A stretch of 64,000 nucleotides of DNA, taken from NCBI GenBank assembly GCA_964550405.1, contig CAZJZD010000012.1, positions 754 through 64,753 on the forward strand. Direction: 5' to 3'. Shown here one piece after another: positions 1 to 64,000 of the stretch (the stretch's first letter is position 1; every line of letters begins with the position of its first letter). Source of the DNA: an uncultured Hydrogenophaga sp. Lineage in GTDB: Bacteria > Pseudomonadota > Gammaproteobacteria > Burkholderiales > Burkholderiaceae_C. The notes beneath the pieces were generated by a model that did not search any database, was not told the origin of the DNA, and saw only the letters and a list, made by a program, of their open reading frames with translations. A program made the translations under genes and the position numbers.

Positions 1-600
1 GTGCCCGGCGGCTTCGGCCAGCGCGGCGTGGAAGGCAAGATCGCCACCGCCCGCTTCGCCCGTGAGCACAAGGTGCCTTACCTGGGCATCTGCCTGGGCA
101 TGCAGGTGGCCACCATCGAGTACGCGCGCCATGTGGCGGGCCTCGAAGGTGCCAACAGCACCGAGTTCGACGCCGCGACGCCGCACCCCGTGATCGCGCT
201 GATCGAAGAATGGAAAGACGCCGACGGCAGCATCCAGAAGCGCGATGCCAATTCCGATCTCGGCGGCACCATGCGCCTGGGCGCACAAAGTTCCGACGTG
301 ACCCCCGGCACGCTGGCGCACAGCATCTACGGCGACGTGGTGACCGAGCGCCACCGCCACCGCTACGAAGCCAACGTGAACTACCTGGACCAGCTGCGCG
401 AGGCCGGTCTGGTGATCTCTGCCCTGACGCAGCGCGAGCAACTGACCGAGATCGTCGAACTGCCGCAGGCCGCGCACCCCTGGTTCATCGGCGTACAGTT
501 CCACCCCGAGTTCAAGTCCACCCCCTGGGCGGGCCACCCGCTGTTCAACGCCTTCGTCAAGGCGGCGGTGGAGCACCAGCAGGCCGCCAAGAAAGCCTGA
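1..600 (+). CDS. pyrG: CTP synthase, C-terminal glutaminase domain (5' truncated by window)
   Basis: [32 protein letters not shown] and GVQFHPEF motifs; upstream of kdsA-eno. Confidence 0.97.
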
Positions 601-614
601 CCGGAGACAGCGCC

Positions 615-1469
615 ATGAAACTCTGCGGATTCGACGTCGGCCTGGACCAGCGCTTCTTCCTGATCGCCGGGACCTGTTCCATCGAAGGTCTGCAGATGTC
701 GCTGGACGTCGCGGGGCAACTCCAGGAGATCTGCTCCGCGCTGGGCATTCCGCTGATCTACAAGGGCTCGTTCGACAAGGCCAACCGGTCTTCGGGCACC
801 AGCCAGCGTGGCGTGGGCCTGGATGCAGGCCTGAAGATCCTGGACGAAGTGCGCAAGCAATTGCAGCTGCCCATCCTGACCGATGTGCACGACGCGTCGC
901 AGGTGGCCGAGGTCGCCGCCGTGGTCGACGTGCTGCAGACCCCGGCCTTCCTCTGTCGCCAGACCGATTTCATCCGTGCTGTGGCCCAGTCGGGCAAGCC
1001 GGTGAACATCAAGAAGGGTCAGTTCCTTGCGCCCTGGGACATGAAGAACGTGATCGACAAGGCCCGCGCAGCCGCTCGCGAGGCGGGTCTGTCGGAAGAC
1101 CGCTTCCTGGCCTGTGAGCGCGGCGTGAGCTTCGGCTACAACAACCTGGTGGCCGACATGACCAGCCTGGCCGAGATGCGCAAGTCCGGCGCGCCGGTGG
1201 TGTTCGACGTGACCCACTCGGTGCAGAAACCCGGCGGCCTGGGCGCCGTCAGCGGTGGCGCACGCGAAATGGTGCCCGTGCTGGCCCGTGCTGGTGTCGC
1301 CGCGGGCGTCGCAGGGCTGTTCATGGAAACGCACCCGAAGCCGGCCGAGGCCTGGTCCGACGGCCCCAACGCCGTTCCGCTGGGTCGCATGAAGGCGCTG
1401 CTGGAAACCCTGGTCGCGCTCGATTCCGTAACCAAAACAAACCCGCTGCTGGAGAACGATTTCCAATGA
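615..1469 (+). CDS. kdsA: KDO8P synthase (2-dehydro-3-deoxyphosphooctonate aldolase)
   Basis: [44 protein letters not shown] at 615 after GGAG. Confidence 0.97.
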
Positions 1470-1544
1470 GCGGCGGCACCATACACCCCACAGTCCATTC
1501 GCCACAGTGAGCGCCTGCGGCGCCCTGTTCTGTTTTCTTTTTGA

Positions 1545-2852
<1,308 letters not shown>

Positions 2853-2859
2853 TGCATTC

Positions 2860-2881
2860 GAGGGCCGCGCAAGCGGCCCTC
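2860..2881 (+). other. GC-rich stem-loop with GCAA tetraloop after eno
   Basis: GAGGGCCGC-GCAA-GCGGCCCTC; no U tract, so a stabiliser or weak terminator. Confidence 0.6.
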
Positions 2882-2895
2882 GCTACACTCGCGCC

Positions 2896-3180
2896 ATGGC
2901 CCGTCGCTTCGTTCCCGCCCTGCTGATCACCCTGCTGCTGGTGCTGCATGCCCAGCTGTGGTTCGGCCGTGGCAGCGTGTCGCAGGTCGGCCAGATGAAG
3001 GTGGAACTCGCCACACTGGAGCAGGCGAACCGCGACGCCCGACTGCGCAACGAACAACTTGGCAATGAGGTCCGTGACCTGCGGGAAGGCCTGGACATGG
3101 TCGAGGAACTGGCGCGACAGGACCTGGGCATGGTCAAGCCCAACGAGATCTTCGTCCAGATCGCCCAGAACAGGCCCTGA
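2896..3180 (+). CDS. ftsB: Cell division protein FtsB
   Basis: N-terminal TM, LWFGRG, coiled coil, EELARQDLGMVKPNEIF; follows eno. Confidence 0.93.
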   Translation: MARRFVPALLITLLLVLHAQLWFGRGSVSQVGQMKVELATLEQANRDARLRNEQLGNEVRDLREGLDMVEELARQDLGMVKPNEIFVQIAQNRP

Positions 3181-3189
3181 CGTCGCGTC

Positions 3190-3852
3190 ATGGCCCTGAC
3201 CGTCACCCTGATCGGCGGCGAGTCCTCCGGCAAGAGCACGCTGGCGCAGGCGCTGCAGCCAGCGCTGGATGCACAAGGCGTGCGCAATATCCTCGTCCCC
3301 GAACAGCTGCGCATCTGGTGCGAGCGCCACGGCCGTGCCCCCATGGCCCACGAGCAGGCGGAACGGGCACAGGACCAGTGCCACGCCATTGCAATGGCAC
3401 AGGCACCCACCGTTGACGTGGTGCTGGCCGACACCACCGCACTGGTGGTCGCCGCCTACAGCGAACTGTACTTTGAGGACCGCTCGCTTTGGTCCGACGC
3501 CATCGAACAGCAGCGCACCTACGACCTGACCCTGCTGATGGGGCTCGACCTGCCTTGGGTGCCCGACGGCCTGTTTCGCGACGGCCCGGCACTGCGCGAG
3601 GCAACCGACGGCCTGCTGCGCCGCGAGCTGCAGGCGGCCGGTATCGCCTTCCAGACCTTGTATGGCCCGCTGGAGCGCCGTGTGCAGCAGGCGCTGCGCG
3701 CCATCGGACCGCTGCTCGGTCGGTCACTGGTCGCGGAAGACCTCCACCGGGTCCAGGGCCGTCGCCCCTGGACCTGCGAAAAGTGCAGCGACCCCGACTG
3801 CGAACACCGCCTGTTCACCCAGCTGCTGCAACAACGAAACCGCGAGGCCTGA
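3190..3852 (+). CDS. NadR-type/AAA_28 P-loop protein with C-terminal Cys/His cluster
   Basis: GGESSGKSTL Walker A, PEQLRIW, DLPWVPDGLFRD, C-terminal CEKCSDPDCEH. Confidence 0.75.
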   Translation: MALTVTLIGGESSGKSTLAQALQPALDAQGVRNILVPEQLRIWCERHGRAPMAHEQAERAQDQCHAIAMAQAPTVDVVLADTTALVVAAYSELYFEDRSLWSDAIEQQRTYDLTLLMGLDLPWVPDGLFRDGPALREATDGLLRRELQAAGIAFQTLYGPLERRVQQALRAIGPLLGRSLVAEDLHRVQGRRPWTCEKCSDPDCEHRLFTQLLQQRNREA

Positions 3853-3854
3853 AC

Positions 3855-5057
3855 ATGATCGCCGCCACCCCCCTGCCCGATTTCCGCAGCCCCGTCTTTC
3901 TGCGCGCGCACATCGAAGACACGCTGGGCTTCTACCTGCCGCGTGCCCTCGACCCCAGCGGGGGCCTGTTCCACTTTCTGCGCGACAACGGCAGCGTCTA
4001 TGACGCCCACACGCGCCATCTGGTCAGCAGCACACGGTATGTGGTGGCGCTGTCCATGGCAGCGCGGCGCGGGCTGGGTGGCGAACAGGTGTGCCGCGCG
4101 CTGCAGCAGGCCTTCGACTTCCTGCCGGTGCACCGAAACCCCGAGACCGGCGGCTACGCCTGGCTGCTCGACTGGCGGGACGGCCAGGCTCGCGTGCTCG
4201 ACGGCACCAACCACGCCTACGGCCTGGCCTTCGTGCTGCTGGCGCACGCGCACGCCCACATGGCCGGCGTGGCCGGCGCCCACGCCGGCATCGCGCAGAC
4301 CTACGAGCTGCTGGAGCAGCGCTTCTGGGAGCCGCAGCATGGCCTCTACGCCGACGAGGCCACCGCCGACTGGCAACTGCGCCCCTACCGGGGCCAGAAC
4401 GCCAACATGCACCTGTGCGAAGCCCTGCTGGCCGCCTTCGACGCTACGCAGGAGGCCCGCTACCTGGACCGCGCCGCCCTGCTGGCCGAGCACATCACGG
4501 TGCGGCAGGCGGCATTGGCCGATGGCCTGGTCTGGGAGCACTACCGCGCCGACTGGTCGGTCGACTGGGACTACAACAAGGACGACAAGACCAACATCTT
4601 CCGGCCCTGGGGCTTCCAGCCCGGTCACCTGACCGAGTGGACCAAGCTGCTGCTGCAGCTGCACGAACGCCGGCCCGATGCGGCCCTGGTCGGCCGCGCC
4701 CGGCATTTCTTCGACACCGCCATGCACAAGGCCTGGGACGGCGAGCACGGCGGCCTGTACTACGGCTTCGCGCCGGACGGCAGCATCTGCGACAGCGACA
4801 AGTACTTCTGGGTCCAGGCCGAGTCGCTGGCAGCCGCCGCGCGGCTGGCCTCCGTCACCGGCGAGCCGCGCTACTGGGCCGCCTACGACCACCTCTGGGC
4901 CTATTCATGGCGCCACTTCGTGGACCACGAACACGGCGCCTGGTGGCGCATCCTGACCGCCGACAACCGCAAGTACTCGGACGAAAAAAGCCCGGCCGGA
5001 AAAGTGGACTACCACACCATGGGCGCGGCCCACGATGTGCTGGATGTACTTGGGTAG
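3855..5057 (+). CDS. AGE-family epimerase/isomerase (D-mannose isomerase/YihS-like)
   Basis: RHLVSSTRY, YRGQNANMHLCEA, FQPGHLTEW, KYFWVQAE, GKVDYHTMGA; ATG at 3855. Confidence 0.88.
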   Translation: MIAATPLPDFRSPVFLRAHIEDTLGFYLPRALDPSGGLFHFLRDNGSVYDAHTRHLVSSTRYVVALSMAARRGLGGEQVCRALQQAFDFLPVHRNPETGGYAWLLDWRDGQARVLDGTNHAYGLAFVLLAHAHAHMAGVAGAHAGIAQTYELLEQRFWEPQHGLYADEATADWQLRPYRGQNANMHLCEALLAAFDATQEARYLDRAALLAEHITVRQAALADGLVWEHYRADWSVDWDYNKDDKTNIFRPWGFQPGHLTEWTKLLLQLHERRPDAALVGRARHFFDTAMHKAWDGEHGGLYYGFAPDGSICDSDKYFWVQAESLAAAARLASVTGEPRYWAAYDHLWAYSWRHFVDHEHGAWWRILTADNRKYSDEKSPAGKVDYHTMGAAHDVLDVLG

Positions 5058-5061
5058 CCGA

Positions 5062-6042
5062 TCAGTGAACGCCGGGTGTTCCGGGTGGCTGTGAAGCCGC
5101 CTGCAGGAACACCTGCGCAGCATCAACCGGATCGAAGTGGTACTGGGCACCACAGAAATCGCAGCCCACTTCCACCTGGCCCTGCTCGGCGATGATGGAC
5201 TCGACCTCCTCCCGTCCCAGCGACTTGAGCATGCCACTGACGCGCTCGCGCGAGCAGGTGCAGGCAAAGCGCGGGCCGTCGGCGCCGGTCTGCGGCTCGA
5301 AGCGGCGCACGTCCTCTTCCCAGAACAGACGGTGCAGGATGGTCTCGGCGTCCAGCGTCAGCAGCTCCTCGCGCTTCAGACTCGCGGCCAGGATGGCGAT
5401 GCGGTTGTAGTCCTCGTTGCGGCCGATCTGGTCTTCGTCGCGCGCCATGGCGCCCGCACCGGACAGGTTGGATTCGCCCTGCAACGGCAGGCGCTGGATC
5501 AACAGACCGGCGGCCACCTGGTCATTCGCAGCCAGCACCAGGCGTGTGTCCAGCTGCTCGCTCTGCAGCATGTAGTGCTCGATCACCTCGCTGAGCTTCT
5601 CCAGCTTCTCGTGCCGGTCGCCGAACAGCGGTACCACGCCCTGGTAGGGCTGCTGGCCCGGCAGACGGTCCTTGGGGTCAAGCGTGATGGCGCAGCGGCC
5701 GTGGTTGTTCACGTTGACCATGTGCGAGAGCGGCGCATCGGCTGCGACCTCGCCCTGCACGTTGGCCGTGGCGCGCAGGGCCAGGTCGGGTTGCACCTCG
5801 GCCACGGCCAGCTTCACCGGACCGTCGCCCTGCACCTGCAGGATCAGCGCACCGTTGAACTTGATGTTGGCCTGCATCAGCGTGGCGGCGGCCGTCATTT
5901 CGCCCAGCAGTTCGGTCACGGCCGCCGGGTAGCCGCCGGCCTGCTGGCGACGGCGCAGGATTTCCTGCCAGCTGTCGGTCAGGCGCACCAGCATGCCGCG
6001 CACGGGCAGGCCTTCAAACAGGAATTTGTGGAGTTCGGACAC
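5062..6042 (-). CDS. hslO: Hsp33 redox-regulated chaperone
   Basis: LQVQGDGPVKL, YMLQSEQL, CTCSRE and CDFCG zinc motif. Confidence 0.95.
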   Translation of the reverse strand: MSELHKFLFEGLPVRGMLVRLTDSWQEILRRRQQAGGYPAAVTELLGEMTAAATLMQANIKFNGALILQVQGDGPVKLAVAEVQPDLALRATANVQGEVAADAPLSHMVNVNNHGRCAITLDPKDRLPGQQPYQGVVPLFGDRHEKLEKLSEVIEHYMLQSEQLDTRLVLAANDQVAAGLLIQRLPLQGESNLSGAGAMARDEDQIGRNEDYNRIAILAASLKREELLTLDAETILHRLFWEEDVRRFEPQTGADGPRFACTCSRERVSGMLKSLGREEVESIIAEQGQVEVGCDFCGAQYHFDPVDAAQVFLQAASQPPGTPGVH

Positions 6043-6080
6043 GCTGTACTTTCAGAAAAATCAACGCCGGCAGATCGGGC

Positions 6081-6605
6081 TCAGCCGACCTTTTTCAAGC
6101 CCTTGCGGAAGCGCTCGGCGTTGTCCATGTAATGCAGGGCGCTGCGGCGCAGGCCCTCGATCTGCTCGGGTGTGAGCTGCTTCGTGACCTTCGCCGGACG
6201 GCCGATGATCATGGAGCCATCAGGGAACTCCTTGCCTTCGGTGACCAGCGCACCCGCACCGACCAGGCAGTTCTTGCCGATCTTCGCTCCGTTGAGCACA
6301 ACAGCGCCGATGCCGATCAGCGACTCGTCACCGATGGTGCAGCCGTGCAGCATCACCTGGTGACCCACGGTCACATGGCGGCCGATGGTCAACGGCATGC
6401 CGATGTCGGCGTGCAGCACCGAGCCGTCCTGGATGTTGCTGCCCTCACCCACCACGATGGGGTCGGTGTCACCGCGCAGCGTGGCGCCGAACCACACGCT
6501 GCTGCCCGGGGCGAGCTGAACATCGCCGATCACCTGGGCGTTCTCGGCCACCCAGGCCGATTCGGCCACGCGCGGGGTGATGCCATCGAGTTCGTAGATC
6601 GCCAT
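6081..6605 (-). CDS. Gamma carbonic anhydrase family protein
   Basis: Hexapeptide repeats; NIQDGSVLH, VGHQVMLHGC metal ligands. Confidence 0.9.
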   Translation of the reverse strand: MAIYELDGITPRVAESAWVAENAQVIGDVQLAPGSSVWFGATLRGDTDPIVVGEGSNIQDGSVLHADIGMPLTIGRHVTVGHQVMLHGCTIGDESLIGIGAVVLNGAKIGKNCLVGAGALVTEGKEFPDGSMIIGRPAKVTKQLTPEQIEGLRRSALHYMDNAERFRKGLKKVG

Positions 6606-6652
6606 GCTGGAGTCTCCTGGTGGTGTGTTTGGGCAAACCTAGAATTGTAGGG

Positions 6653-7507
6653 ATGCCCTCCAAGCCCTGCACCGAACCCGGCCTGCGCGAGGCGGCCCTG
6701 GCTGCCCTGTGCCTGCCCGATCCGCAGACCAAGGTGCACGCCACCCATGCGCTGTGGCAGCGGCTGGTGGCACTGACCGACGATGCTGCACGCGAGCAGG
6801 CGCTGGCGCCCGCCACGCCGATCCGGCTGACCGACGGCACGGCGCTCCCGGGTCGTCCGGCACAGCCGGTGCTGGTGCCCCCCATGGAGGTACCACAGCG
6901 CTCGCCCTTCACGCCCGAGGGCCTGGCCGCGTTGCTGCACGCGGTCTGCCACATCGAGTTCAACGCCATCGACCTGGCGCTCGACGCGGTCTGGCGCTTC
7001 GACGGCATGCCGCTGGACTTCTACCGCGACTGGCTGCGTGTCGCCGATGAAGAAGCCACGCACTTCACCCTGCTGCGCACGCACCTGCAGAGCCTGGGCC
7101 ACGACTACGGCGACTTCCCGGCCCACAACGGCCTGTGGGAGATGTGCGTGAAAACGCAACACGACATCACCGCCCGCATGGCCCTGGTGCCGCGCACGCT
7201 GGAAGCACGCGGGCTGGACGCGACGCCACTCATCCAGGCCCGGCTGCGCAAGGTGGGCACGCCCGCCGCCCTGCGCGCGGTGGACATCCTCGACACCATC
7301 CTGCGCGACGAGATCGGCCACGTGGCCATCGGCAACCGCTGGTACGGCTGGCTCTGCGCCCGCCAGCGGCTCGACCCGGTGGCGCACTACCGCGCGCTAG
7401 CGCGCACCCACAGCGCACCGCGCCTGAAGCCGCCCTTCAACGCGGATGCACGCCTCGCGGCCGGCTTCAGCCAGGCCGAAATCGACTACCTGCTCGGCAC
7501 GGGCTGA
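6653..7507 (+). CDS. Ferritin-like DUF455 family protein
   Basis: LHAVCHIEFNAIDLALD, DEEATHF, RDEIGHVAIGNRW; ATG at 6653 preferred. Confidence 0.85.
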   Translation: MPSKPCTEPGLREAALAALCLPDPQTKVHATHALWQRLVALTDDAAREQALAPATPIRLTDGTALPGRPAQPVLVPPMEVPQRSPFTPEGLAALLHAVCHIEFNAIDLALDAVWRFDGMPLDFYRDWLRVADEEATHFTLLRTHLQSLGHDYGDFPAHNGLWEMCVKTQHDITARMALVPRTLEARGLDATPLIQARLRKVGTPAALRAVDILDTILRDEIGHVAIGNRWYGWLCARQRLDPVAHYRALARTHSAPRLKPPFNADARLAAGFSQAEIDYLLGTG

Positions 7508-7692
7508 GCCCGTTTGCGTCAGCGCGGCGTCAGGGCAAAGCGCGCCCTGGCGACAGTCCGGAGCGCTCCGACGTAAGAGCGGAGTCATTCAAAAGCCATA
7601 GCATCTGTGCAAGCATCTTCGGGGCTTACAGAGGCCTTACTTCAAACTTAAGCGGCCGACCCGGGGAGCTTGTTCCCTTCGGAGGAGACACC

Positions 7693-8001
7693 ATGGAAAC
7701 GGACCTGGCGCATCGCATTGCGAGCCATCCCAGATACCAGGAGCTCAAGGCCAAGCGATCGCGCTTCGGCTGGTGGCTCACCGCCCTGATGATGATCGTC
7801 TACTACGGCTTCATCGTGCTCGTGGCGTTCAACAAGGAATTCCTGTCCCAACGCCTCGGCGAAGGCGTCATGACCGTGGGCATGCCCATCGGCCTGGGCG
7901 TCATCCTGTTCACCATCGTCATCACCGGCATCTACGTGCGCCGCGCGAACAGCGAATTCGATGACCTGACCGAAGAAATCAAGAAGGCGGTGACGCGATG
8001 A
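7693..8001 (+). CDS. DUF485 (YjcH-like) small membrane protein
   Basis: Two TM segments, [14 protein letters not shown] overlap with actP; GGAGG RBS. Confidence 0.9.
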
Positions 8002-9716
8002 AAGCCAAGTTTCACATCCAGGCCCTGCTCTGGGCACTGCTGCTGACCTGCACCGGCGCCATTGCGGCCGGGGCCGACCTGGGCCAGGCCGAAAAGCAGG
8101 CCACCAACTGGACAGCCATCACCATGTTCGGCATGTTCGTGGCCGGTACCATGTTCATCACCAAGTGGGCCGCCGCCAAGACCAAGTCGGCCGCCGACTT
8201 CTACACCGGCGGTGGCGGCATCACCGGCTTCCAGAACGGCTTGGCCATCGCGGGTGACTACATGTCGGCCGCGTCCTTCCTGGGGATTTCTGCAGCCGTG
8301 ATGGCCAACGGCTTCGATGGCCTGATCTACTCCATCGGCTTCCTGGTCGGCTGGCCCGTGGTCACCTTCCTGATGGCCGAGCGCCTGCGCAACCTGGGCA
8401 AGTTCACCTTCGCCGACGTGGCCGCCTTCCGCTTCAGCCAGACGCCCATCCGCATGTTCGCGGCCTCGGGCACCCTGGTGGTGGTGGCCTTCTACCTGAT
8501 CGCGCAGATGGTCGGTGCCGGCCAGCTCATCAAGCTGCTGTTCGGCCTGGAGTACTACATCGCCGTGGTCATCGTCGGCGCCCTGATGATGGTCTACGTG
8601 CTGTTCGGCGGCATGACGGCCACCACCTGGGTGCAGATCATCAAAGCCTGCCTGCTGCTGGGCGGCGCATCGTTCATGGCGCTGATGGTGCTGTGGAACT
8701 TCGGCTTCAGCCCCGAGGCCATGTTCGCCAAGGCCGTGGAGGTCAAGACCGGTCTGGCCACCGCCGCCGGCAAGACGCCCGAGGAAGCGGCCACCGCCGG
8801 CTTCTCCATCATGGGGCCGGGCAGCTTCGTGAAAGACCCGATCTCCGCCATCAGCTTCGGCATGGCGCTGATGTTCGGTACCGCCGGCCTGCCCCACATC
8901 CTGATGCGCTTCTTCACGGTGCCCAACGCCAAGGAAGCACGCAAGTCGGTGCTGTGGGCCACCACCTGGATCGGCTACTTCTACATCCTGACCTTCATCA
9001 TCGGTTTCGGCGCCATCACCTTCGTGCTGACCAACCCCGAGTTCCTGGACGCCAAGGGCGGCCTGATCGGTGGAGGCAACATGGCCGCCATCCACCTGGC
9101 CAATGCCGTGGGCGGCAACGTGTTCCTGGGCTTCATCTCGGCCGTGGCGTTTGCCACCATCCTGGCCGTGGTGGCCGGCCTGACGCTCTCGGGCGCCTCG
9201 GCCGTCTCGCACGACATCTACGCCACCGTGATCAAGAAGGGGCAGGTCGACAGCGCCTCCGAACTGAAGGTTTCGCGCCTGACCACCATCGCACTGGGCA
9301 TCATCGCCGTGACGCTGGGCATCGCTTTCGAGAAGCAGAACATCGCCTTCATGGTGTCGCTGGCTTTTGCCATCGCCGCTTCGGCCAACTTCCCGGTGCT
9401 CTTCATGAGCGTGCTGTGGAAGGGCTGCACCACGCGTGGCGCGGTGATCGGCGGCTTCCTCGGCCTGATCTCGTCCGTGGTGTTGACCGTGCTGTCGGCC
9501 TCGGTGTGGGAAGCCGTGCTGGGCAACGCAAAAGGCAGTGCGCCGTTCCCCTACACTTCGCCGGCCCTGTTCTCCATGACCATCGGCTTTGTCGGCATCT
9601 GGCTGTTCTCCCTCCTGGACAACAGTGAGCGCGCGAAGATCGACAAGGCGGGCTTCCTGGCCCAGCAGGTGCGTTCGGAAACGGGTATCGGTGCCTCGGG
9701 CGCGTCCGGCCACTGA
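7998..9716 (+). CDS. actP: Cation/acetate (monocarboxylate) symporter, SSS family
   Basis: [46 protein letters not shown]. Confidence 0.93.
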
Positions 9717-9731
9717 GCACCTCGTCCCGAG

Positions 9732-9767
9732 AAAGGCCGCTGCACGCCAGTGCCAGCGGCCTTTTTT
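9732..9767 (+). terminator. Rho-independent terminator after actP
   Basis: AAAGGCCGCTG...CAGCGGCCTTTTTT. Confidence 0.85.
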
Positions 9768-9842
9768 CTGTCCACAACGCAATACCCACACTGGCAGCGC
9801 GACATTGACCGTCACCCGGCAACGCGGCATAGCATCCGCAGG

Positions 9843-10871
9843 GTGACGCCGCAAACCATCCGCCTCGACGAGTACCTGGGACACGCCTTCGACAGCATCC
9901 CGGTGGCGATGGTGGTGGTCAATCAGAACGGCCAGATCACCCGCGCCAACCAGCTGGCGGAGACCACTTTTGGTTACACCAGCGCAGAGTTGATGGGCCA
10001 GCCGGTGGAAATGCTGATACCTGCGCGTTACCGCCACGCGCATCCTGGCTACCGGAGCGGGTTTCTGGCCGAACCGTCGGCACGCCCCATGGGGGCGGGA
10101 CGTGATCTCAGCGGTCTGCGCAAGGACGGCAGCGAGTTCCCGGTGGAAATCGGCATCAACCCGGTGGAAACCGGCGAGGGACCGATGATCCTGTCGGTGA
10201 TCCTGGACCTGAGCGAACGCAAACAAAGCGAAAAACGCATTCAGGCGGCCCTGCAGGAAAAGGAGCTGCTGCTGGAAGAGGTGCACCACCGGGTCAAGAA
10301 CAACCTGCAGGTGATCCACAGCCTGCTCGACCTGCAGGTGCTGCGCCTGAAGGACCCCGATCTGGTGGGCATGCTGCGCGACAGCCAGAACCGCATCCGG
10401 TCGATGTCGATGATCCACCAGACGCTCTACCAGTCGCACGACTTTGCCCAGGTGGACTTTCACCGCCTTCTGGGCGAACTGCTGCCCACCCTGATGGACT
10501 CCTACGGCATGGCGGGTGGCCACGTCAACATGGTGATCGACGCCAGCGACGTGCGGATCCCCATCAACGAAGCCATTCCCTGTGGCCTGATCGTCAACGA
10601 GCTGGTGAGCAATGCGCTCAAGCACGGTTTTGCCGACCGCCGCCAGGGGTCGATCTGGGTGTCTCTCGTGCGCGATGCCGATGACCAGGTGGAACTGTCG
10701 ATCAGCAACGACGGCGCGGGCATCCCGGCCGAACAGAGCCTCGACCGGGCAGGCTCCCTCGGCCTCCAGCTGGTGCAGTTGCTCACACGCCAGCTCCACG
10801 GCCGGCTCGATGTCCAGCGCAGCGAGCCGACCCGTTTCACCCTGCGCTTCCCCCTGTCGAGGACGCCATGA
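9843..10871 (+). CDS. PAS-domain HisKA_2-type sensor histidine kinase
   Basis: PAS (GLRKDGSEFPVEI), EVHHRVKNNLQVIHSLL, NELVSNALKH, SLGLQLV; start uncertain (GTG 9843 or ATG 9750). Confidence 0.85.
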   Translation: MTPQTIRLDEYLGHAFDSIPVAMVVVNQNGQITRANQLAETTFGYTSAELMGQPVEMLIPARYRHAHPGYRSGFLAEPSARPMGAGRDLSGLRKDGSEFPVEIGINPVETGEGPMILSVILDLSERKQSEKRIQAALQEKELLLEEVHHRVKNNLQVIHSLLDLQVLRLKDPDLVGMLRDSQNRIRSMSMIHQTLYQSHDFAQVDFHRLLGELLPTLMDSYGMAGGHVNMVIDASDVRIPINEAIPCGLIVNELVSNALKHGFADRRQGSIWVSLVRDADDQVELSISNDGAGIPAEQSLDRAGSLGLQLVQLLTRQLHGRLDVQRSEPTRFTLRFPLSRTP

Positions 10872-12352
10872 AATCGCCTGCCCGTATCCTGGTCGTCGAA
10901 GACGAAAGCATCGTGGCCTTCAACCTGCAGCAGCGCCTGACCCACCTGGGTTACGACGTGCCGGCCATCGCCGTCTCCGGGCAGGAGTGCATGGATCAGG
11001 TGACCACCACACAGCCCGATCTGGTGCTGATGGACATCCACATTCAGGGCGACATGGATGGCATCGAGGTGGCGTCCCGGCTGCAGCGCGAACACACGGT
11101 GCCGGTGATCTACCTGACCGCCTACTCCGAAGACTCGACCCTGGAGCGCGCCCGCGAGACCCAGCCCTACGGCTACCTGCTCAAGCCCTTCTCCGAACGC
11201 GAGCTGCACGCCAGCATCCAGATGGCGCTGGAGCGCCACCGCCTGGGCAGCGCCCTGGAACACCATCGCCGCCTGCTGCAGCAGGCGCTGGACGCGGCGA
11301 GCCTGGGCATTCTGGAAGTGGACGGGCGCCGCTCCCTCATCACCACCACGGCCCGCTCGGCCGAACTGATCGGTACTCCCCCGGGCGCACCCCTGACGGT
11401 GGCGGAACTGCTCGCGCGCGTGCACGACAGCGAACGCGAGGTGCTGGCCCGCAACCTCGAACGCAGCCTGAAAGAACTGCAACAGTTCAGTCAGGAGTTC
11501 CGCCTGATGAGCGAAGGTACGGCGGAGCGCTGGATCAAGCTCGACGCGGCCGGCACCGCTGCACAGCACGTTGCAGGCGTGATGCAGGACGTGTCGGAAC
11601 GCAAGCTCGGTGAACAGCGGCTGCGCATGCTCAAGGACGGACTGGAGGAGTTGGTGGCCGAACGCACCGCCCAACTGCAGCAGAGCGTCAAGGAACTGGA
11701 AGCCTTCAGCTACTCCGTGGCGCACGACCTGCGCTCGCCGGTGCGGGCGGTGATCAGCATCAGCCAGGAACTTCAAGCACAGCCCGAACGGCTGCGCCCC
11801 GACGAACTGGCCATGCTCCAGAGCCTGACGACCTCCGCACGGCGCATGGGCGAACTCATCGACGCCCTGCTGAACATGGCACGCATGAACCAGGTGCCGA
11901 TGCAGCGCCGGGTGGTGGACCTGGGCCTGATGGCCCGCGAGATCGTCTCCGCGCTGTCGGAGGCGGACCCCAAGCGCCGCATCGAACTGAACGTGGCACC
12001 GAACCTCAAACCCATGGCCGATCCGGCCCTGGTGCGCAGCCTGCTGGACAACCTGATCGGCAACGCCTGGAAGTTCTCGGCGCGACGGGACATCACGCGC
12101 ATCGACATCGGCGCCCGGGAGGCCAACGGCGAAACCGTGTACTTCGTGCGGGACAACGGCTGCGGCTTCGACATGGCGGCGGCCGAACGCCTGTTCGGCC
12201 CGTTCCAGCGCCTGCACCGTGCCAGCGACTACGCAGGCACCGGCATCGGCCTGACCATCGTGCAACGCATCGTCATGCGCCACGGCGGACGGGTCTGGGC
12301 CTATTCGGAACCGGGCCTGGGGGCGGCCTTCCACTTCACGCTGGAAGGCTGA
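10868..12352 (+). CDS. Hybrid receiver-domain/histidine kinase
   Basis: ILVVEDE...DLVLMDI...LLKPF receiver; SVAHDLRSP H-box; NLIGNAWKF, DNGCGF, GTGIGL. Confidence 0.88.
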   Translation: MKSPARILVVEDESIVAFNLQQRLTHLGYDVPAIAVSGQECMDQVTTTQPDLVLMDIHIQGDMDGIEVASRLQREHTVPVIYLTAYSEDSTLERARETQPYGYLLKPFSERELHASIQMALERHRLGSALEHHRRLLQQALDAASLGILEVDGRRSLITTTARSAELIGTPPGAPLTVAELLARVHDSEREVLARNLERSLKELQQFSQEFRLMSEGTAERWIKLDAAGTAAQHVAGVMQDVSERKLGEQRLRMLKDGLEELVAERTAQLQQSVKELEAFSYSVAHDLRSPVRAVISISQELQAQPERLRPDELAMLQSLTTSARRMGELIDALLNMARMNQVPMQRRVVDLGLMAREIVSALSEADPKRRIELNVAPNLKPMADPALVRSLLDNLIGNAWKFSARRDITRIDIGAREANGETVYFVRDNGCGFDMAAAERLFGPFQRLHRASDYAGTGIGLTIVQRIVMRHGGRVWAYSEPGLGAAFHFTLEG

Positions 12353-12389
12353 ACCGGCGACGGCACGGAGCGTCACCCGATAATCGGGC

Positions 12390-13784
12390 ATGTCTTCTGC
12401 CCCCTCCGCCAGCTTCGGCACCCTTCCCCTCTCGCCCGCCACCCTGGCCAACCTGCAGCAGCTCGGCTACGAGCGCATGACGCCCATCCAGGCGGCCTGC
12501 CTGCCGCCCGCGCTGCTGGGCAAGGACCTGATCGCCCAGGCCCAGACCGGCAGCGGCAAGACCGCCGCCTTCGCCCTGGCCCTGCTGGCCAACCTCAACC
12601 CGCGCCGCTTCGCGGTGCAGACCCTGGTGCTCTGCCCCACGCGCGAGCTGGCCGACCAGGTCACCACCGAAATCCGGCGCCTGGCGCGCGCGGAAGACAA
12701 CGTCAAGGTTGTCACGCTCTGCGGCGGCGTACCGCTGCGCGGGCAACTGGCCACGCTGGAGCACGGCGCGCACATCGTCGTCGGCACGCCCGGCCGCCTC
12801 ATGGACCACCTGGAACGCGGCAGCCTGCAGCTGGAAGCGCTCAACACCCTGGTGCTGGACGAAGCCGACCGCATGCTCGACATGGGCTTCTTCGACGACA
12901 TCGTCAAGGTCGCCAGACAGTGCCCGAAGGAACGCCAGACCCTGCTGTTCTCGGCCACCTACCCGGAAGGCATCGCCAAGCTCGCAGCGCAGTTCATGCG
13001 CGACCCGCAGACCATTGCCGTGCAGGCCCAGCACAGCAGCGCGCAGATCGAGCAGCGCTGGTACGAGGTGAGCGAGAAGGAGCGCCTGCACGTGGTCAGC
13101 CAGCTGCTGCTGCACTTCCGCCCGGCCAGCACCATCGCCTTCTGCAACACCAAGGCCCAGTGCCGCGACCTGGTGGCCGTGCTGCAGGCCCAGGGCTTCT
13201 CCGCGCTGGCCCTGTTCGGTGAACTGGAGCAGCGCGAACGCGACCAGGTGCTGGTGCGTTTTGCCAACCGCAGCTGCAGCGTGCTGGTGGCGACCGACGT
13301 GGCCGCGCGCGGGCTGGACATCGCCAGTCTGGCCGCCGTCATCAACGTGGACGTGACCCCCGACCCCGAGGTGCACATCCACCGCATCGGCCGCACCGGC
13401 CGCGCCGGCGAAAGCGGGCTGGCGCTGAACCTGGCGAGCATGGACGAAATGGGCTATGTGGGCCGCATCGAACAGCTGCAGGGCCGCGAATCCGAATGGC
13501 ACCCGGTGAGCGAACTGGTGCCCGCCAGTGCCGAGCCGCTGCAGCCGCCCATGGCCACGCTGCACATCCAGGGCGGGCGCAAGGAAAAGATCCGCCCCGG
13601 CGACGTGCTGGGTGCGCTCACGGCCGACCTGGGTTACACCCGCGAACAGGTGGGCAAGATCAATGTCAACGAATGGTCCACCTACGTGGCGGTGGACCGC
13701 GCCATCGCGCAGCAGGTGGCCAGCCGGCTGGCCACCACCAAGGTCAAGGGCAAGAGCGTGAAGGTGCGCGTGCTGGAGGACTGA
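12390..13784 (+). CDS. dbpA: DEAD-box RNA helicase DbpA
   Basis: AQTGSGKT, PTRELA, DEAD, HRIGRTGRAG, C-terminal GGRKEKIRPGDVLGALT RNA-binding domain. Confidence 0.95.
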   Translation: MSSAPSASFGTLPLSPATLANLQQLGYERMTPIQAACLPPALLGKDLIAQAQTGSGKTAAFALALLANLNPRRFAVQTLVLCPTRELADQVTTEIRRLARAEDNVKVVTLCGGVPLRGQLATLEHGAHIVVGTPGRLMDHLERGSLQLEALNTLVLDEADRMLDMGFFDDIVKVARQCPKERQTLLFSATYPEGIAKLAAQFMRDPQTIAVQAQHSSAQIEQRWYEVSEKERLHVVSQLLLHFRPASTIAFCNTKAQCRDLVAVLQAQGFSALALFGELEQRERDQVLVRFANRSCSVLVATDVAARGLDIASLAAVINVDVTPDPEVHIHRIGRTGRAGESGLALNLASMDEMGYVGRIEQLQGRESEWHPVSELVPASAEPLQPPMATLHIQGGRKEKIRPGDVLGALTADLGYTREQVGKINVNEWSTYVAVDRAIAQQVASRLATTKVKGKSVKVRVLED

Positions 13785-13788
13785 GGAC

Positions 13789-15234
13789 ATGCGCGAGACC
13801 TGGACCCTTCGCCGCGTTCTGAAATGGACGCTCGGCAGCCTGGCCGTGCTGCTGCTGGGCGTGCCGGCGCTGCTGTACGCCGCCTTCCTGGGCATACAGG
13901 AGGCGAGCGAACGCGAATGGCTGGGGCGGGCACCGACACACGAGGCCATCGACGTGCGATCCCGCGACCCGCACACCCTGGCGCTGATGGACGTGGGGTT
14001 CGACTCGCTCGCCACGCGCCTGCGGCTGATCGAACAGGCCCGCGAATCCATCGAGCTGGAATTCTTCATCTACGAAATCGACACCGCCAGCCGGCTGGTG
14101 ACGCAGGCGCTGGCGCGCAAGGCGCGCGAGGGCGTGAAGGTACGGCTGCTGGTGGACTTCTCGCTGCCGGTGTTCAAGCTCGCACCGCACTACGCGGCCC
14201 AGCTGCAGGCCGCCGGTGTGGAAGTGCGCTACTACAACACCGCGGGGCTGGCGCGCTTCTTCGCCAGCAACCACCGCACCCACCGCAAGCTGCTGGTGGC
14301 CGACCGGCAGCGCGCCATCATCGGCGGCCGCAACATCGGCGACGACTACTTCGACCTCTCGACGCACTACAACTTCCTCGACAGCGACCTGCTCATCGAC
14401 GGCCCGGTGGCGGCCGCGATCGCCGACAGCTTCGACCTGTACTGGGACTCCGACTGGGTCGCCCGGCACCACGAGGTGGCGGGCGATACCGATACCACCT
14501 CACGCCCCGCCCTGCTGGGCCCGGCCACTCCGGACGAGCTGGCCCTGCTGACCGCGCTGCAACAGCACACGCCGCAGCACACCCCAAGCACCTGCCACGA
14601 CACCCACTTCGTGACCGATTACCCTGGCTCGGGCGTCGAGCGTCGCAAGGTCTACCCCGAACTCACCCGCCTGGCGCGGGAAGCGCGGCAGCAGATCCTG
14701 ATCGAAAGCCCCTACCTGGTGCTGCTCGACGACGGCCGCGCCGTGCTGCAGGCCCTGGCCGACCGCGGGGTGAAGCTGCAATTCCTCACCAACAGCCTGT
14801 ATTCGACCGACGCGTTCTACACCGTGGCCAGCCTGGCCAAGGGGCTGGACCAGCTGCAGCTGCCCGGGCTGGAGGTGTGGGCCTACGGTGGTCAGCCGCT
14901 GGCCGGCAGCGACCGGGCGCCGGCCTCGCAGCGCTGGGGCGTGCACGCCAAGCGCGCGGTGTTCGACGACCACACCATCGTCATCGGCACCTACAACATC
15001 GACCCACGATCGGCCAACCTGAACTCGGAGCTGATGGTGGTGTGCCGCGGCAACGCCGAGCTCGCCCGGCAGGTGCAGGCCAGCATCCGCTCGCGCATGG
15101 CCCAGTCGCGTGCGGTGGTGGGCACGGAGCGGCCCGGAGGCTTCGACGCCCTGGTGGAAGGGGCCGACAGCGACAGCCTGTTCAAGATGCGCGCCATCAC
15201 GCCCTTCACCCACCTGCTGGACATCCTGCTCTGA
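13789..15234 (+). CDS. Phospholipase D family protein (ClsC/YmdC-like)
   Basis: Two HKD motifs: HRKLLVAD...GGRNIG and HAKRAVFD...GTYNIDPRS; N-terminal TM. Confidence 0.85.
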   Translation: MRETWTLRRVLKWTLGSLAVLLLGVPALLYAAFLGIQEASEREWLGRAPTHEAIDVRSRDPHTLALMDVGFDSLATRLRLIEQARESIELEFFIYEIDTASRLVTQALARKAREGVKVRLLVDFSLPVFKLAPHYAAQLQAAGVEVRYYNTAGLARFFASNHRTHRKLLVADRQRAIIGGRNIGDDYFDLSTHYNFLDSDLLIDGPVAAAIADSFDLYWDSDWVARHHEVAGDTDTTSRPALLGPATPDELALLTALQQHTPQHTPSTCHDTHFVTDYPGSGVERRKVYPELTRLAREARQQILIESPYLVLLDDGRAVLQALADRGVKLQFLTNSLYSTDAFYTVASLAKGLDQLQLPGLEVWAYGGQPLAGSDRAPASQRWGVHAKRAVFDDHTIVIGTYNIDPRSANLNSELMVVCRGNAELARQVQASIRSRMAQSRAVVGTERPGGFDALVEGADSDSLFKMRAITPFTHLLDILL

Positions 15235-15244
15235 ACGCGGCGCC

Positions 15245-16441
15245 TCAGGCTGCCACGGCGCCGAAGCGCCGCATCAGGTCGGCCTGCACCTGCGCCGGTG
15301 ACAGGGCTTTGTCCGCGTTCTCGACCGCGTAGGCCGTCGCGGCGGCTTCGTCGGGCCTGAACTTCAGGTAAAGACGTCGCAGCTGGTCCTGGTCGCAAGC
15401 GCCCAGCTCCACGCGCTCGTCGATGCGGCCGGCGCGGATCAGGGCCGGGTCCAGCTGTTCGGCGTGGTTGGTGGTCATGAACAGCACATTGCCTTCCTGC
15501 GTGGCCACGCCGTCCAGCGCGTTGAGGAAGCCCGAGAACGACAACCGCACCTGCGCGTGCGCGGCATCGCGCTGGCGGAAGAAGGCATCCACGTCTTCGA
15601 TCAGCAGCAGCGAGCGCTGCGGCACCGCCGCCAGCAGGGTGTGGATCTTCTCGTCGGTCACCACCGGAGAGGCCAGGCTGAGCGTGCAGACGTTCAGGTG
15701 CAGCTCGGACGCCAGCGCGGTGACCAGCGAGGTCTTGCCGGTGCCGGGCGGACCATAGAGCAGGTAGCCGCGCCGCCAGGGGATGCCCAGTTCGGCGTAG
15801 CGCTCGCGCGCACCGTAGAAGCGCTGCAGGTCGCCCAGCAGGGCCTCGGCCTGGCCGGCCTTGAGCACCACCGACGACAGCGGCCGGCGCGAGCCCAGGC
15901 GGGCGCGCATCCAATCGCCGCCGTGAAAGGGGTTGGGGATGTAGACCGACAGCGTGTCGCTCTCGCGGCTGGCGCGCGCAGCGATGGCCTGCTGCAGGAA
16001 GGCCGACAACCACTCGCCCGAGCGCCCGAAGTGCGACAGGCTGATGCGCTCGAACACGCTCTGGCCCACCTGCAGTTCGCGCCGCATCCACACCAGGCGG
16101 CCTTCGACCCAGAGGATGTGCAGGCCCTCGCCGGGCGAGAGAAAGGCGCGCGGCGCCTGGCCGGCGCGCAGGTCTTCCTCCAGGCTCTGGTAGGCCGTGC
16201 CCTGGCGCACGCTGCGCGCGGTGAACTGGTTGACCTGGCGCAGCGAGGGGTGGGCGTCCATGTACTCGACCAGGGCCGAGAACAGGAACTCGTCGCGCGA
16301 ATCGACCGTGAGGGTGGAGATGACGAAACGCCGCAGCCAGGAGACGATCAGGCCGGGCACGTCGCGCAGCCAGAAGGCCAGGGCACCGGCCGCGGCGAGC
16401 AGCGCGGCCTGGGCGGCGGGGGTTTGCAGCAGGGCGTCCAT
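15245..16441 (-). CDS. BCS1-like AAA ATPase
   Basis: N-terminal TM; GIPWRRGYLLYGPPGTGKTS; LIEDVD; FSGFLNALDGVA; MTTNH; DPALIRAGRID. Confidence 0.85.
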   Translation of the reverse strand: MDALLQTPAAQAALLAAAGALAFWLRDVPGLIVSWLRRFVISTLTVDSRDEFLFSALVEYMDAHPSLRQVNQFTARSVRQGTAYQSLEEDLRAGQAPRAFLSPGEGLHILWVEGRLVWMRRELQVGQSVFERISLSHFGRSGEWLSAFLQQAIAARASRESDTLSVYIPNPFHGGDWMRARLGSRRPLSSVVLKAGQAEALLGDLQRFYGARERYAELGIPWRRGYLLYGPPGTGKTSLVTALASELHLNVCTLSLASPVVTDEKIHTLLAAVPQRSLLLIEDVDAFFRQRDAAHAQVRLSFSGFLNALDGVATQEGNVLFMTTNHAEQLDPALIRAGRIDERVELGACDQDQLRRLYLKFRPDEAAATAYAVENADKALSPAQVQADLMRRFGAVAA

Positions 16442-16471
16442 GGCGGACGTTATACCGCCAGCGCCGGACGG

Positions 16472-17392
16472 TCAGCCGCGCGGGTGGTGCTGCGCCACGA
16501 TGGCCTTGAGCCGTTCGCGCGCCACGTGGGTGTAGATGGTGGTGGTGGAGATGTCGGCATGGCCCAGCAGCATCTGCACCGCGCGCAGGTCGGCGCCGTG
16601 GTTGAGCAGGTGGGTGGCAAAGGCGTGGCGCAGCGTGTGCGGCGACAGCGGTGCGGTGATACCGGCCTGCCGGGCGTATTTCTTGACCAGGTTCCAGAAC
16701 ATCACGCGGCCCATGGCTTCCCCCGCGCGCGATCCGCGTGCGGTGACGAACAGGTCCTCGCTCTGCTGCCCGGCCAGGATCTGCGGCCGGCCTTCGTGCA
16801 GGTAGCGCTGCAGCCAGTGGCCCGCCACCTGGCCGAAGGGCACCAGCCGTTCCTTGTTGCCCTTGCCGGTGATGCGCAGCACCTGCTCGTTCAGGCCGAC
16901 GTTGAACGTCCGCATGGTCACCAGCTCGCTCACGCGCAGGCCGCTGGCGTACATCAGTTCCAGCATGGCGCGGTCGCGCAGGCCCAGCGGCGTGCCGGTG
17001 TCGGGGGCGTTCAGCAGCGCCTCGACCTGCGCCTCGCTCAGGGTCTTGGGCACACGCAGCGGCTGGCGGGCGGCCATCAGGCGCAGGGTCGGGTCGGCGG
17101 TGATCAGGCGTTCGCGCAGCGCCCAGCGGAAGTAGCGTTTGAACACCGTCAGCCGGCGGTTGGCGGTGGTGGCGCGGGTCTGCTCGTGGCGGGCGGCGAA
17201 ATAGCCGTTGATGTGGGCCTCGGTCGCTTCCTGCAGCAGCACGCCCTGCCCGGCCAGCCACTGACCGAACAGGACCAGGTCGCGCCGGTAGGCGTCCAGC
17301 GTGTTGCGCGAAAGGCCTTCTTCGAGCCAGAGCGCGTCGATGAAGGCCCCGGCGCCGGCCTCGCTGGCCGCGACCAGGGCCTGCTCGTTCAT
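16472..17392 (-). CDS. xerD: Site-specific tyrosine recombinase XerD
   Basis: WLEEGLSRNTLDAYRRD, LMYASGLRVSEL, GKGNKERLVP, SPHTLRHAFATHLLNHGADLR, TTTIYTHV. Confidence 0.95.
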   Translation of the reverse strand: MNEQALVAASEAGAGAFIDALWLEEGLSRNTLDAYRRDLVLFGQWLAGQGVLLQEATEAHINGYFAARHEQTRATTANRRLTVFKRYFRWALRERLITADPTLRLMAARQPLRVPKTLSEAQVEALLNAPDTGTPLGLRDRAMLELMYASGLRVSELVTMRTFNVGLNEQVLRITGKGNKERLVPFGQVAGHWLQRYLHEGRPQILAGQQSEDLFVTARGSRAGEAMGRVMFWNLVKKYARQAGITAPLSPHTLRHAFATHLLNHGADLRAVQMLLGHADISTTTIYTHVARERLKAIVAQHHPRG

Positions 17393-18366
17393 TGCAGGCT
17401 GAGCTTCTGCTTGGCCACCACCTGCTTGTAGACCTCGAATTCGGCCTTGATCTGGGCGCTGAACTGCTCGGGCGTGTTGGCCACGATCAGCGAGCCGGTG
17501 TCCTCGATGCGCTTGCGGATGGCCGGGTCTTTCAGGGCCTGGGCGGTCGCGTTGTGAACCTTGTCCACCACGTCCTTGGGCAGCCCCTTGGGCCCGATCA
17601 GGCCGTAGTAGGCCATGCGGTTGACCGGCTCCAGCCCCACGTCCTTGAAGGTCGGCACGTCGGGCAGCACCGCCAGGCGCTCGGGCGCGGCCACCACGAT
17701 GGGCACCAGCCGGCCCGCCTTGATGTGCGGCAGCGCAGAGGGCAGGTTGTCAAAGATGATGGGGACCTGGCCACCCACCGTGTCGTTGAGCGCCGGGCCG
17801 GCGCCGCGATAGGGAATGTGGGTGATGAAGGTGCCGGTCAGGCTCTTGAACAGCTCGGTCTGCAGGTGACCGATGCCGCCAGTGCCCGAACTGGCGTAGC
17901 TGTACCTGCCGGGGTTCTTCTTCAGCTCGGCCAGGAAACCCTTGAAGTCCTTGGCCGGGAAGCTGGGGTGCACCGCGATCACATTGGGCGTGGCCGCGAT
18001 GTTGATGATGGGCGTGAAATCGGTGAGCGTGTCGTACGGAATCTTCGGGTTGATGGCCGGGTTGGCGGCTGTCGTCGAAACCGTGGCCATGCCCAGGATG
18101 TGCCCATCCGGCACGGCACGCGCCAGCTCCTGGGCCCCCACCACGCCGCCGCCACCGGCCTTGTTCTCCACCACCACGCTCTGGCCCAGGGCCTTGCCCA
18201 GCGGTTCGGACATGACACGGGCAATGATGTCGGTGGTACCACCGGGCGCAAACGGCACCTGCAGGCGGACCACCTTGCTGGGGTAGGTCTGGGCCATCAC
18301 GGATGCACTGCCGGCCAGCGCGGTGGCGGCCAGACCGAGCACGGTCAACTGACGACGGTTGAGCAT
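17389..18366 (-). CDS. Bug/TctC-family periplasmic binding protein
   Basis: PFAPGGTTD, VENKAGGGG, YASSGTG, HIPYRGAGPA, LPDVPT; start at MLNRRQ. Confidence 0.92.
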   Translation of the reverse strand: MLNRRQLTVLGLAATALAGSASVMAQTYPSKVVRLQVPFAPGGTTDIIARVMSEPLGKALGQSVVVENKAGGGGVVGAQELARAVPDGHILGMATVSTTAANPAINPKIPYDTLTDFTPIINIAATPNVIAVHPSFPAKDFKGFLAELKKNPGRYSYASSGTGGIGHLQTELFKSLTGTFITHIPYRGAGPALNDTVGGQVPIIFDNLPSALPHIKAGRLVPIVVAAPERLAVLPDVPTFKDVGLEPVNRMAYYGLIGPKGLPKDVVDKVHNATAQALKDPAIRKRIEDTGSLIVANTPEQFSAQIKAEFEVYKQVVAKQKLSLQ

Positions 18367-18523
18367 GAAGCAACTCCGGTTGTTGAACAAAACGATAGCA
18401 GCCGGCATGTTATCCGGCGCCGCTTGCGCCCGACTGTAGAACGCCCCCCTGAAGGCCGCCATGGGGACACTACATAAGGGGAAACCCCGGGTTTTTGGCA
18501 CCTGCTGCGGCTATCCTCGCGAC

Positions 18524-19432
18524 GTGAACTACGCACAACTGCTGTTTCCCGACTTCTCCCTGATCCTCATCGGCCACCTGCTGTGCCGCTTCACCGCGCT
18601 CGACCGCCGGGTCTGGGGACCGATCGAAAGCCTGGTCTATTACTTCCTGTTCCCGGTGCTGCTGTTCCACAGCATCGTGCGCAACCCGCTGGACTTGCAG
18701 GCCACCTCCTCGCTCATGGTCGCCGGCTTCACGCTGGGCCTGGGCGGCATTGCTCTGGCCTATTCGCTGCCGCACTGGCCCTGGCTGGGCCGCCACATGG
18801 ACCGGCGCCTGCACGCCGCCAGCGCGCAGATCGGCTTTCGCTTCAACTCCTTCATCGCCCTGGCGCTGGCGGCCAAGCTGGCCGGTCCGCAGGGCCTGCA
18901 ACTGATCGCGGTGATCATCGGCGTCTGCGTGCCGCTGTTCAACGTCGGTGCGGTCTGGCCCATGGCGCACCACGCGGGCAAGGGCTTCGGCCGCGAGCTG
19001 CTGCGCAACCCGCTGATCATCGGTACCGCCAGCGGTCTGGTGGCCAACCTGCTGGGCTTTTCCATGCCCGGCTGGCTCGAACCCACGGTCAGCCGCATCG
19101 GCCAGTCGTCACTGGCGCTGGGCCTGATGGCCGCCGGTGCCGGCATGCAGCTGGGCAGTCTGCAGGCGGCCAAGGCGCTGGGGGTGTCGGTGCTGGCGAT
19201 CAAGCACCTGGGCATGCCCGTCATGGCCTGGGGCATCGCACAGCTGCTCGGGCTGGACCCGACACAGACCACCGTGCTGCTGATGTTCTCGGCCGTGCCC
19301 ACCGCGTCCAGCTGCTACGTGCTGGCCGCCCGCATGGGCTACAACGGAGCCTATGTGGCCGGGCTGGTCACCCTGTCCACCCTGCTGGGCATGGTCAGCC
19401 TGCCGTTTGCGCTGGGGGTGCTCGGCGGCTGA
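18524..19432 (+). CDS. AEC-family (auxin efflux carrier) transporter
   Basis: LVYYFLFPVLLF, GFRFNSFI, PTASSCYVLA; about ten hydrophobic segments; GTG start inferred. Confidence 0.85.
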   Translation: MNYAQLLFPDFSLILIGHLLCRFTALDRRVWGPIESLVYYFLFPVLLFHSIVRNPLDLQATSSLMVAGFTLGLGGIALAYSLPHWPWLGRHMDRRLHAASAQIGFRFNSFIALALAAKLAGPQGLQLIAVIIGVCVPLFNVGAVWPMAHHAGKGFGRELLRNPLIIGTASGLVANLLGFSMPGWLEPTVSRIGQSSLALGLMAAGAGMQLGSLQAAKALGVSVLAIKHLGMPVMAWGIAQLLGLDPTQTTVLLMFSAVPTASSCYVLAARMGYNGAYVAGLVTLSTLLGMVSLPFALGVLGG

Positions 19433-19438
19433 AGCCGT

Positions 19439-20095
19439 TCAGCGAGCCGGCGGCACCACCAGATCGATCCGCCGCTGAATCCGCGCCCCCTCGTCGGCCG
19501 CGCCCGCCGCCTGAGCACGCGCCTGCTGCACCTTGAGCCAGGCCAGCAGGGGCCGGCGCCAGCCCTGGGCCGAGGCGGTCTCCACCGCCTGTGAGATGAC
19601 GCCCGGGGTGGTCTGGCTGCGCTGGAACAGCGCGCCCGCAGCCACCAGACGCGAGAGCGGGTCGGCGATGGCGGCCAGCGCCGCGTCGGGGGCGGCCGAA
19701 CCGGCTGCCAACGGACGGTGTGCCTTGGGCAGCAGCGCGGCATCGGCGGCGGTGGAACGGCCGGCGAGGTAACGCGCGTAGGCCTGCTCCGCCGGCGCGG
19801 CATCGGCGGCCAGCGCCTCGAAGCCCACGCAGGGTTCCACATACAGTGCCGCCACGCGCGCCGCGCAGCGCAGCAGTTCCACCCGCGCGGCCAGATCGGG
19901 CCGGCCGGTGGTGGCCACCTCGCGACGGGCGCGCGCGAACTCGGCCGCCTCCACCCGCTGGTCACCTGTGAGCCACGCCTGGGTGGCACGCTCGGCGCTG
20001 GCCTTGGCGTTCATCTGCCAGTCGGGGGCGGGCGGGGTGTTGCCGCAGGCCGTCAGTGCACCCGCCACCATCAAGGAGAACAGATGCTTCTTCAT
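19439..20095 (-). CDS. Putative lipoprotein in MCE operon
   Basis: Lipobox LTAC (MKKHLFSLMVAGALTACG); ATGA overlap with MlaD-like gene. Confidence 0.75.
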   Translation of the reverse strand: MKKHLFSLMVAGALTACGNTPPAPDWQMNAKASAERATQAWLTGDQRVEAAEFARARREVATTGRPDLAARVELLRCAARVAALYVEPCVGFEALAADAAPAEQAYARYLAGRSTAADAALLPKAHRPLAAGSAAPDAALAAIADPLSRLVAAGALFQRSQTTPGVISQAVETASAQGWRRPLLAWLKVQQARAQAAGAADEGARIQRRIDLVVPPAR

Positions 20096-21111
20096 GGAAG
20101 TGTTATCTCCGTCTCGCGTTTGAACGGCCACTTGCGGTTGATCTCGTTGACCAGGCCGTCCACCTTGCGCAGACTGGATTCGACCTCGCCGCGCAGCAGG
20201 TCCAAGTCGGTGGTGGCTTCCTTGGTGTTGGCCGCGATGCCCTGGGCTTCGACCAGCACGGCGTCCACCTTCTGCAGGCTGCCGCGCGCATCGGCCAGCA
20301 GGGCGTTGAGCTGCTGCACGGTGGCACGCGCGTCACCCACCAGCCCGCCCTGCGCCGTGCCGCCCGGCCCGGCGCCGGCACCGAACACCTGCCGGTCGGC
20401 GTTGGCCACCAGCCCGTCGAGTCGCGTGGCCAGCTGGTCGGCCCGCGCCAGCAGGGCGTTGGCGCGTTCGATGGTCTGCACCAGCTTCTTCGCGTCGGCC
20501 TCGTTGCCCATCAGCGTGCCCAGCATGCCTTGCGGGCCGTTCATGCGGCCGGTCAGGGTCTGCACATTGCCCAGGGTGCCCGCCAGCGCAGCGTCGCTCT
20601 GGGTCAGCGCGGCGAGGTTGTCGGTCAGCTCACGCACCGAGGCCATGAGCTTGGGGATTTCGGCCGCGGTGTCGCCGCGCAGGGCCGTGCGCTCGGCGCC
20701 ATCGGGCAGCGGCGGATCGGTCAGCACACCACTGAAGGCCCGGATGCGCGTGCCGCCCACCAGACCACGCTCCATGGTGAAGATGCTGCTTTCGCGCAGC
20801 CAGCGCGCGTCCTTCTTGGGCACGTCGATCAGGATGCGTGCGTTGCCGTCCTCGCCCAGTTCGATGCGCGCCACGCGACCGATGGCAAAACCCGCAAAGG
20901 TCATGTCCATGCCGACCACCACGCCCTCGGAGTCGTCGGCGATCAGCACCAGGCGCTGGGTGCGTTCGAAGGCGCCGCGCGCGTAGAGCACGTACAGCGC
21001 CGAGCCGACCACCAGGACCAGCATGAGCAACAGCAGCAGCGCGGCCTTGAGCTCCAGGTTCTTGACCGGGGGCGGATCGGGCAGCGGATTGGACGGGTTC
21101 ACGGTGGCCAT
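20092..21111 (-). CDS. MlaD/MCE-domain protein with long helical C-terminus
   Basis: TM then GVVVGMDMTFAGFAIGRV MCE domain; heptad-like helices. Confidence 0.85.
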   Translation of the reverse strand: MATVNPSNPLPDPPPVKNLELKAALLLLLMLVLVVGSALYVLYARGAFERTQRLVLIADDSEGVVVGMDMTFAGFAIGRVARIELGEDGNARILIDVPKKDARWLRESSIFTMERGLVGGTRIRAFSGVLTDPPLPDGAERTALRGDTAAEIPKLMASVRELTDNLAALTQSDAALAGTLGNVQTLTGRMNGPQGMLGTLMGNEADAKKLVQTIERANALLARADQLATRLDGLVANADRQVFGAGAGPGGTAQGGLVGDARATVQQLNALLADARGSLQKVDAVLVEAQGIAANTKEATTDLDLLRGEVESSLRKVDGLVNEINRKWPFKRETEITLP

Positions 21112-21135
21112 GGAAGCAGATCGGTGCGAATCGAC

Positions 21136-21942
21136 TCAGTAGTAGTTGCCCAGCAGGGAGATCACCTCGATCAGCAGCAGCACCGAAAACAGGCGCGCGA
21201 ATTCGCTGATGTCGCTGCGCCGGCCATAGCGGCCGTCGGCGTCGCGCTGGCCCGCGGCGGCCAGCGGCACCACGGCCACCGCCAGGCTGAAGAAGAAGGT
21301 CTTGAGGGTGAAGATCAGCGTGACCGCGGGTGTGAACACGCTGCCCACGCTGCGCGTGTAGGCCGGCAGGCCCCAGGGCGAAAAACCGTAGACCGTGAGG
21401 TAGGCCAGCACCAGCGCCACCACACAGCTGATCGCGGCCAGCAACAGCATGGAGAACATCGTGGCCAGCGCACGCGGCAACAACTCGGCCCGCAGCAGCA
21501 GCCAGTCGGCGTGTTCGATGCCGTCCTGCTGCTGCGCGGCCAGCAGACGGCGAATGCGTTGTGCGCCCGGCATGGCGTAGCGCAAGGCCACGAACAGCGC
21601 GGCGTACAGCGGGATCAGCTCCAGCACCAGGGTGCGCACCAGCACCTCCAGCGCGTACTGGGACAGGCCGTAGCTGTAGGCGGTGGCCACCACGATGCGG
21701 ATCAGCACCACGCTGATCAGGGCCGAGAGCACGACAAACCAGGTCAGCAGCGGCGCGGTGGCCACGTACAGGTTGAGCAGCACCACCCGGCGCTGTTCCG
21801 CCGGCCGGTAGCTCGACGGCAGCACCGCCAGCACCAGAATCTGTGCCGCCAGCAGCACGACCTGCCACCAGGCCACCCAGCCCGTTCGAATGCGCCGGCC
21901 CCAGCGGGTCAGGGCGTTGACAGCGGTTTCCTGGGGATGCAT
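21136..21942 (-). CDS. MlaE-family ABC permease
   Basis: LVRTLVLELIPLYAALFVALR, multiple TMs; start at MHPQ inferred. Confidence 0.8.
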   Translation of the reverse strand: MHPQETAVNALTRWGRRIRTGWVAWWQVVLLAAQILVLAVLPSSYRPAEQRRVVLLNLYVATAPLLTWFVVLSALISVVLIRIVVATAYSYGLSQYALEVLVRTLVLELIPLYAALFVALRYAMPGAQRIRRLLAAQQQDGIEHADWLLLRAELLPRALATMFSMLLLAAISCVVALVLAYLTVYGFSPWGLPAYTRSVGSVFTPAVTLIFTLKTFFFSLAVAVVPLAAAGQRDADGRYGRRSDISEFARLFSVLLLIEVISLLGNYY

Positions 21943-23057
21943 GACCGCATGATAGGCGCGCCTGTCGCAGCGGGCGCAACGCTCTGCAACAGCGCCCAGG
22001 TCACCTGTTCGCGCACCACTGGGTCCGGGTGCCCGGCCTGTGCCGACAGGGCGGCGCGCATCGCCGGATCGTCCCGCTGCCGCAACGCATTGCCCATAGC
22101 CAGTGCGAGGTTGCGCTGCCAGCGCGCGTGGCCGATGCGGCGGATGGGGCTGCCTTCGGTGCGGCGCAGAAACTCGTCCTCGGTCCACGCGAACAGTTCC
22201 ACCAGCGTGGCGCCGGTCAGCCCTTCGCGCGGGTCGAAGTCGGGCAGCGGGCTGCGCTGCGCAAATTTGTTCCAGGGGCAGGCGAGCTGGCAGTCGTCAC
22301 AACCGTAGATGCGGTTGCCGATCAGCGGGCGCAGCTCATCGGGAATCGGACCGGCGTGTTCGATGGTGAGGTAAGAGATGCAACGGCGTGCGTCGAGCCG
22401 GTGGGGTGCGACGATGGCCTGGGTGGGGCAGACCTCGATGCAGGCGCTGCAGGCGCCGCAATGCTCGGTGACGGGTTCGCTCGCGGGCAGCGCCAGGCCC
22501 ACATAGATCTCGCCCAGGAAGAACATGGACCCGCCCTCGCGGTTCAGGACAAGCGTGTGCTTGCCACGCCAGCCCTGGCCACTGCGCCGGGCCAGTTCGG
22601 CTTCGAGCACCGGCGCGGAATCGGTGAACACGCGATGGCCGAAGGGCCCCACCTCGGTCGCGATGCGCTCGGCCAGCTTCTGCAGCCGGCTGCGCAGCAC
22701 CTTGTGGTAGTCCCGCCCGCGGGCATAGACCGAGACGATGGCCTCGCCTGGCCGCTGCAGGCGTTGCTGCTCGGTGTCGGTCCAGCCGTCCGGTGTGTTC
22801 CGCGGCAGGTAGTCGAGCCGCGCGGTGATGACGCTGACCGTGCCCGGCACCAGCTCGGCCGGCCGCGCGCGCCGCAGGCCGTGGCTTTCCATGTAACCCA
22901 TGCCCCCATGGAACCCGGCGGCCAGCCAGGCCTGCAAGCCGGCCTCGGCATCGGACAGGTCCACCCCGGTCACGCCGATTTGGGAGAATCCCAGCTCCCG
23001 GCCCCAGGCCTGAACCTTGTCCAGCAGTTGAGCAGCATCGAATCCGGTGGTCGTCAT
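21909..23057 (-). CDS. queG: Epoxyqueuosine reductase
   Basis: YARGRDYHKVLR, FTDSAPVLE, CGACSACIEVCP and GCDDCQLACPWN Fe-S motifs. Confidence 0.95.
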   Translation of the reverse strand: MTTTGFDAAQLLDKVQAWGRELGFSQIGVTGVDLSDAEAGLQAWLAAGFHGGMGYMESHGLRRARPAELVPGTVSVITARLDYLPRNTPDGWTDTEQQRLQRPGEAIVSVYARGRDYHKVLRSRLQKLAERIATEVGPFGHRVFTDSAPVLEAELARRSGQGWRGKHTLVLNREGGSMFFLGEIYVGLALPASEPVTEHCGACSACIEVCPTQAIVAPHRLDARRCISYLTIEHAGPIPDELRPLIGNRIYGCDDCQLACPWNKFAQRSPLPDFDPREGLTGATLVELFAWTEDEFLRRTEGSPIRRIGHARWQRNLALAMGNALRQRDDPAMRAALSAQAGHPDPVVREQVTWALLQSVAPAATGAPIMRSCIPRKPLSTP

Positions 23058-23066
23058 GACCCGCGC

Positions 23067-23609
23067 ATTGTAGGAACGCCCCCCGGCGACGGCGGGCTGG
23101 TCTGGCGTGGCCGCTGGGACGACGAGGCCGCCACGGCCGCTTTCGCCCAGCGCCTGGCCGCCTGCCCGGCCATCGCCCACGCCACGCTGACGTTGCAGGG
23201 CGACCTGGGTGCCGGCAAGACCACGTTTGTGCGGCACCTGCTGCGCGCGCTGGGCGTGCGCGGGCGCATCAAGAGCCCCACCTACGCGGTCGTGGAACCG
23301 CACAGCGCCATCGACTGCCCGCTGATGCCGCCGGGCGAGCCGCTGTCCATCTGGCACTTTGACTTCTACCGTTTCAGCGACCCGCGCGAATGGGAAGACG
23401 CGGGTTTCCGGGAACTGTTCGCCAGTCCGGGCCTCAAGCTGGTGGAGTGGCCCGAGCGGGCCGCCGGCGTCATGCCCGCGGCGGACGCCGAACTGCTCAT
23501 CGAACCCGATCCCATGCAAACCGATCCCGAGCACGACGACAGGCGTCTGCTGCGCCTGACCGCTTTCACCCCCGCAGGACGGCAGCTGGTGGCCGCGCTC
23601 GGCGCATGA
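23067..23609 (+). CDS. tsaE: t6A biosynthesis ATPase TsaE (start uncertain)
   Basis: LQGDLGAGKTTFVR, IKSPTYAVVE, WHFDFYRF, LVEWPE; between queG and amidase. Confidence 0.9.
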   Translation: MVGTPPGDGGLVWRGRWDDEAATAAFAQRLAACPAIAHATLTLQGDLGAGKTTFVRHLLRALGVRGRIKSPTYAVVEPHSAIDCPLMPPGEPLSIWHFDFYRFSDPREWEDAGFRELFASPGLKLVEWPERAAGVMPAADAELLIEPDPMQTDPEHDDRRLLRLTAFTPAGRQLVAALGA

Positions 23610-25090
23610 GCGGCAACACCCGTCACGCCCGCCGACGGCTGCTGCAGGCGGGCTCGCTGGTGCTGCTGCTGGGCGTTCAGCACCTGGCGCGAGGCGCCAG
23701 CGTGGTGGCGGTGCGCATCTGGCCGGCGCAGGACTACACCCGCATCACGATCGAATCGGACGGTGCGCTCAAGGTTCACACCGTCACGTCCGACGCCACC
23801 CGGCTGGCGCTGGACATCGAAGGCATCGACCTGCTGCCCGGCCTGCGCGAACTGGTGGGGCAGCTCAAGAGCAGCGACCCCAACATCGCGGCCATCCGCG
23901 TGGCCCAGGGCAAGGGCGAGCTGGTGCGCCTGAGCGTGGACCTCAAGCAGGCCGTCAAGCCGCAGGTTTTCCACCTGCTGCCGGTGGCGGCCTACCAGCA
24001 CCGCCTGGTGCTGGACCTGTACCCGGCCCAGGAGATCGACCCGCTGGAGCAGCTGGTGGCCCAGCGACTGAAGGAACTGGACGCCGCCAGCGCGCGTGCG
24101 GCCCGTCTGCTGGGCCACGAACTGGACGTGGCCGAGAGCGCGCCCCACCCGCTGAACCCCACGCTCCCCGACGCACGGGACCCGCTGGGGGAGCTGATCG
24201 CACAGCGGGAACGGGAACGCAGGCCCCCGGGGGCCCCGCGCGCGCCGGCCGGCCCCACCGGTGCCGATCCCACGGTCACGGCCAGCACACCATCACCCAA
24301 GGGAGACCGCGCCGGGGTGGGCGCCACCGTCAGCCCCGGCACGGGCAGCGGCAAGGCCGGCGCCACCGAGCGGCTGATCATCGTGGCGCTCGACCCCGGG
24401 CACGGCGGCGAAGATCCGGGCGCCATCGGCCCGGCCGGCACCTACGAAAAACACGTGGTGCTGAGCATCGCGCACAAGCTGCGCGAGCGCATCAACGCCA
24501 CCCGCATCAAGGGCAACCCCATGCGCGCCTTCATGACGCGCGATGCCGACTTCTTCGTGCCGCTGGGCACACGGGTGAGCAAGGCCCAGCGCGTCAAGGC
24601 CGACCTGTTCATCAGCATCCATGCCGATGCCTTCATGAGCCCGCAACCGGCCGGCGCCAGCGTGTTCGCCCTCAGCACCCGGGGCGCCAGCAGCGCCACC
24701 GCGCGCTGGATGGCCAACAAGGAAAACGCGGCCGACCTGGTGGGCGGCATCAATGTGAAAACCAGGGACGCCACCGTGCAGCGTGCCCTGCTGGACATGA
24801 GCACCACCGCCCAGATCAAGGACAGCCTCAAGCTGGGCAGCGCGATGCTGGGCGAGGTCGGGCGCGTGGGCAAGCTGCACAAGCCGCGCGTGGAGCAGGC
24901 CGGGTTCGCGGTGCTCAAGGCGCCGGACATCCCCAGTGTGCTGGTGGAAACCGGCTTCATCAGCAACCCCGGCGAAGAGCAGCGCCTGCGCGACGAGGCC
25001 TACCAGGACCAGCTGGCCGACGCCCTGATGCGCGGCATCGTCAAGTACTTCAGCGCCAACCCGCCACTGGCGCGCAACCGGTCGATGTGA
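23606..25090 (+). CDS. amiC: N-acetylmuramoyl-L-alanine amidase (AmiC-like) with AMIN domain
   Basis: Tat-like RRRLLQ signal, VRIWPAQDYTRITIE, LDPGHGGEDPGAIG, FISIHAD, VLVETGFISN. Confidence 0.9.
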   Translation: MSGNTRHARRRLLQAGSLVLLLGVQHLARGASVVAVRIWPAQDYTRITIESDGALKVHTVTSDATRLALDIEGIDLLPGLRELVGQLKSSDPNIAAIRVAQGKGELVRLSVDLKQAVKPQVFHLLPVAAYQHRLVLDLYPAQEIDPLEQLVAQRLKELDAASARAARLLGHELDVAESAPHPLNPTLPDARDPLGELIAQRERERRPPGAPRAPAGPTGADPTVTASTPSPKGDRAGVGATVSPGTGSGKAGATERLIIVALDPGHGGEDPGAIGPAGTYEKHVVLSIAHKLRERINATRIKGNPMRAFMTRDADFFVPLGTRVSKAQRVKADLFISIHADAFMSPQPAGASVFALSTRGASSATARWMANKENAADLVGGINVKTRDATVQRALLDMSTTAQIKDSLKLGSAMLGEVGRVGKLHKPRVEQAGFAVLKAPDIPSVLVETGFISNPGEEQRLRDEAYQDQLADALMRGIVKYFSANPPLARNRSM

Positions 25091-25186
25091 ACAGGTCACA
25101 ATTTTCTATCGCCTGCGAAATGGTCAGCACAACAGGTCATCACCATTCAGGCCACTTGTGATGCGTGTGTCCCCGCAGGCACCTGG

Positions 25187-26068
25187 ATGTACCCAGCCGC
25201 AATTGCCGGACAACCCTGGGATACCCGCCGCATCACGCTTGCAGGTCCCTCCGACACCATCATAGGCTTCTTCAACGGGGTGGCGAATACGGAAGAGGCT
25301 GCCCAGAAAAGTCTTGATCGACTTGAAGTTGAGTACGGCCCTCAATACAAAGACACCCCACTCAGGTACGCCCAGTTCTACAACCAGACCGCCTGCGAGG
25401 GAGGCTTTTGCCTGGAGGACATGGCCGAAACCTTCGAGCAGCGCAGCATGGCGCTCAACGGTATGTTCGCTAACCGTTGGGAAACCTTCTGGGAAATTCT
25501 GACGGGCCGGCATCAGCAAGACACATCGCTCACAGGGCGCCTGCTCAACCTGCTGGGCAACGGCAGCAATGCGCTGCTGCAGTGGCTGGACACCACCGCC
25601 ACCGCCGTGCTCAACCAGTTGGTGAACAACACCCTGCGCCTGATGACCTACTTCAGCAACTCGCCCACCGCAGCGGACAGGGCCGACCACAATACCCGGC
25701 TGTGGCGATACGCGGACGATGGCAACCAGTTGCTGTTGGTCGCCCATTCCCAGGGCAACCCGTTCGTCAACAGCGCCTACGACGCACTCATGCGGTTCAA
25801 ACCCGAAGCAAAGGCCCGGGTGGTGCATGTCGCCCCTGCGGCACCGACCCTGCGCGGAGACCATGTGTTAGCAGACATCGACCTCGTGATCAATGCTCTA
25901 CGGGGCACCGGCCTCAGCAGCGTTCCCGATGTCAACATCCATCTGCCCCTGAGCAAGATCGACCCCTCCGGCCACAGCTTCGAACCCACCTACCTCGACA
26001 AATCCCGTGCCGCCTACGCGCGCACCCGAGGCATGATCACCAGCAGCCTGGACACACTCACGCGATGA
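25187..26068 (+). CDS. Alpha/beta-hydrolase (lipase-like), possibly 5' truncated
   Basis: IIGFFNGV, LLLVAHSQGN nucleophile elbow, late GHSF His candidate; frame is open from 25091. Confidence 0.6.
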   Translation: MYPAAIAGQPWDTRRITLAGPSDTIIGFFNGVANTEEAAQKSLDRLEVEYGPQYKDTPLRYAQFYNQTACEGGFCLEDMAETFEQRSMALNGMFANRWETFWEILTGRHQQDTSLTGRLLNLLGNGSNALLQWLDTTATAVLNQLVNNTLRLMTYFSNSPTAADRADHNTRLWRYADDGNQLLLVAHSQGNPFVNSAYDALMRFKPEAKARVVHVAPAAPTLRGDHVLADIDLVINALRGTGLSSVPDVNIHLPLSKIDPSGHSFEPTYLDKSRAAYARTRGMITSSLDTLTR

Positions 26069-26082
26069 AAGGGAACAGCGAC

Positions 26083-26628
26083 ATGAACACATCTCAAAAA
26101 GTACTCACCCTTTCGCTGGCGGTCGCAGCGCTCACCGCTTGCGGCGGCAGCGATAAGCCAACGCCCCCCGCCCCGACAGCGGACACTTCCCAAAATCTGG
26201 GTGCGCAGATTCAGGCGCTGGAGGCCAGCGGCCAACTGCCCAAACTGGACCGTTCCACCGACATCAAAGGCCCAGACACTGACAACAACGGCATCCGAGA
26301 CGACATCGATGCTTGGATCGCCGCTCAGCCCATCACTGATCCCCAGAAAAAAGCGGCGCAACAAATGGCCAGAGTCCAGCAGGCAGCTTTGGTTGCGGAT
26401 CTGAGCGACAAGTCCACCTTGCAGATTCTCGGGGATAGATCGATGGCAGCAGTGAAGTGCCTTCGACAGTCGTTCATGCCCGATTACCAAAAAGGATATG
26501 ACTTGGTTGATCAAATCGAAGCGAAAACGGCCAACACCAAAGAGCGCACCAAACAGTACATTGCCTACAACCGCGCTGCGTCGGGCAGTGTCACAGAGCT
26601 TGCGCCGGGCAACAACTGCGAGCCGTGA
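26083..26628 (+). CDS. Lipoprotein, paralog 1 of DxDNNGIRDD family (putative immunity)
   Basis: LTACGG lipobox; LDRSTDIKGPDTDNNGIRDDIDAWI; alternative ATG at 26065. Confidence 0.7.
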   Translation: MNTSQKVLTLSLAVAALTACGGSDKPTPPAPTADTSQNLGAQIQALEASGQLPKLDRSTDIKGPDTDNNGIRDDIDAWIAAQPITDPQKKAAQQMARVQQAALVADLSDKSTLQILGDRSMAAVKCLRQSFMPDYQKGYDLVDQIEAKTANTKERTKQYIAYNRAASGSVTELAPGNNCEP

Positions 26629-27179
26629 ACGCCGTCCCAACCATCCGCTCACACATGCGCTTGTTGCTCAGCGGCTGCCTTCTGCTTTCCGCCTGCGGCG
26701 GCAGCGACAAGTCTGCAATATCGTCAATTGCTGCAGTTCCGTCCAGCGTGGCCGCTCAGATCCAATCCTTGGAAAGCAGCGGCCAGGTCCCCAAGCTGGA
26801 CAGCTCTACGGACATCGAGGGCCCCGACACCGACAACAACGGCATCCGCGACGACATCGACGCCTGGATCGCCGCTCAGCCCATCCCCGACACTCAAAAG
26901 AAGGCGGCGCAGCAGATGGCCCGTGTCCATCAAGCAAAAATACTGGTCGATCTCAATGAAAAAGCTGCATTGCAGGCTTTGGGAGAACGATCGGCTGCTG
27001 GCGTTGTTTGTCTTGGCGACGTATTTATGCCTGACCGCCAAAAAGGCCGTGACTTGAGAGCCCAACTCGAAGGCATGATGGCCAACACAAAGGAGCGTGC
27101 CAAGCAATACATAGCCTACAACCGTGCCGTGTCAGGCTCATCAGGTCGCGTCCCCGAGGGAAACACCTGCGAGCCATGA
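26625..27179 (+). CDS. Lipoprotein, paralog 2 (putative immunity)
   Basis: LSACGG lipobox; LDSSTDIEGPDTDNNGIRDDIDAWI; GTGA overlap with paralog 1. Confidence 0.7.
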   Translation: MNAVPTIRSHMRLLLSGCLLLSACGGSDKSAISSIAAVPSSVAAQIQSLESSGQVPKLDSSTDIEGPDTDNNGIRDDIDAWIAAQPIPDTQKKAAQQMARVHQAKILVDLNEKAALQALGERSAAGVVCLGDVFMPDRQKGRDLRAQLEGMMANTKERAKQYIAYNRAVSGSSGRVPEGNTCEP

Positions 27180-27211
27180 CCCGTACAAGCTGAACGCAGA
27201 GAACTGCATTC

Positions 27212-27949
27212 ATGAGGTTGTCCGTCAAGGTTGCTGGCTGGTTCATCTTCGCCAATATGGCCATGATGTCCGCACCAGGGGCTGTTGTCGTCACCCTGGG
27301 CTTATGGCCTTTGCGGCCTTGGCTGCCACCCATGGCCCATGACGGCGGGTTCAACCTCACCGTGTTGGCTGGCTATCTATGGCCCATCGGTATGCCTTTC
27401 GTGGTCTGGGCGCTGGATCGCTGGAAACCACGATGGGGCACATGGGTGTACCGTGGATCAGTGGCCCTTGCCTTGTACGTCTGGGCCATTCTGGTGACGC
27501 TGCTCACGCTGCTGATGGTGGCGGATTGGGTGCCGATGACCACGGCATCCGGACAGCGGCTGCAACTCGACCATTCCAGTGACATCAAAGGCCCCGACGC
27601 CGACAACAACGGCATCCGCGACGACATCGATGCCTGGATCGCTGCACAACCCATTACCGATGAGCAGAAGAAGGCGGCTTGTCAAATGGCCAGAGCCCAG
27701 CAAGCCACGCTGATGGCGGACCTTACGGACAAAGCCGCATTGGATCAATTGGGCGACAGGACCATGCGTGGCGTGGACTGTCTAGCTGATCGCTTTGAGC
27801 CAGACTATCAAACAGGCTTGGACCTGAGCGCAAAGATCGAAGCTATCACAGCCAACACCATCGAGCGCGCCAAACAATACAACGCCTACAACCGGTCGAG
27901 TTCTGGGGGCTCAGGCAGACTTCCGAAGGGCGACAACTGCGAACCGTGA
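27212..27949 (+). CDS. Membrane-anchored paralog 3 (putative immunity)
   Basis: About three N-terminal TM helices fused to LDHSSDIKGPDADNNGIRDDIDAWI domain ending in NCEP. Confidence 0.65.
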   Translation: MRLSVKVAGWFIFANMAMMSAPGAVVVTLGLWPLRPWLPPMAHDGGFNLTVLAGYLWPIGMPFVVWALDRWKPRWGTWVYRGSVALALYVWAILVTLLTLLMVADWVPMTTASGQRLQLDHSSDIKGPDADNNGIRDDIDAWIAAQPITDEQKKAACQMARAQQATLMADLTDKAALDQLGDRTMRGVDCLADRFEPDYQTGLDLSAKIEAITANTIERAKQYNAYNRSSSGGSGRLPKGDNCEP

Positions 27950-28603
27950 TCAGACCGCGTCGACCTTGGCGTTGCGCTGGTGGCGCCAGGCGCCGAAGAT
28001 GGCGATCAGCCCCGGCACGATGATCAGTGCCCAGATGATCTTGGAGAGGTTGGCCTGCACCCAGGGCAGATTGCCGAAGAAGTAGCCGGCCGCCGTAAGG
28101 CCGATCACCCAGATCACAGCACCCACCACGTTGTAGGCGGTGAACTTGCTGCGGGTCATCTCGGCCACCCCCGCCACGAAGGGCGCGAAGGTGCGGATGA
28201 AGGGCATGAAGCGCGCGATGATGATGGTCACGCCACCGTAACGCTCGTAGAAGTTGTGCGCCTGGTTGAAAGCGTTCTTGTTGAAGAAACGCGAGTTCTC
28301 CCATTGGAACACCTTGGGCCCGAAATAGCGGCCGATGGTGTAGTTGCACTGGTCGCCCAGGATGGCGGCCACCAGCATCAGGCCAGCCGCGAGGGACCAG
28401 TCCATCAGCCCGGCGCCGCACAGCGCTCCGACGATGAACAGCAGCGAATCCCCCGGCAGGAAGGGCATGACCACCACGCCGGTTTCCACGAAGATGATCA
28501 GGAACAGCAGGGCATAGACCCAGGCGCCGTAGGCCTGCACAAAGGCCTGCAGGTGTTTGTCAACGTGCAGGATGAAGTCGATCAAGAAGGCAATGAGTTC
28601 CAT
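27950..28603 (-). CDS. dedA: DedA family membrane protein
   Basis: IIFVETG...PFLPGDSLLF, ARFMPFIRTFAPFVAG. Confidence 0.93.
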   Translation of the reverse strand: MELIAFLIDFILHVDKHLQAFVQAYGAWVYALLFLIIFVETGVVVMPFLPGDSLLFIVGALCGAGLMDWSLAAGLMLVAAILGDQCNYTIGRYFGPKVFQWENSRFFNKNAFNQAHNFYERYGGVTIIIARFMPFIRTFAPFVAGVAEMTRSKFTAYNVVGAVIWVIGLTAAGYFFGNLPWVQANLSKIIWALIIVPGLIAIFGAWRHQRNAKVDAV

Positions 28604-28642
28604 GGGCGTGGATTATCACAGCGGCTTCCTACAATCACCGGG

Positions 28643-30580
28643 GTGAACGCTCACCACCCAGCCCCCCGCCGCCCCATCCGTGAACTGCCCGACGAGCTGA
28701 TCAGCCAGATCGCGGCCGGCGAGGTGGTCGAGCGCCCCGCTTCCGTGGTGCGCGAACTGGTGGACAACGCGCTGGACGCTGGCGCCAGCCAGATCACCGT
28801 GCGGCTGCAGGCCGGTGGCATCCGGCTCATCAGCGTGGAGGACGACGGCATCGGCATCCTGCGCGAGGAGCTGCCCACCGCGCTCAAGCGCCACGCCACC
28901 AGCAAGATCGCCAGCCTGAACGACCTGGAAGCCGTGGACACCATGGGTTTTCGAGGCGAGGCGCTGGCGGCCATCTGCTCCATCGCCGAGGTCTCGGTGC
29001 TGACCCGCACCGAAGAGGGCAGCGCCCATGGCTGGCTGCTCGACGGCCGCAGCGGCGAGCTGCAGCCCACCGCCCGCGCGCGCGGCACCACGGTGGAGGT
29101 GCGCGAGCTGTTCTTTGCCACGCCCGCGCGGCGCAAGTTCCTCAAGTCCGAAAGCACCGAGCTGGCGCACTGCATCGAAGCCGTGCGCCGCCACGCGCTG
29201 GCCCGGCCCGAGGTCGGTTTTGCCATCTGGCACGACGGCAAGCTGGTCGCGCAGTGGCGCGCGGTGGCGCCCGATCTGGCCGGCGGCGAACACCTGCTGG
29301 ACGCGCTGCGCCGCCGCCTGGCCGACGTGCTGGGCGAAGAGTTCATCGACAACGCCGTGGCGGTGAACTGGCCGGTGGATGACGTGCCCGGCGAGGTCGC
29401 CACCGCAGGTGGCCAGCAGCGGCTGCGCGTCTGGGGATTCGCGGGCGTGCCCGACGCGGCCCGCTCGCGCGCCGACTGGCAGTTCGCCTACGTCAACGGC
29501 CGCTTCGTGCGCGACAAGGTCATCACCCACGCCGCGCGCAGCGCCTACGAAGACGTGCTGCACGGCCACCGCCAGCCGGTGTACGCGCTGTACGTGAGCA
29601 TCGACCCGACGCGGGTGGACGTGAACGTGCACCCGACCAAGATCGAGGTGCGCTTCCGCGACAGCCGCGAAGTGCACCAGGCGGTTCGCCATGCGGTGGA
29701 GGGCGCACTGGCCGCGCCGCGGTCGGCGCAGACACTGCCGGTGTCGGCTGCAACCCCGTCTGCCGCGCCGGTCGAACCACCGTCGGCGTTCCTCAGCCCG
29801 GTGCCGCGCCAGCAACCCCTGCCCTGGCGGCCGGACACGCCGCGGGTCGGTCAGCGCGTGAGCGATCTGGAGGCGCTGTGGCAGCCGTCGCAACGGGCTG
29901 CGGCCACGCCGGATGCCCCCGGCAGCCGCGCACCCGGGCCGACCTTCACGTCGCCCCAGCCCGAGCCACAAGCGCCCGCCCCCCTGCCCGACGGCGAATG
30001 GCCGCTGGGCCGTGCCATCGCGCAGCTGCACGGCGTCTACATCCTGGCCGAGAACGCGCAGGGCCTGGTGGTGGTGGACATGCACGCTGCCCACGAGCGC
30101 ATCGTCTACGAACGCCTCAAGCAGCAGCTGGACGCGCACCAGGTCGCCAGCCAGCCGCTGCTGATCCCGGCCACCTTTGCGGCCACGCCTGAAGAAGTCG
30201 CCACCGCCGAGACCACCGCCGAGGTGCTGGCCCAGCTCGGTCTGGAAGTCGTGCCGTTTTCGCCCAGGACCCTGGCGGTGCGGTCCGTGCCCACCACCCT
30301 GGCGGCCGGCGACCCGGTGGAACTGGCGCGCGGCGTGCTGGCCGAATTGAGCCAGCACGACGCCAGCACGGTGGTGCAGCGCGCACGCAACGAGCTGCTA
30401 GCCACCATGGCCTGCCACGGCGCGGTGCGCGCCAACCGCCGCCTGACCCTGGACGAGATGAACGCCCTGCTGCGCCAGATGGAAGTGACCGAACGCAGCG
30501 ACCAGTGCAACCACGGCCGGCCCACCTGGCGCCAGCTCGGCATGAAGGACCTGGACGCGCTGTTCCTGCGCGGCCGGTAA
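28643..30580 (+). CDS. mutL: DNA mismatch repair protein MutL
   Basis: IAAGEVVERPASVVRELVDNALDAG, HATSKI, GFRGEAL, DMHAAHER, CNHGRPTW; GTG start. Confidence 0.97.
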   Translation: MNAHHPAPRRPIRELPDELISQIAAGEVVERPASVVRELVDNALDAGASQITVRLQAGGIRLISVEDDGIGILREELPTALKRHATSKIASLNDLEAVDTMGFRGEALAAICSIAEVSVLTRTEEGSAHGWLLDGRSGELQPTARARGTTVEVRELFFATPARRKFLKSESTELAHCIEAVRRHALARPEVGFAIWHDGKLVAQWRAVAPDLAGGEHLLDALRRRLADVLGEEFIDNAVAVNWPVDDVPGEVATAGGQQRLRVWGFAGVPDAARSRADWQFAYVNGRFVRDKVITHAARSAYEDVLHGHRQPVYALYVSIDPTRVDVNVHPTKIEVRFRDSREVHQAVRHAVEGALAAPRSAQTLPVSAATPSAAPVEPPSAFLSPVPRQQPLPWRPDTPRVGQRVSDLEALWQPSQRAAATPDAPGSRAPGPTFTSPQPEPQAPAPLPDGEWPLGRAIAQLHGVYILAENAQGLVVVDMHAAHERIVYERLKQQLDAHQVASQPLLIPATFAATPEEVATAETTAEVLAQLGLEVVPFSPRTLAVRSVPTTLAAGDPVELARGVLAELSQHDASTVVQRARNELLATMACHGAVRANRRLTLDEMNALLRQMEVTERSDQCNHGRPTWRQLGMKDLDALFLRGR

Positions 30581-30582
30581 AA

Positions 30583-30663
30583 CGCACCAAAACAAGGCCA
30601 GCCAGCCAAATACATCGCCCATTTGATGCACCATTAGCGGGCTTTAAGCACCATTAAAGAGCC
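30583..30663. promoter_or_regulatory. Three NtrC-like GCACCA half-sites upstream of gdhA
   Basis: CGCACCAAA (30583), TGCACCATTA (30627), AGCACCATTA (30647). Confidence 0.45.
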
Positions 30664-30715
30664 TTTTGAATGGTGAAATGCCGGTTTTTCATAATGTCAT
30701 GCACTTTTTTGGAGC

Positions 30716-32068
30716 ATGACAGACATGAAGTACGCATCGGTTCACGATTTCCTCGCCCACGTTGAAGCCCGCAACCCGGGCCAGCCGGAGTTCCTGCAAG
30801 CCGTCACCGAGGTGATGGACAGCCTTTGGCCTTTCATCGCCGCCCACCCCAAATACGCCGAACAGGGCCTGCTGGACCGCCTGGTCGAGCCTGAGCGTGT
30901 GGTCATGTTCCGCGTGTCGTGGGTCGACGACCACGGCCAGGTGCAAGTCAACCGCGGCTACCGCATCCAGCACAGCATGGCGATCGGCCCCTACAAGGGA
31001 GGCATCCGTTTCCACCCATCGGTGACGCTGTCGGTGCTCAAGTTCCTCGCTTTCGAGCAGACCTTCAAGAACGCCCTGACCACCCTGCCCATGGGCGGCG
31101 GCAAGGGCGGCTCGGACTTCGACCCCAAAGGCAAGAGCCCGGCCGAGGTCATGCGCTTCTGCCAGGCCTTCGTGATGGAGCTGTTCCGCCACGTAGGCCC
31201 CGACACCGACGTACCCGCCGGCGACATCGGCGTGGGCGGCCGCGAGGTCGGCTACATGGCCGGCATGTACAAGAAGCTGGCCAACAACGCCGCCAGCGTG
31301 TTCACCGGCAAGGGCCTGAGCTTTGGCGGCTCGCTGATCCGCCCCGAAGCCACCGGCTACGGCACGGTGTACTTCGCGGACGAGATGCTCAAGACCCGCG
31401 GCAAGTCCTTCCAGGGCCTGCGCGTCTCGGTCTCCGGCTCGGGCAACGTGGCGCAGTACGCGGTCGAAAAGGCCATGGCCCTGGGCGCGAAGGTGGTCAC
31501 CGTGTCCGACTCCAGCGGCACCATCGTCGACGAAGCCGGCTTCACGGCGGAAAAGCTGGCCATCCTGATGGATGTGAAGAACCACCACTACGGCCGCGTG
31601 AGCGACTACGCCGCGCGCACCGGTGTGAAGTTCGAGACCGGGAAGCGCCCTTGGCACGTGCCGGTGGACGTGGCCCTGCCCTGCGCCACCCAGAACGAGC
31701 TGGACGAGACCGACGCCCGCACTCTGATCGCCAACGGCGTGCTCTGCGTGGCCGAAGGCGCCAACATGCCCTCGACCATCGAAGCCGCCAAGGCCTTTGA
31801 GGCGGCCGGCGTCCTGTACGCGCCGGGAAAGGCGTCCAACGCCGGCGGGGTGGCCACCTCGGGCCTGGAGATGAGCCAGAACGCGATGCGCCTGTCGTGG
31901 ACGCGCGAGGAAGTGGACGCCCGCCTGCTGCAGATCATGCAGGGCATCCACGCTGCCTGCGTCAGGCACGGCCAGCGCGCGGACGGCTCGGTCAGCTACA
32001 TCGACGGAGCCAACATCGCCGGCTTCGTCAAGGTGGCCGACGCCATGCTGGCGCAGGGCGTGATCTGA
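30716..32068 (+). CDS. gdhA: NADP-specific glutamate dehydrogenase
   Basis: GPYKGGIRFHP, MGGGKGGSDFDPK, DVPAGDIGVG, RPEATGYG, PGKASNAGGV. Confidence 0.96.
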   Translation: MTDMKYASVHDFLAHVEARNPGQPEFLQAVTEVMDSLWPFIAAHPKYAEQGLLDRLVEPERVVMFRVSWVDDHGQVQVNRGYRIQHSMAIGPYKGGIRFHPSVTLSVLKFLAFEQTFKNALTTLPMGGGKGGSDFDPKGKSPAEVMRFCQAFVMELFRHVGPDTDVPAGDIGVGGREVGYMAGMYKKLANNAASVFTGKGLSFGGSLIRPEATGYGTVYFADEMLKTRGKSFQGLRVSVSGSGNVAQYAVEKAMALGAKVVTVSDSSGTIVDEAGFTAEKLAILMDVKNHHYGRVSDYAARTGVKFETGKRPWHVPVDVALPCATQNELDETDARTLIANGVLCVAEGANMPSTIEAAKAFEAAGVLYAPGKASNAGGVATSGLEMSQNAMRLSWTREEVDARLLQIMQGIHAACVRHGQRADGSVSYIDGANIAGFVKVADAMLAQGVI

Positions 32069-32072
32069 CGCA

Positions 32073-32474
32073 TCACGTGGTGTAGTCGCCGCTGGCCTCG
32101 GGCTGGAACAGGATGGCGCGCACCTGCGCCGTGCGCGACTCGCCCCACGGGGTCTGCCAGCACGCCTGCGCCCCGACCCGCAGGCCCAGCAAGCTGGCGC
32201 CCACCGGCGAGAGCACCGAGATGAAGCCCTGCGCGGGTTCGGCGTCGTCGGGGTAACAGAGCGTGAGCTTGCGCGGCGCCGATTCGCCGGCTTCGAGGAT
32301 CTCGATCTGCGAATACATGGTCACCACGTCGGGTGGTACTGCGGGCGACGGCACCTGTTCGGCCAGATCCAGCGCGTCGGGCAGGCCATCGGGCATGCGG
32401 TGGGCGCCCAGCTTGGTCAGGCGGACGAAATCGAGTTCGGTGACGACGCGGTCACCGCGGGAAGACAAGGACAT
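32073..32474 (-). CDS. rnk: Nucleoside diphosphate kinase regulator Rnk (GreA/B family)
   Basis: PDVVTMYS, LTLCYPDDA, ISVLSPVGASLLGLRVG, ILFQPEASG. Confidence 0.85.
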   Translation of the reverse strand: MSLSSRGDRVVTELDFVRLTKLGAHRMPDGLPDALDLAEQVPSPAVPPDVVTMYSQIEILEAGESAPRKLTLCYPDDAEPAQGFISVLSPVGASLLGLRVGAQACWQTPWGESRTAQVRAILFQPEASGDYTT

Positions 32475-32799
32475 GGGATCTCCGGAAAGGCAAGGCCCCG
32501 GACCGGACGGTCGCAAGGGCGGTGTTGCGCTGGTGGAGGGGCCCGGCGACCGGGGGTCGCGCTGACGAAGGGAAAGAGGGTCGCCGGGCTCAGGAATCTG
32601 CGGCCGTGTGGCGAATGCCGGTCGGCAGCCTGCGCACGCGCGCACGCCCGCCGCGCGGCAGCAGCGGCGCGGACGAGGACCTGTGGGCGTAGGGGCGGCG
32701 GATCACGGCCGGGACTGTAGGAGATGCCCCCTGCACTGTCAAACAGGCTGCGCGGGACGGTGGGTGAACTTTTGCCGACAGGACGCATCCCTTTCCGGA

Positions 32800-33639
32800 A
32801 TGAAACGCCTGATCGCCCTTGTCCTGTTCTCGGCCGCCTTGCTGGCCGGCTGCGCCAGCCTCGACGAACGCCAGCGCAGCTGGATCTTCCAGCCGTCCGA
32901 CCGCAGCTGGTGGCGCGGCGAAGAAGCCGCCCAGGGCATGCAGGACGTGTGGATCGACTTCCAGTCGGCAGAGACCGGTGAACCCGCGAAGCTGCACGGC
33001 CTGTGGAGTGCGCACGAACGCTTCGACAAAGACCCCAAGGCCCCCGTGCTGCTGTATCTGCACGGTGCGCGCTTCAACGTGGTGGGTTCGGCGTTTCGCA
33101 TGCGCCGCATGCAGGAACTGGGCTTCTCGGTGCTGGCCATCGATTACCGCGGCTTCGGCAAGAGCACGAACCAGCTGCCGTCCGAGGCCATGGCCTATGA
33201 AGACGCCCGCGCCGCCTGGGACTGGCTGGGCCAGCAATACCCGGGCCGGCCGCGCTACATCTTCGGCCACTCGCTGGGCGGGGCGATTGCCATCGCCCTC
33301 GCAGCACAGGTGGCGGACGAGACCGGCACCCTGGTCGAAGGCACTTTCACTTCCATCCCCGATGTGGTGGCGTCGTACAAGTGGGGCTGGCTGCCGGTCG
33401 GCCCGCTGATCACGCAGCGTTTCGAGGCGGTCGAACGGGTCAAGGACATCGGCTCGCCCTTGCTGGTGGTGCACGGCAGCCAGGACAACACGATCAAGCC
33501 CGAGCTGGGGCGCAAGCTGTTCGAGGCCGCGACCGGCGTCAAGCGCTTCGAGCTGGTCGAAGGCGGCTCGCACCACAACACCAATTCGGTGGGCCAGCCG
33601 CAGTACCGGCTGGCGCTGGCGGAGTTGTTCGGCCTCTGA
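32800..33639 (+). CDS. Alpha/beta hydrolase lipoprotein
   Basis: LAGC lipobox, LYLHG, IDYRGFGKS, FGHSLGG, GGSHH. Confidence 0.85.
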   Translation: MKRLIALVLFSAALLAGCASLDERQRSWIFQPSDRSWWRGEEAAQGMQDVWIDFQSAETGEPAKLHGLWSAHERFDKDPKAPVLLYLHGARFNVVGSAFRMRRMQELGFSVLAIDYRGFGKSTNQLPSEAMAYEDARAAWDWLGQQYPGRPRYIFGHSLGGAIAIALAAQVADETGTLVEGTFTSIPDVVASYKWGWLPVGPLITQRFEAVERVKDIGSPLLVVHGSQDNTIKPELGRKLFEAATGVKRFELVEGGSHHNTNSVGQPQYRLALAELFGL

Positions 33640-33690
33640 GCGTCTACCGGGTGTCAGCCGGCGGCACCCCCTTCTGCTACCCTCGACCGG

Positions 33691-35043
33691 ATGTCCGCTT
33701 CCCGTTCCGCCATGTCGCCCGGCCTGATCGTGCTGGTGCTCTCGTTGCTGCTGGGCCTGCAGCCCATCACCACCGACCTCTACCTGCCCGCCCTGCCCAC
33801 CATCACGCAGGTGTTCGGCGCGGCCATGCCGCAGGCGCAGCTCACGCTGTCGGCCCTGCTGCTGGCCTTTGGCGTCTCGCAGCTGGTCTGGGGGCCGCTG
33901 TCCGACCGTTTTGGTCGCCGGCCCATCCTGCTGATCGGTACCGCGCTGTATGTGCTCGCCTCGGTCGGCAGTGCAGCGGCCACCTCCATCGAACAGCTGA
34001 TCGTGCTGCGCGTGCTGCAGGGCGCCGCCATGGGCGCGGGCGTGATGTGCGCACGCGCCGTGGTGCGTGATCTGTTTGCCCCCACCGAAGGCGCCCGCAT
34101 CATGTCCAAGGGCCTCACCGGGCTCGGCGTGATCGCCTGCCTGAGCGCGCCCGTGGGCGGCCTGCTGGCCGAGCACTTTGGCTGGCGCGTGGCCCTGCTG
34201 GCGCTGGCCGTGTTCGGTGCGCTCACGCTGGCCGTGCTGGCCTGGCGTTTTGAAGAAACCCTGGCGCAGAAGAACCCGCGCGCGCTGGAACCGACGACCC
34301 TGCTGCGCACCTGGGGCCAGATCGCGCGCCACCCCACCTTCTGGGCCTACACCCTGCTGGCCACCACCTCCTACGCCGGGCTGTTCACCTTCCTGGCAGC
34401 GGGCTCCTTCGTGTTCATCGGCGTGCTCGGCCTATCGAAACCGGCCTACGGCCTGACCATGCTGACCATGTCGCTGTCCTACATCGCGGGCACCTTCATC
34501 TGCCGGCGCCTGCTGCCGCGCTTCGGCGTGCGGCGCACGGTCGCCATCGCCGGGGTGGCCACGCTGACCGCCGGCACCAGCATGGGCGTGATGGCGCTCA
34601 TGGGTGTGCAGAGCGTCGCGGCCATCATGGCGCCGTTCTACCTGTTCATGCTCGGCCACGGCGTGCACCAGCCCTGTGGCCAGAGCGGTGCGGTCGGTCC
34701 CTTCCCGCAGGCGGCCGGCGCGGCCTCGGCCCTGAGCGGTTTCCTGATGATGGTGATGGCCTTTGCCATGGGCGGCTGGCTGGGCAAAAGCCTGGCGGCG
34801 AACCCCGGCAGCGTGCTGCCGCTGACCAACGGCATCTGGTTCTGGAGCGCGGCCATCGCCGCCACCGCCTGGACCCTGGTGCAGAAGCACGGCGAAGGAA
34901 ACAAGCTCCCCCCTGCGCCGCTTCGCGTCTTCCCCCCGGGGGGGGGCCACGCCAGTGGCCCGGCAAAGCCGGTTCCACGGCGTGTGCTGGAAGCTGGCGA
35001 GCGGTTACCTGATACGGGTGAAACCTCGCGACCGAAAGCATGA
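33691..35043 (+). CDS. Bcr/CflA-family MFS efflux transporter, C-terminus extended through a repeat element
   Basis: [32 protein letters not shown]; tail after VQKHGE is read from a REP-like element. Confidence 0.88.
34903..34990 (-). repeat. REP/MITE-like palindromic element, copy 1 (inside MFS 3' end)
   Basis: Reverse complement CCGTGGAACCGGCTTTGCCGGGCCACTGG...GGGGGAAGACGCGAAGCGGCGCAGGGGG matches copies at 55592 and 57591. Confidence 0.8.
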
Positions 35044-36020
35044 GCGAGCAGCCCGCGCGTATTCGTTGCATTGCCATCGCCGGTCCCACGGCCAGCGGCA
35101 AGAGCGCCGCCTCGTTGGCGATTGCCCAGCGCTGGCCGGTCGAGATCATCAGCGTCGATTCGGCCCTGGTCTACCGCGGCATGGACATTGGCACCGCCAA
35201 GCCCACGCCCGCCGAGCAGGCGCAGGTGCCCCACCACCTGATCGACACCACCGACCCGCTGCACGCCTACAGCGCCGCCGACTTCGTGCGCGATGCCCAG
35301 AGACTCATCGGCGAGATCACCGCGCGTGGACGCACGCCCCTGCTGGTGGGCGGCACCTTGCTGTACTTCAAGGCGCTCATGCAGGGCCTGGACGACATGC
35401 CGCGCGCCGACGCCCATGTGCGCGCGCGCATCGAAGCCGCCGCCGCCGCGCACGGCTGGCCTGCCCTGCACGCCGAACTGGCCCGGGTCGATCCGGTCAC
35501 CGCGGCCCGGCTCGCGCCCAACGACTCACAGCGCATCCAGCGCGCGCTCGAAGTGTTCGAGGTCTCGGGCCAGCCCCTGTCGGCCCTGCAAACCGGGCAG
35601 CAGCGACAGCACCACAACCCCATCGCCCCCGGCGCCCTGCTCAGCCTGGAGCCCGCCGACCGCGCCTGGCTGCACGGGCGCATCGCTGAACGCTTCGACG
35701 CCATGCTGGCCGCCGGCTTCATCGACGAAGTGAAAACCCTGCGCGCCCGAGGCGACCTGCACCCCGACCTGCCGTCCATGCGCTGCGTGGGCTACCGCCA
35801 GGCCTGGGAAGCGCTGGAAGCCGCCGGTGATGCACCGCTGACAGCCGAGCAACAGACCGAACTGCGCGACCGAGGCATCTTCGCCACGCGCCAGCTCGCC
35901 AAACGCCAGATCACCTGGCTGCGCTCCATGCCCGAACGCGTGGTCGTGCCCTGCGACGCGCCCGACGCGCTGGCGCAGGTGCTTCGCTGGGCCGAACAGC
36001 ATCTCGGGAAACCCGCATGA
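35040..36020 (+). CDS. miaA: tRNA dimethylallyltransferase
   Basis: [53 protein letters not shown]. Confidence 0.97.
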
Positions 36021-36703
36021 GCGCCACCGAAGGACTGCGCATCGAAGGCCTGGCCAAACGCTACGGCGACGCCGCGGTGTTCCAGTCGGTGGACCTGCAC
36101 ATCCCGCCCGGCGAATTCGTCGCCATCGTCGGCGAGTCGGGCGTGGGCAAGTCCAGCCTGCTCAACTGCATGGCCGCGCTCGACACCTGGAGCGAAGGCC
36201 GCATCACCCACGACGGCGTGGACCTGGGCCAGCTGGACGAAGCGCAGGCCGCGCACTGGCGGCGCGAACACCTGGGCTTTGTCTTCCAGGCTTTCCACGT
36301 GCTGCCGCACCTGGACGTGGCGCAGAACGTGGCCCTGCCGCTGTTGCTGCTCAACCGGCCGGACCCGGCCCGCGTGGCGCAGATGCTGGACGCGGTCGGC
36401 CTGCAAGGCCTGGGCGAACGCCTGCCTTCGCAACTGTCCGGCGGGCAGCTGCAACGCGTGGCCATCGCGCGTGCGCTGGTGCACAAGCCCCGCCTGATCC
36501 TGGCCGACGAACCCACCGGCAACCTGGACCCGCGCACCGCCGCACAGGTGATGGACGTGCTGGTCGCGCAGGCGCGCGAACACGGCAGTTCACTGGTGCT
36601 GGTCACGCACTCCGAAGCAGCGGCAGCACGGGCAGACCGGGTGCTGCACCTGACGGCTCAGGGGTTGCAAGACGGTTCGCCTGCAGCTGGTCACATCCAG
36701 TGA
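36017..36703 (+). CDS. ABC ATP-binding protein (LolD/YbbA-like)
   Basis: [37 protein letters not shown]; no adjacent permease. Confidence 0.9.
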
Positions 36704-36758
36704 CTTCCCCATAGGTGGGCGGCCTTAACCACCCTTAAACAGTTGGCGAGAAGTGAGG

Positions 36759-36778
36759 AACTGTCAGATCTGACAGGG
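36759..36778. promoter_or_regulatory. lux-box-like operator
   Basis: Perfect 16-bp palindrome CTGTCAGATCTGACAG (36761-36776) fitting CTG-N10-CAG; about 110 bp upstream of the RHS genes. Confidence 0.6.
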
Positions 36779-36884
36779 TGGGGATTTTTCGTTCAGCAGC
36801 GGTTGTTACAAACCGAAACTCAGCAAAAAGTACCCATTCAACTGCCTCCAGCAGTGCTTTTGACCCTGTTTTTTCGTGCCAAAC

Positions 36885-39800
36885 ATGATCATCGTCCACC
36901 GCCTGTTCAATCATCCCGTTGTCCGCACAGCCTTGGTGTTGACGCTTGGATCAGTCGCCATCTCAGCCCTGCCCCAGCACAGCCTCACGCCAGGCCAGTT
37001 CGCCGTGAACGATGCCGGAGCAGCAACCTACGGCATCCCCATCTCGGTCGCTCCAGGGGTGGGAGGGTTGAGCCCTAAGCTGACACTGCAGTACAGCTCA
37101 CAGGCGCCCAACGGTGTCTTTGGGGTGGGCTGGACGCTGTCTGGCGTTTCTTCCATCACGCGTTGTGCCAAGACAACGGCCGAAGACGGCGACCGGGTCG
37201 GCGTGCAGAACAACGCCACAGACCTGTTCTGCCTGGATGGGCAAAAACTGCGAGTGGTCAACGGACTTGCATATGGGGCGGCGGGCGCCCAGTACCGTAC
37301 CTCCATCGACACCTATGGACGCATTACGTCTCAGGGCAATGTGGCCGGTGGTCCGCAGTACTTCACGCTGGAGGCCAAGACAGGCGAGATCTACACCTTC
37401 GGCGGAACTGATGCCAGTCGCCTGGAGCACCCCAGCAAGGGCGTGGTTCGCACATGGATGGTCAGCGAGATCAAGGATCGCTACAACAACCGCATCAGCT
37501 TCTCATACAGCAAGAACCTCACACTGGGGGAGCAATTGCTGACCAGCGTTGACTACAGCAACGGCCGTGTCCAGCTGGACTACGAGGCTCGTCCCGAGAA
37601 CGACAGAATCCTCAAATTCGACGACGGGGTTGAATACGGTTCCACCAACTCCAGGGTCAGTGCCATCACCGTGGCGCACTCACCCGTGATCAGCGGTTCG
37701 CCCACGATCACCACTTTCAAGACCTACCAGCTGCAATACACGCAAAGCCAGGCCAGCCAGCGCAGCATGCTCAGGTCGATCAAGGAATGCGCTCCGGATG
37801 GCTCTTGTTTGCCAGCCACCACGCTGAACTATCGGGATGGCGTGCCGGGCTCATTCCGTGACGTGGGTGCAGCACCTGCCATTTCGACTCCCAACGGACT
37901 GCGGGACACCGAGGGCAATGGAAAGCAGTCTGTCTACAACTTTCGGACGCCGCCCTACTACGAAGACGTAGCGCTTTGGGATGTTGATGGCGATGGACGA
38001 ACGGATTTGTTGACTAAAAAGTTGCAACTCAACGAACAATCAACACCGACGCAGGAAATTATTGAGTACGCCAATGGCACAAAAACCTCCCGCACCTGGG
38101 ACTATCAGAACCATATACGGTGTTTTGCGGATATCAATGGCGATGGGATCAGCGAGAGCATTCGATTTGTCTCAAAATTTGTAGGCGGATCCAATTCTGG
38201 CACCACGGTTTATTCGGTCTCTGAGACTTTTGGAAACACCAGCATCCTCTTGGGTAACAACGTTCCTGTTTCATGTCACTCTATTGATATTGACGGAGAT
38301 GGACGCGCCGAAGTTTTTGTGAGCATGTATAGCGGGAGCCCAATTAACCTGACACACAAAAACGGGGCATTCTCGACCTTACCATATACACCTGAATTCA
38401 ACTACACATCAATCAAATTCGGCGACTTCAACGGAGACGGAAAGACGGACACGGTTCGCAGCTCCTCATTCGCCGGCCCCGCTGCATCGACATATTTATC
38501 CTCGGGCTCTGGCCTGAACGGACGCACCGCTTGGTCAACGGCCGTCGGTGGAATTGCATGTACTGGGGATTTTAATGGTGATGGCCGCACAGACATCCTG
38601 GGCGGTCGCAACCAGTTATTTCTATCCAATGGCAGCTCGGCGACCATCGTGAGCCAAAATGTCGTCTCCTACACCGGAAGCTTCTCCAGCAACATATGTG
38701 GAGACTTCAATGGTGATGGCTTGATGGATATCGTTTCTGGTCAACGCTATTGGTACAACCAGTTGCCAGCAGATGTGGATCGATTGGAGGCCGTTGACAA
38801 TGGGGCTGGGTTTATCCAGCGTGTGGAGTACAAGCCCATCACCGACAACAGCGTCTATACGAAGGGCGTCGGTGCGGCCTACCCTCAGACAGAAATGCAG
38901 ACCCCGATCATCGTGGTCAGCCGAGTGCAGTCGGGGAATGACTCGCAAAAGTGGCAGAACACCAGCTACCGCTACGCCGCCTTGCGGGCGGATCTGAGGC
39001 GCAGTGGCACCCAGGGTTTTGAGCGGGTGACATCCGTCAACGAAGGCACTGGCGTCAGTGTCGCCACACACTATCACCAGAACTTCCCTCTCACCGGTCT
39101 TCGCTCACGGATGCACAAGTATGTGGGTAGCGAGATCGCTCCGCATTCCTTGGAAGACACCACCTTTGGCTACATGACCCGTACGCTGGCGGCATTGCCT
39201 GCGCATCAGGCCGCGCAGGTGCATCTCAATCAGATCACGACAACGTTTTATGACCTCAAGCAACTCGGGGTCAAAACCGGCACCCTCAAGGAAAGCACCG
39301 AAGAATTCGATTCATTTGGTTTCCCGACAACCCAGAAGACGGAGCGACTTGACGGCAATGGTGTTCTGACCAGTTCAACCCAGCAAAGCCACACGTACAG
39401 CCATCAAGAGGCGACTTGGTTGCTTGGTCAGTTGACCAGGACCACCACCGCGGCGCAAAACCATCGAACCTTGCCCGCCACCGCCCCGCCGCCCTCGCCT
39501 TTGACGGTTCAGCTCAATACCACCGAGGTAGTCGCCAATCCAACGGGGCCGGGGCTCTGGAGCGGTACGCTCTCTGTCACGGCACAAGGCGCGACGCCAC
39601 CCTACTCCTACGCTTGGACGCGCATGACTGGCAACCGCACCGCCTTCTCAAACGCCGGAGTTGCGAGCCCGACGATATCGGCCACACTCGCCGCAGGTGA
39701 GGAGTTCGAAGAGACTTTGCGGGTGACGGTCACGGATGCCAACGGGGTTTCAGACTCCCGCGAGGTTGTTGTTCGCTACGTCACGCCGTTCCCATTCACG

Positions 39801-40421
39801 TCAACGATCACCGCGAACACCTCCAACTACAACCTGCGTGCGGCTGCAGTCGCTGCGGGATGGAACCAGACATCGCAGTTGCGAGCGGTGGTCACCATCA
39901 ACGCGGGTGTGATGGTCTCGGCCAATACCGTGAGCGCCTACGCTTTTGACACCGGTGCAGGCTTCCCGGCGGGCAGCACCCTTGCACTGATCAACAACGG
40001 CTCCATCATCGGCATGGGAGGAGCCGGCGGAGCGGGCGGGATGTTCGGAGCCCAGGGCGCGCCAGGTCAAGCTGGGGGGCCTGCCCTGAGAGCGCAGTCA
40101 CCTTTGGTCCTGACGAACAACGGAACCATCGCATCCGGTGGCAATGGTGGTGCTGGCGGAGCAGGATGGACCAGATCGACGAGCAGAGCTGACATGTATA
40201 TGTCGGGAGCGAGGGGAGGCGGAGGCCGTTCCGGAGCGACCAACTCTGCGGGGGGGAACCCGGGCACCGCTGCAGCACCCGGAGCAGCCTCTTCACCCAC
40301 TGGGGCCCCAGCCTCTGCTACAAGCCAACCCGGCGGCCAATACGGCGGGGGTGCTGCGGTAGTGGGCAATGGCAACGTCGAGTGGCAAACCACCGGCTCG
40401 CGCCTGGGCGCGCTGAACTGA
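36885..40421 (+). CDS. TcB-like RHS N-terminal half: signal peptide, SpvB, FG-GAP propeller, midN-like region, Ig-like domain and Gly-rich gp38-like adhesin domain
   Basis: GAATYGIPISVAPGVGGLSPKLTLQYSS..NGVFGVGW; six D(F/I/V)(N/D)GDG repeats; PPYSYAW..VTVTDANG; INNGSIIGMGGAGG..GGAAVVGNGNVEW; alternative GTG at 36876. Confidence 0.8.
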   Translation: MIIVHRLFNHPVVRTALVLTLGSVAISALPQHSLTPGQFAVNDAGAATYGIPISVAPGVGGLSPKLTLQYSSQAPNGVFGVGWTLSGVSSITRCAKTTAEDGDRVGVQNNATDLFCLDGQKLRVVNGLAYGAAGAQYRTSIDTYGRITSQGNVAGGPQYFTLEAKTGEIYTFGGTDASRLEHPSKGVVRTWMVSEIKDRYNNRISFSYSKNLTLGEQLLTSVDYSNGRVQLDYEARPENDRILKFDDGVEYGSTNSRVSAITVAHSPVISGSPTITTFKTYQLQYTQSQASQRSMLRSIKECAPDGSCLPATTLNYRDGVPGSFRDVGAAPAISTPNGLRDTEGNGKQSVYNFRTPPYYEDVALWDVDGDGRTDLLTKKLQLNEQSTPTQEIIEYANGTKTSRTWDYQNHIRCFADINGDGISESIRFVSKFVGGSNSGTTVYSVSETFGNTSILLGNNVPVSCHSIDIDGDGRAEVFVSMYSGSPINLTHKNGAFSTLPYTPEFNYTSIKFGDFNGDGKTDTVRSSSFAGPAASTYLSSGSGLNGRTAWSTAVGGIACTGDFNGDGRTDILGGRNQLFLSNGSSATIVSQNVVSYTGSFSSNICGDFNGDGLMDIVSGQRYWYNQLPADVDRLEAVDNGAGFIQRVEYKPITDNSVYTKGVGAAYPQTEMQTPIIVVSRVQSGNDSQKWQNTSYRYAALRADLRRSGTQGFERVTSVNEGTGVSVATHYHQNFPLTGLRSRMHKYVGSEIAPHSLEDTTFGYMTRTLAALPAHQAAQVHLNQITTTFYDLKQLGVKTGTLKESTEEFDSFGFPTTQKTERLDGNGVLTSSTQQSHTYSHQEATWLLGQLTRTTTAAQNHRTLPATAPPPSPLTVQLNTTEVVANPTGPGLWSGTLSVTAQGATPPYSYAWTRMTGNRTAFSNAGVASPTISATLAAGEEFEETLRVTVTDANGVSDSREVVVRYVTPFPFTSTITANTSNYNLRAAAVAAGWNQTSQLRAVVTINAGVMVSANTVSAYAFDTGAGFPAGSTLALINNGSIIGMGGAGGAGGMFGAQGAPGQAGGPALRAQSPLVLTNNGTIASGGNGGAGGAGWTRSTSRADMYMSGARGGGGRSGATNSAGGNPGTAAAPGAASSPTGAPASATSQPGGQYGGGAAVVGNGNVEWQTTGSRLGALN

Positions 40422-40442
40422 ACTGGATCCTCTGAGGCAGAC

Positions 40443-49607: not shown

Positions 49608-50818
49608 ACCAGACCTTTGCCGTGCGCTACCTGCGCCTGGGTGACGACCGGGTCAGCGAAGAACGCCTGCAGGCCGAAACCGAAGCGGGACTGCGCCAGC
49701 AACTGGCGGCTCAAGGTTTTACTGTGCTCTCGGTTCGTGGTGCGTCCCCACCCACCTTCTCACGATCCAGAAAACCCCAACGCGGCCGCTTCGCTCTGTT
49801 CTGCCGGGAGGTCAGCACGCTGATCCAGGCGGGTATGACGGTGGTGGAGGCGGTGGACACGCTCAGCGCCCGTGAGCGGCTGGCCGGGCAGGCGGACAGC
49901 CTGGCGGCGCAGCTGCTGGGTGAACTGGAGCAGGGAATGTCTTTGTCGCAGGCGCTGCAGCGGCTGCCCGATGCGCCAGCGGTGCTGGTGGCGGCGGTGC
50001 GCGCGGGCGAACGCACCAGCGACCTGGCTCAGGCGTTGACGGATTACCTGCAGTTCGACACCCTGGTCGAGCAACTGCGTCGCAAGGTTGTGAGTGCGGC
50101 GATCTACCCGGCACTGGTCACCGCGCTGGGCGTTGGTATCTCGCTGTTCTTGTTGCTGGTGGTCATGCCCAACTTTGCGCGCATGTACACCAATCTGCGT
50201 GGTGGTGGCATGGGCGGCGGCGGTGGTCCCACCAGCTGGATGATCGCTCTGGCGCAATGGGTGAGCGCGCATCAGGTCGCCACGCTGACGGGTGTCGCGC
50301 TGGCTTTGTTGGCGCTGGGGTTGTGGATATGGAGCGGCGCCGCACGGCGGCAAGTGCTGGCCCTGGCGCTGCAAGTGCCGTGGGTGCGCATGAGGGTGGA
50401 GGATTTCCAGCTGGCCATGCTCTACCAGGCGCTCGCGCTGATGCTCAAGGGCGGCTACCCCATGACCGAAGCGCTGCAGGTGGCCAGCCGTTCGGCGCTG
50501 GACGCCCGCCTGACGGTGGCCCTGCAACAGGCTTTGCAGCGCATCGAACAGGGGGGTGCGGTGGCCCAGGCACTGGCAGACGCGCGGCTGTGCGATGAGG
50601 TGGGACGGCGCTTGATGGCGGCGGCCGAGCGCAACGGGGACTTTCACCTGGCGGCCGACGTGGTCTCGCGCCTGCACCGCGAGCGCTTTGAGCTCTTTGT
50701 GGAGCGCCTGACCCGCATCGTCGAACCGGTGCTGCTGATGGCCGTGGCCCTGATGGTGGGCGGCATCGTCGTCATGATGTACCTGCCGGTGTTCGACATG
50801 GCCACCCGGCTGCGCTGA
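49604..50818 (+). CDS. gspF: T2SS inner-membrane platform protein
   Basis: VSTLIQAG, AGERTSDL, VVSAAIYP, IVEPVLL, MYLPVF. Confidence 0.9.
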   Translation: MNQTFAVRYLRLGDDRVSEERLQAETEAGLRQQLAAQGFTVLSVRGASPPTFSRSRKPQRGRFALFCREVSTLIQAGMTVVEAVDTLSARERLAGQADSLAAQLLGELEQGMSLSQALQRLPDAPAVLVAAVRAGERTSDLAQALTDYLQFDTLVEQLRRKVVSAAIYPALVTALGVGISLFLLLVVMPNFARMYTNLRGGGMGGGGGPTSWMIALAQWVSAHQVATLTGVALALLALGLWIWSGAARRQVLALALQVPWVRMRVEDFQLAMLYQALALMLKGGYPMTEALQVASRSALDARLTVALQQALQRIEQGGAVAQALADARLCDEVGRRLMAAAERNGDFHLAADVVSRLHRERFELFVERLTRIVEPVLLMAVALMVGGIVVMMYLPVFDMATRLR

Positions 50819-50851
50819 GCGACGCGGCACCAACTTCTGTTTTTCCTCGAC

Positions 50852-52495
50852 ATGTCACAGGCCAACCCCACACATCGCCCCCCCACCGCCGAACAGCTGA
50901 TGCAGGCGATTGAGCGTGCGCGCGCAGGTGGGGCGGCAGATGATGGCGCTCTTTGGCAACGGCTGCAGACCGAGTTCGAGAACAGCACCTGGGCACCCGT
51001 GCTGCTCGCTCACCACGGCGTGACCGGGGTACCCGATTCGGCGCTGGAGCGGGCGCAGATTGCACGGGTTCCGGGGGCCGATGAAGGACTTCGGGTTGCT
51101 TTGCCAGATGGGGTGTTCCTGCTGTTCGACGACCCCTGGTCGGGCTCCGCCACCCGAAGCCTGCAGCGCATGGCTGCTGCAGGTGCGCGACTGGCCTTGG
51201 CACAGCCGGGACAGTTGCAGCGTTTGCGAAGACTTTTGCCCCAAGGCGCAGACCGCTCCGCTCAAGCGCCACCGGCCAAAACCCCAGGAACGGTGAACTC
51301 ACCCACGGCGATGAGCCCGGTGGTGGCTTTCGTGAGCCAGGCGATCGAACGCGCCTATTCCGACGGCGCCAGCGACATCCACTTCGAGACCGACCGGCAG
51401 GGCGTGGGCGTGAAGTACCGGCTCGACGGCGTCATGGCGCCCGGGCCTCGGCTGAACGATGCGCAGCGCGCCGAGGAGGTGATTTCGCGCATCAAGGTGC
51501 TGGCGCAACTGGACATCACCGAACGCCGGCGCCCGCAAGACGGGCGCATCCACTGGCAGCCTGAAGGATCGTCTGAAGCGGTGGATCTGCGCGTTTCCAT
51601 CATGCCCAGCATCTTCGGTGAGGATGCGGTGCTGCGGTTGCTGGACAAGGCTCAGCTGCGCCATAGCCAGAGCAGTGTCTCGCTGGATCTGTTGGGCTTT
51701 GGCGGCGAAGTAGCCGAGCGCATCCGCGACCTGGCTGCCCGCCCCCACGGCATGCTGCTGATCACCGGGCCTACCGGCAGCGGCAAGACTACCACCGTCT
51801 ATGCAGCGCTCACCGAAGTCAACGACGGGTTGGAGAAGATCATCACCATTGAAGACCCGGTGGAGTACGAGCTGCCCGGGGTGCTACAGATTCCGGTCAA
51901 CGAACAGAAGGGGTTGACCTTTGCCACCGGACTGCGCTCCATCCTGCGCCACGACCCGGACAAGATCCTCGTCGGCGAAATCCGTGACGCAGAAACCGCG
52001 CAGATTGCGGTGCAGTCCTCGCTGACCGGGCACCTGGTCTTCACCACCGTGCACGCCAACAGCCTGTTCGACGTGCTGGGGCGCTTCCAGCACTTCGGGA
52101 TTGAAGCCTTTGCGCTGGCTTCGGCGCTGAACGGTGTGGTGGTGCAGCGCTTGCTGCGTCAGGTTTGCCCGCAATGCACACAGTGGCGCGATCCTGCGCC
52201 GGACGAACAGACCAAGCTGAGCGCGTTGAGCCTGTCCGTGCCCACTCGAATCCCGGTGCCACAGGGCTGCCCACATTGCAGGCACACCGGCTACAAGGGA
52301 CGCTTTGTGGTGGCCGAGGTGCATGTGCTCAGTGACCAGGTTCGTGACCTGATGGTGGCCAAGGCGAGCATGAGCGAGTTCAAGCAGGTGGTCTATCAGG
52401 ATCCGTCGCAACGCCTGATCGCGCAAGCCATTGAAATGGTGCGGCAGGGCCGAACCACACTGGAGGAGGTGACCCGTGTGGTCGGTCTGGTCTGA
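50852..52495 (+). CDS. gspE: T2SS assembly ATPase
   Basis: GASDIHFE, LDITERRRPQDG, GPTGSGKTTT, IEDPVE, LRHDPD, CPQC and CPHC. Confidence 0.93.
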   Translation: MSQANPTHRPPTAEQLMQAIERARAGGAADDGALWQRLQTEFENSTWAPVLLAHHGVTGVPDSALERAQIARVPGADEGLRVALPDGVFLLFDDPWSGSATRSLQRMAAAGARLALAQPGQLQRLRRLLPQGADRSAQAPPAKTPGTVNSPTAMSPVVAFVSQAIERAYSDGASDIHFETDRQGVGVKYRLDGVMAPGPRLNDAQRAEEVISRIKVLAQLDITERRRPQDGRIHWQPEGSSEAVDLRVSIMPSIFGEDAVLRLLDKAQLRHSQSSVSLDLLGFGGEVAERIRDLAARPHGMLLITGPTGSGKTTTVYAALTEVNDGLEKIITIEDPVEYELPGVLQIPVNEQKGLTFATGLRSILRHDPDKILVGEIRDAETAQIAVQSSLTGHLVFTTVHANSLFDVLGRFQHFGIEAFALASALNGVVVQRLLRQVCPQCTQWRDPAPDEQTKLSALSLSVPTRIPVPQGCPHCRHTGYKGRFVVAEVHVLSDQVRDLMVAKASMSEFKQVVYQDPSQRLIAQAIEMVRQGRTTLEEVTRVVGLV

Positions 52496-53216
52496 ACGGG
52501 TGGATGTTTACTTGGGCACCGGCCTGGTGCTGGTTCAGCGTCCGGGCATGCCCTTGTGGACCTTTGCGCCACCGGCGACATGGCCACTGGCCGATGTGCT
52601 GCGGCAGGTGGACCAAGCGCTGGACCGGGGCAAAGCCAAGCCCTGGCGGTTGCACGTGTGCCTCTGCGCCGCGCTGTGTCCGCCGGTGGCGTTTATGGCG
52701 CCCGCTGGTGTCAGGCAGCATGCGGAGTTGCTGGCCATCGCCCGGGCCAGTGCTGCGCGGGCGTGGGATATGCCAGCTGAGCAAGCTGACCAGATTGTAT
52801 GCAGCCTGGATGCCCGTCACCATGGCCTGGCGGCGGCCATGCTGGAGGGCACCCACCGGGTGATTGCCCAGTGGGCCACAGAGCAGAAGGGCCGACTCGC
52901 CAGTCTTCGGCCCATTTGGGCTGCTGCCACGGCTGCGAAGGCATGCGCAGGACCGCAAGTAGCAGGTGTGGCGGTGCTGGAGCCAGATGCGCTGACGGTC
53001 TTGCGTCTGCAACCGACGGTTGCCGTGCGTGCCAGAAGCTATGCAGGGCGATACGAAGCTGCAGATGCGGCGTCTCGGCTGGCCAAGATGTGCGATCAGG
53101 AAGCTGAATCCGAGCGAAGAACGGGTGTGGCGATGAGGTTCACCCGAGAGCCTGCACCGACTTTGTGGACGAAGGGGCCAACTGCCTGGGCGAAGCACTG
53201 GAGCGTGCTGCCATGA
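52476..53216 (+). CDS. Hypothetical protein, positional GspL-cytoplasmic/PilM-like component
   Basis: Overlap-coupled between gspE and PilN-like gene; no clear motif. Confidence 0.45.
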   Translation: MWSVWSERVDVYLGTGLVLVQRPGMPLWTFAPPATWPLADVLRQVDQALDRGKAKPWRLHVCLCAALCPPVAFMAPAGVRQHAELLAIARASAARAWDMPAEQADQIVCSLDARHHGLAAAMLEGTHRVIAQWATEQKGRLASLRPIWAAATAAKACAGPQVAGVAVLEPDALTVLRLQPTVAVRARSYAGRYEAADAASRLAKMCDQEAESERRTGVAMRFTREPAPTLWTKGPTAWAKHWSVLP

Positions 53217-53743
53217 GACCCGTGCAGATTGATTTTGTCGCGCCGAGGGCCTGGAAGTTCATCTGGGCGGCTGGGGCCGTTGTGGTGCTGGCGGTCCTGG
53301 CAACGAGCGGTGCCAAGCTCTGGCAGCTGAGGCAACAGCGGGTGGCGCTGGAGCAGCAGTTGACTGCCTTGCAAGCACAACAGCTGCAGCGGCTTGCACA
53401 AACAAAAACGGTAGAGCCATCACAAGGCAACCCGCGAGCCGCCAGTGAAGCGATGGCCCGTCGCCTGCTGCAACGCGACTGGAACCGTTTGTACGACGCC
53501 ATCGAAACCCCGGCGCTTGCCAAGGTGCGGCTGGTTCAACTGAACATGGATGCGGTGACCGGGCAGGCGATGCTGGAGTACGAGCTGGAGTCCATGGCAC
53601 AGGCGGGGGCTGTGACGCAGGCGCTCAACGACGCATCCGGTCCATCAGGCGTCTGGCAACTGGAGCGACTGGAGAGCTCCGGACAAGGTGACCCGGCTGG
53701 AGTCGCCAAGATCAAAGGGGTGTGGCGGGCCGAGCTTCAATGA
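53213..53743 (+). CDS. PilN/GspL-periplasmic-like protein
   Basis: MRPVQIDF, single TM, coiled coil, WNRLYDAIE..VRLVQL. Confidence 0.55.
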   Translation: MRPVQIDFVAPRAWKFIWAAGAVVVLAVLATSGAKLWQLRQQRVALEQQLTALQAQQLQRLAQTKTVEPSQGNPRAASEAMARRLLQRDWNRLYDAIETPALAKVRLVQLNMDAVTGQAMLEYELESMAQAGAVTQALNDASGPSGVWQLERLESSGQGDPAGVAKIKGVWRAELQ

Positions 53744-53836
53744 GCGTGTCGGTGTCTTGATGCTGAAGGCTACGCGTCCACATCCTCAGTTCATGGCGCA
53801 TCAACCCGGCCCGACACCGCAACCGAACCGCGCGAC

Positions 53837-55093
53837 TCAGGTCTTCAAAAACAAATCCCGATCCGGTGCGAAGCTCGCGTGTAGCGGCAGCAGCGCGCCG
53901 CCGAGGGCGCGCGCGTCTGACCCGATGCTGCCCGCGCGCAGCGGCGGCGGGGTCTGCAGGCCTTCCCAGTTGTAGGCGGCCAGCGCCTGCTGGGTGCGGT
54001 CGATCAGTTCGGCCAACAGGGCCGGGGCGACCACGCCGTCGATGACGACCGCTTCCAGATCCAGGAAGGCGGTGCCCGAGACGATGCAGTGCGCCAGCGC
54101 GAGGGCGGCACGGTCGATCCACTCGCGGGTGTGGGGCAGCCACGGTGCCTGCAACGCGCGGGCGTCGTAGGCGGCCATGGGATCCAGGCCGTGTTCGCGC
54201 AGGCGCTGTTCCAGGTCCCAGAGCGAGGCCTGGCTGATGAGCTGCGGCGGCACTTCCTTGAGGTCGGCAGAGGCGACGCCCAGCGGCAGCGAGGCCACCG
54301 CGCCGGCGTTGCCGTGTTCGCCGCGGTGCAGGTGCGAATGCAGCACCAGGCCGCCGCCGACGAAGGTGTCGAGGAACAGGTACAGGAAGCTGTGGATCTC
54401 GCGGCCCTTGCCCTGCAGCAGCTCGGCCACGCAGGCGGCCGCCGTGTCCTTGGCAAAGCTGACCGGCAGGTGGGTCATGCGCTGCACCTCGGCCGCCAGA
54501 TCGAGGTGGTTCCAGGCGTCGGACTGGGCTTCGGTCAGGCCCAGCATGCGGTGCCAGCCGCCCAGCTGGAAGGGCGCGGCTACGCCGACGCCGACCACAC
54601 GCGGCGCCAGCGGCCCCAGGCGCGCCAGCAGTTCGTTCAGGTTGCGCTGGATCAGCGGCAGCAGGGTGGCGGCGTCGGGGAAGTGGTAGGTCACGCTGAT
54701 GCGTTCGCGCACCGCGCCGGTGAAGTCGACCAGCAGCCAATCGGCGCTGCGGCGCGCGATCTTGATGCCGATGGCGAAGGCCCCGTCCGGATTGAGGCCG
54801 ATGGGCACCGAGGGCTGGCCCACCTTGCCGCGCACCGGCTCGCCTTTGGTGAGCAGCTGGTCTTCGTCGAGCCGTGCGGTGATCAGGCCGATGGTCTGCG
54901 CGGTCAGGCCGGTGAGGCGCGCGAGGTCGGCCTTGGCCAGTGCCCCGTGGGCGCGCAGGGCCTGCAGCACCACGCGTTCGTTGAACTGTCGCACGCCCTC
55001 CTGGTTGGAACCGCGCTGGCGCAGGGGTTGCGCTTCGGCGGTTCGGATCGGGAGGTCGGTGGCGGCGTCGTTCACGGTGACAGAGTGTGACAC
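53837..55093 (-). CDS. ROK-family transcriptional regulator (FrcR-like)
   Basis: RGSNQEGVRQFNERVVL HTH, GKVGQPS, DTFVGGGLVL..GNAG. Confidence 0.88.
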   Translation of the reverse strand: MSHSVTVNDAATDLPIRTAEAQPLRQRGSNQEGVRQFNERVVLQALRAHGALAKADLARLTGLTAQTIGLITARLDEDQLLTKGEPVRGKVGQPSVPIGLNPDGAFAIGIKIARRSADWLLVDFTGAVRERISVTYHFPDAATLLPLIQRNLNELLARLGPLAPRVVGVGVAAPFQLGGWHRMLGLTEAQSDAWNHLDLAAEVQRMTHLPVSFAKDTAAACVAELLQGKGREIHSFLYLFLDTFVGGGLVLHSHLHRGEHGNAGAVASLPLGVASADLKEVPPQLISQASLWDLEQRLREHGLDPMAAYDARALQAPWLPHTREWIDRAALALAHCIVSGTAFLDLEAVVIDGVVAPALLAELIDRTQQALAAYNWEGLQTPPPLRAGSIGSDARALGGALLPLHASFAPDRDLFLKT

Positions 55094-55106
55094 GCCAAGC
55101 AGTCCT

Positions 55107-55559
55107 TCACGGGCGCAAGGCCTGACCCAGCACGCCCTTGCGCAGCAGGAAGTTGCCCCAGGGCTCCAGCTCGCCGGTGACGACGATGGCGTACGACTTC
55201 TTCACGCGTTCGTAGAACTCGTAGCGTTCCACCGCCTCCACCCGCTCGGGTGGGAGCCCGGCGGAGGCCAGCAGGGCCACGGCCTCCCGTTGCAGGGCAG
55301 ACCGGTAGCCTTCCGGGGAGTCGCTCACATGCATGTACGCCACCGGATGGGTCACATCCTCGGCCAGGGGAAATACGCTCACGACCGCCTCCATTGTCCG
55401 AAGCATGCCCACACCGGGCAGCCGCAGCACCGGCTTGCCCACCCCCAGGCTCATGGCCGTGAAGTTGGCGTCGGCCAAGACCACCGCGTCGTCATGCCCC
55501 ATCTCGGCCAGCAGCTTGAGCAGCTCCGGGCTGAGCAGGGGATCAATACCCTTAAGCAT
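55107..55559 (-). CDS. RbsD/FucU-family sugar mutarotase
   Basis: MLKGIDPLLSPELL..MGHDD..LADANF, ERYEFY. Confidence 0.88.
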   Translation of the reverse strand: MLKGIDPLLSPELLKLLAEMGHDDAVVLADANFTAMSLGVGKPVLRLPGVGMLRTMEAVVSVFPLAEDVTHPVAYMHVSDSPEGYRSALQREAVALLASAGLPPERVEAVERYEFYERVKKSYAIVVTGELEPWGNFLLRKGVLGQALRP

Positions 55560-55591
55560 TTGAAGCCACTCCCGAGGGTTGGGTGTCCCGT

Positions 55592-55674
55592 CCAGCGATC
55601 ACCGCGGAACCGGCTTCGCCGGGCCGCTGGTGATGCCCCCTTGAGGGGGTGACGACGAAGTCGGCGCGGGGGTG
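55592..55674 (+). repeat. REP/MITE-like element, copy 2
   Basis: CCGCGGAACCGGCTTCGCCGGGCCGCTGG..CCCCCTTGAGGGGG..CGGCGCGGGGG. Confidence 0.75.
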
Positions 55675-55682
55675 TTCCATGG

Positions 55683-56480
55683 TCATGCCAGGCACTCGGC
55701 CGGCAACTGATCGACGGTCATCGCACCGGTCATCACCGCCACCGTGTCGCTCATGCTGATCTTCTTCGGGTTCACCACCGCGGCGCGCTTGCCCAGGCGG
55801 GCGATGTGGATGCGGTCGGCGATCTCGAACACGTGCGGCATGTTGTGGCTGATCAGGATGACGGGCAGGCCCTTGTCGCGCACGCGGCGGATCAGCTCCA
55901 GCACCATGTTGCCTTCCTTCACGCCCAGGGCGGCGGTCGGCTCGTCCATGATGACCACGTGCTGCGCGAAGGCCGCGGCGCGGGCGACGGCCACGCACTG
56001 GCGCTGGCCGCCCGAGAGCGTTTCCACCGCCTGCGTCATGGAGCGGATGCCGACCTTGAGGTCGTTCATGCGCGCGATGCTCTCTTCCAGCATCTTCTTC
56101 TTGTCGATCATCTGCAGCACGCTGCCCAGCACGCCGGGGCGGCGGATCTCGCGGCCGAGGAACAGGTTCTCGGCGATGGTCATGGCCGGGGCCACGGCGA
56201 GGTCCTGGTAGACGGTCTCGATGCCGGCGCGGCGCGCGTCGATCGGGCTCTTGAAATGGATCTTTTTTCCGTCCAGGAAGATCTCGCCTTCGTCGGGGAT
56301 GGTGGCGCCGGAGAGCGCCTTGATCAGGCTGGACTTGCCGGCGCCGTTGTCACCGATCACGGCCAGGATTTCACCGGCGCGCAGTTCGAAGTCGGCACCG
56401 TCCAGGGCGGTGACCTGGCCGTAGCGCTTGACCAGGCCCTTGGCCTGCATCACGAGGGGGGCGTTTTTGTCGATGGTCAT
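55683..56480 (-). CDS. frcA: Fructose/mannose ABC transporter ATPase
   Basis: GDNGAGKS, VYQDLA, LSGGQRQ, MDEPTAALG, ISHN. Confidence 0.8.
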   Translation of the reverse strand: MTIDKNAPLVMQAKGLVKRYGQVTALDGADFELRAGEILAVIGDNGAGKSSLIKALSGATIPDEGEIFLDGKKIHFKSPIDARRAGIETVYQDLAVAPAMTIAENLFLGREIRRPGVLGSVLQMIDKKKMLEESIARMNDLKVGIRSMTQAVETLSGGQRQCVAVARAAAFAQHVVIMDEPTAALGVKEGNMVLELIRRVRDKGLPVILISHNMPHVFEIADRIHIARLGKRAAVVNPKKISMSDTVAVMTGAMTVDQLPAECLA

Positions 56481-56481
56481 T

Positions 56482-57441
56482 TCAACGCACTCCTTTGCGG
56501 GACATCTGGTCGGTGAGGACCGCAAGAATCACGAGGATGCCGGTCACCAGGATCTGATACACGGAAGACACACCCATCAGCGTCAGGCCGTTGCGGAACA
56601 CGCCCACGATGAGCGCACCCACCAGGGTGCCGAGGATGATGCCGCGGCCACCGAACAGGCTGGTGCCGCCCAGCACCACGGCGGTGATGGCGTCCAGGTT
56701 CTCGGTCTGCCCGGCGTTCGGGTCACCGGCGCCAATGCGCGCCACGGACAGCAGCGACGCGATGCCGTAGAACACGCCGGCCAGCACATACACACCCAGC
56801 AGCACCTTGTCGGTGGAGATGCCGGTCAGGCGGGTGGCCTCGGGGTTGTTGCCCACGGCGTAGATGTGGCGGCCCGGCGCGGTCTCGCGCAGGAACAGCC
56901 AGGTGATCAGGTACAGCACCAGCATCAGCACCACGCCGTAGAGGATGTTGGTCTGGCCGATGCGGAAGCTGTTGCCCAGCCAGGTCAGACCGTCGGACAC
57001 CTCGGTGATGGTCTGTGAACCCGAGTACAGCTGGGTGATGGCGAACGCGATGTTCAGCATGCCCAGGGTGACGATGAAGGGCGGCAGCTTGGCCTTGGTG
57101 ACCAGCAGGCCGTTGACCAGGCCGAACAACGTGGTCACGCCGATGCCCAGCAGGATGGCCACGGGGGCCGACAGGCCGAGGTCCGCGCCCATCTTGGTCA
57201 TGACGATGGAGCCCAGCGCCATGATCATCCCGCAGGACAGGTCGATGCCCGCGGTCAGGATGATCAGCGTCTGGCCGATGGCGATGGTGCCCACCACCAT
57301 CACCTGCTGCAGGATCAGCGAGAAGTTCTGCAGCGTGAGGAAACGGTCGCTCTGCGTGGCGAAAAACAGGCAGGCGCACAGCAGGGCAATGAAAGGCCCG
57401 AGCGTGCCCATGGGCGGAAGTTTGGCTTTGATGGCATTCAT
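56482..57441 (-). CDS. frcC: Fructose/mannose ABC transporter permease
   Basis: ILTAGIDLS, GRHIYAVGNN, AVVLGGTSLFGGRG. Confidence 0.8.
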   Translation of the reverse strand: MNAIKAKLPPMGTLGPFIALLCACLFFATQSDRFLTLQNFSLILQQVMVVGTIAIGQTLIILTAGIDLSCGMIMALGSIVMTKMGADLGLSAPVAILLGIGVTTLFGLVNGLLVTKAKLPPFIVTLGMLNIAFAITQLYSGSQTITEVSDGLTWLGNSFRIGQTNILYGVVLMLVLYLITWLFLRETAPGRHIYAVGNNPEATRLTGISTDKVLLGVYVLAGVFYGIASLLSVARIGAGDPNAGQTENLDAITAVVLGGTSLFGGRGIILGTLVGALIVGVFRNGLTLMGVSSVYQILVTGILVILAVLTDQMSRKGVR

Positions 57442-57590
57442 GGCGGTGGCCCGTCCAATCAGAGATGAAAAGGTTGCAGCGCTGGCGAAGAGTCAACCCG
57501 CTGCAAGCGGCGGCCCGTCTGACGCAGGCCTTCAGAAAAAATGAGGAACGAAGAGGCGCCCAGCGCAGCGAGGCGCCCTCCCCGTCCAGG

Positions 57591-57695
57591 GGCAGTGAGG
57601 GTCCGGCTCCGCCGGCCCCAGCTGCCGTCCCCCCTCCAAGCGCCGAAGGCGCACCAGAGAGGGGGGAAGCCGCGACAGCGGCGCAGGGGGGAGTT
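57591..57695 (+). repeat. REP/MITE-like element, copy 3 with internal hairpin insert
   Basis: CCGGCTCCGCCGGCC..CCCCCCTC[insert]GAGGGGGGAAGCCGCGACAGCGGCGCAGGGGGG. Confidence 0.7.
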
Positions 57696-58692
57696 ACTTA
57701 TTACCCCAGCACAGGTCCATGCCGGTCTTGACGTCCTTGCTGTCCACGCCCTTGACAGGCTTGGCGGCGATCAGGGTCACGCCGGTGTCCACATAGCCGC
57801 TGACCTTCTTGCCGGTCTTGGCGTATTCCACGCCGGCGGCCACGCCCATGGCGGCCATGCGCAGCGGGTACTGCTGGCTGGTGGCGGTGATCACGCCAGC
57901 GCCCACGTCCTTGACGCCGGCGCAGCCGCCATCGACGGAGACGATGACCACGTCCTTTTCCTTGCCGGCGGCCTTCAGCGCCTTGTAGGCACCGGCGGCG
58001 GCGGGTTCGTTGATCGTGTACACCAAGTTGATGTCGGGGTTCTTCTGCAGGCAGTTTTCCATGCCGGTCTGGCCCTTGGCCGCGTCACCGAAACTGTCGG
58101 CCATGCAGACCACGCCCGCGGCCTTGCCGCCCAGCTCGTTGCTCTTGGCATCCGGTGCGGTCAGACCGAAGCCCTTGAGGAAGCCGTTGTGGCGCTGAGC
58201 ACCCACCGGGTGGCCCGGGAACAGGTCCAGCGTGGCGATGACGGGCTTCTTGCCGCCCATGGCGACCTTGGCGTACTGGCCGATCAGCACGCCGGCCTTG
58301 TAGTTGTCGGTGGCGAACAGGGCGTCCACGGCAGAGGCCGGGTCGGTCGGGCTGTCCAGGGCGATGACCATCACACCTTGTTGCTGGGCCTTCTTGATGG
58401 CCGGGATGATGGCCTTGGCGTCGCTGGGGGTGATCAGGATGGTCTTGGCACCGGCGGCGATCATGTTCTCCATGGCGGTCACCTGGCCGGCGTTGTCGCC
58501 GTCGGTCTTGCCGGCGGCGGCGATCAGCTTGGCGCCCAGCTTCTTGGCTTCGGCGTCAGCGCCTTCCTTCATCTTCACGAAGAAGGGGTTCGATTCGGTC
58601 TTGGTGATCAGGCCGATGACCGGCTGCGACTGGGCGAAAGCGGAACCGGCGGCCAGGGCCAGGGCGGACAACACGAAAACAGCTTTTTGCAT
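57694..58692 (-). CDS. frcB: Fructose/mannose ABC periplasmic binding protein
   Basis: Signal peptide; GLITKTESNPFFVKMK, GKTDGDN, FATDN, SQQYP. Confidence 0.82.
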   Translation of the reverse strand: MQKAVFVLSALALAAGSAFAQSQPVIGLITKTESNPFFVKMKEGADAEAKKLGAKLIAAAGKTDGDNAGQVTAMENMIAAGAKTILITPSDAKAIIPAIKKAQQQGVMVIALDSPTDPASAVDALFATDNYKAGVLIGQYAKVAMGGKKPVIATLDLFPGHPVGAQRHNGFLKGFGLTAPDAKSNELGGKAAGVVCMADSFGDAAKGQTGMENCLQKNPDINLVYTINEPAAAGAYKALKAAGKEKDVVIVSVDGGCAGVKDVGAGVITATSQQYPLRMAAMGVAAGVEYAKTGKKVSGYVDTGVTLIAAKPVKGVDSKDVKTGMDLCWGNK

Positions 58693-58815
58693 GAGAGTCT
58701 CCTCGGAGAGGGTGGATGGAATCAGACGTTGTAGAACCGGGTTTTCTCTGCCGCCGGGGGTTCGGGTTTCCACGAGTCCGGCGTCAAAGTGGCTGAACTA
58801 TAGTTCTTGCACGTT

Positions 58816-58838
58816 AAATAAATCAACTGGATTTAGTT
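58816..58838. promoter_or_regulatory. Candidate ROK/FrcR operator
   Basis: AAATAAATC-AACTG-GATTTAGTT inverted repeat between divergent frcB and kinase. Confidence 0.55.

Positions 58839-64000: not shown

Follow-up and report, generated by a model that had tools for sequence, protein, structure and literature searches.

Polymorphic toxin loci that carry orphan cassettes include the CDI cdiA-CT/cdiI, Rhs and Neisseria MafB/MafI systems, and enzyme/partner pairs are represented by lipase/Lif, the chaperone pair CpaA/CpaB of Acinetobacter and the inhibitor pair PhlA/PhlB of Serratia. The Tle phospholipase effectors of the T6SS (Tle1-Tle5) were reportedly described by Russell and co-workers in 2013, together with Tli immunity proteins of the periplasmic or lipoprotein type. 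Tli3 is a lipoprotein (PMC9860674), and a T6SS lipase can depend on its Tli for activation (bioRxiv 10.1101/2023.03.28.534661).

We analyzed a stretch of 64,000 nucleotides from an uncultured Hydrogenophaga sp. (the window), in which an open reading frame for a serine hydrolase with the motif AHSQG is followed by three diverged paralogs (positions 25091-27949). We propose, with a probability of roughly 0.6, that this block is a small horizontally acquired island with a toxin/immunity-type module made up of two undescribed protein families, and that the toxin has been disabled here.

Like the Tle/Tli systems, the family has a gene for a GxSxG-type serine hydrolase beside one or several genes for periplasmic lipoproteins, and tandem immunity paralogs as well as orphan immunities appear in both. 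The adjacent periplasmic immunity genes of Tle effectors have their counterpart in lipoprotein partners, with a predicted neutralizing role, in 56/79 loci and beside every hydrolase examined. In contrast to Tle effectors, the hydrolases of this family have a Sec signal, lack T6SS linkage and carry a hypervariable N-terminal domain where Tle proteins depend on VgrG, PAAR or adaptors; the partner, unlike Tli, has a fold without a match to solved structures. The window protein and eight full-length homologs were searched for membership of the Tle families (DUF2235, Lipase_3, DUF3274, Tle4-type, and PLD), and belonged to none of these. The resemblance to polymorphic toxin loci lies in arrays that alternate 5'-truncated fragments of the putative toxin with candidate immunity genes, in immunity that outlasts the toxin, and in sporadic islands of low GC; MafB moreover bears a Sec signal, as do the full-length hydrolases. 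The polarity is opposite, however, with a conserved catalytic domain and a variable N-terminal domain, and Rhs, CdiA, or MafB repeats or domains are absent. With Lif, CpaA/CpaB, and PhlA/PhlB, the family shares a Sec-exported hydrolase whose gene overlaps, on its upstream or downstream side, that of a helical periplasmic partner anchored in the membrane. It differs from Lif-type pairs in that the hydrolase repeatedly decays while the partner is kept. Assignment of the partner to the lipase-specific foldases was rejected, as it has no Pfam match (Lipase_chap included) and occurs in multi-copy arrays of diverged members and as intact orphans instead of in an obligate 1:1 ratio.

Organization of the amiC-dedA Region

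The open frame of the hydrolase spans positions 25091-26068 of the forward strand, with AHSQG at residues 186-190 (nt 25742-25756). The paralogs follow in tandem (Table 1), with repeats spaced 551 and 770 nt apart, and are mutually 57-63% identical; the gene order given in the initial annotation was borne out. Translational coupling, proposed there for the whole array, holds for two junctions: the hydrolase stop codon overlaps the start of paralog 1 in ATGA (26065-26068), and the stop of paralog 1 overlaps the start of paralog 2 in GTGA (26625-26628), whereas paralog 3 begins 32 nt past paralog 2. The block had also been described as filling the gap between amiC and dedA exactly. This is true on the right, where the stop codon of paralog 3, the final gene of the island (27947-27949), immediately adjoins that of dedA (27950-27952), but not on the left, as 25091 is not the start of the hydrolase. 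The amiC TGA (25088-25090) is in frame with the hydrolase remnant, and the apparent abutment exists only because the two frames happen to coincide.

Table 1. Coordinates of the island and its flanking genes in the window.
Feature	Position	Strand	Observations
amiC, N-acetylmuramoyl-L-alanine amidase, native left flank	23606..25090	+	GC3 0.91; L001 ortholog with AMIN and Amidase_3 Pfam matches
Deletion junction	25102..25105	+	blastn and alignment against L001
Residual coding sequence (PAKWSAQQVITIQATCDACVPAGTW) from the N-terminal domain that was deleted, without start codon	25106..25186	+	Corresponds to interior residues of P0005 and of the L001 protein (624 aa)
Alpha/beta hydrolase catalytic core, complete, 293 aa from first ATG (predicted)	25187..26068	+	AF2 model, invariant residues
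Partner paralog 1, lipoprotein	26065..26628	+	Lipobox LTAC (26131-26142); Ca-like loop (26275-26310); Cys132/Cys185
Partner paralog 2, lipoprotein	26625..27179	+	Lipobox LSAC (26685-26696); Ca-like loop (26826-26861)
Partner paralog 3, 245 aa, hydrophobic N-terminus and partner domain	27212..27949	+	Ca-like loop (27596-27631)
dedA, native right flank, convergent with island	27950..28603	-	GC3 0.90

The island block is compositionally foreign, with a GC3 of 0.67-0.77 versus 0.90-0.91 in amiC, dedA, and mutL. A search for att-like direct repeats flanking the island found none, and the ORFs listed around it include no apparent integrase or transposase; VgrG and PAAR genes are absent near the island in the window, in agreement with the earlier description. 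A clean empty amiC-dedA site was sought in a genome of the same genus (G169) and was not obtained, because the gene order downstream of amiC has not been preserved in that genome. Insertion sites differ between loci: the amiC-dedA interval is occupied here, and in other loci the site lies downstream of a Mg-chelatase gene, which we take to be comM.

Comparison of the Window Hydrolase With a Near-Identical Relative

A near-identical relative (L001), with the same tsaE-amiC context and flanks of 99.25% identity, carries a hydrolase ORF of 624 aa at the same site. According to blastn, window positions 22305-25101 correspond to L001 positions 1-2797, and the window from 25106 onward corresponds to L001 from 3782 onward. 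Both blastn and alignment place L001 positions 2798-3781 (984 bp) outside the window sequence. As these 984 bp are missing relative to L001, the window gene is a 5'-truncated remnant, and not the intact effector for which it had been taken. The upstream region, the start codon, the Sec signal peptide, and an N-terminal domain of approximately 300 aa were lost in the deletion. The first ATG, GTG, or TTG of the remaining frame is found at 25187, not at 25091, and the core that begins there, which includes GFFNGV (25265-25282), has neither a signal peptide nor the N-terminal domain. The remnant is the single hydrolase copy in its own genome, which has the three partners and lacks an intact hydrolase copy.

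The sequence between amiC and the ATG at 25187 consists of one in-frame TGA and 32 sense codons, with AGG located 7 nt upstream of this ATG. A promoter/terminator scan, which carries little information, gave neither a terminator-like site between amiC and the hydrolase ORF nor a promoter-like site on the forward strand. The dN/dS of the remnant versus the L001 hydrolase is 0.29.

The Hydrolase Family

Pfam and NCBIfam scans with all four window proteins and eight full-length homologs returned nothing meaningful, and searches of PDB sequences, whether by single sequence or by profile, gave no match for the hydrolase or the partner. Across these Pfam, NCBIfam, and PDB sequence searches, no homology to a characterized toxin or immunity protein was found; a literature search on the motifs of both families yielded nothing relevant.

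The AF2 model of the hydrolase core (pLDDT 83.6) comprises a minimal alpha/beta-hydrolase sheet, in which residues 76-177 (approximately 100 aa) form a helical insert, and its strands and helices follow the alpha/beta-hydrolase order. The top Foldseek matches against the PDB, all of them weak (E 0.03-0.3, TM 0.2-0.4), were phospholipase PlaB, cutinases, and B. subtilis lipase A. Residues H187, S188, Q189, G190, D232, and H263 do not vary among 91 sequences. Together with the model, the nucleophile elbow and a predicted Ser-Asp-His triad in the correct order identify the protein as a probable alpha/beta-hydrolase. Minimal members of this fold, such as Bacillus subtilis lipase A with its AHSMG elbow, fungal cutinases, and the N-domain of Legionella PlaB, have the same small sheet, Ala-His-Ser-x-Gly elbow, and Ser-Asp-His order, but the present family differs from these by its helical insert, and is linked to them by the weak Foldseek matches without a sequence-level relationship.

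Full-length homologs have Sec-type signal peptides, as judged by eye and hydropathy and not with a dedicated predictor. The N-terminal domain is hypervariable, being 26-34% identical in proteins with cores that are 92-94% identical, and probably serves targeting.

The Partner Family

All three paralogs contain the motif D[TA]DNNGIRDDID (Table 1), and two cysteines (C132 and C185 in paralog 1) are found without exception in 74 homologs. Both features had been recognized from the window sequence and are confirmed here for the family. The two cysteines probably form a disulfide. In 74 partner sequences the loop D-x-D-x-N-G-x-R-D-D-x-D, which was compared with the acidic DxDxDGxxDxxD-type loops of EF-hand and thrombospondin-type-3-like Ca-binding proteins, is near-invariant; its pLDDT is moderate, and a Pfam match for this putative Ca-binding loop was not found. 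The DNA across the motif had been called near-identical. Its identity among the paralogs is indeed 0.89-0.96, against 0.5-0.6 elsewhere, but the longest exact runs extend over just 17-31 nt.

Paralogs 1 and 2 conform to the lipobox pattern [LVI][ASTVI][GAS]C, as do most homologs. Paralog 3 is without a lipobox and has a hydrophobic N-terminal domain of approximately 120 aa as its anchor, most strongly so around residues 82-110. The partner is modeled as a small, all-helical periplasmic protein, tethered to the membrane through a lipid or a hydrophobic anchor; a Foldseek search of the PDB with this model gave no match. The name "YfaP family," given by NCBI to a Shewanella homolog, was not reproduced with Pfam or NCBIfam.

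The hydrolase probably has paralog 1 as its cognate partner. In the L002 locus, the partner encoded first downstream shares 84% identity with paralog 1 (dN/dS 0.22). The L002 array also ends in a 245-aa form, 78% identical to paralog 3 (dN/dS 0.26). For paralog 2, which has an alternative start (ATG at 26655), dN/dS versus the other paralogs is 0.14-0.24. Overall, the partners are old duplicates (dS > 1.7) under purifying selection (dN/dS 0.08-0.26).

Linkage of Both Families and Decay of the Hydrolase

In 56 of 79 partner-seeded loci an intact hydrolase lies at most 300 bp away. Conversely, an adjacent partner is present in all nine hydrolase-seeded loci and in each of the seven genomes for which the family survey gave a strong hydrolase match, which supports the view of the two families as a tightly linked pair. 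The commonest architecture (type B; 41 of the 56 intact loci) has a single, upstream partner and no array. Where arrays are found, they have up to five members, and those of L002, L025, and L094 include extra truncated hydrolase cassettes.

Intact orphan partners, without a hydrolase, occur in 12 of the 79 loci and additionally in genome G210; they retain the signal sequence, the loop motif, and the C-terminal cysteine. The initial annotation had proposed a neighborhood survey, in which homologs without any hydrolase neighbor were to speak against the pairing. The 56 paired loci favor it, and approximately 15% of loci do have no such neighbor; since the partners at these loci are intact, which is expected of orphan immunity genes, the pairing is not refuted by them. 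The hydrolase is also the component that decays. Besides the window, where a 5' deletion inactivated it, we found an internal deletion with a frameshift (L016), a frameshift (L095), an IS insertion (L098), and mere remnants (L024 and L035), in every case beside an intact partner. Errors of assembly may account for some of the frameshifts seen in MAGs.

The genomic marks used here for a toxin/immunity module of the polymorphic toxin type (no toxin without immunity, orphan immunity, arrays with truncated toxin cassettes, and a sporadic island) are all present, and on gene content the pair would qualify as such a module.

Proposed Function

The two families are best read as a Sec-exported toxin/immunity-type pair and not as T6SS cargo. 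Linkage, arrays, orphans, and hydrolase decay agree with the effector/immunity interpretation offered earlier; the T6SS delivery implied by its analogy with Tle/Tli was not supported. The toxin would normally be exported by Sec, with a signal peptide, a hypervariable N-terminal domain, and a conserved Ser-Asp-His core. This core, with its AHSQG nucleophile elbow, is of the lipase/esterase type and may act on a lipid, with presumed toxicity, and the partner may bind and neutralize it in the periplasm. In the window genome the 984-bp deletion has left the gene without its upstream region, and as the start codon, signal peptide, and N-terminal domain are gone too, the enzyme should no longer be exportable. 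Three long-diverged partner genes are kept intact, most likely as immunity against the hydrolases of neighboring bacteria.

A wider claim is possible, although we lean somewhat against it: that the pair represents a new, T6SS-independent class of interbacterial weapon across Proteobacteria, in which a bacteriocin-like, Sec-exported lipase/esterase selects its target through the N-terminal domain and is countered by arrays of Ca-binding lipoprotein immunity proteins, many genomes, including that of the window, being "disarmed but immune" cheaters. If the toxin/immunity reading is true, two widespread protein families without annotation gain a function, one as a hydrolase toxin and the other as lipoprotein immunity, and an antagonism system is added that uses the general Sec pathway, not a contractile or contact-dependent machine. 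The window would then illustrate, as a clear case from nature, how a toxin is lost while immunity is kept, and near-isogenic L001, with its intact gene, allows a direct comparison.

Alternative Explanations

A Sec-exported hydrolase (signal peptides by inspection) with an overlapping, translationally coupled gene for a partner that is predicted to be membrane-anchored, periplasmic, and all-helical also fits a lipase/foldase or enzyme/inhibitor pair. The partner would in that case be a periplasmic helper dedicated to a secreted lipase or esterase. Like Lif, CpaB, or PhlB, it would act as a steric chaperone, foldase, or transit inhibitor, serve its own enzyme only, and have no part in antagonism, and the window would hold a dead operon. 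One partner per hydrolase dominates in Proteobacteria, as in the 41 loci with an upstream partner only, and even a T6SS Tli can be required for lipase activation (bioRxiv 10.1101/2023.03.28.534661). We consider this explanation unlikely, though worth keeping in mind, as the partner has no Pfam match to Lif or any other family, the N-terminal domain of the hydrolase is hypervariable, and the arrays contain truncated hydrolase cassettes next to two to five long-diverged partners that are each under purifying selection. A client-specific chaperone would be useless where the hydrolase is missing or broken, so the intact partners at such loci count against it.

Loss of function in the window can itself be questioned, since the remnant keeps the entire catalytic core with all invariant residues. 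It could be expressed as a cytoplasmic core from the ATG at 25187, preceded by its AGG, or as a fusion to AmiC by read-through of the one TGA in the shared frame, exported via the AmiC signal and without a terminator-like site in between, and the partners would still serve a resident enzyme. A dN/dS of 0.29 versus L001 would suit this scenario, but over so recent a split it mostly reflects history that predates the deletion; the shared frame would arise by accident in one case out of three, no promoter-like site was found on the forward strand, and other lineages have inactivated the gene independently, which suggests that it is usually lost. Continued function of the truncated gene therefore seems improbable to us. 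Still harder to sustain is delivery as a Tle-type lipase effector, with Tli immunity, by one of the two T6SS of the genome, to which we attach very little weight. Two TssC loci are indeed present, both on other contigs, and the GxSxG-like elbow with periplasmic lipoprotein neighbors recalls Tle/Tli, but full-length homologs bear Sec signal peptides, no Tle family is matched in Pfam, and a T6SS-marker Pfam domain occurs in 0 of the 120 best homologs. Moreover, vgrG, hcp, and PAAR are absent near the island and from the gene tables of 11 homolog loci, and the islands examined sit amid housekeeping genes.

Distribution

The distribution is sporadic, with loci in approximately 7 of 301 genomes of the family. 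A survey at the class level gave two weak matches in 400 genomes, which is too sparse to add to this picture. Among GTDB species representatives at least 160 loci were found, in taxa that range from Comamonadaceae to Acinetobacter, Moraxella, Marinobacter, Vibrionaceae, and Sulfuricurvum.

Organization of the hydrolase island

Four plus-strand ORFs fill the interval between amiC and dedA in the window: an alpha/beta-hydrolase frame with an AHSQG motif (residues 186–190 of the 293-aa product), followed by three tandem paralogs, here called the partner family. The start/stop overlaps ATGA (hydrolase/paralog 1) and GTGA (paralog 1/paralog 2) are compatible with the translational coupling proposed in the initial annotation, but paralog 3 starts only after the end of paralog 2. 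The paralogs are 57–63% identical to one another, with a repeat spacing of 551 and 770 nt, and the calcium-like motif and two cysteines they were said to share are present in each, as a D[TA]DNNGIRDDID loop and a Cys pair invariant among 74 homologs. Near-identity at the DNA level holds for the loop (0.89–0.96) and not elsewhere (0.5–0.6). GC3 is 0.67–0.77 in the four island ORFs versus 0.90–0.91 in amiC, dedA and mutL; by composition, the block is therefore a foreign island, the limits of which are exactly the two native genes.

Positions of features in the window, in homologous loci from other genomes (L numbers) and on other contigs of the same genome (C numbers)
Feature	Position	Strand	Remark
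amiC, stop codon	25088–25090	+	left neighbor, native
Hydrolase frame, open	25091–26068	+	first ATG/GTG/TTG at 25187, 293-aa product; 5' deletion, partners intact
Paralog 1	26065–26628	+	lipoprotein signal, LTAC
Paralog 2	26625–27179	+	lipoprotein signal, LSAC
Paralog 3	27212–27949	+	N-terminal hydrophobic domain (~120 aa) in place of lipoprotein signal
dedA	27950–28603	-	right neighbor, native, convergent with island
Large ORF pair	36876–43970		
Secretin	45917–48193		
Inactivated hydrolase, partner intact	L016 6348–8122		internal deletion and frameshift
Inactivated hydrolase, partner intact	L095 3234–4846		complete Xylophilus genome; frameshift just past GFFNGV
Inactivated hydrolase, partner intact	L098 2653–5272		IS (DDE transposase) insertion
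Inactivated hydrolase, partner intact	L024, L035		small remnants
5'-truncated extra hydrolase cassette	L002 4472–5227		between partner genes
5'-truncated extra hydrolase cassette	L094 6065–6181		between partner genes
5'-truncated extra hydrolase cassette	L025 7657–7915		between partner genes
Hydrolase N-domain	L001 2871–3860		
Hydrolase N-domain	L002 2154–3005		
Partner-hydrolase pair	L096 5971–7179		Shewanella contig
T6SS sheath (TssC/VipB)	C4:27728–28636		
T6SS sheath (TssC/VipB)	C14:79610–80518		

Truncation of the window hydrolase

As called, most homologs of the 293-aa product are 410–510 aa long, and the full open frames of L001 and L002 reach 624 and 582 aa. L001, a near-identical relative on a metagenomic contig, shares the tsaE-amiC context with the window (99.25% identity over 2.8 kb), and its 624-aa ORF occupies the site of the window hydrolase. 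As window 22305–25101 aligns to L001 1–2797 and window 25106 onward to L001 3782 onward, 984 bp of L001 are absent from the window. The missing segment comprises the region upstream of the gene, its start codon, a signal-peptide-like segment (…VLFVMTLVFGPFTKHAFA) and approximately 300 residues of an N-terminal domain, internal residues of which are still encoded by window 25106–25186 (PAKWSAQQVITIQATCDACVPAGTW). Judged from this alignment, the window hydrolase appears to be a beheaded remnant; its catalytic core is complete and every family-invariant residue is kept. The frame is open back to the amiC stop because of the leftover N-domain coding sequence. Of the reported exact fit of the block between its neighbors, the bounding by native genes stands, and the 5' abutment is an accident of the remnant sharing the amiC frame. 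The window's own genome (99.98% complete) contains no second hydrolase copy, and its only partner copies are the three window paralogs.

One stop, the amiC TGA, and 32 in-frame sense codons precede the first ATG of the truncated hydrolase (window 25088–25186). The AmiC signal, judged by eye, is of the twin-arginine type (RRRLLQAG), so that read-through would yield an exported AmiC-hydrolase fusion; the frame match probably arose by chance (1 in 3) through the deletion.

Compared with L001, the flank (22305–25101) has the high identity mentioned, versus only 94.3% in the island (25106–26304), and dS is 0.13 in the island and 0.03 in amiC. This four-fold higher divergence suggests that the island was swapped by recombination or evolves faster than its flank.

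Two undescribed protein families

Pfam and NCBIfam gave no meaningful match for the four window proteins or eight full-length homologs, and PDB sequence and profile searches gave no match; hydrolase and partner are two undescribed families. The AF2 model of the hydrolase core (pLDDT 83.6, pTM 0.75) arranges its strands and helices in the order of a minimal alpha/beta hydrolase, with a helical insert of ~100 residues. Its top Foldseek matches, all weak (E 0.03–0.3), were the Legionella phospholipase PlaB, cutinases, B. subtilis lipase A and a class-3 lipase. The residues invariant among 91 sequences (N66, D78, E81, R86, H187-S188-Q189-G190, H214, D232, G262-H263, Y269) are consistent with a putative Ser188-Asp232-His263 triad. 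The partner model (pLDDT 74.5) comprises a lipobox, a disordered linker, the acidic loop and a bundle of about five helices, and had no structural match in Foldseek. The acidic loop conforms to DxDxDGxxDxxD, the pattern of calcium loops, and may bind calcium; a putative disulfide is suggested by the invariance of the two cysteines, the protein being exported.

Linkage of hydrolase and partner across genomes

The partner profile, run against a single genome for each GTDB species, gave 160 confirmed stretches; 79 loci were fetched and their six-frame ORFs scanned with HMMs of both families. The proposed hydrolase neighborhood was recovered in 56 of the 79 loci (intact hydrolase within 300 bp) and not in 12, where both flanks span 3 kb or more and no hydrolase is present; six hold only hydrolase fragments, and a contig end nearby makes the class undecidable in five. 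Conversely, a partner adjoins the hydrolase in 9/9 hydrolase-seeded loci and, among 301 genomes of the window's family, in all seven with a strong hydrolase match. One genome of that survey (G210, 99% complete) encodes two partners and lacks a hydrolase altogether. The linkage is thus asymmetric: no hydrolase was seen without a partner, and the partner at times stands alone. In orphan partners the signal or lipobox is retained, and so are both the loop and the C-terminal Cys.

Two gene orders were found. In type A (Comamonadaceae, including the window) a hydrolase with signal peptide, variable N-domain and core is followed by 1–5 partners. Type B occurs in Acinetobacter, Moraxella, Marinobacter, Pigmentiphaga, Cupriavidus, Vibrionaceae, Sphingomonas and others; here a hydrolase composed of signal peptide, core and a ~130-aa C-terminal domain is overlapped at its start by a single lipoprotein gene.

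Signs of a probable antagonistic system

The main rival to an effector and immunity pair is that the partner serves a secreted enzyme as its own foldase, chaperone or transit inhibitor, as Lif, CpaB and PhlB do. The localization, the overlapping genes and the 1:1 operons of type B fit such a role, and even a T6SS Tli can activate its lipase (bioRxiv 10.1101/2023.03.28.534661). It poorly explains, however, the diverged partner arrays, the intact orphan partners, the truncated hydrolase cassettes, the recurrent loss of the enzyme with the partner kept, and the hypervariability of the N-domain. Arrays, independent inactivations, selection, N-domain variability and mobility are read as signs of a probable antagonistic system.

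The L002 array consists of a full hydrolase, a partner, a 251-aa truncated hydrolase copy and four further partners; such truncated cassettes resemble the orphan toxin modules of CDI and Rhs loci. The hydrolase was inactivated by deletion, frameshift (some of which assembly error may explain) or IS insertion. Paralog 1 is orthologous to the L002 partner directly 3' of the hydrolase (84% identity), and paralog 3 to the 245-aa anchored form closing the array (78%). Pairwise dS above 1.7 indicates that the window paralogs are old duplicates, all under purifying selection (dN/dS 0.14–0.24 among themselves, 0.08–0.26 against L002 partners).

The N-domain, which matched no Pfam family, is 26–34% identical or unalignable between type-A loci with cores 92–94% identical: core and N-domain identities are 94% and 29% for L001/L002, 93% and 26% for L013/L017, and 92% and 34% for L026/L034. 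Such hypervariability would be expected of a module for targeting or receptor binding.

The island is also mobile and sporadic. The hydrolase is carried by approximately 7 of the 301 family genomes, and a class-level survey of 400 genomes gave two weak matches. At L002, L004 and L016 the insertion site is not amiC-dedA, as in the window, but 3' of a Mg-chelatase gene, which we take to be comM. A phage-type integrase gene is located ~650 bp from the partner-hydrolase pair of the Shewanella contig.

Export and proposed mechanism

Full-length hydrolase homologs carry Sec-type signal peptides (by eye and hydropathy), and T6SS-marker Pfam domains are absent from the 120 best homologs. The initial annotation saw no delivery gene adjacent to the island; likewise, no vgrG, hcp or PAAR appears among the tabulated genes at 11 homolog loci, the neighbors being housekeeping genes, an integrase or an IS. 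Both TssC/VipB loci of the window's genome lie off its contig. A T6SS lipase effector/immunity (Tle/Tli) assignment is therefore not supported, and the likeness extends only to the pairing logic, in which periplasmic lipoproteins give immunity to a lipase. The earlier observation is thus confirmed in part, and its interpretation as a lipase effector with duplicated immunity keeps this logic and loses both T6SS-style delivery and an intact effector in the window.

We propose that the intact hydrolase would leave the cytoplasm via Sec and be steered to its target by the N-domain, where the Ser-Asp-His core would cleave an envelope ester substrate, most plausibly a membrane lipid. The membrane-tethered helical partner would bind and block the core in the periplasm, shielding the producer and any cell with a matching partner. 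In the window's genome, the deletion would have put the weapon out of use and left the three shields in place.

Other features of the window

The large ORF pair encodes products of 1181 aa (SpvB, FG-GAP, TcdB_toxin_midN) and 1175 aa (RHS repeats), which together resemble a toxin pair of TcB/TcC-like or Rhs type and have no relation to the hydrolase island; mutL, gdhA, an MFS transporter gene and miaA lie in between. The secretin (Secretin, Secretin_N, STN) has TPR repeats at its N-terminus and a cohesin-like domain at its C-terminus.

Follow-up and report, generated by a model that had tools for sequence, protein, structure and literature searches.

A 17.2-kb accessory module of an uncultured Hydrogenophaga sp., located between 36.7 and 53.9 kb of the 64,000-nt stretch of DNA analysed here (the window), probably combines a Tc-like BC "cocoon" devoid of a TcA partner with a T2SS-like machine of the type IV filament family that handles it. 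It is very likely that the toxin pair and the neighbouring machine cooperate in a secreted antibacterial weapon, whose export we infer.

Gene content of the locus

The toxin pair, a small ORF, a RAYT-like relic and a ten-gene T2SS-like cluster are all encoded on the + strand, in the place and order described in the first-pass annotation. The pair spans 36885-43970 and the cluster 44878-53743, downstream of the pair, the small ORF and the relic. The start initially given for the system, 36704, is the first base past the stop codon of the upstream ABC-ATPase gene rather than a gene start, and the first gene begins with the ATG at 36885. The earlier statement that the window is free of VgrG and TcA holds for large ORFs, since none of those outside the locus resembles VgrG or TcA; the remaining ORFs are housekeeping. 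GC content is 0.56-0.65 in the RHS genes versus about 0.66 in the T2SS-like cluster, and falls to 0.58 at 42-44 kb. The features are as follows.

36658..53861, no strand: 17.2-kb accessory block (toxin pair and secretion cluster), missing from the syntenic site of same-genus genomes
36885..40421, +: TcB-like shell subunit, 1178 aa (Pfam, AF2 model and Foldseek, signal-peptide heuristic, GP38/PHROG matches)
39783..40418, +: gp38-type Gly-rich receptor-binding domain at the TcB-like C-terminus (PHROG and Pfam GP38)
40443..43970, +: TcC-like subunit, 1175 aa (RHS/Rhs-core domain matches, sequence similarity to Rhs cores in the PDB)
43976..44302, +: immunity candidate, 108 aa, without signal peptide (position and size; 5 nt past the toxin stop)
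44501..44797, +: truncated REP-associated tyrosine transposase-like (Y1_Tnp, RAYT-like) gene, premature stop after codon 98
44878..45450 (alternative start 44908), +: GspM/PilO-like bitopic protein (Pfam T2SSM_b, 5e-5; orthologous loci also have it ahead of the secretin)
45437..45907, +: small periplasmic protein with signal peptide (kept directly before the secretin in orthologous loci)
45917..48193, +: lipoprotein secretin (Pfam; below the NCBIfam cut-offs for GspD, at 154 bits, and PilQ, at 150 bits)
48193-48696, 48701-49096 and 49083-49607, +: three GspG-like pseudopilins (prepilin motif G↓FTL(I/V)E; Pfam N_methyl and T2SSG; TIGR01710 below cut-off)
49604..50818, +: GspF/PilC-type platform protein (Pfam T2SSF, 4e-39; NCBIfam GspF and HofC below cut-offs)
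50852..52495, +: GspE-type assembly ATPase (Pfam T2SSE, 9e-117; TIGR02533 GspE 431 bits, above PilB at 390, both below cut-offs)
52476-53216, +: cytoplasmic protein with a putative L/PilM-like role (predicted topology; kept after GspE in several closer orthologous loci)
53213-53743, +: bitopic protein with a putative PilN/GspL-C-like role (predicted topology; kept after GspE in several closer orthologous loci)

The first large protein has the make-up of a Tc toxin B subunit. Its Sec signal peptide is followed, in order, by an SpvB-like plug (Pfam SpvB, 6.5e-16), an FG-GAP beta-propeller (FG-GAP_3, 7e-23), a TcdB_midN domain (TcdB_toxin_midN, 5e-10), a short YD-type shell segment ending around residue 860, a Pro linker, a PKD-like domain, also matched in Pfam, and a gp38-type domain (residues 967-1178, approximately); TcdB_toxin_midC was not detected by Pfam. 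Foldseek searches with the AF2 model retrieved TcdB2-TccC3 (6suf_F, 4o9x) and YenB (4igl), with E values of 1e-32 to 1e-27 and a TMq of about 0.5, and the top 12 matches were all TcdB2-TccC3 or YenB. The split between two genes, previously regarded as a special feature, is thus the ordinary TcB/TcC layout. It had also been suggested that splitting eases passage through the secretin; splitting does not appear to be needed for this, because fused B-C ORFs sit at orthologous loci (2105 aa at L113, with open frames of up to 3352 aa). Together with the TcdB2-TccC3/YenB fold match, these fused forms suggest that the two chains make up one functional cocoon.

The proposal that the toxin carries its own adhesin is borne out by the C-terminus of the TcB-like protein, which is a phage gp38-type receptor-binding domain by homology. 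It matches phrog_10745 (8.9e-18), the tail fibre family phrog_11439 (1.8e-8) and phrog_2056, annotated as "tail fiber; host specificity" (1.5e-7). Its score of 22.9 bits against Pfam GP38 (PF05268) is just below the cut-off of 25, which is exceeded by close relatives, including other TcB-like proteins (P0015, for example, at 56.9 bits). As in the gp38 tail-fibre adhesins of T2/T6/S16-type phages, to which it is homologous at the HMM level, this is a Gly-rich C-terminal domain, but it is fused here to a toxin shell subunit instead of being attached to a tail fibre. The region has a pLDDT <50 in the AF2 model. The domain is missing from the closest orthologue (L052). Many TcB-like orthologues have no gp38 tip; either the shell is directly followed by the end of the protein, or the C-terminus is formed by a conserved ...NPAVLSAILQILLDD peptide.

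The second protein corresponds to a TcC subunit or Rhs polymorphic toxin. It consists of a Sec signal peptide (ALA↓QV), an RHS/YD shell of about 900 aa (RHS_repeat, 6e-37), an Rhs core (TIGR03696 Rhs_assc_core, 6.6e-20) with both protease Asp motifs, YDPDIGRF and the DPxGL-type DPTGF (residues 929-933), and a 243-aa C-terminal toxin tip. Sequence and profile searches found no homologue or family match for this tip, and the C-termini of the TcC-like proteins are all different among 30 orthologues. The 108-aa ORF downstream of the toxin, for which Pfam, NCBIfam and further searches gave neither a family match nor a homologue, is by its position a candidate immunity gene.

With a signal-peptide heuristic, n-region, hydrophobic stretch and AxA-like site can all be recognised at the N-terminus of both toxin chains. 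That these are Sec-type signal peptides, as first proposed, is supported by their conservation: similar N-termini are found in 29 of 31 TcB-like and 27 of 31 TcC-like orthologues, versus 2/15 for GspE and 4/59 for GspF, used as cytoplasmic controls.

As for the cluster, Pfam recognises Secretin, T2SSE, T2SSF, T2SSG and N_methyl domains, while the scores against the NCBIfam equivalogs all stay below the cut-offs (GspD 154/351, GspE 431/630, GspF 159/424, GspG 56/89). The canonical Gsp gene set is incomplete, with no Pfam or NCBIfam match in the cluster to GspC, GspH-K or GspL models and only a weak one to T2SSM_b. The secretin combines a lipobox (LLAGC, kept in 73/79 orthologues), an N-terminal TPR, STN, Secretin_N and Secretin domains, a Pro/Ala linker and a C-terminal cohesin. 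The GspE-type protein is the only ATPase in the cluster, and the single prepilin peptidase gene of the genome (pilD) lies beside pilBC on contig C10. The position of the small periplasmic protein, which has no family match in profile searches, suggests a PilP/GspC-like role. The two small proteins encoded after GspE, likewise without family match in Pfam, NCBIfam and further profiles, are kept for instance in L032, L034, L035 and L043. Judging from its gene content, a cluster with no recognisable GspC, GspH-K or bona fide GspL might build a fibre instead of secreting.

Linkage between toxin genes and machine

The first-pass annotation had made its proposal depend on a linkage, across genomes, between RHS genes and this type of T2SS, and such a linkage is found. 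Considering only orthologous secretin loci with full flanks, TcB-like and/or TcC-like genes lie within 10 kb in 34 of 35 loci across GTDB species, and both are present in 19; because this neighbourhood recurs so consistently, the arrangement is far beyond chance. In the family, 17-18 of the 20 best secretin orthologues have a TcB-like gene within about 12 kb, and the linkage spans Hydrogenophaga, Polaromonas, Roseateles, Ideonella, Janthinobacterium, Undibacterium and Amantichitinum. In contrast, no TcB-like gene and only four distant RHS fragments are found with 20 paralogous TPR-secretin clusters, which differ in gene order and were taken as a control. Common descent within Burkholderiales could account for much of the linkage.

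The orientation of the toxin genes and their side relative to the cluster vary among orthologous loci. Distances between secretins correlate strongly with those between GspE or GspF proteins (Mantel r = 0.86), and less with those of the TcC-like (0.37) and TcB-like (0.40) proteins, which correlate with each other (0.76). The machine thus keeps its toxin neighbours despite cargo turnover.

Within the genus, the site is empty in G169, where the joined flanks align contiguously with break points at window positions 36657 and 53862, and no TcB-like gene is found anywhere in this genome; the 17.2-kb block is therefore one indel unit, whose two parts are present or absent together. The site is also empty in G302, and G306 carries an unrelated 1.2-kb insert there. 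With regard to the "transposase relic" of the first-pass annotation, a truncated RAYT-like ORF is indeed present, but as the remnant of a gene for which other genera have an intact version in this place (324-331 aa in L081 and L122; an end-truncated copy of at least 266 aa is found in L058). The Y1_Tnp-like gene is a conserved resident of the locus, and not a fresh insertion.

Relationship to known systems

In the Ralstonia solanacearum species complex, an "unorthodox T2SS" has been noted beside rhs genes of RRhs family II (Cho et al., 2019, PMC6428702; Gomez Cabrera et al., 2025, bioRxiv 10.1101/2025.05.08.652813), and the later study links Ralstonia and Xanthomonas Rhs families to gspG; export of RRhs family II by a T2SS has been predicted. 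The Hydrogenophaga cluster has the same components, with an orthologous TPR-secretin-cohesin (42% identity over residues 7-743, cohesin tail included, in 110 megaplasmid records), pseudopilins that are 44-54% identical, a GspE that is 56% identical, and corresponding GspF and trailing hypothetical genes. RHS repeat genes directly adjoin the Ralstonia cluster as well (CP047139.1, GMI1000). However, these are only about 22-26% identical to the Hydrogenophaga one and divergently transcribed from the cluster, which has an extra bona fide gspG, and an SpvB/FG-GAP TcB-like partner was not detected there. The published notes cover gspG linkage or co-absence; a cocoon of two chains, their signal peptides and an adhesin tip are not described in them.

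A second precedent is Bcn-A of Xanthomonas perforans, an RHS bacteriocin active in cell-free supernatants, an activity that disappears when xpsD is mutated (Marutani-Hert et al., 2020, PMC7259588). By its description, Bcn-A resembles the present toxin in its modelled plug, propeller and YD barrel; it depends on a T2SS secretin, as is proposed here, and has a downstream immunity gene, the counterpart of the candidate at this locus, together with accessory ORFs. It differs in being a single 1398-aa chain that relies on the housekeeping Xps T2SS, not on a dedicated neighbouring machine, and no SpvB/TcB-like chain or gp38-type tip was reported. Given the Ralstonia orthologue and this XpsD-dependent bacteriocin, the designation "new system" proposed earlier was too strong.

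The toxin itself is most similar in design to the BC components of Tc toxins, such as TcdB2-TccC3 of Photorhabdus and YenB-YenC of Yersinia entomophaga, with the SpvB-like plug, FG-GAP propeller and TcdB mid domain encoded by a first gene, and the RHS shell, Rhs core protease and hypervariable tip by a second one. Here, in contrast, both chains have Sec signal peptides, a T2SS-like cluster is linked, an immunity-type ORF follows the toxin, the B chain has a much shorter shell segment and ends with PKD and phage adhesin domains, and the split point differs. A complete ABC holotoxin was not recovered either: the TcA profiles PF18276 (TcA_TcB_BD) and PF03538 (VRP1) gave no match in this 99.98%-complete genome, the genomes used as positive controls being silent too. 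Finally, RHS toxins of the "TcdB/TcaC" type or with signal peptides ("T2SS"), which share SpvB/TcdB modules or signal peptides and variable tips with the present pair and come with immunity genes, were surveyed by Zhang, de Souza, Anantharaman, Iyer and Aravind (2012, PMC3482391); export routes were inferred there from the N-terminal module of the toxin, and a secretin, GspG or dedicated neighbouring machine is not mentioned.

Possible mode of action and significance

In the model that we favour, Sec would carry each toxin chain over the inner membrane, and the chains would fold and join in the periplasm to form the RHS shell, in which the Rhs-core aspartyl protease would cut off the 243-aa tip, leaving it inside. 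The complex would be taken across the outer membrane by the adjacent machine, i.e., the lipidated TPR-secretin-cohesin, three GspG-like pseudopilins, GspF, GspE and four small platform proteins, with prepilin processing presumably by the only PilD of the genome. Outside, the gp38-type adhesin of the TcB-like chain would bind a surface receptor of competing Gram-negative bacteria, allowing the toxin to enter, while the small cytoplasmic ORF downstream would protect kin cells. BC cocoons measure about 90-100 Å across and exceed the usual lumen of T2SS secretins, which makes secretin passage of an assembled cocoon mechanically uncertain.

Alternatively, the T2SS-like machine or the pseudopilus could set the cocoon on the producer surface, possibly tethered by the secretin cohesin, for contact-dependent killing as with CDI or Gram-positive WapA. 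We consider such surface display rather unlikely. It would fit with the conservation of the cohesin tail in orthologous secretins, cohesins being protein-docking modules, with the fact that some T2SS substrates remain surface-attached, and with the conserved C-terminal peptide of TcB-like orthologues that have no gp38 tip, which could be a docking motif. However, profile searches detected no dockerin in either toxin chain, and an external cohesin tether is unlikely because the C-terminus of known secretins faces the periplasm. In addition, a phage-type receptor-binding tip suits particles that are released no less than those on display, and the Bcn-A precedent works from cell-free supernatant (PMC7259588).

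It is improbable that the chains are exported by Sec to the periplasm only and released by lysis, vesicles or another apparatus, the adjacent cluster serving other substrates or an adhesive fibre. The genome does encode another T2SS-like cluster, on contig C58, and two T6SS loci, on other contigs; Bcn-A used the housekeeping Xps T2SS (PMC7259588), and the size of an assembled cocoon in a secretin is a concern. But this scenario leaves the clade-specific linkage and the joint presence or absence unexplained, and T6SS delivery is at odds with the toxin itself: Rhs proteins that travel by T6SS are not characterised by signal peptides, Pfam finds no PAAR domain in either chain, a PAAR/VgrG-binding N-terminus is absent, and the window contains no VgrG-sized ORF.

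The neighbourhood could also be coincidental, with repeated insertions of RHS islands into a recombination hotspot that adjoins an unrelated T2SS-like or pilus cluster, as the lower GC content of the RHS genes, the transposase-like relic, the variability of the ABC-ATPase/ROK intergenic site in the genus (with a different insert in G306) and the loose coupling of cargo and machine trees might suggest. This is very improbable in view of the contrast between orthologous and paralogous clusters, the survival of adjacency through changes of side, strand and toxin subfamily, Ralstonia included, the joint absence of pair and cluster in the genus, and the residence of the transposase-like gene at the locus. 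An anti-eukaryotic Tc-type toxin with a missing or unrecognised TcA partner and no role in bacterial competition, although consistent with the TcB-like fold and domain order of insecticidal Tc toxins, is hardly credible given the immunity-type ORF, a tip of the type of phage adhesins that are known to recognise receptors in the bacterial outer membrane, the free-living water and soil Burkholderiales that are the hosts, and TcA_TcB_BD and VRP1 searches that found nothing here, as in the control genomes.

Secretion of the cocoon by its neighbouring machine remains the preferred explanation. More tentatively, the cluster may represent a distinct Burkholderiales secretion subtype, in which a lipidated, self-piloting TPR-secretin ending in a cohesin is paired with a minimal pseudopilus, and which exports pre-assembled TcB/TcC cocoons as TcA-free, diffusible, receptor-targeted "cocoon bacteriocins", aimed in this case by a captured phage gp38-type adhesin. 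If true, a closed shell of roughly 250-kDa would cross a secretin, and Tc-type BC modules would lead an antibacterial life independent of insecticidal ABC toxins.

RHS toxins are usually seen as T6SS cargo, TcA-dependent toxins or Gram-positive wall proteins, and for the T2SS route there has been a single genetic precedent, from Xanthomonas, besides two brief genomic remarks on Ralstonia. The present data show that TcB/TcC-type cocoons accompany one specific T2SS-like machine in many genera of Burkholderiales, and provide a probable cargo class for the orphan "unorthodox T2SS" of Ralstonia. They also raise the biophysical question of how a secretin passes, or assembles, a cocoon wider than its known lumen, and point to a family of secreted antibacterial particles, which enclose a polymorphic toxin and bear a phage receptor-binding tip, in non-pathogenic environmental bacteria.

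Toxin genes and T2SS-like cluster

The arrangement described by the first-pass annotation, an RHS gene pair followed by a small ORF, a transposase relic and a ten-gene cluster resembling a type II secretion system (T2SS), is present, as judged from Pfam and NCBIfam domains and from the ORF layout. The interval from 36.7 to 53.9 kb holds fourteen genes, all co-oriented on the + strand, and the remainder of the window encodes housekeeping functions (enolase, MutL, QueG, G6PD, Edd, and a ROK regulator).

Features of the toxin-cluster block (window coordinates)
36885-40421, +: gene 1, TcB-like, 1178 aa; Pfam domains in the order SpvB, FG-GAP and FG-GAP_3, TcdB_toxin_midN, PKD-like domain
40443-43970, +: gene 2, TcC-like (RHS shell and C-terminal toxin tip), 1175 aa; starts 22 nt past gene 1
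5 nt past the gene 2 stop, +: small ORF, 108 aa, without signal peptide
44501-44797, +, after the 108-aa ORF: remnant of a REP-associated tyrosine transposase-like gene, 98 codons
44878-53743, +: ten-gene T2SS-like cluster, composed of the following
+: GspM/PilO-like protein (T2SSM_b, 5e-5)
+: small periplasmic protein
45917-48193, +: secretin, 758 aa; lipobox LLAGC, N-terminal TPR repeats, STN, Secretin_N, Secretin, C-terminal cohesin domain
+: three GspG-like pseudopilins
+: GspF and GspE
+: two small genes, no family match

Gene 2 matches the Rhs-associated core TIGR03696 (6.6e-20) as well as RHS (6e-37) and YD repeats, and contains the motifs YDPDIGRF ... DPTGF (residues 929-933) ahead of a 243-aa tail; the 108-aa ORF has no match among Pfam and NCBIfam families. 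Promoter and terminator scans of the 36.5-46 kb region returned sites no more numerous than in shuffled sequence. A perfect 16-bp palindrome, CTGTCAGATCTGACAG, is found at 36760-36775, with one other copy in the genome (contig C23, position 58112), each copy lying about 50 nt past a stop codon and preceding a T-rich stretch. A lux box was dropped as the preferred reading of this palindrome, given that it is missing upstream of all 17 orthologous TcB-like genes examined and that the other copy is also about 50 nt past a stop; a terminator hairpin would explain it equally well or better. Elsewhere in the window, a low-GC patch (25187-27949; 0.587 at 26-28 kb) includes a 293-aa ORF (25187-26068) for which Pfam gave no match.

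At the N-terminus of both toxin chains, a basic n-region precedes a hydrophobic core and an AxA-type site (...AISA followed by LP in the TcB-like, ...GALA followed by QV in the TcC-like protein). The signal-like peptide originally noticed on each chain is conserved: a heuristic in which the n-region must be basic, an uncharged hydrophobic 11-mer must be present and positions -3 and -1 must hold small residues, with lenient choice of start codon, predicts one in 29 of 31 TcB-like and 27 of 31 TcC-like orthologues, versus 2/15 GspE and 4/59 GspF proteins used as cytoplasmic controls. Secretin orthologues are signal-peptide-like by the same heuristic in 73 of 79 cases, and an L-(A/S/T)-G-C lipobox is seen in most of the N-termini listed.

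Relationship of the gene pair to Tc toxins

The TcB-like protein was modeled with AF2 from an alignment of 18 orthologues (mean pLDDT 59.5); the model is confident at residues 40-330 and 620-860, poor in the propeller (pLDDT 45-68), and of no use for the PKD and gp38 region, where the alignment had no coverage. Its top twelve Foldseek matches are all TcdB2-TccC3 or YenB chains (E 1e-32 to 1e-27, TMq about 0.5), and sequence comparison to solved structures gives weak matches to SpvB (6p0x), YenB, and TcdB1. For the TcC-like protein, the matches are Rhs cores of T6SS effectors and a bacterial teneurin-like protein. Because gene 1 is predicted to share the TcdB2-TccC3/YenB fold and gene 2 matches Rhs cores, the pair corresponds to the BC subcomplex of Tc toxins; the two-gene "split" is the ordinary Tc layout, gene 1 being a TcB. 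In contrast to canonical BC, however, both chains carry signal peptides here, and the B chain's share of the shell is short, reaching to about residue 860, with extra domains at the end of the chain. Single-chain B-C forms exist at several orthologous loci (2105 aa at locus L113, probably also L104, with open frames of up to 3352 aa in the family), the C part joining at the residue just after the split form's signal peptide. These fusions support the formation of one cocoon, i.e., a closed RHS shell enclosing the toxin tip, by the two proteins, and count against the earlier proposal that splitting eases, or is required for, passage through the secretin.

The toxin was also thought to carry its own adhesin, which is borne out by tail-fiber matches at the C-terminus of the TcB-like protein. 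Its last ~212 residues are Gly-rich and match the Pfam phage tail-fiber adhesin GP38 slightly below the cut-off (22.9 versus 25 bits), as well as phrog_10745 (8.9e-18), phrog_11439 (tail fiber, 1.8e-8), and phrog_2056 ("tail fiber; host specificity," 1.5e-7). An exhaustive HMMER search with this end retrieved 2769 relatives, many of them stand-alone proteins of 230-330 aa that score above the GP38 cut-off and several of them further TcB-like proteins that share this tip, such as P0015 (SpvB, FG-GAP, TcdB_midN, PKD, and GP38, the latter at 56.9 bits). The adhesin tip is a modular, exchangeable part, since the closest TcB-like orthologue (L052, 55% identity) stops directly past the shell segment, without a gp38-type tip, and other orthologues carry there C-terminal Ig-type domains or a conserved ...NPAVLSAILQILLDD peptide. 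This amphipathic C-terminal peptide, ...NP(A/G)V(L/M)xxI(L/M)xxLL(E/D)D, is found in TcB-like ORFs of ~1100-1170 aa (L060, L084, L086, L092, L096, and L119) and absent from the window's TcB-like protein; a role as a signal for docking or secretion is conceivable.

At the other end of the pair, the TcC-like C-termini differ from one another in 30 of 30 orthologues, a pattern that would be expected of polymorphic toxins, and GC content falls to 0.56-0.58 in parts of both toxin genes. The window's toxin tip matches no Pfam or NCBIfam family, and searches of 5.8 billion proteins, with the tip either within full-length RHS proteins or alone, found no homologue of it; single-sequence AF2 gave no usable model (pLDDT 35). 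In the stretch that separates the Rhs core from the polar last 115 residues, residues about 980-1050 (window 43380-43590) are rich in Gly/Ala small-xxx-small helical motifs (GAMARSIVGAAVQAM, IAAAMGPYA, GEMAIAGVYG, AIDAVGAVL). A tip made of an entry segment, possibly for membrane entry, and an enzyme would be compatible with this composition, although this is speculation.

Linkage and joint presence of the toxin pair and the cluster

A survey of 301 genomes of the family identified full-length orthologues of the cohesin-tailed secretin (44-61% identity) in about 25 and TcB-like genes in 26 besides the window's own; both are present in 20 genomes, in 17-18 of which they lie on the same contig within about 12 kb. 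A GTDB-wide scan with a secretin alignment (one genome per GTDB species) retrieved 356 relatives, the best match being a Hydrogenophaga secretin (83% identity). Among the best 80 loci of these 356, 35 had 10 kb of upstream and at least 7.5 kb of downstream sequence, and 34 of these 35 carry a TcB-like and/or TcC-like gene (E < 1e-10) and 19 carry both; these are counts of loci rather than of independent gain or loss events, and genome relatedness inflates them. Among the genera represented are Hydrogenophaga, Polaromonas, Rhodoferax, Ramlibacter, Roseateles/Pelomonas, Ideonella, Rhizobacter, Aquincola, Janthinobacterium, Undibacterium, and Amantichitinum. In contrast, none of 20 paralogous TPR-secretin clusters of the same family (36-43% identity, order F-E-x-secretin-pseudopilins) has a TcB-like gene; distant RHS fragments occur near four of them. 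The association of RHS genes with this T2SS type, on which the first-pass reading had been made to depend, thus holds across genomes. Six paralogous clusters from other families of the class give the same picture, save for one SpvB-like match downstream (L161). Outside Burkholderiales, every cluster found in a class-wide draw was of the paralogous type, and no link to Xanthomonas loci emerged. The paralogous type (GspF-GspE-x-TPR-secretin-pseudopilins, secretin often without cohesin; L136-L155, L160-L165) is widespread in the family and the class, and is also present in the same-genus genome G169 (C1:1597127-1598998), which has no copy of the module.

Depending on the genus, the toxin genes precede the cluster on its own strand, run divergently from it, or lie downstream. 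Secretin distances correlate strongly with those of GspE/GspF (Mantel r 0.86) and weakly with those of the TcC-like (0.37) and TcB-like (0.40) proteins, which correlate with each other (0.76). Given the variable position and the weak cargo-secretin correlation, the adjacency is more than frozen ancestral synteny, the cargo having been swapped and the neighborhood retained.

The block's flanking sequences, once joined, form one contiguous alignment in G169, with break points at window positions 36657 and 53862, and the family-wide search detected no TcB-like gene anywhere in this genome; toxin pair and machine are therefore present or absent jointly, as one 17.2-kb unit. The site is also empty in G302. 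In the closest relative examined (G306, flanks 91-93% identical), the same ABC-ATPase/ROK intergenic hotspot holds an unrelated 1.2-kb insert (C18:21112-22342; L156 1613-2830), whose two small minus-strand ORFs may be a toxin-antitoxin pair.

Of note, a Y1-transposase-like gene (~325 aa, with a C-terminal HTH-like tail) is intact at the matching position in other genera, 1.4-2.2 kb upstream of the secretin (L081 7923-8216, L122 7480-7773, and, in an end-truncated copy, L058 3-251), and decayed in L082, L098, and L114. The remnant at 44501-44797 is a decayed copy of this gene, which may have been at the locus for a long time, possibly as a domesticated regulator, instead of having inserted recently. 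L081 (CALRRO020000009.1) is labeled "MAG: Chitinophaga pinensis," but its locus is of Burkholderiales type (50% identity to the window in the secretin and 67% in the RAYT-like gene), and the bin is probably mislabeled or contaminated.

Export model, alternatives, and earlier work

The block is a real, conserved module, probably one that combines a cargo with its exporter; each transport step is one that we infer from sequence features, linkage, and homologies. Both toxin chains would cross the inner membrane by Sec and assemble in the periplasm into a cocoon enclosing the autoproteolytically released tip, and the adjacent machine would carry the particle across the outer membrane. The gp38-type tip would then attach to competing bacteria, while the 108-aa ORF would protect kin. 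Since gp38 adhesins recognize proteins in the outer membrane of Gram-negative hosts, the natural expectation is a bacterial target.

The main physical objection to export is that the BC cocoon is wider than the lumens reported for T2SS secretins. Surface display of the toxin, possibly via the cohesin domain that ends the secretin, appears unlikely. A literature search combining secretin, cohesin domain, and type II secretion found no paper. That the toxin leaves the cell by another route and the cluster has some other use seems quite improbable. The genome does encode two T6SS loci (contigs C4 and C14), a second T2SS-like cluster (C58), and type IV pilus genes (C10); neither toxin protein has a PAAR domain by Pfam. 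The only prepilin peptidase of the genome lies beside pilBC, so that the cluster must borrow it. Coincidental adjacency of the toxin pair and the cluster is highly improbable beside their recurrence together across genera. Finally, a TcA-dependent anti-eukaryotic toxin, to which the BC-like pair might point, is implausible, no match to the TcA signatures TcA_TcB_BD and VRP1 having been obtained in this 99.98%-complete genome, an absence that is provisional because control genomes gave no match either.

Several elements of the cargo-plus-exporter reading have precedents. RHS toxins with SpvB/TcdB modules were assigned to "TcdB/TcaC export" and those with signal peptides to "T2SS," with no mention of secretin or GspG (Zhang et al., 2012; PMC3482391). 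In X. perforans, the RHS bacteriocin Bcn-A is active in the supernatant and activity is lost in an xpsD mutant (Marutani-Hert et al., 2020; PMC7259588). In Ralstonia, one of two "unorthodox T2SS" clusters and the adjacent rhsB are jointly missing in some strains (Cho et al., 2019; PMC6428702), and one Ralstonia and one Xanthomonas Rhs family were linked to gspG, T2SS export being predicted but "not functionally confirmed" (Gomez Cabrera et al., 2025; bioRxiv 10.1101/2025.05.08.652813). Sequence comparison confirms the Ralstonia "unorthodox T2SS" as an orthologue of the window's cluster: its secretin is 42% identical over the full length (110 megaplasmid records) and RHS repeat genes adjoin it, although, unlike in the window, no TcB-like gene was found there. 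In view of this Ralstonia and Xanthomonas literature, "new system" was an overstatement; from the initial proposal of an RHS cocoon with a dedicated T2SS, the linkage and the adhesin are retained, and splitting for passage is abandoned. What is new here is the breadth and specificity of the toxin-cluster linkage, the two-chain TcB/TcC form with signal peptides, the empty-site evidence, the fused B-C forms, and the phage-adhesin tip.

What the first reader, a model, noticed from the sequence alone, without database searches (positions are those of the whole stretch)
39496..40421. Phage gp38-like polyglycine adhesin fused to a toxin shell subunit
After an Ig/PKD-like domain comes NYNLRAA..VVTINAGV..LINNGSIIGMGGAGGAGG..GQAGGPAL..LTNNGTIASGGNGG..GGAAVVGNGNVEWQTTGSRLG. 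This order of Gly-rich motifs and terminal Trp matches my recall of T2/T6/S16-type gp38 tail-fibre adhesins, which bind outer-membrane proteins (established for gp38). Inference: a captured phage receptor-binding domain gives the toxin bacterial target specificity in place of TcA or T6SS.
Basis: partly seen in the sequence, partly recalled or inferred. Interest (0 to 1): 0.78.

Follow-up and report, generated by a model that had tools for sequence, protein, structure and literature searches.

The report
Phage adhesin fused to Rhs-toxin shell
A secreted bacterial toxin capsule in a Hydrogenophaga-like bacterium carries a complete copy of the receptor-binding tip protein of phage tail fibres, so a phage part probably aims a diffusible antibacterial toxin at its target cells.

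Summary
ORF A (36876-40421, 1181 aa) is a Sec-signal-bearing TcB-like half-shell: SpvB domain, FG-GAP propeller, TcdB_midN. Its full-length model matches TcdB2/YenB at E about 1e-33. It ends in a PKD-like Ig domain and a 210-aa gp38-type module. That module models at pLDDT 88.8. Its only significant PDB fold match is phage PP01 gp38 (E 1.4e-7, TM 0.62), and a family profile hits phage S16 gp38 (E 3.9e-7).

The closest cultured relatives are stand-alone 258-278-aa proteins encoded right after tail-fibre genes of T7-like phages infecting Sphaerotilus and Limnohabitans, in the producer's own bacterial order.

ORF B (40443-43970) supplies the rest of the Rhs shell, an unknown toxin tip and an adjacent immunity-like ORF. 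A fused homologue joins A residue 855 directly to B residue 32, so the PKD-gp38 cassette sits at a fission point.

It flanks this gene pair in all seven loci with enough flanking sequence. The genome has no detectable TcA.

Best reading: a T2SS-exported Rhs bacteriocin aimed by a captured phage adhesin. Binding, secretion and killing are untested. I rate it a new variant of a known kind, with moderately high interest.

The parts
36876..40421 (+). Gene A: TcB-like half-shell protein with a C-terminal PKD-gp38 cassette (1181 aa from GTG; 1178 aa from ATG at 36885)
   Evidence: ORF list and translation. Pfam SpvB, FG-GAP, TcdB_midN. Full-length AF2 model matches TcdB2/TcdB1/YenB at E 1e-33 to 1e-27.
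36885..36980 (+). Predicted Sec signal peptide of A (MIIVHRLFNHPVVRTALVLTLGSVAISALPQHS)
   Evidence: Read from the sequence: a basic n-region and a hydrophobic core (KD 2.36). Homologues have clearer signal peptides ending ANA/Q or AHA/Q. No signal-peptide predictor was available.
37014..37529 (+). SpvB/TcB N-terminal domain (aa 47-218)
   Evidence: Pfam PF03534 E=6.6e-16. PDB sequence hits to the SpvB N-domain, YenB and TcdB1.
37893..38795 (+). FG-GAP/VCBS beta-propeller region (aa about 340-640; six DxDGDG-type repeats)
   Evidence: Pfam FG-GAP_3 E=7e-23 and FG-GAP E=5e-14. Strand pattern in the AF2 model.
38700..39461 (+). TcdB_toxin_midN and the following shell hairpins, to the end of the A part of the shell (aa 609 to about 862)
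   Evidence: Pfam PF12256 at 39.3 bits, cut-off 24.8. Long beta-hairpins in the model. The same-genus homologue ends here. The fused homologue continues from A855 into B32.
39495..39779 (+). Pro-rich linker and PKD-like Ig domain (aa 874-968)
   Evidence: Weak Pfam K319L-like_PKD and SprB hits. PDB sequence hits to Ig-like phage decoration proteins 8zvi and 5lxk.
39789..40418 (+). gp38-type adhesin module (aa 972-1181): N-terminal beta subdomain plus polyglycine-II sandwich, with glycine-rich motifs alternating with variable loops and a conserved terminal Trp
40443..43970 (+). Gene B: signal peptide (aa 1-32), RHS/YD shell, Rhs-associated core (aa 844-932, DPTG at 43227-43238), unknown toxin tip (aa 933-1175, 43239-43967)
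   Evidence: Pfam RHS_repeat E=6e-37 and NCBIfam Rhs_assc_core E=6.6e-20. PDB hits to Rhs cocoons. YDPDIGRF and DPTG motifs. The tip has no Pfam, PDB or database relative.
43976..44302 (+). Candidate immunity gene (108 aa), 5 nt after the stop codon of B, 46-47% GC
   Evidence: ORF and sequence. GC drop across the toxin tip and this ORF. No family hit. The role is inferred from position.
44501..44797 (+). Truncated IS200-like Y1 transposase fragment (98 aa)
   Evidence: Pfam Y1_Tnp E=1.5e-10, covering only profile positions 6-84 of 121.
44878..53216 (+). Linked divergent T2SS-like cluster: T2SSM_b (44878-45450), ORF199 (45308-45907), secretin with TPR/STN and a C-terminal cohesin domain (45917-48193), three pseudopilin genes (about 48193-49607), GspF-like (49604-50818), GspE-like ATPase (50852-52495), ORF246 (52476-53216)
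   Evidence: Pfam and NCBIfam hits, all below the equivalog cut-offs. Pseudopilin N-termini GFTLIELLVV. Synteny with A/B in other genomes.

Best explanation
Genes A and B encode the two halves of one Tc-BC-like Rhs cocoon that encloses a C-terminal toxin. Each half has its own Sec signal peptide. The adjacent, dedicated T2SS-like machine most likely moves them across the outer membrane. A small downstream ORF probably protects the producer. At the point where the ancestral single chain was split, A has acquired a cassette: a Pro-rich linker, a PKD-like Ig spacer and a complete phage gp38-type tip adhesin. In T-even phages this fold binds outer-membrane proteins through the variable loops between its glycine-rich motifs. 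Here the module most likely docks the released cocoon onto a surface receptor of competing bacteria, probably other Burkholderiales. That would make it the receptor-binding part of a diffusible Rhs bacteriocin. Shown here: the domain identities, the folds (predicted), the fission point, the phage relatives and their gene context, the T2SS linkage and the absence of TcA. Inferred: secretion by that T2SS, receptor binding, the antibacterial target, and how the toxin then crosses the target envelope, for which there is no evidence.
For: Module identity:
- Pfam GP38 E=3.4e-5; PHROG tail-fibre and host-specificity families.
- The family profile hits S16 gp38 6F45_D at E=3.9e-7.
- AF2 pLDDT 88.8. 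The only significant PDB fold hits are PP01 gp38 9v85 (E=1.4e-7, TM 0.62). BFVD hits are tail fibres and Gp38-domain proteins, down to E=1e-13.
- Conserved glycine-rich blocks alternate with indel-rich variable blocks.

Phage origin:
- tblastn against 50,697 phage records finds only three phages, infecting Sphaerotilus, Limnohabitans and Macromonas, at 61-70% identity over the N-subdomain.
- In the two annotated records the match is a stand-alone 258- or 278-aa gene immediately after the tail-fibre gene, or in the Limnohabitans phage a 748-aa gene in the same position.
- The module aligns end to end with both at 44-47% identity.
- There are 6720 family representatives; about half of the best 150 are 350 aa or shorter.
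- The producer is Hydrogenophaga-like: MiaA is 83-86% identical to named species.

Shell:
- Pfam SpvB, FG-GAP and midN; fold match to TcB at E about 1e-33.
- In the fused homologue G047, A residue 855 abuts B residue 32.
- The same-genus homologue G034 ends exactly where the cassette begins.

Recurrence: about 45 protein clusters combine SpvB with GP38, some with tandem PKD-GP38 cassettes.

Export:
- T2SS-like genes flank A/B in the window, G034, L002, L003, L034, the P0014 locus and G047.
- G004, G016 and G008 have an RHS gene next to the same cluster at contig ends.
- A preprint predicts gspG-linked Rhs families and cites Rhs-mediated cell-free inhibition (10.1101/2025.05.08.652813).

No TcA: PF18276 finds nothing, and the four high-GC3 ORFs of 2087-2870 aa that were scanned are not TcA.

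Antibacterial use: an adjacent AT-rich small ORF; the homologous locus L034 carries an Ntox28 tip followed by a small ORF.
Against: - No experiment shows binding, secretion or killing.
- The toxin tip has no recognisable family, so a bacterial target rests on the immunity-like ORF and on analogy.
- An assembled BC-type cocoon is, from published Tc structures, wider than the usual T2SS secretin channel, so export of the folded complex is mechanistically unclear.
- Nothing here explains how the toxin would cross the target outer and inner membranes without a TcA-like translocator.
- The window's module is one of the shortest in the family. It lacks one conserved glycine block, and aa 1143-1154 have pLDDT below 50, so it could be partly degenerate.
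- The Pfam GP38 score (24.2) is just under the gathering cut-off (25).
- The genome holds two T6SS loci, so T6SS use is not formally excluded.
- The control for the TcA family search matched nothing anywhere.
Confidence: 0.55

Rival explanations
1. Contact-dependent display. The cocoon is not released but held on the producer's surface or on a pseudopilus of the T2SS-like (type IV filament) machine, for example through the secretin's C-terminal cohesin domain or the propeller. The gp38 module then grips a neighbouring cell at contact.
For: The secretin has an unusual C-terminal cohesin domain, conserved in L002 and L003. Three to four pseudopilin genes lie in the cluster. The module also occurs in Bdellovibrio and in candidate-phyla-radiation (CPR) genomes, organisms that attach to other bacteria.
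Against: No anchor motif or dockerin was identified in A or B. The cluster has no retraction ATPase. The cited Xanthomonas and Ralstonia work reports cell-free Rhs activity.
Confidence: 0.15
2. The module binds something other than a bacterial competitor, such as a eukaryotic grazer or host surface glycan, or a matrix polysaccharide. In that case the system is a Tc-like anti-eukaryotic toxin.
For: The shell is Tc-BC-like, and classical Tc toxins act on animal cells (established knowledge). The toxin tip is unidentified.
Against: An immunity-like ORF follows the toxin. Homologue L034 carries Ntox28, a polymorphic-toxin RNase domain, followed by a small ORF. The nearest relatives of the module are adhesins of phages infecting the same bacterial order. 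No TcA was found.
Confidence: 0.12
3. The cassette has a structural or export role only, such as a folding cap for the split shell or a recognition signal for the T2SS-like machine, and does not determine the target.
For: It sits exactly at the fission point of the shell.
Against: T2SS-linked A proteins without the cassette exist: G034, and the 1065-aa SpvB protein in L004. The number of cassettes varies from 0 to 3. The variable loops are hypervariable, as in receptor-binding gp38.
Confidence: 0.08
4. The window's copy is a decaying relic of a once-functional adhesin.
For: It lacks one conserved glycine block. The last variable region is Ala/Pro/Ser-rich with pLDDT below 50.
Against: The frame is intact. 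The N-subdomain, the first glycine-rich blocks and the terminal GNxxxxW...G motif are conserved. The closest homologue, P0008, shares the same short form, which suggests a subfamily variant.
Confidence: 0.05

Closest known systems
gp38 long-tail-fibre tip adhesins of T-even-like phages (S16, T2, T6, PP01; Pfam PF05268; PDB 6F45, 9V85)
   Same: An N-terminal beta subdomain followed by a polyglycine-II sandwich. Conserved glycine-rich motifs alternate with hypervariable loops, and the C-terminal Trp is conserved. Supported by profile and fold matches. Closer stand-alone relatives follow tail-fibre genes in T7-like phages of Sphaerotilus and Limnohabitans.
   Different: It is not a stand-alone protein that caps a trimeric fibre. 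It is covalently fused, through a PKD-like domain, to a TcB-like shell protein that has a signal peptide. No phage genes are nearby, and this is the only copy in the genome. The receptor is unknown. One glycine block is missing.
Tc toxin BC subcomplex (TcdB2-TccC3, YenB-YenC)
   Same: SpvB N-domain, FG-GAP propeller, TcdB_midN and an RHS shell ending in an Rhs core with a DPxG cleavage motif and a variable toxin tip. The fold match is E about 1e-33.
   Different: The shell is split after about 860 residues rather than about 1470. Both chains carry Sec signal peptides. No TcA is present in the genome. The pair is linked to a T2SS-like cluster rather than a lysis cassette. It carries an adhesin cassette and has an immunity-like gene.
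T2SS(gspG)-linked Rhs toxin families of Xanthomonas and Ralstonia (bioRxiv 10.1101/2025.05.08.652813), with reported cell-free Rhs bacteriocin activity
   Same: Rhs toxins are genetically linked to type II secretion genes, not T6SS, and are predicted to be contact-independent.
   Different: That work does not mention a gp38-like or any other receptor-binding module. Whether those families share the SpvB-type partner was not tested here.
Receptor-binding domains of other diffusible or surface antibacterial toxins (colicins, S-type pyocins, CdiA) and tailocin fibres
   Same: The logic is the same: a modular receptor-binding part aims a polymorphic toxin at related bacteria, and an immunity gene sits next to the toxin.
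   Different: The fold is entirely different. The cargo is enclosed in an Rhs cocoon. There is no recognisable translocation domain.

Membership tests
gp38 adhesin family (Pfam PF05268) | Scores above the Pfam GP38 gathering threshold | tested here: inconclusive
   The isolated module scores 24.2 bits against a cut-off of 25, E=3.4e-5. The database's precomputed Pfam list gives PF05268 for the whole protein and for all 61 relatives found.
gp38 adhesin family (Pfam PF05268) | Sequence-profile similarity to a gp38 of solved structure, including the glycine-rich motifs and the terminal Trp | tested here: met
   Profile A1 against 6F45_D gives E=3.9e-7, and against 9v85 gives E=0.01. The Trp and the final Gly are aligned.
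gp38 adhesin family (Pfam PF05268) | Polyglycine-II sandwich fold | tested here: met
   Prediction only. AF2 pLDDT 88.8, pTM 0.85. Foldseek against the PDB finds 9v85_C (E=1.4e-7, TM 0.62) and nothing else significant.
gp38 adhesin family (Pfam PF05268) | Conserved glycine-rich motifs separated by hypervariable segments | tested here: met
   Column conservation alternates between 0.54-0.77 and 0.09-0.12, with 50-70% gaps in the variable blocks.
gp38 adhesin family (Pfam PF05268) | Stand-alone protein encoded next to a tail-fibre gene and attached to the fibre tip | tested here: not met
   It is fused to the C-terminus of a TcB-like protein and no phage genes are nearby. Phage relatives do meet this feature.
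gp38 adhesin family (Pfam PF05268) | Binds a bacterial outer-membrane receptor | not testable with these tools
   Needs binding assays.
Tc toxin TcB subunit | SpvB N-terminal domain, FG-GAP propeller and TcdB_toxin_midN | tested here: met
   E=6.6e-16, 7e-23 and 5e-10, all above their cut-offs.
Tc toxin TcB subunit | Overall fold of the TcB shell and propeller | tested here: met
   Foldseek hits to 6suf_F, 6h6e_F, 6l7i_F, 4igl and 4o9x at E 1e-33 to 1e-27. The model has mean pLDDT 71.8.
Tc toxin TcB subunit | Full-length TcB (about 1470 aa) including midC and its own RHS repeats | tested here: not met
   The shell part of A ends near aa 862. The remainder is on B, and it is contiguous in the fused homologue G047.
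Tc toxin TcB subunit | Works with a TcA translocator encoded in the genome | tested here: not met
   PF18276 has no match in the six-frame genome search, although the positive control was silent. The four ORFs of 2087-2870 aa that were scanned are not TcA.
Rhs polymorphic toxin (gene B) | RHS/YD repeats, an Rhs-associated core ending in DPxG, a variable C-terminal tip and an adjacent small ORF | tested here: met
   A different tip and a different downstream ORF occur in the same-genus homologue.
T2SS-linked Rhs toxins | Conserved genetic linkage to type II secretion genes | tested here: met
   Seven of seven loci with enough flanking sequence.
T2SS-linked Rhs toxins | Secretion depends on that T2SS; cell-free killing | not testable with these tools
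   Needs secretome and overlay assays.

The most novel reading that the evidence does not exclude
The PKD-gp38 cassette replaces the Tc 'A component'. It turns a T2SS-exported BC-type Rhs cocoon into a free bacteriocin that recognises the same outer-membrane receptors as local phages. The cassettes are exchanged repeatedly between phage tail fibres and toxins. If so, phage host range and toxin target range would be coupled: the two would share receptors, resistance to one could give resistance to the other, and a toxin's targets might be predicted from the hosts of phages with similar adhesins. It would also mean an Rhs cocoon can deliver its cargo into Gram-negative cells without either TcA or a T6SS.
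Probability: 0.4. Interest if true: 0.8.

Novelty: new variant of a known kind. Interest (0 to 1): 0.62.

Why it matters
Rhs and Tc cocoons are known to reach their targets through a TcA syringe or a T6SS spike. How the T2SS-linked Rhs families that appear to act in cell-free supernatant find and enter their targets is an open question. A phage tip adhesin fused to the shell gives a concrete hypothesis for the recognition step. It can be tested by deletion, binding assays and receptor mapping. The architecture recurs in about 45 protein clusters from Burkholderiales, Rhodocyclaceae and Bradyrhizobium-like bacteria. It also shows that a family of at least 6720 gp38-like modules (representatives at 50% identity) moves between phage fibres, bacterial surface proteins and toxins. 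That bears on how phage resistance and toxin resistance may be linked in natural communities.

Tried and rejected
The ORF frame was used instead.
- A single-sequence phmmer search of the module against the PDB gave only spurious formin hits. A family profile was needed.
- BLASTP with composition correction aligned only the last 16 residues to the phage protein. MAFFT and uncorrected BLASTP align it end to end, but their E-values are inflated by the glycine content. The robust figure is the tblastn result, E=5e-24 over the N-subdomain.
- The genome-contig scan with A1 collapsed onto a poly-Gly pattern and found nothing. The rerun with the N-subdomain alignment used one narrow pattern and returned only 7 loci, so taxonomic spread is under-sampled.
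- The genome search with PF05268 found nothing, not even in the window, which is a sensitivity limit. A local hmmsearch with A1 finds exactly one copy.
- The toxin tip gave no Pfam, PDB or database relative.
- The P0043 context look-up had no record. Locus L033 ends inside the RHS gene.
- The upstream ABC ATPase (36017-36703) was considered as part of the system and rejected, because it is not syntenic with A in other genomes.
- An assembly chimera was rejected. The same protein is recorded on three contigs, and the architecture recurs widely.


Full report
**1. What is at the coordinates**

The finding lies in the last quarter of a 1181-aa ORF, 36876-40421 on the + strand.

Gene A is followed 21 nt later by a 1175-aa ORF, 40443-43970, which I call gene B.

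GC3 is 0.67 for A and 0.75 for B, against about 0.9 for neighbouring housekeeping genes. The locus is present in only 2 of 37 genomes of the genus, the window's own included, plus one fragment at a contig end. It therefore looks like an accessory island.

**2. The N-terminal 870 residues are a TcB-like shell half**

- Pfam finds SpvB (E=6.6e-16), FG-GAP_3 (E=7e-23), FG-GAP, and TcdB_toxin_midN at 39 bits against a cut-off of 24.8.
- A PDB sequence search hits the SpvB N-domain, YenB and TcdB1.
- An AlphaFold2 model of the whole protein, built from a 33-sequence alignment, has mean pLDDT 71.8.
- Its best PDB matches are TcdB2-TccC3, TcdB1 and YenB, at E 7e-33 to 5e-27. The next class of hit, a T6SS Rhs, is at E 4e-10.

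"Toxin shell subunit" is therefore correct.

**3. The last 210 residues are a genuine gp38-type module**

- The isolated C-terminus hits Pfam GP38 at E=3.4e-5. The score is 24.2 bits, just under the cut-off of 25.
- It also hits PHROGs annotated as tail fibre or host specificity, up to E=8.9e-18.
- A database search restricted to this region found 61 relatives, all with PF05268 precomputed.
- I aligned 29 C-terminal modules as alignment A1. Its profile hits the solved Salmonella phage S16 gp38 (6F45_D) at E=3.9e-7 and the PP01 gp38 construct 9v85. The glycine-rich motifs, the terminal Trp and the final Gly are aligned.
- The AF2 model from A1 has pLDDT 88.8 and pTM 0.85.
- Foldseek against the PDB returns 9v85_C and 9v85_A (E=1.4e-7 and 5.5e-7, TM 0.62) and nothing else below E=1.
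- Against predicted viral structures it returns tail fibres and "Receptor-recognising protein Gp38" proteins, down to E=1e-13.
- Column conservation alternates between conserved glycine-rich blocks and indel-rich variable blocks, as in gp38.

One caveat applies. The window's copy and its closest homologue, P0008, lack one conserved glycine block, and aa 1143-1154 are modelled at pLDDT below 50.

**4. Where the module comes from**

A tblastn search against 50,697 phage records hits only three phages. They infect Sphaerotilus, Limnohabitans and Macromonas, and the matches are 61-70% identical over the N-terminal subdomain, with E down to 5e-24.

- In Sphaerotilus phage vB_SnaP-R1 (Autographiviridae) the match is gp43, a stand-alone 258-aa gene that starts where the annotated tail-fibre gene gp42 ends.
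- The Limnohabitans phage has the same arrangement: a 748-aa gene followed by a 278-aa gene.

This mirrors the gp37-gp38 arrangement of T-even phages. The whole module aligns end to end with both phage proteins at 44-47% identity (those E-values are inflated by glycine content).

An exhaustive profile search found 6720 representatives at E of 1e-3 or better, and 4915 at 1e-10 or better. About half of the best 150 are stand-alone proteins of 350 aa or fewer with the same short leader as the phage proteins. Only about 14 carry an SpvB N-terminus.

On a weakly resolved tree of the N-subdomain, SpvB-fused modules are interleaved with stand-alone ones. Well-supported branches alone force at least four changes of state. 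The window's module is up to 74% identical to a stand-alone protein.

The window's MiaA is 83-86% identical to MiaA of named Hydrogenophaga species. The producer and the hosts of the related phages therefore belong to the same order, Burkholderiales. The genome has no second copy of the module.

**5. Gene B and the fission point**

- B has a clear signal peptide, ending ALA/QVV.
- It has RHS repeats (E=6e-37) and an Rhs-associated core at aa 844-932.
- It carries the YDPDIGRF and DPTG motifs typical of the self-cleaving Rhs/TcC core.
- Its 243-aa tip has no Pfam, PDB or database relative.
- GC falls to 46-49% across the tip and a 108-aa ORF that starts 5 nt after the stop codon of B. That ORF is the candidate immunity gene.

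A same-genus homologue, G034, has B at 75% identity up to residue 983, followed by a different tip and a different downstream ORF. Its A protein ends exactly at "...LPATGAPN", where the window's A continues into the linker, PKD domain and gp38 module.

In genome G047 the two genes are one 2054-aa frame, in which A residue 855 abuts B residue 32. Residue 32 is the last residue of B's predicted signal peptide, so the join falls at B's mature N-terminus.

The cassette therefore sits precisely at the split of an ancestral single-chain BC shell.

Other homologues carry two or three tandem Ig-gp38 cassettes (P0004, P0006, P0019, P0043). In locus L003 a second cassette sits on a separate N-terminal RHS fragment.

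**6.

Downstream of the immunity ORF, after a truncated IS200-like fragment, lies a cluster of secretion genes:

- T2SSM_b
- a secretin with TPR and STN domains and a C-terminal cohesin domain
- three pseudopilin genes
- a GspF-like gene
- a GspE-like ATPase

All score far below the NCBIfam equivalog cut-offs, so this is a divergent member of the type II secretion / type IV filament group.

The same cluster flanks A/B-type genes in seven loci:

- the window
- G034
- metagenome loci L002 and L003
- L034, a Bradyrhizobium-like group whose RHS protein has an Ntox28 tip followed by a small ORF
- the P0014 locus, which lies inside a Tn7-like element
- G047

That is seven of seven loci with enough flanking sequence, in three different gene orientations.

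Three further same-genus genomes, G004, G016 and G008, have the orthologous cluster with an RHS gene at the adjacent contig end.

T2SS-linked A proteins without the cassette also exist: G034, and a 1065-aa SpvB protein in L004. The cassette is therefore not needed for the linkage.

A 2025 preprint independently reports gspG-linked Rhs families in Xanthomonas and Ralstonia. It cites Rhs-mediated inhibition by cell-free supernatant, and it mentions neither gp38 nor any receptor-binding part. Five literature searches found no description of an SpvB/TcB-gp38 fusion. The same is true of the Tc toxin genome survey PMC7861908, which I searched directly.

**7. TcA and T6SS**

- The TcA/TcB-binding domain family has no match in the six-frame genome search, although its positive control was silent.
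- The four high-GC3 ORFs of 2087-2870 aa that I scanned are a GH94 phosphorylase, a VgrG-Rhs fusion, a polyketide synthase and a CheA-like kinase. Six other high-GC3 ORFs in the list, of 1957-2008 aa and of 3606 and 4691 aa, were not scanned.
- The genome has two T6SS sheath genes on other contigs and a classical VgrG-Rhs.
- A and B carry signal peptides and have no PAAR, VgrG or adaptor domains.

**8. Mechanism**

The best-supported reading has four steps:

1. A and B are exported by the Sec pathway and released by the dedicated T2SS-like machine.
2. Together they form a BC-type cocoon around the cleaved toxin tip.
3. The Ig-spaced gp38 module projects from the shell and binds a surface receptor on competing Burkholderiales through its variable loops.
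4. The 108-aa protein protects the producer.

Shown here are the domain identities, the predicted folds, the fission point, the phage relatives, the linkage and the absence of TcA. Inferred are secretion by that machine, receptor binding, the bacterial target and the entry route.

Two weak points remain. An assembled cocoon is probably too wide for a standard secretin channel. Nothing here explains how the toxin crosses the target envelope.

The rival readings are surface or pseudopilus display, a non-bacterial ligand, a purely structural or export role, and a decaying copy. They are listed separately, each with its own test.

**9. Verdict**

The structural interpretation is supported, and the functional inference is plausible but untested. 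The finding is best described as a new variant of a known kind: an Rhs polymorphic toxin that uses a phage gp38-type adhesin as its aiming part and a dedicated T2SS-like exporter.

Noticed in passing
window 45917-48193: The secretin of the linked T2SS-like cluster has N-terminal TPR and STN regions and a C-terminal cohesin domain (E=2.7e-9). The cohesin domain is conserved in the L002 and L003 homologues. Its binding partner is unknown. It could tether cargo at the cell surface.
   Followed up: partly
window 44501-44797: A truncated IS200-like Y1 transposase fragment (98 aa) lies between the immunity-like ORF and the T2SS-like cluster. It is absent from the same-genus homologue G034.
   Followed up: partly
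window 43239-43967: The toxin tip of B has two parts. The first is an Ala/Gly-rich, mildly hydrophobic stretch (aa about 981-1060). The second is a basic region of about 115 aa containing WEHVIKEH. Neither has any detectable relative.
   Followed up: partly
L025, L027, L029 (Gracilibacteria, Patescibacteria, Peribacteria MAGs): gp38-like modules occur in candidate-phyla-radiation genomes. Their frames stay open for 490-881 aa only if TGA is read as Gly (table 25). Whether these are cell-surface proteins or phage genes was not examined.
   Followed up: no
L026, L028; proteins P0035, P0050: Bdellovibrio genomes encode long repeat proteins ending in the same module. This suggests use in attachment to prey.
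   Followed up: no
P0014 locus (ENA contig, no DNA held): An SpvB-GP38 gene, an RHS gene, an NHL-propeller gene and T2SS genes lie directly after TnsA, TnsB, TniB and TniQ genes. The whole system may be cargo of a Tn7-like transposon.
   Followed up: no
G000:C1:13637-20161 (own genome, other contig): The same genome also encodes a classical 2175-aa VgrG-Rhs fusion and two T6SS loci (C4, C14). It therefore has Rhs toxins for two different delivery routes.
   Followed up: partly
L003 13287-15218; L004 112-2124: In some relatives the shell is split into three genes, and a second gp38 cassette sits on the C-terminus of a 640-670-aa N-terminal RHS fragment.
   Followed up: partly
window 36017-36703: A LolD/bacteriocin-export-like ABC ATPase gene lies immediately upstream of A. 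It is not syntenic with A in other genomes, so it is probably unrelated.
   Followed up: partly
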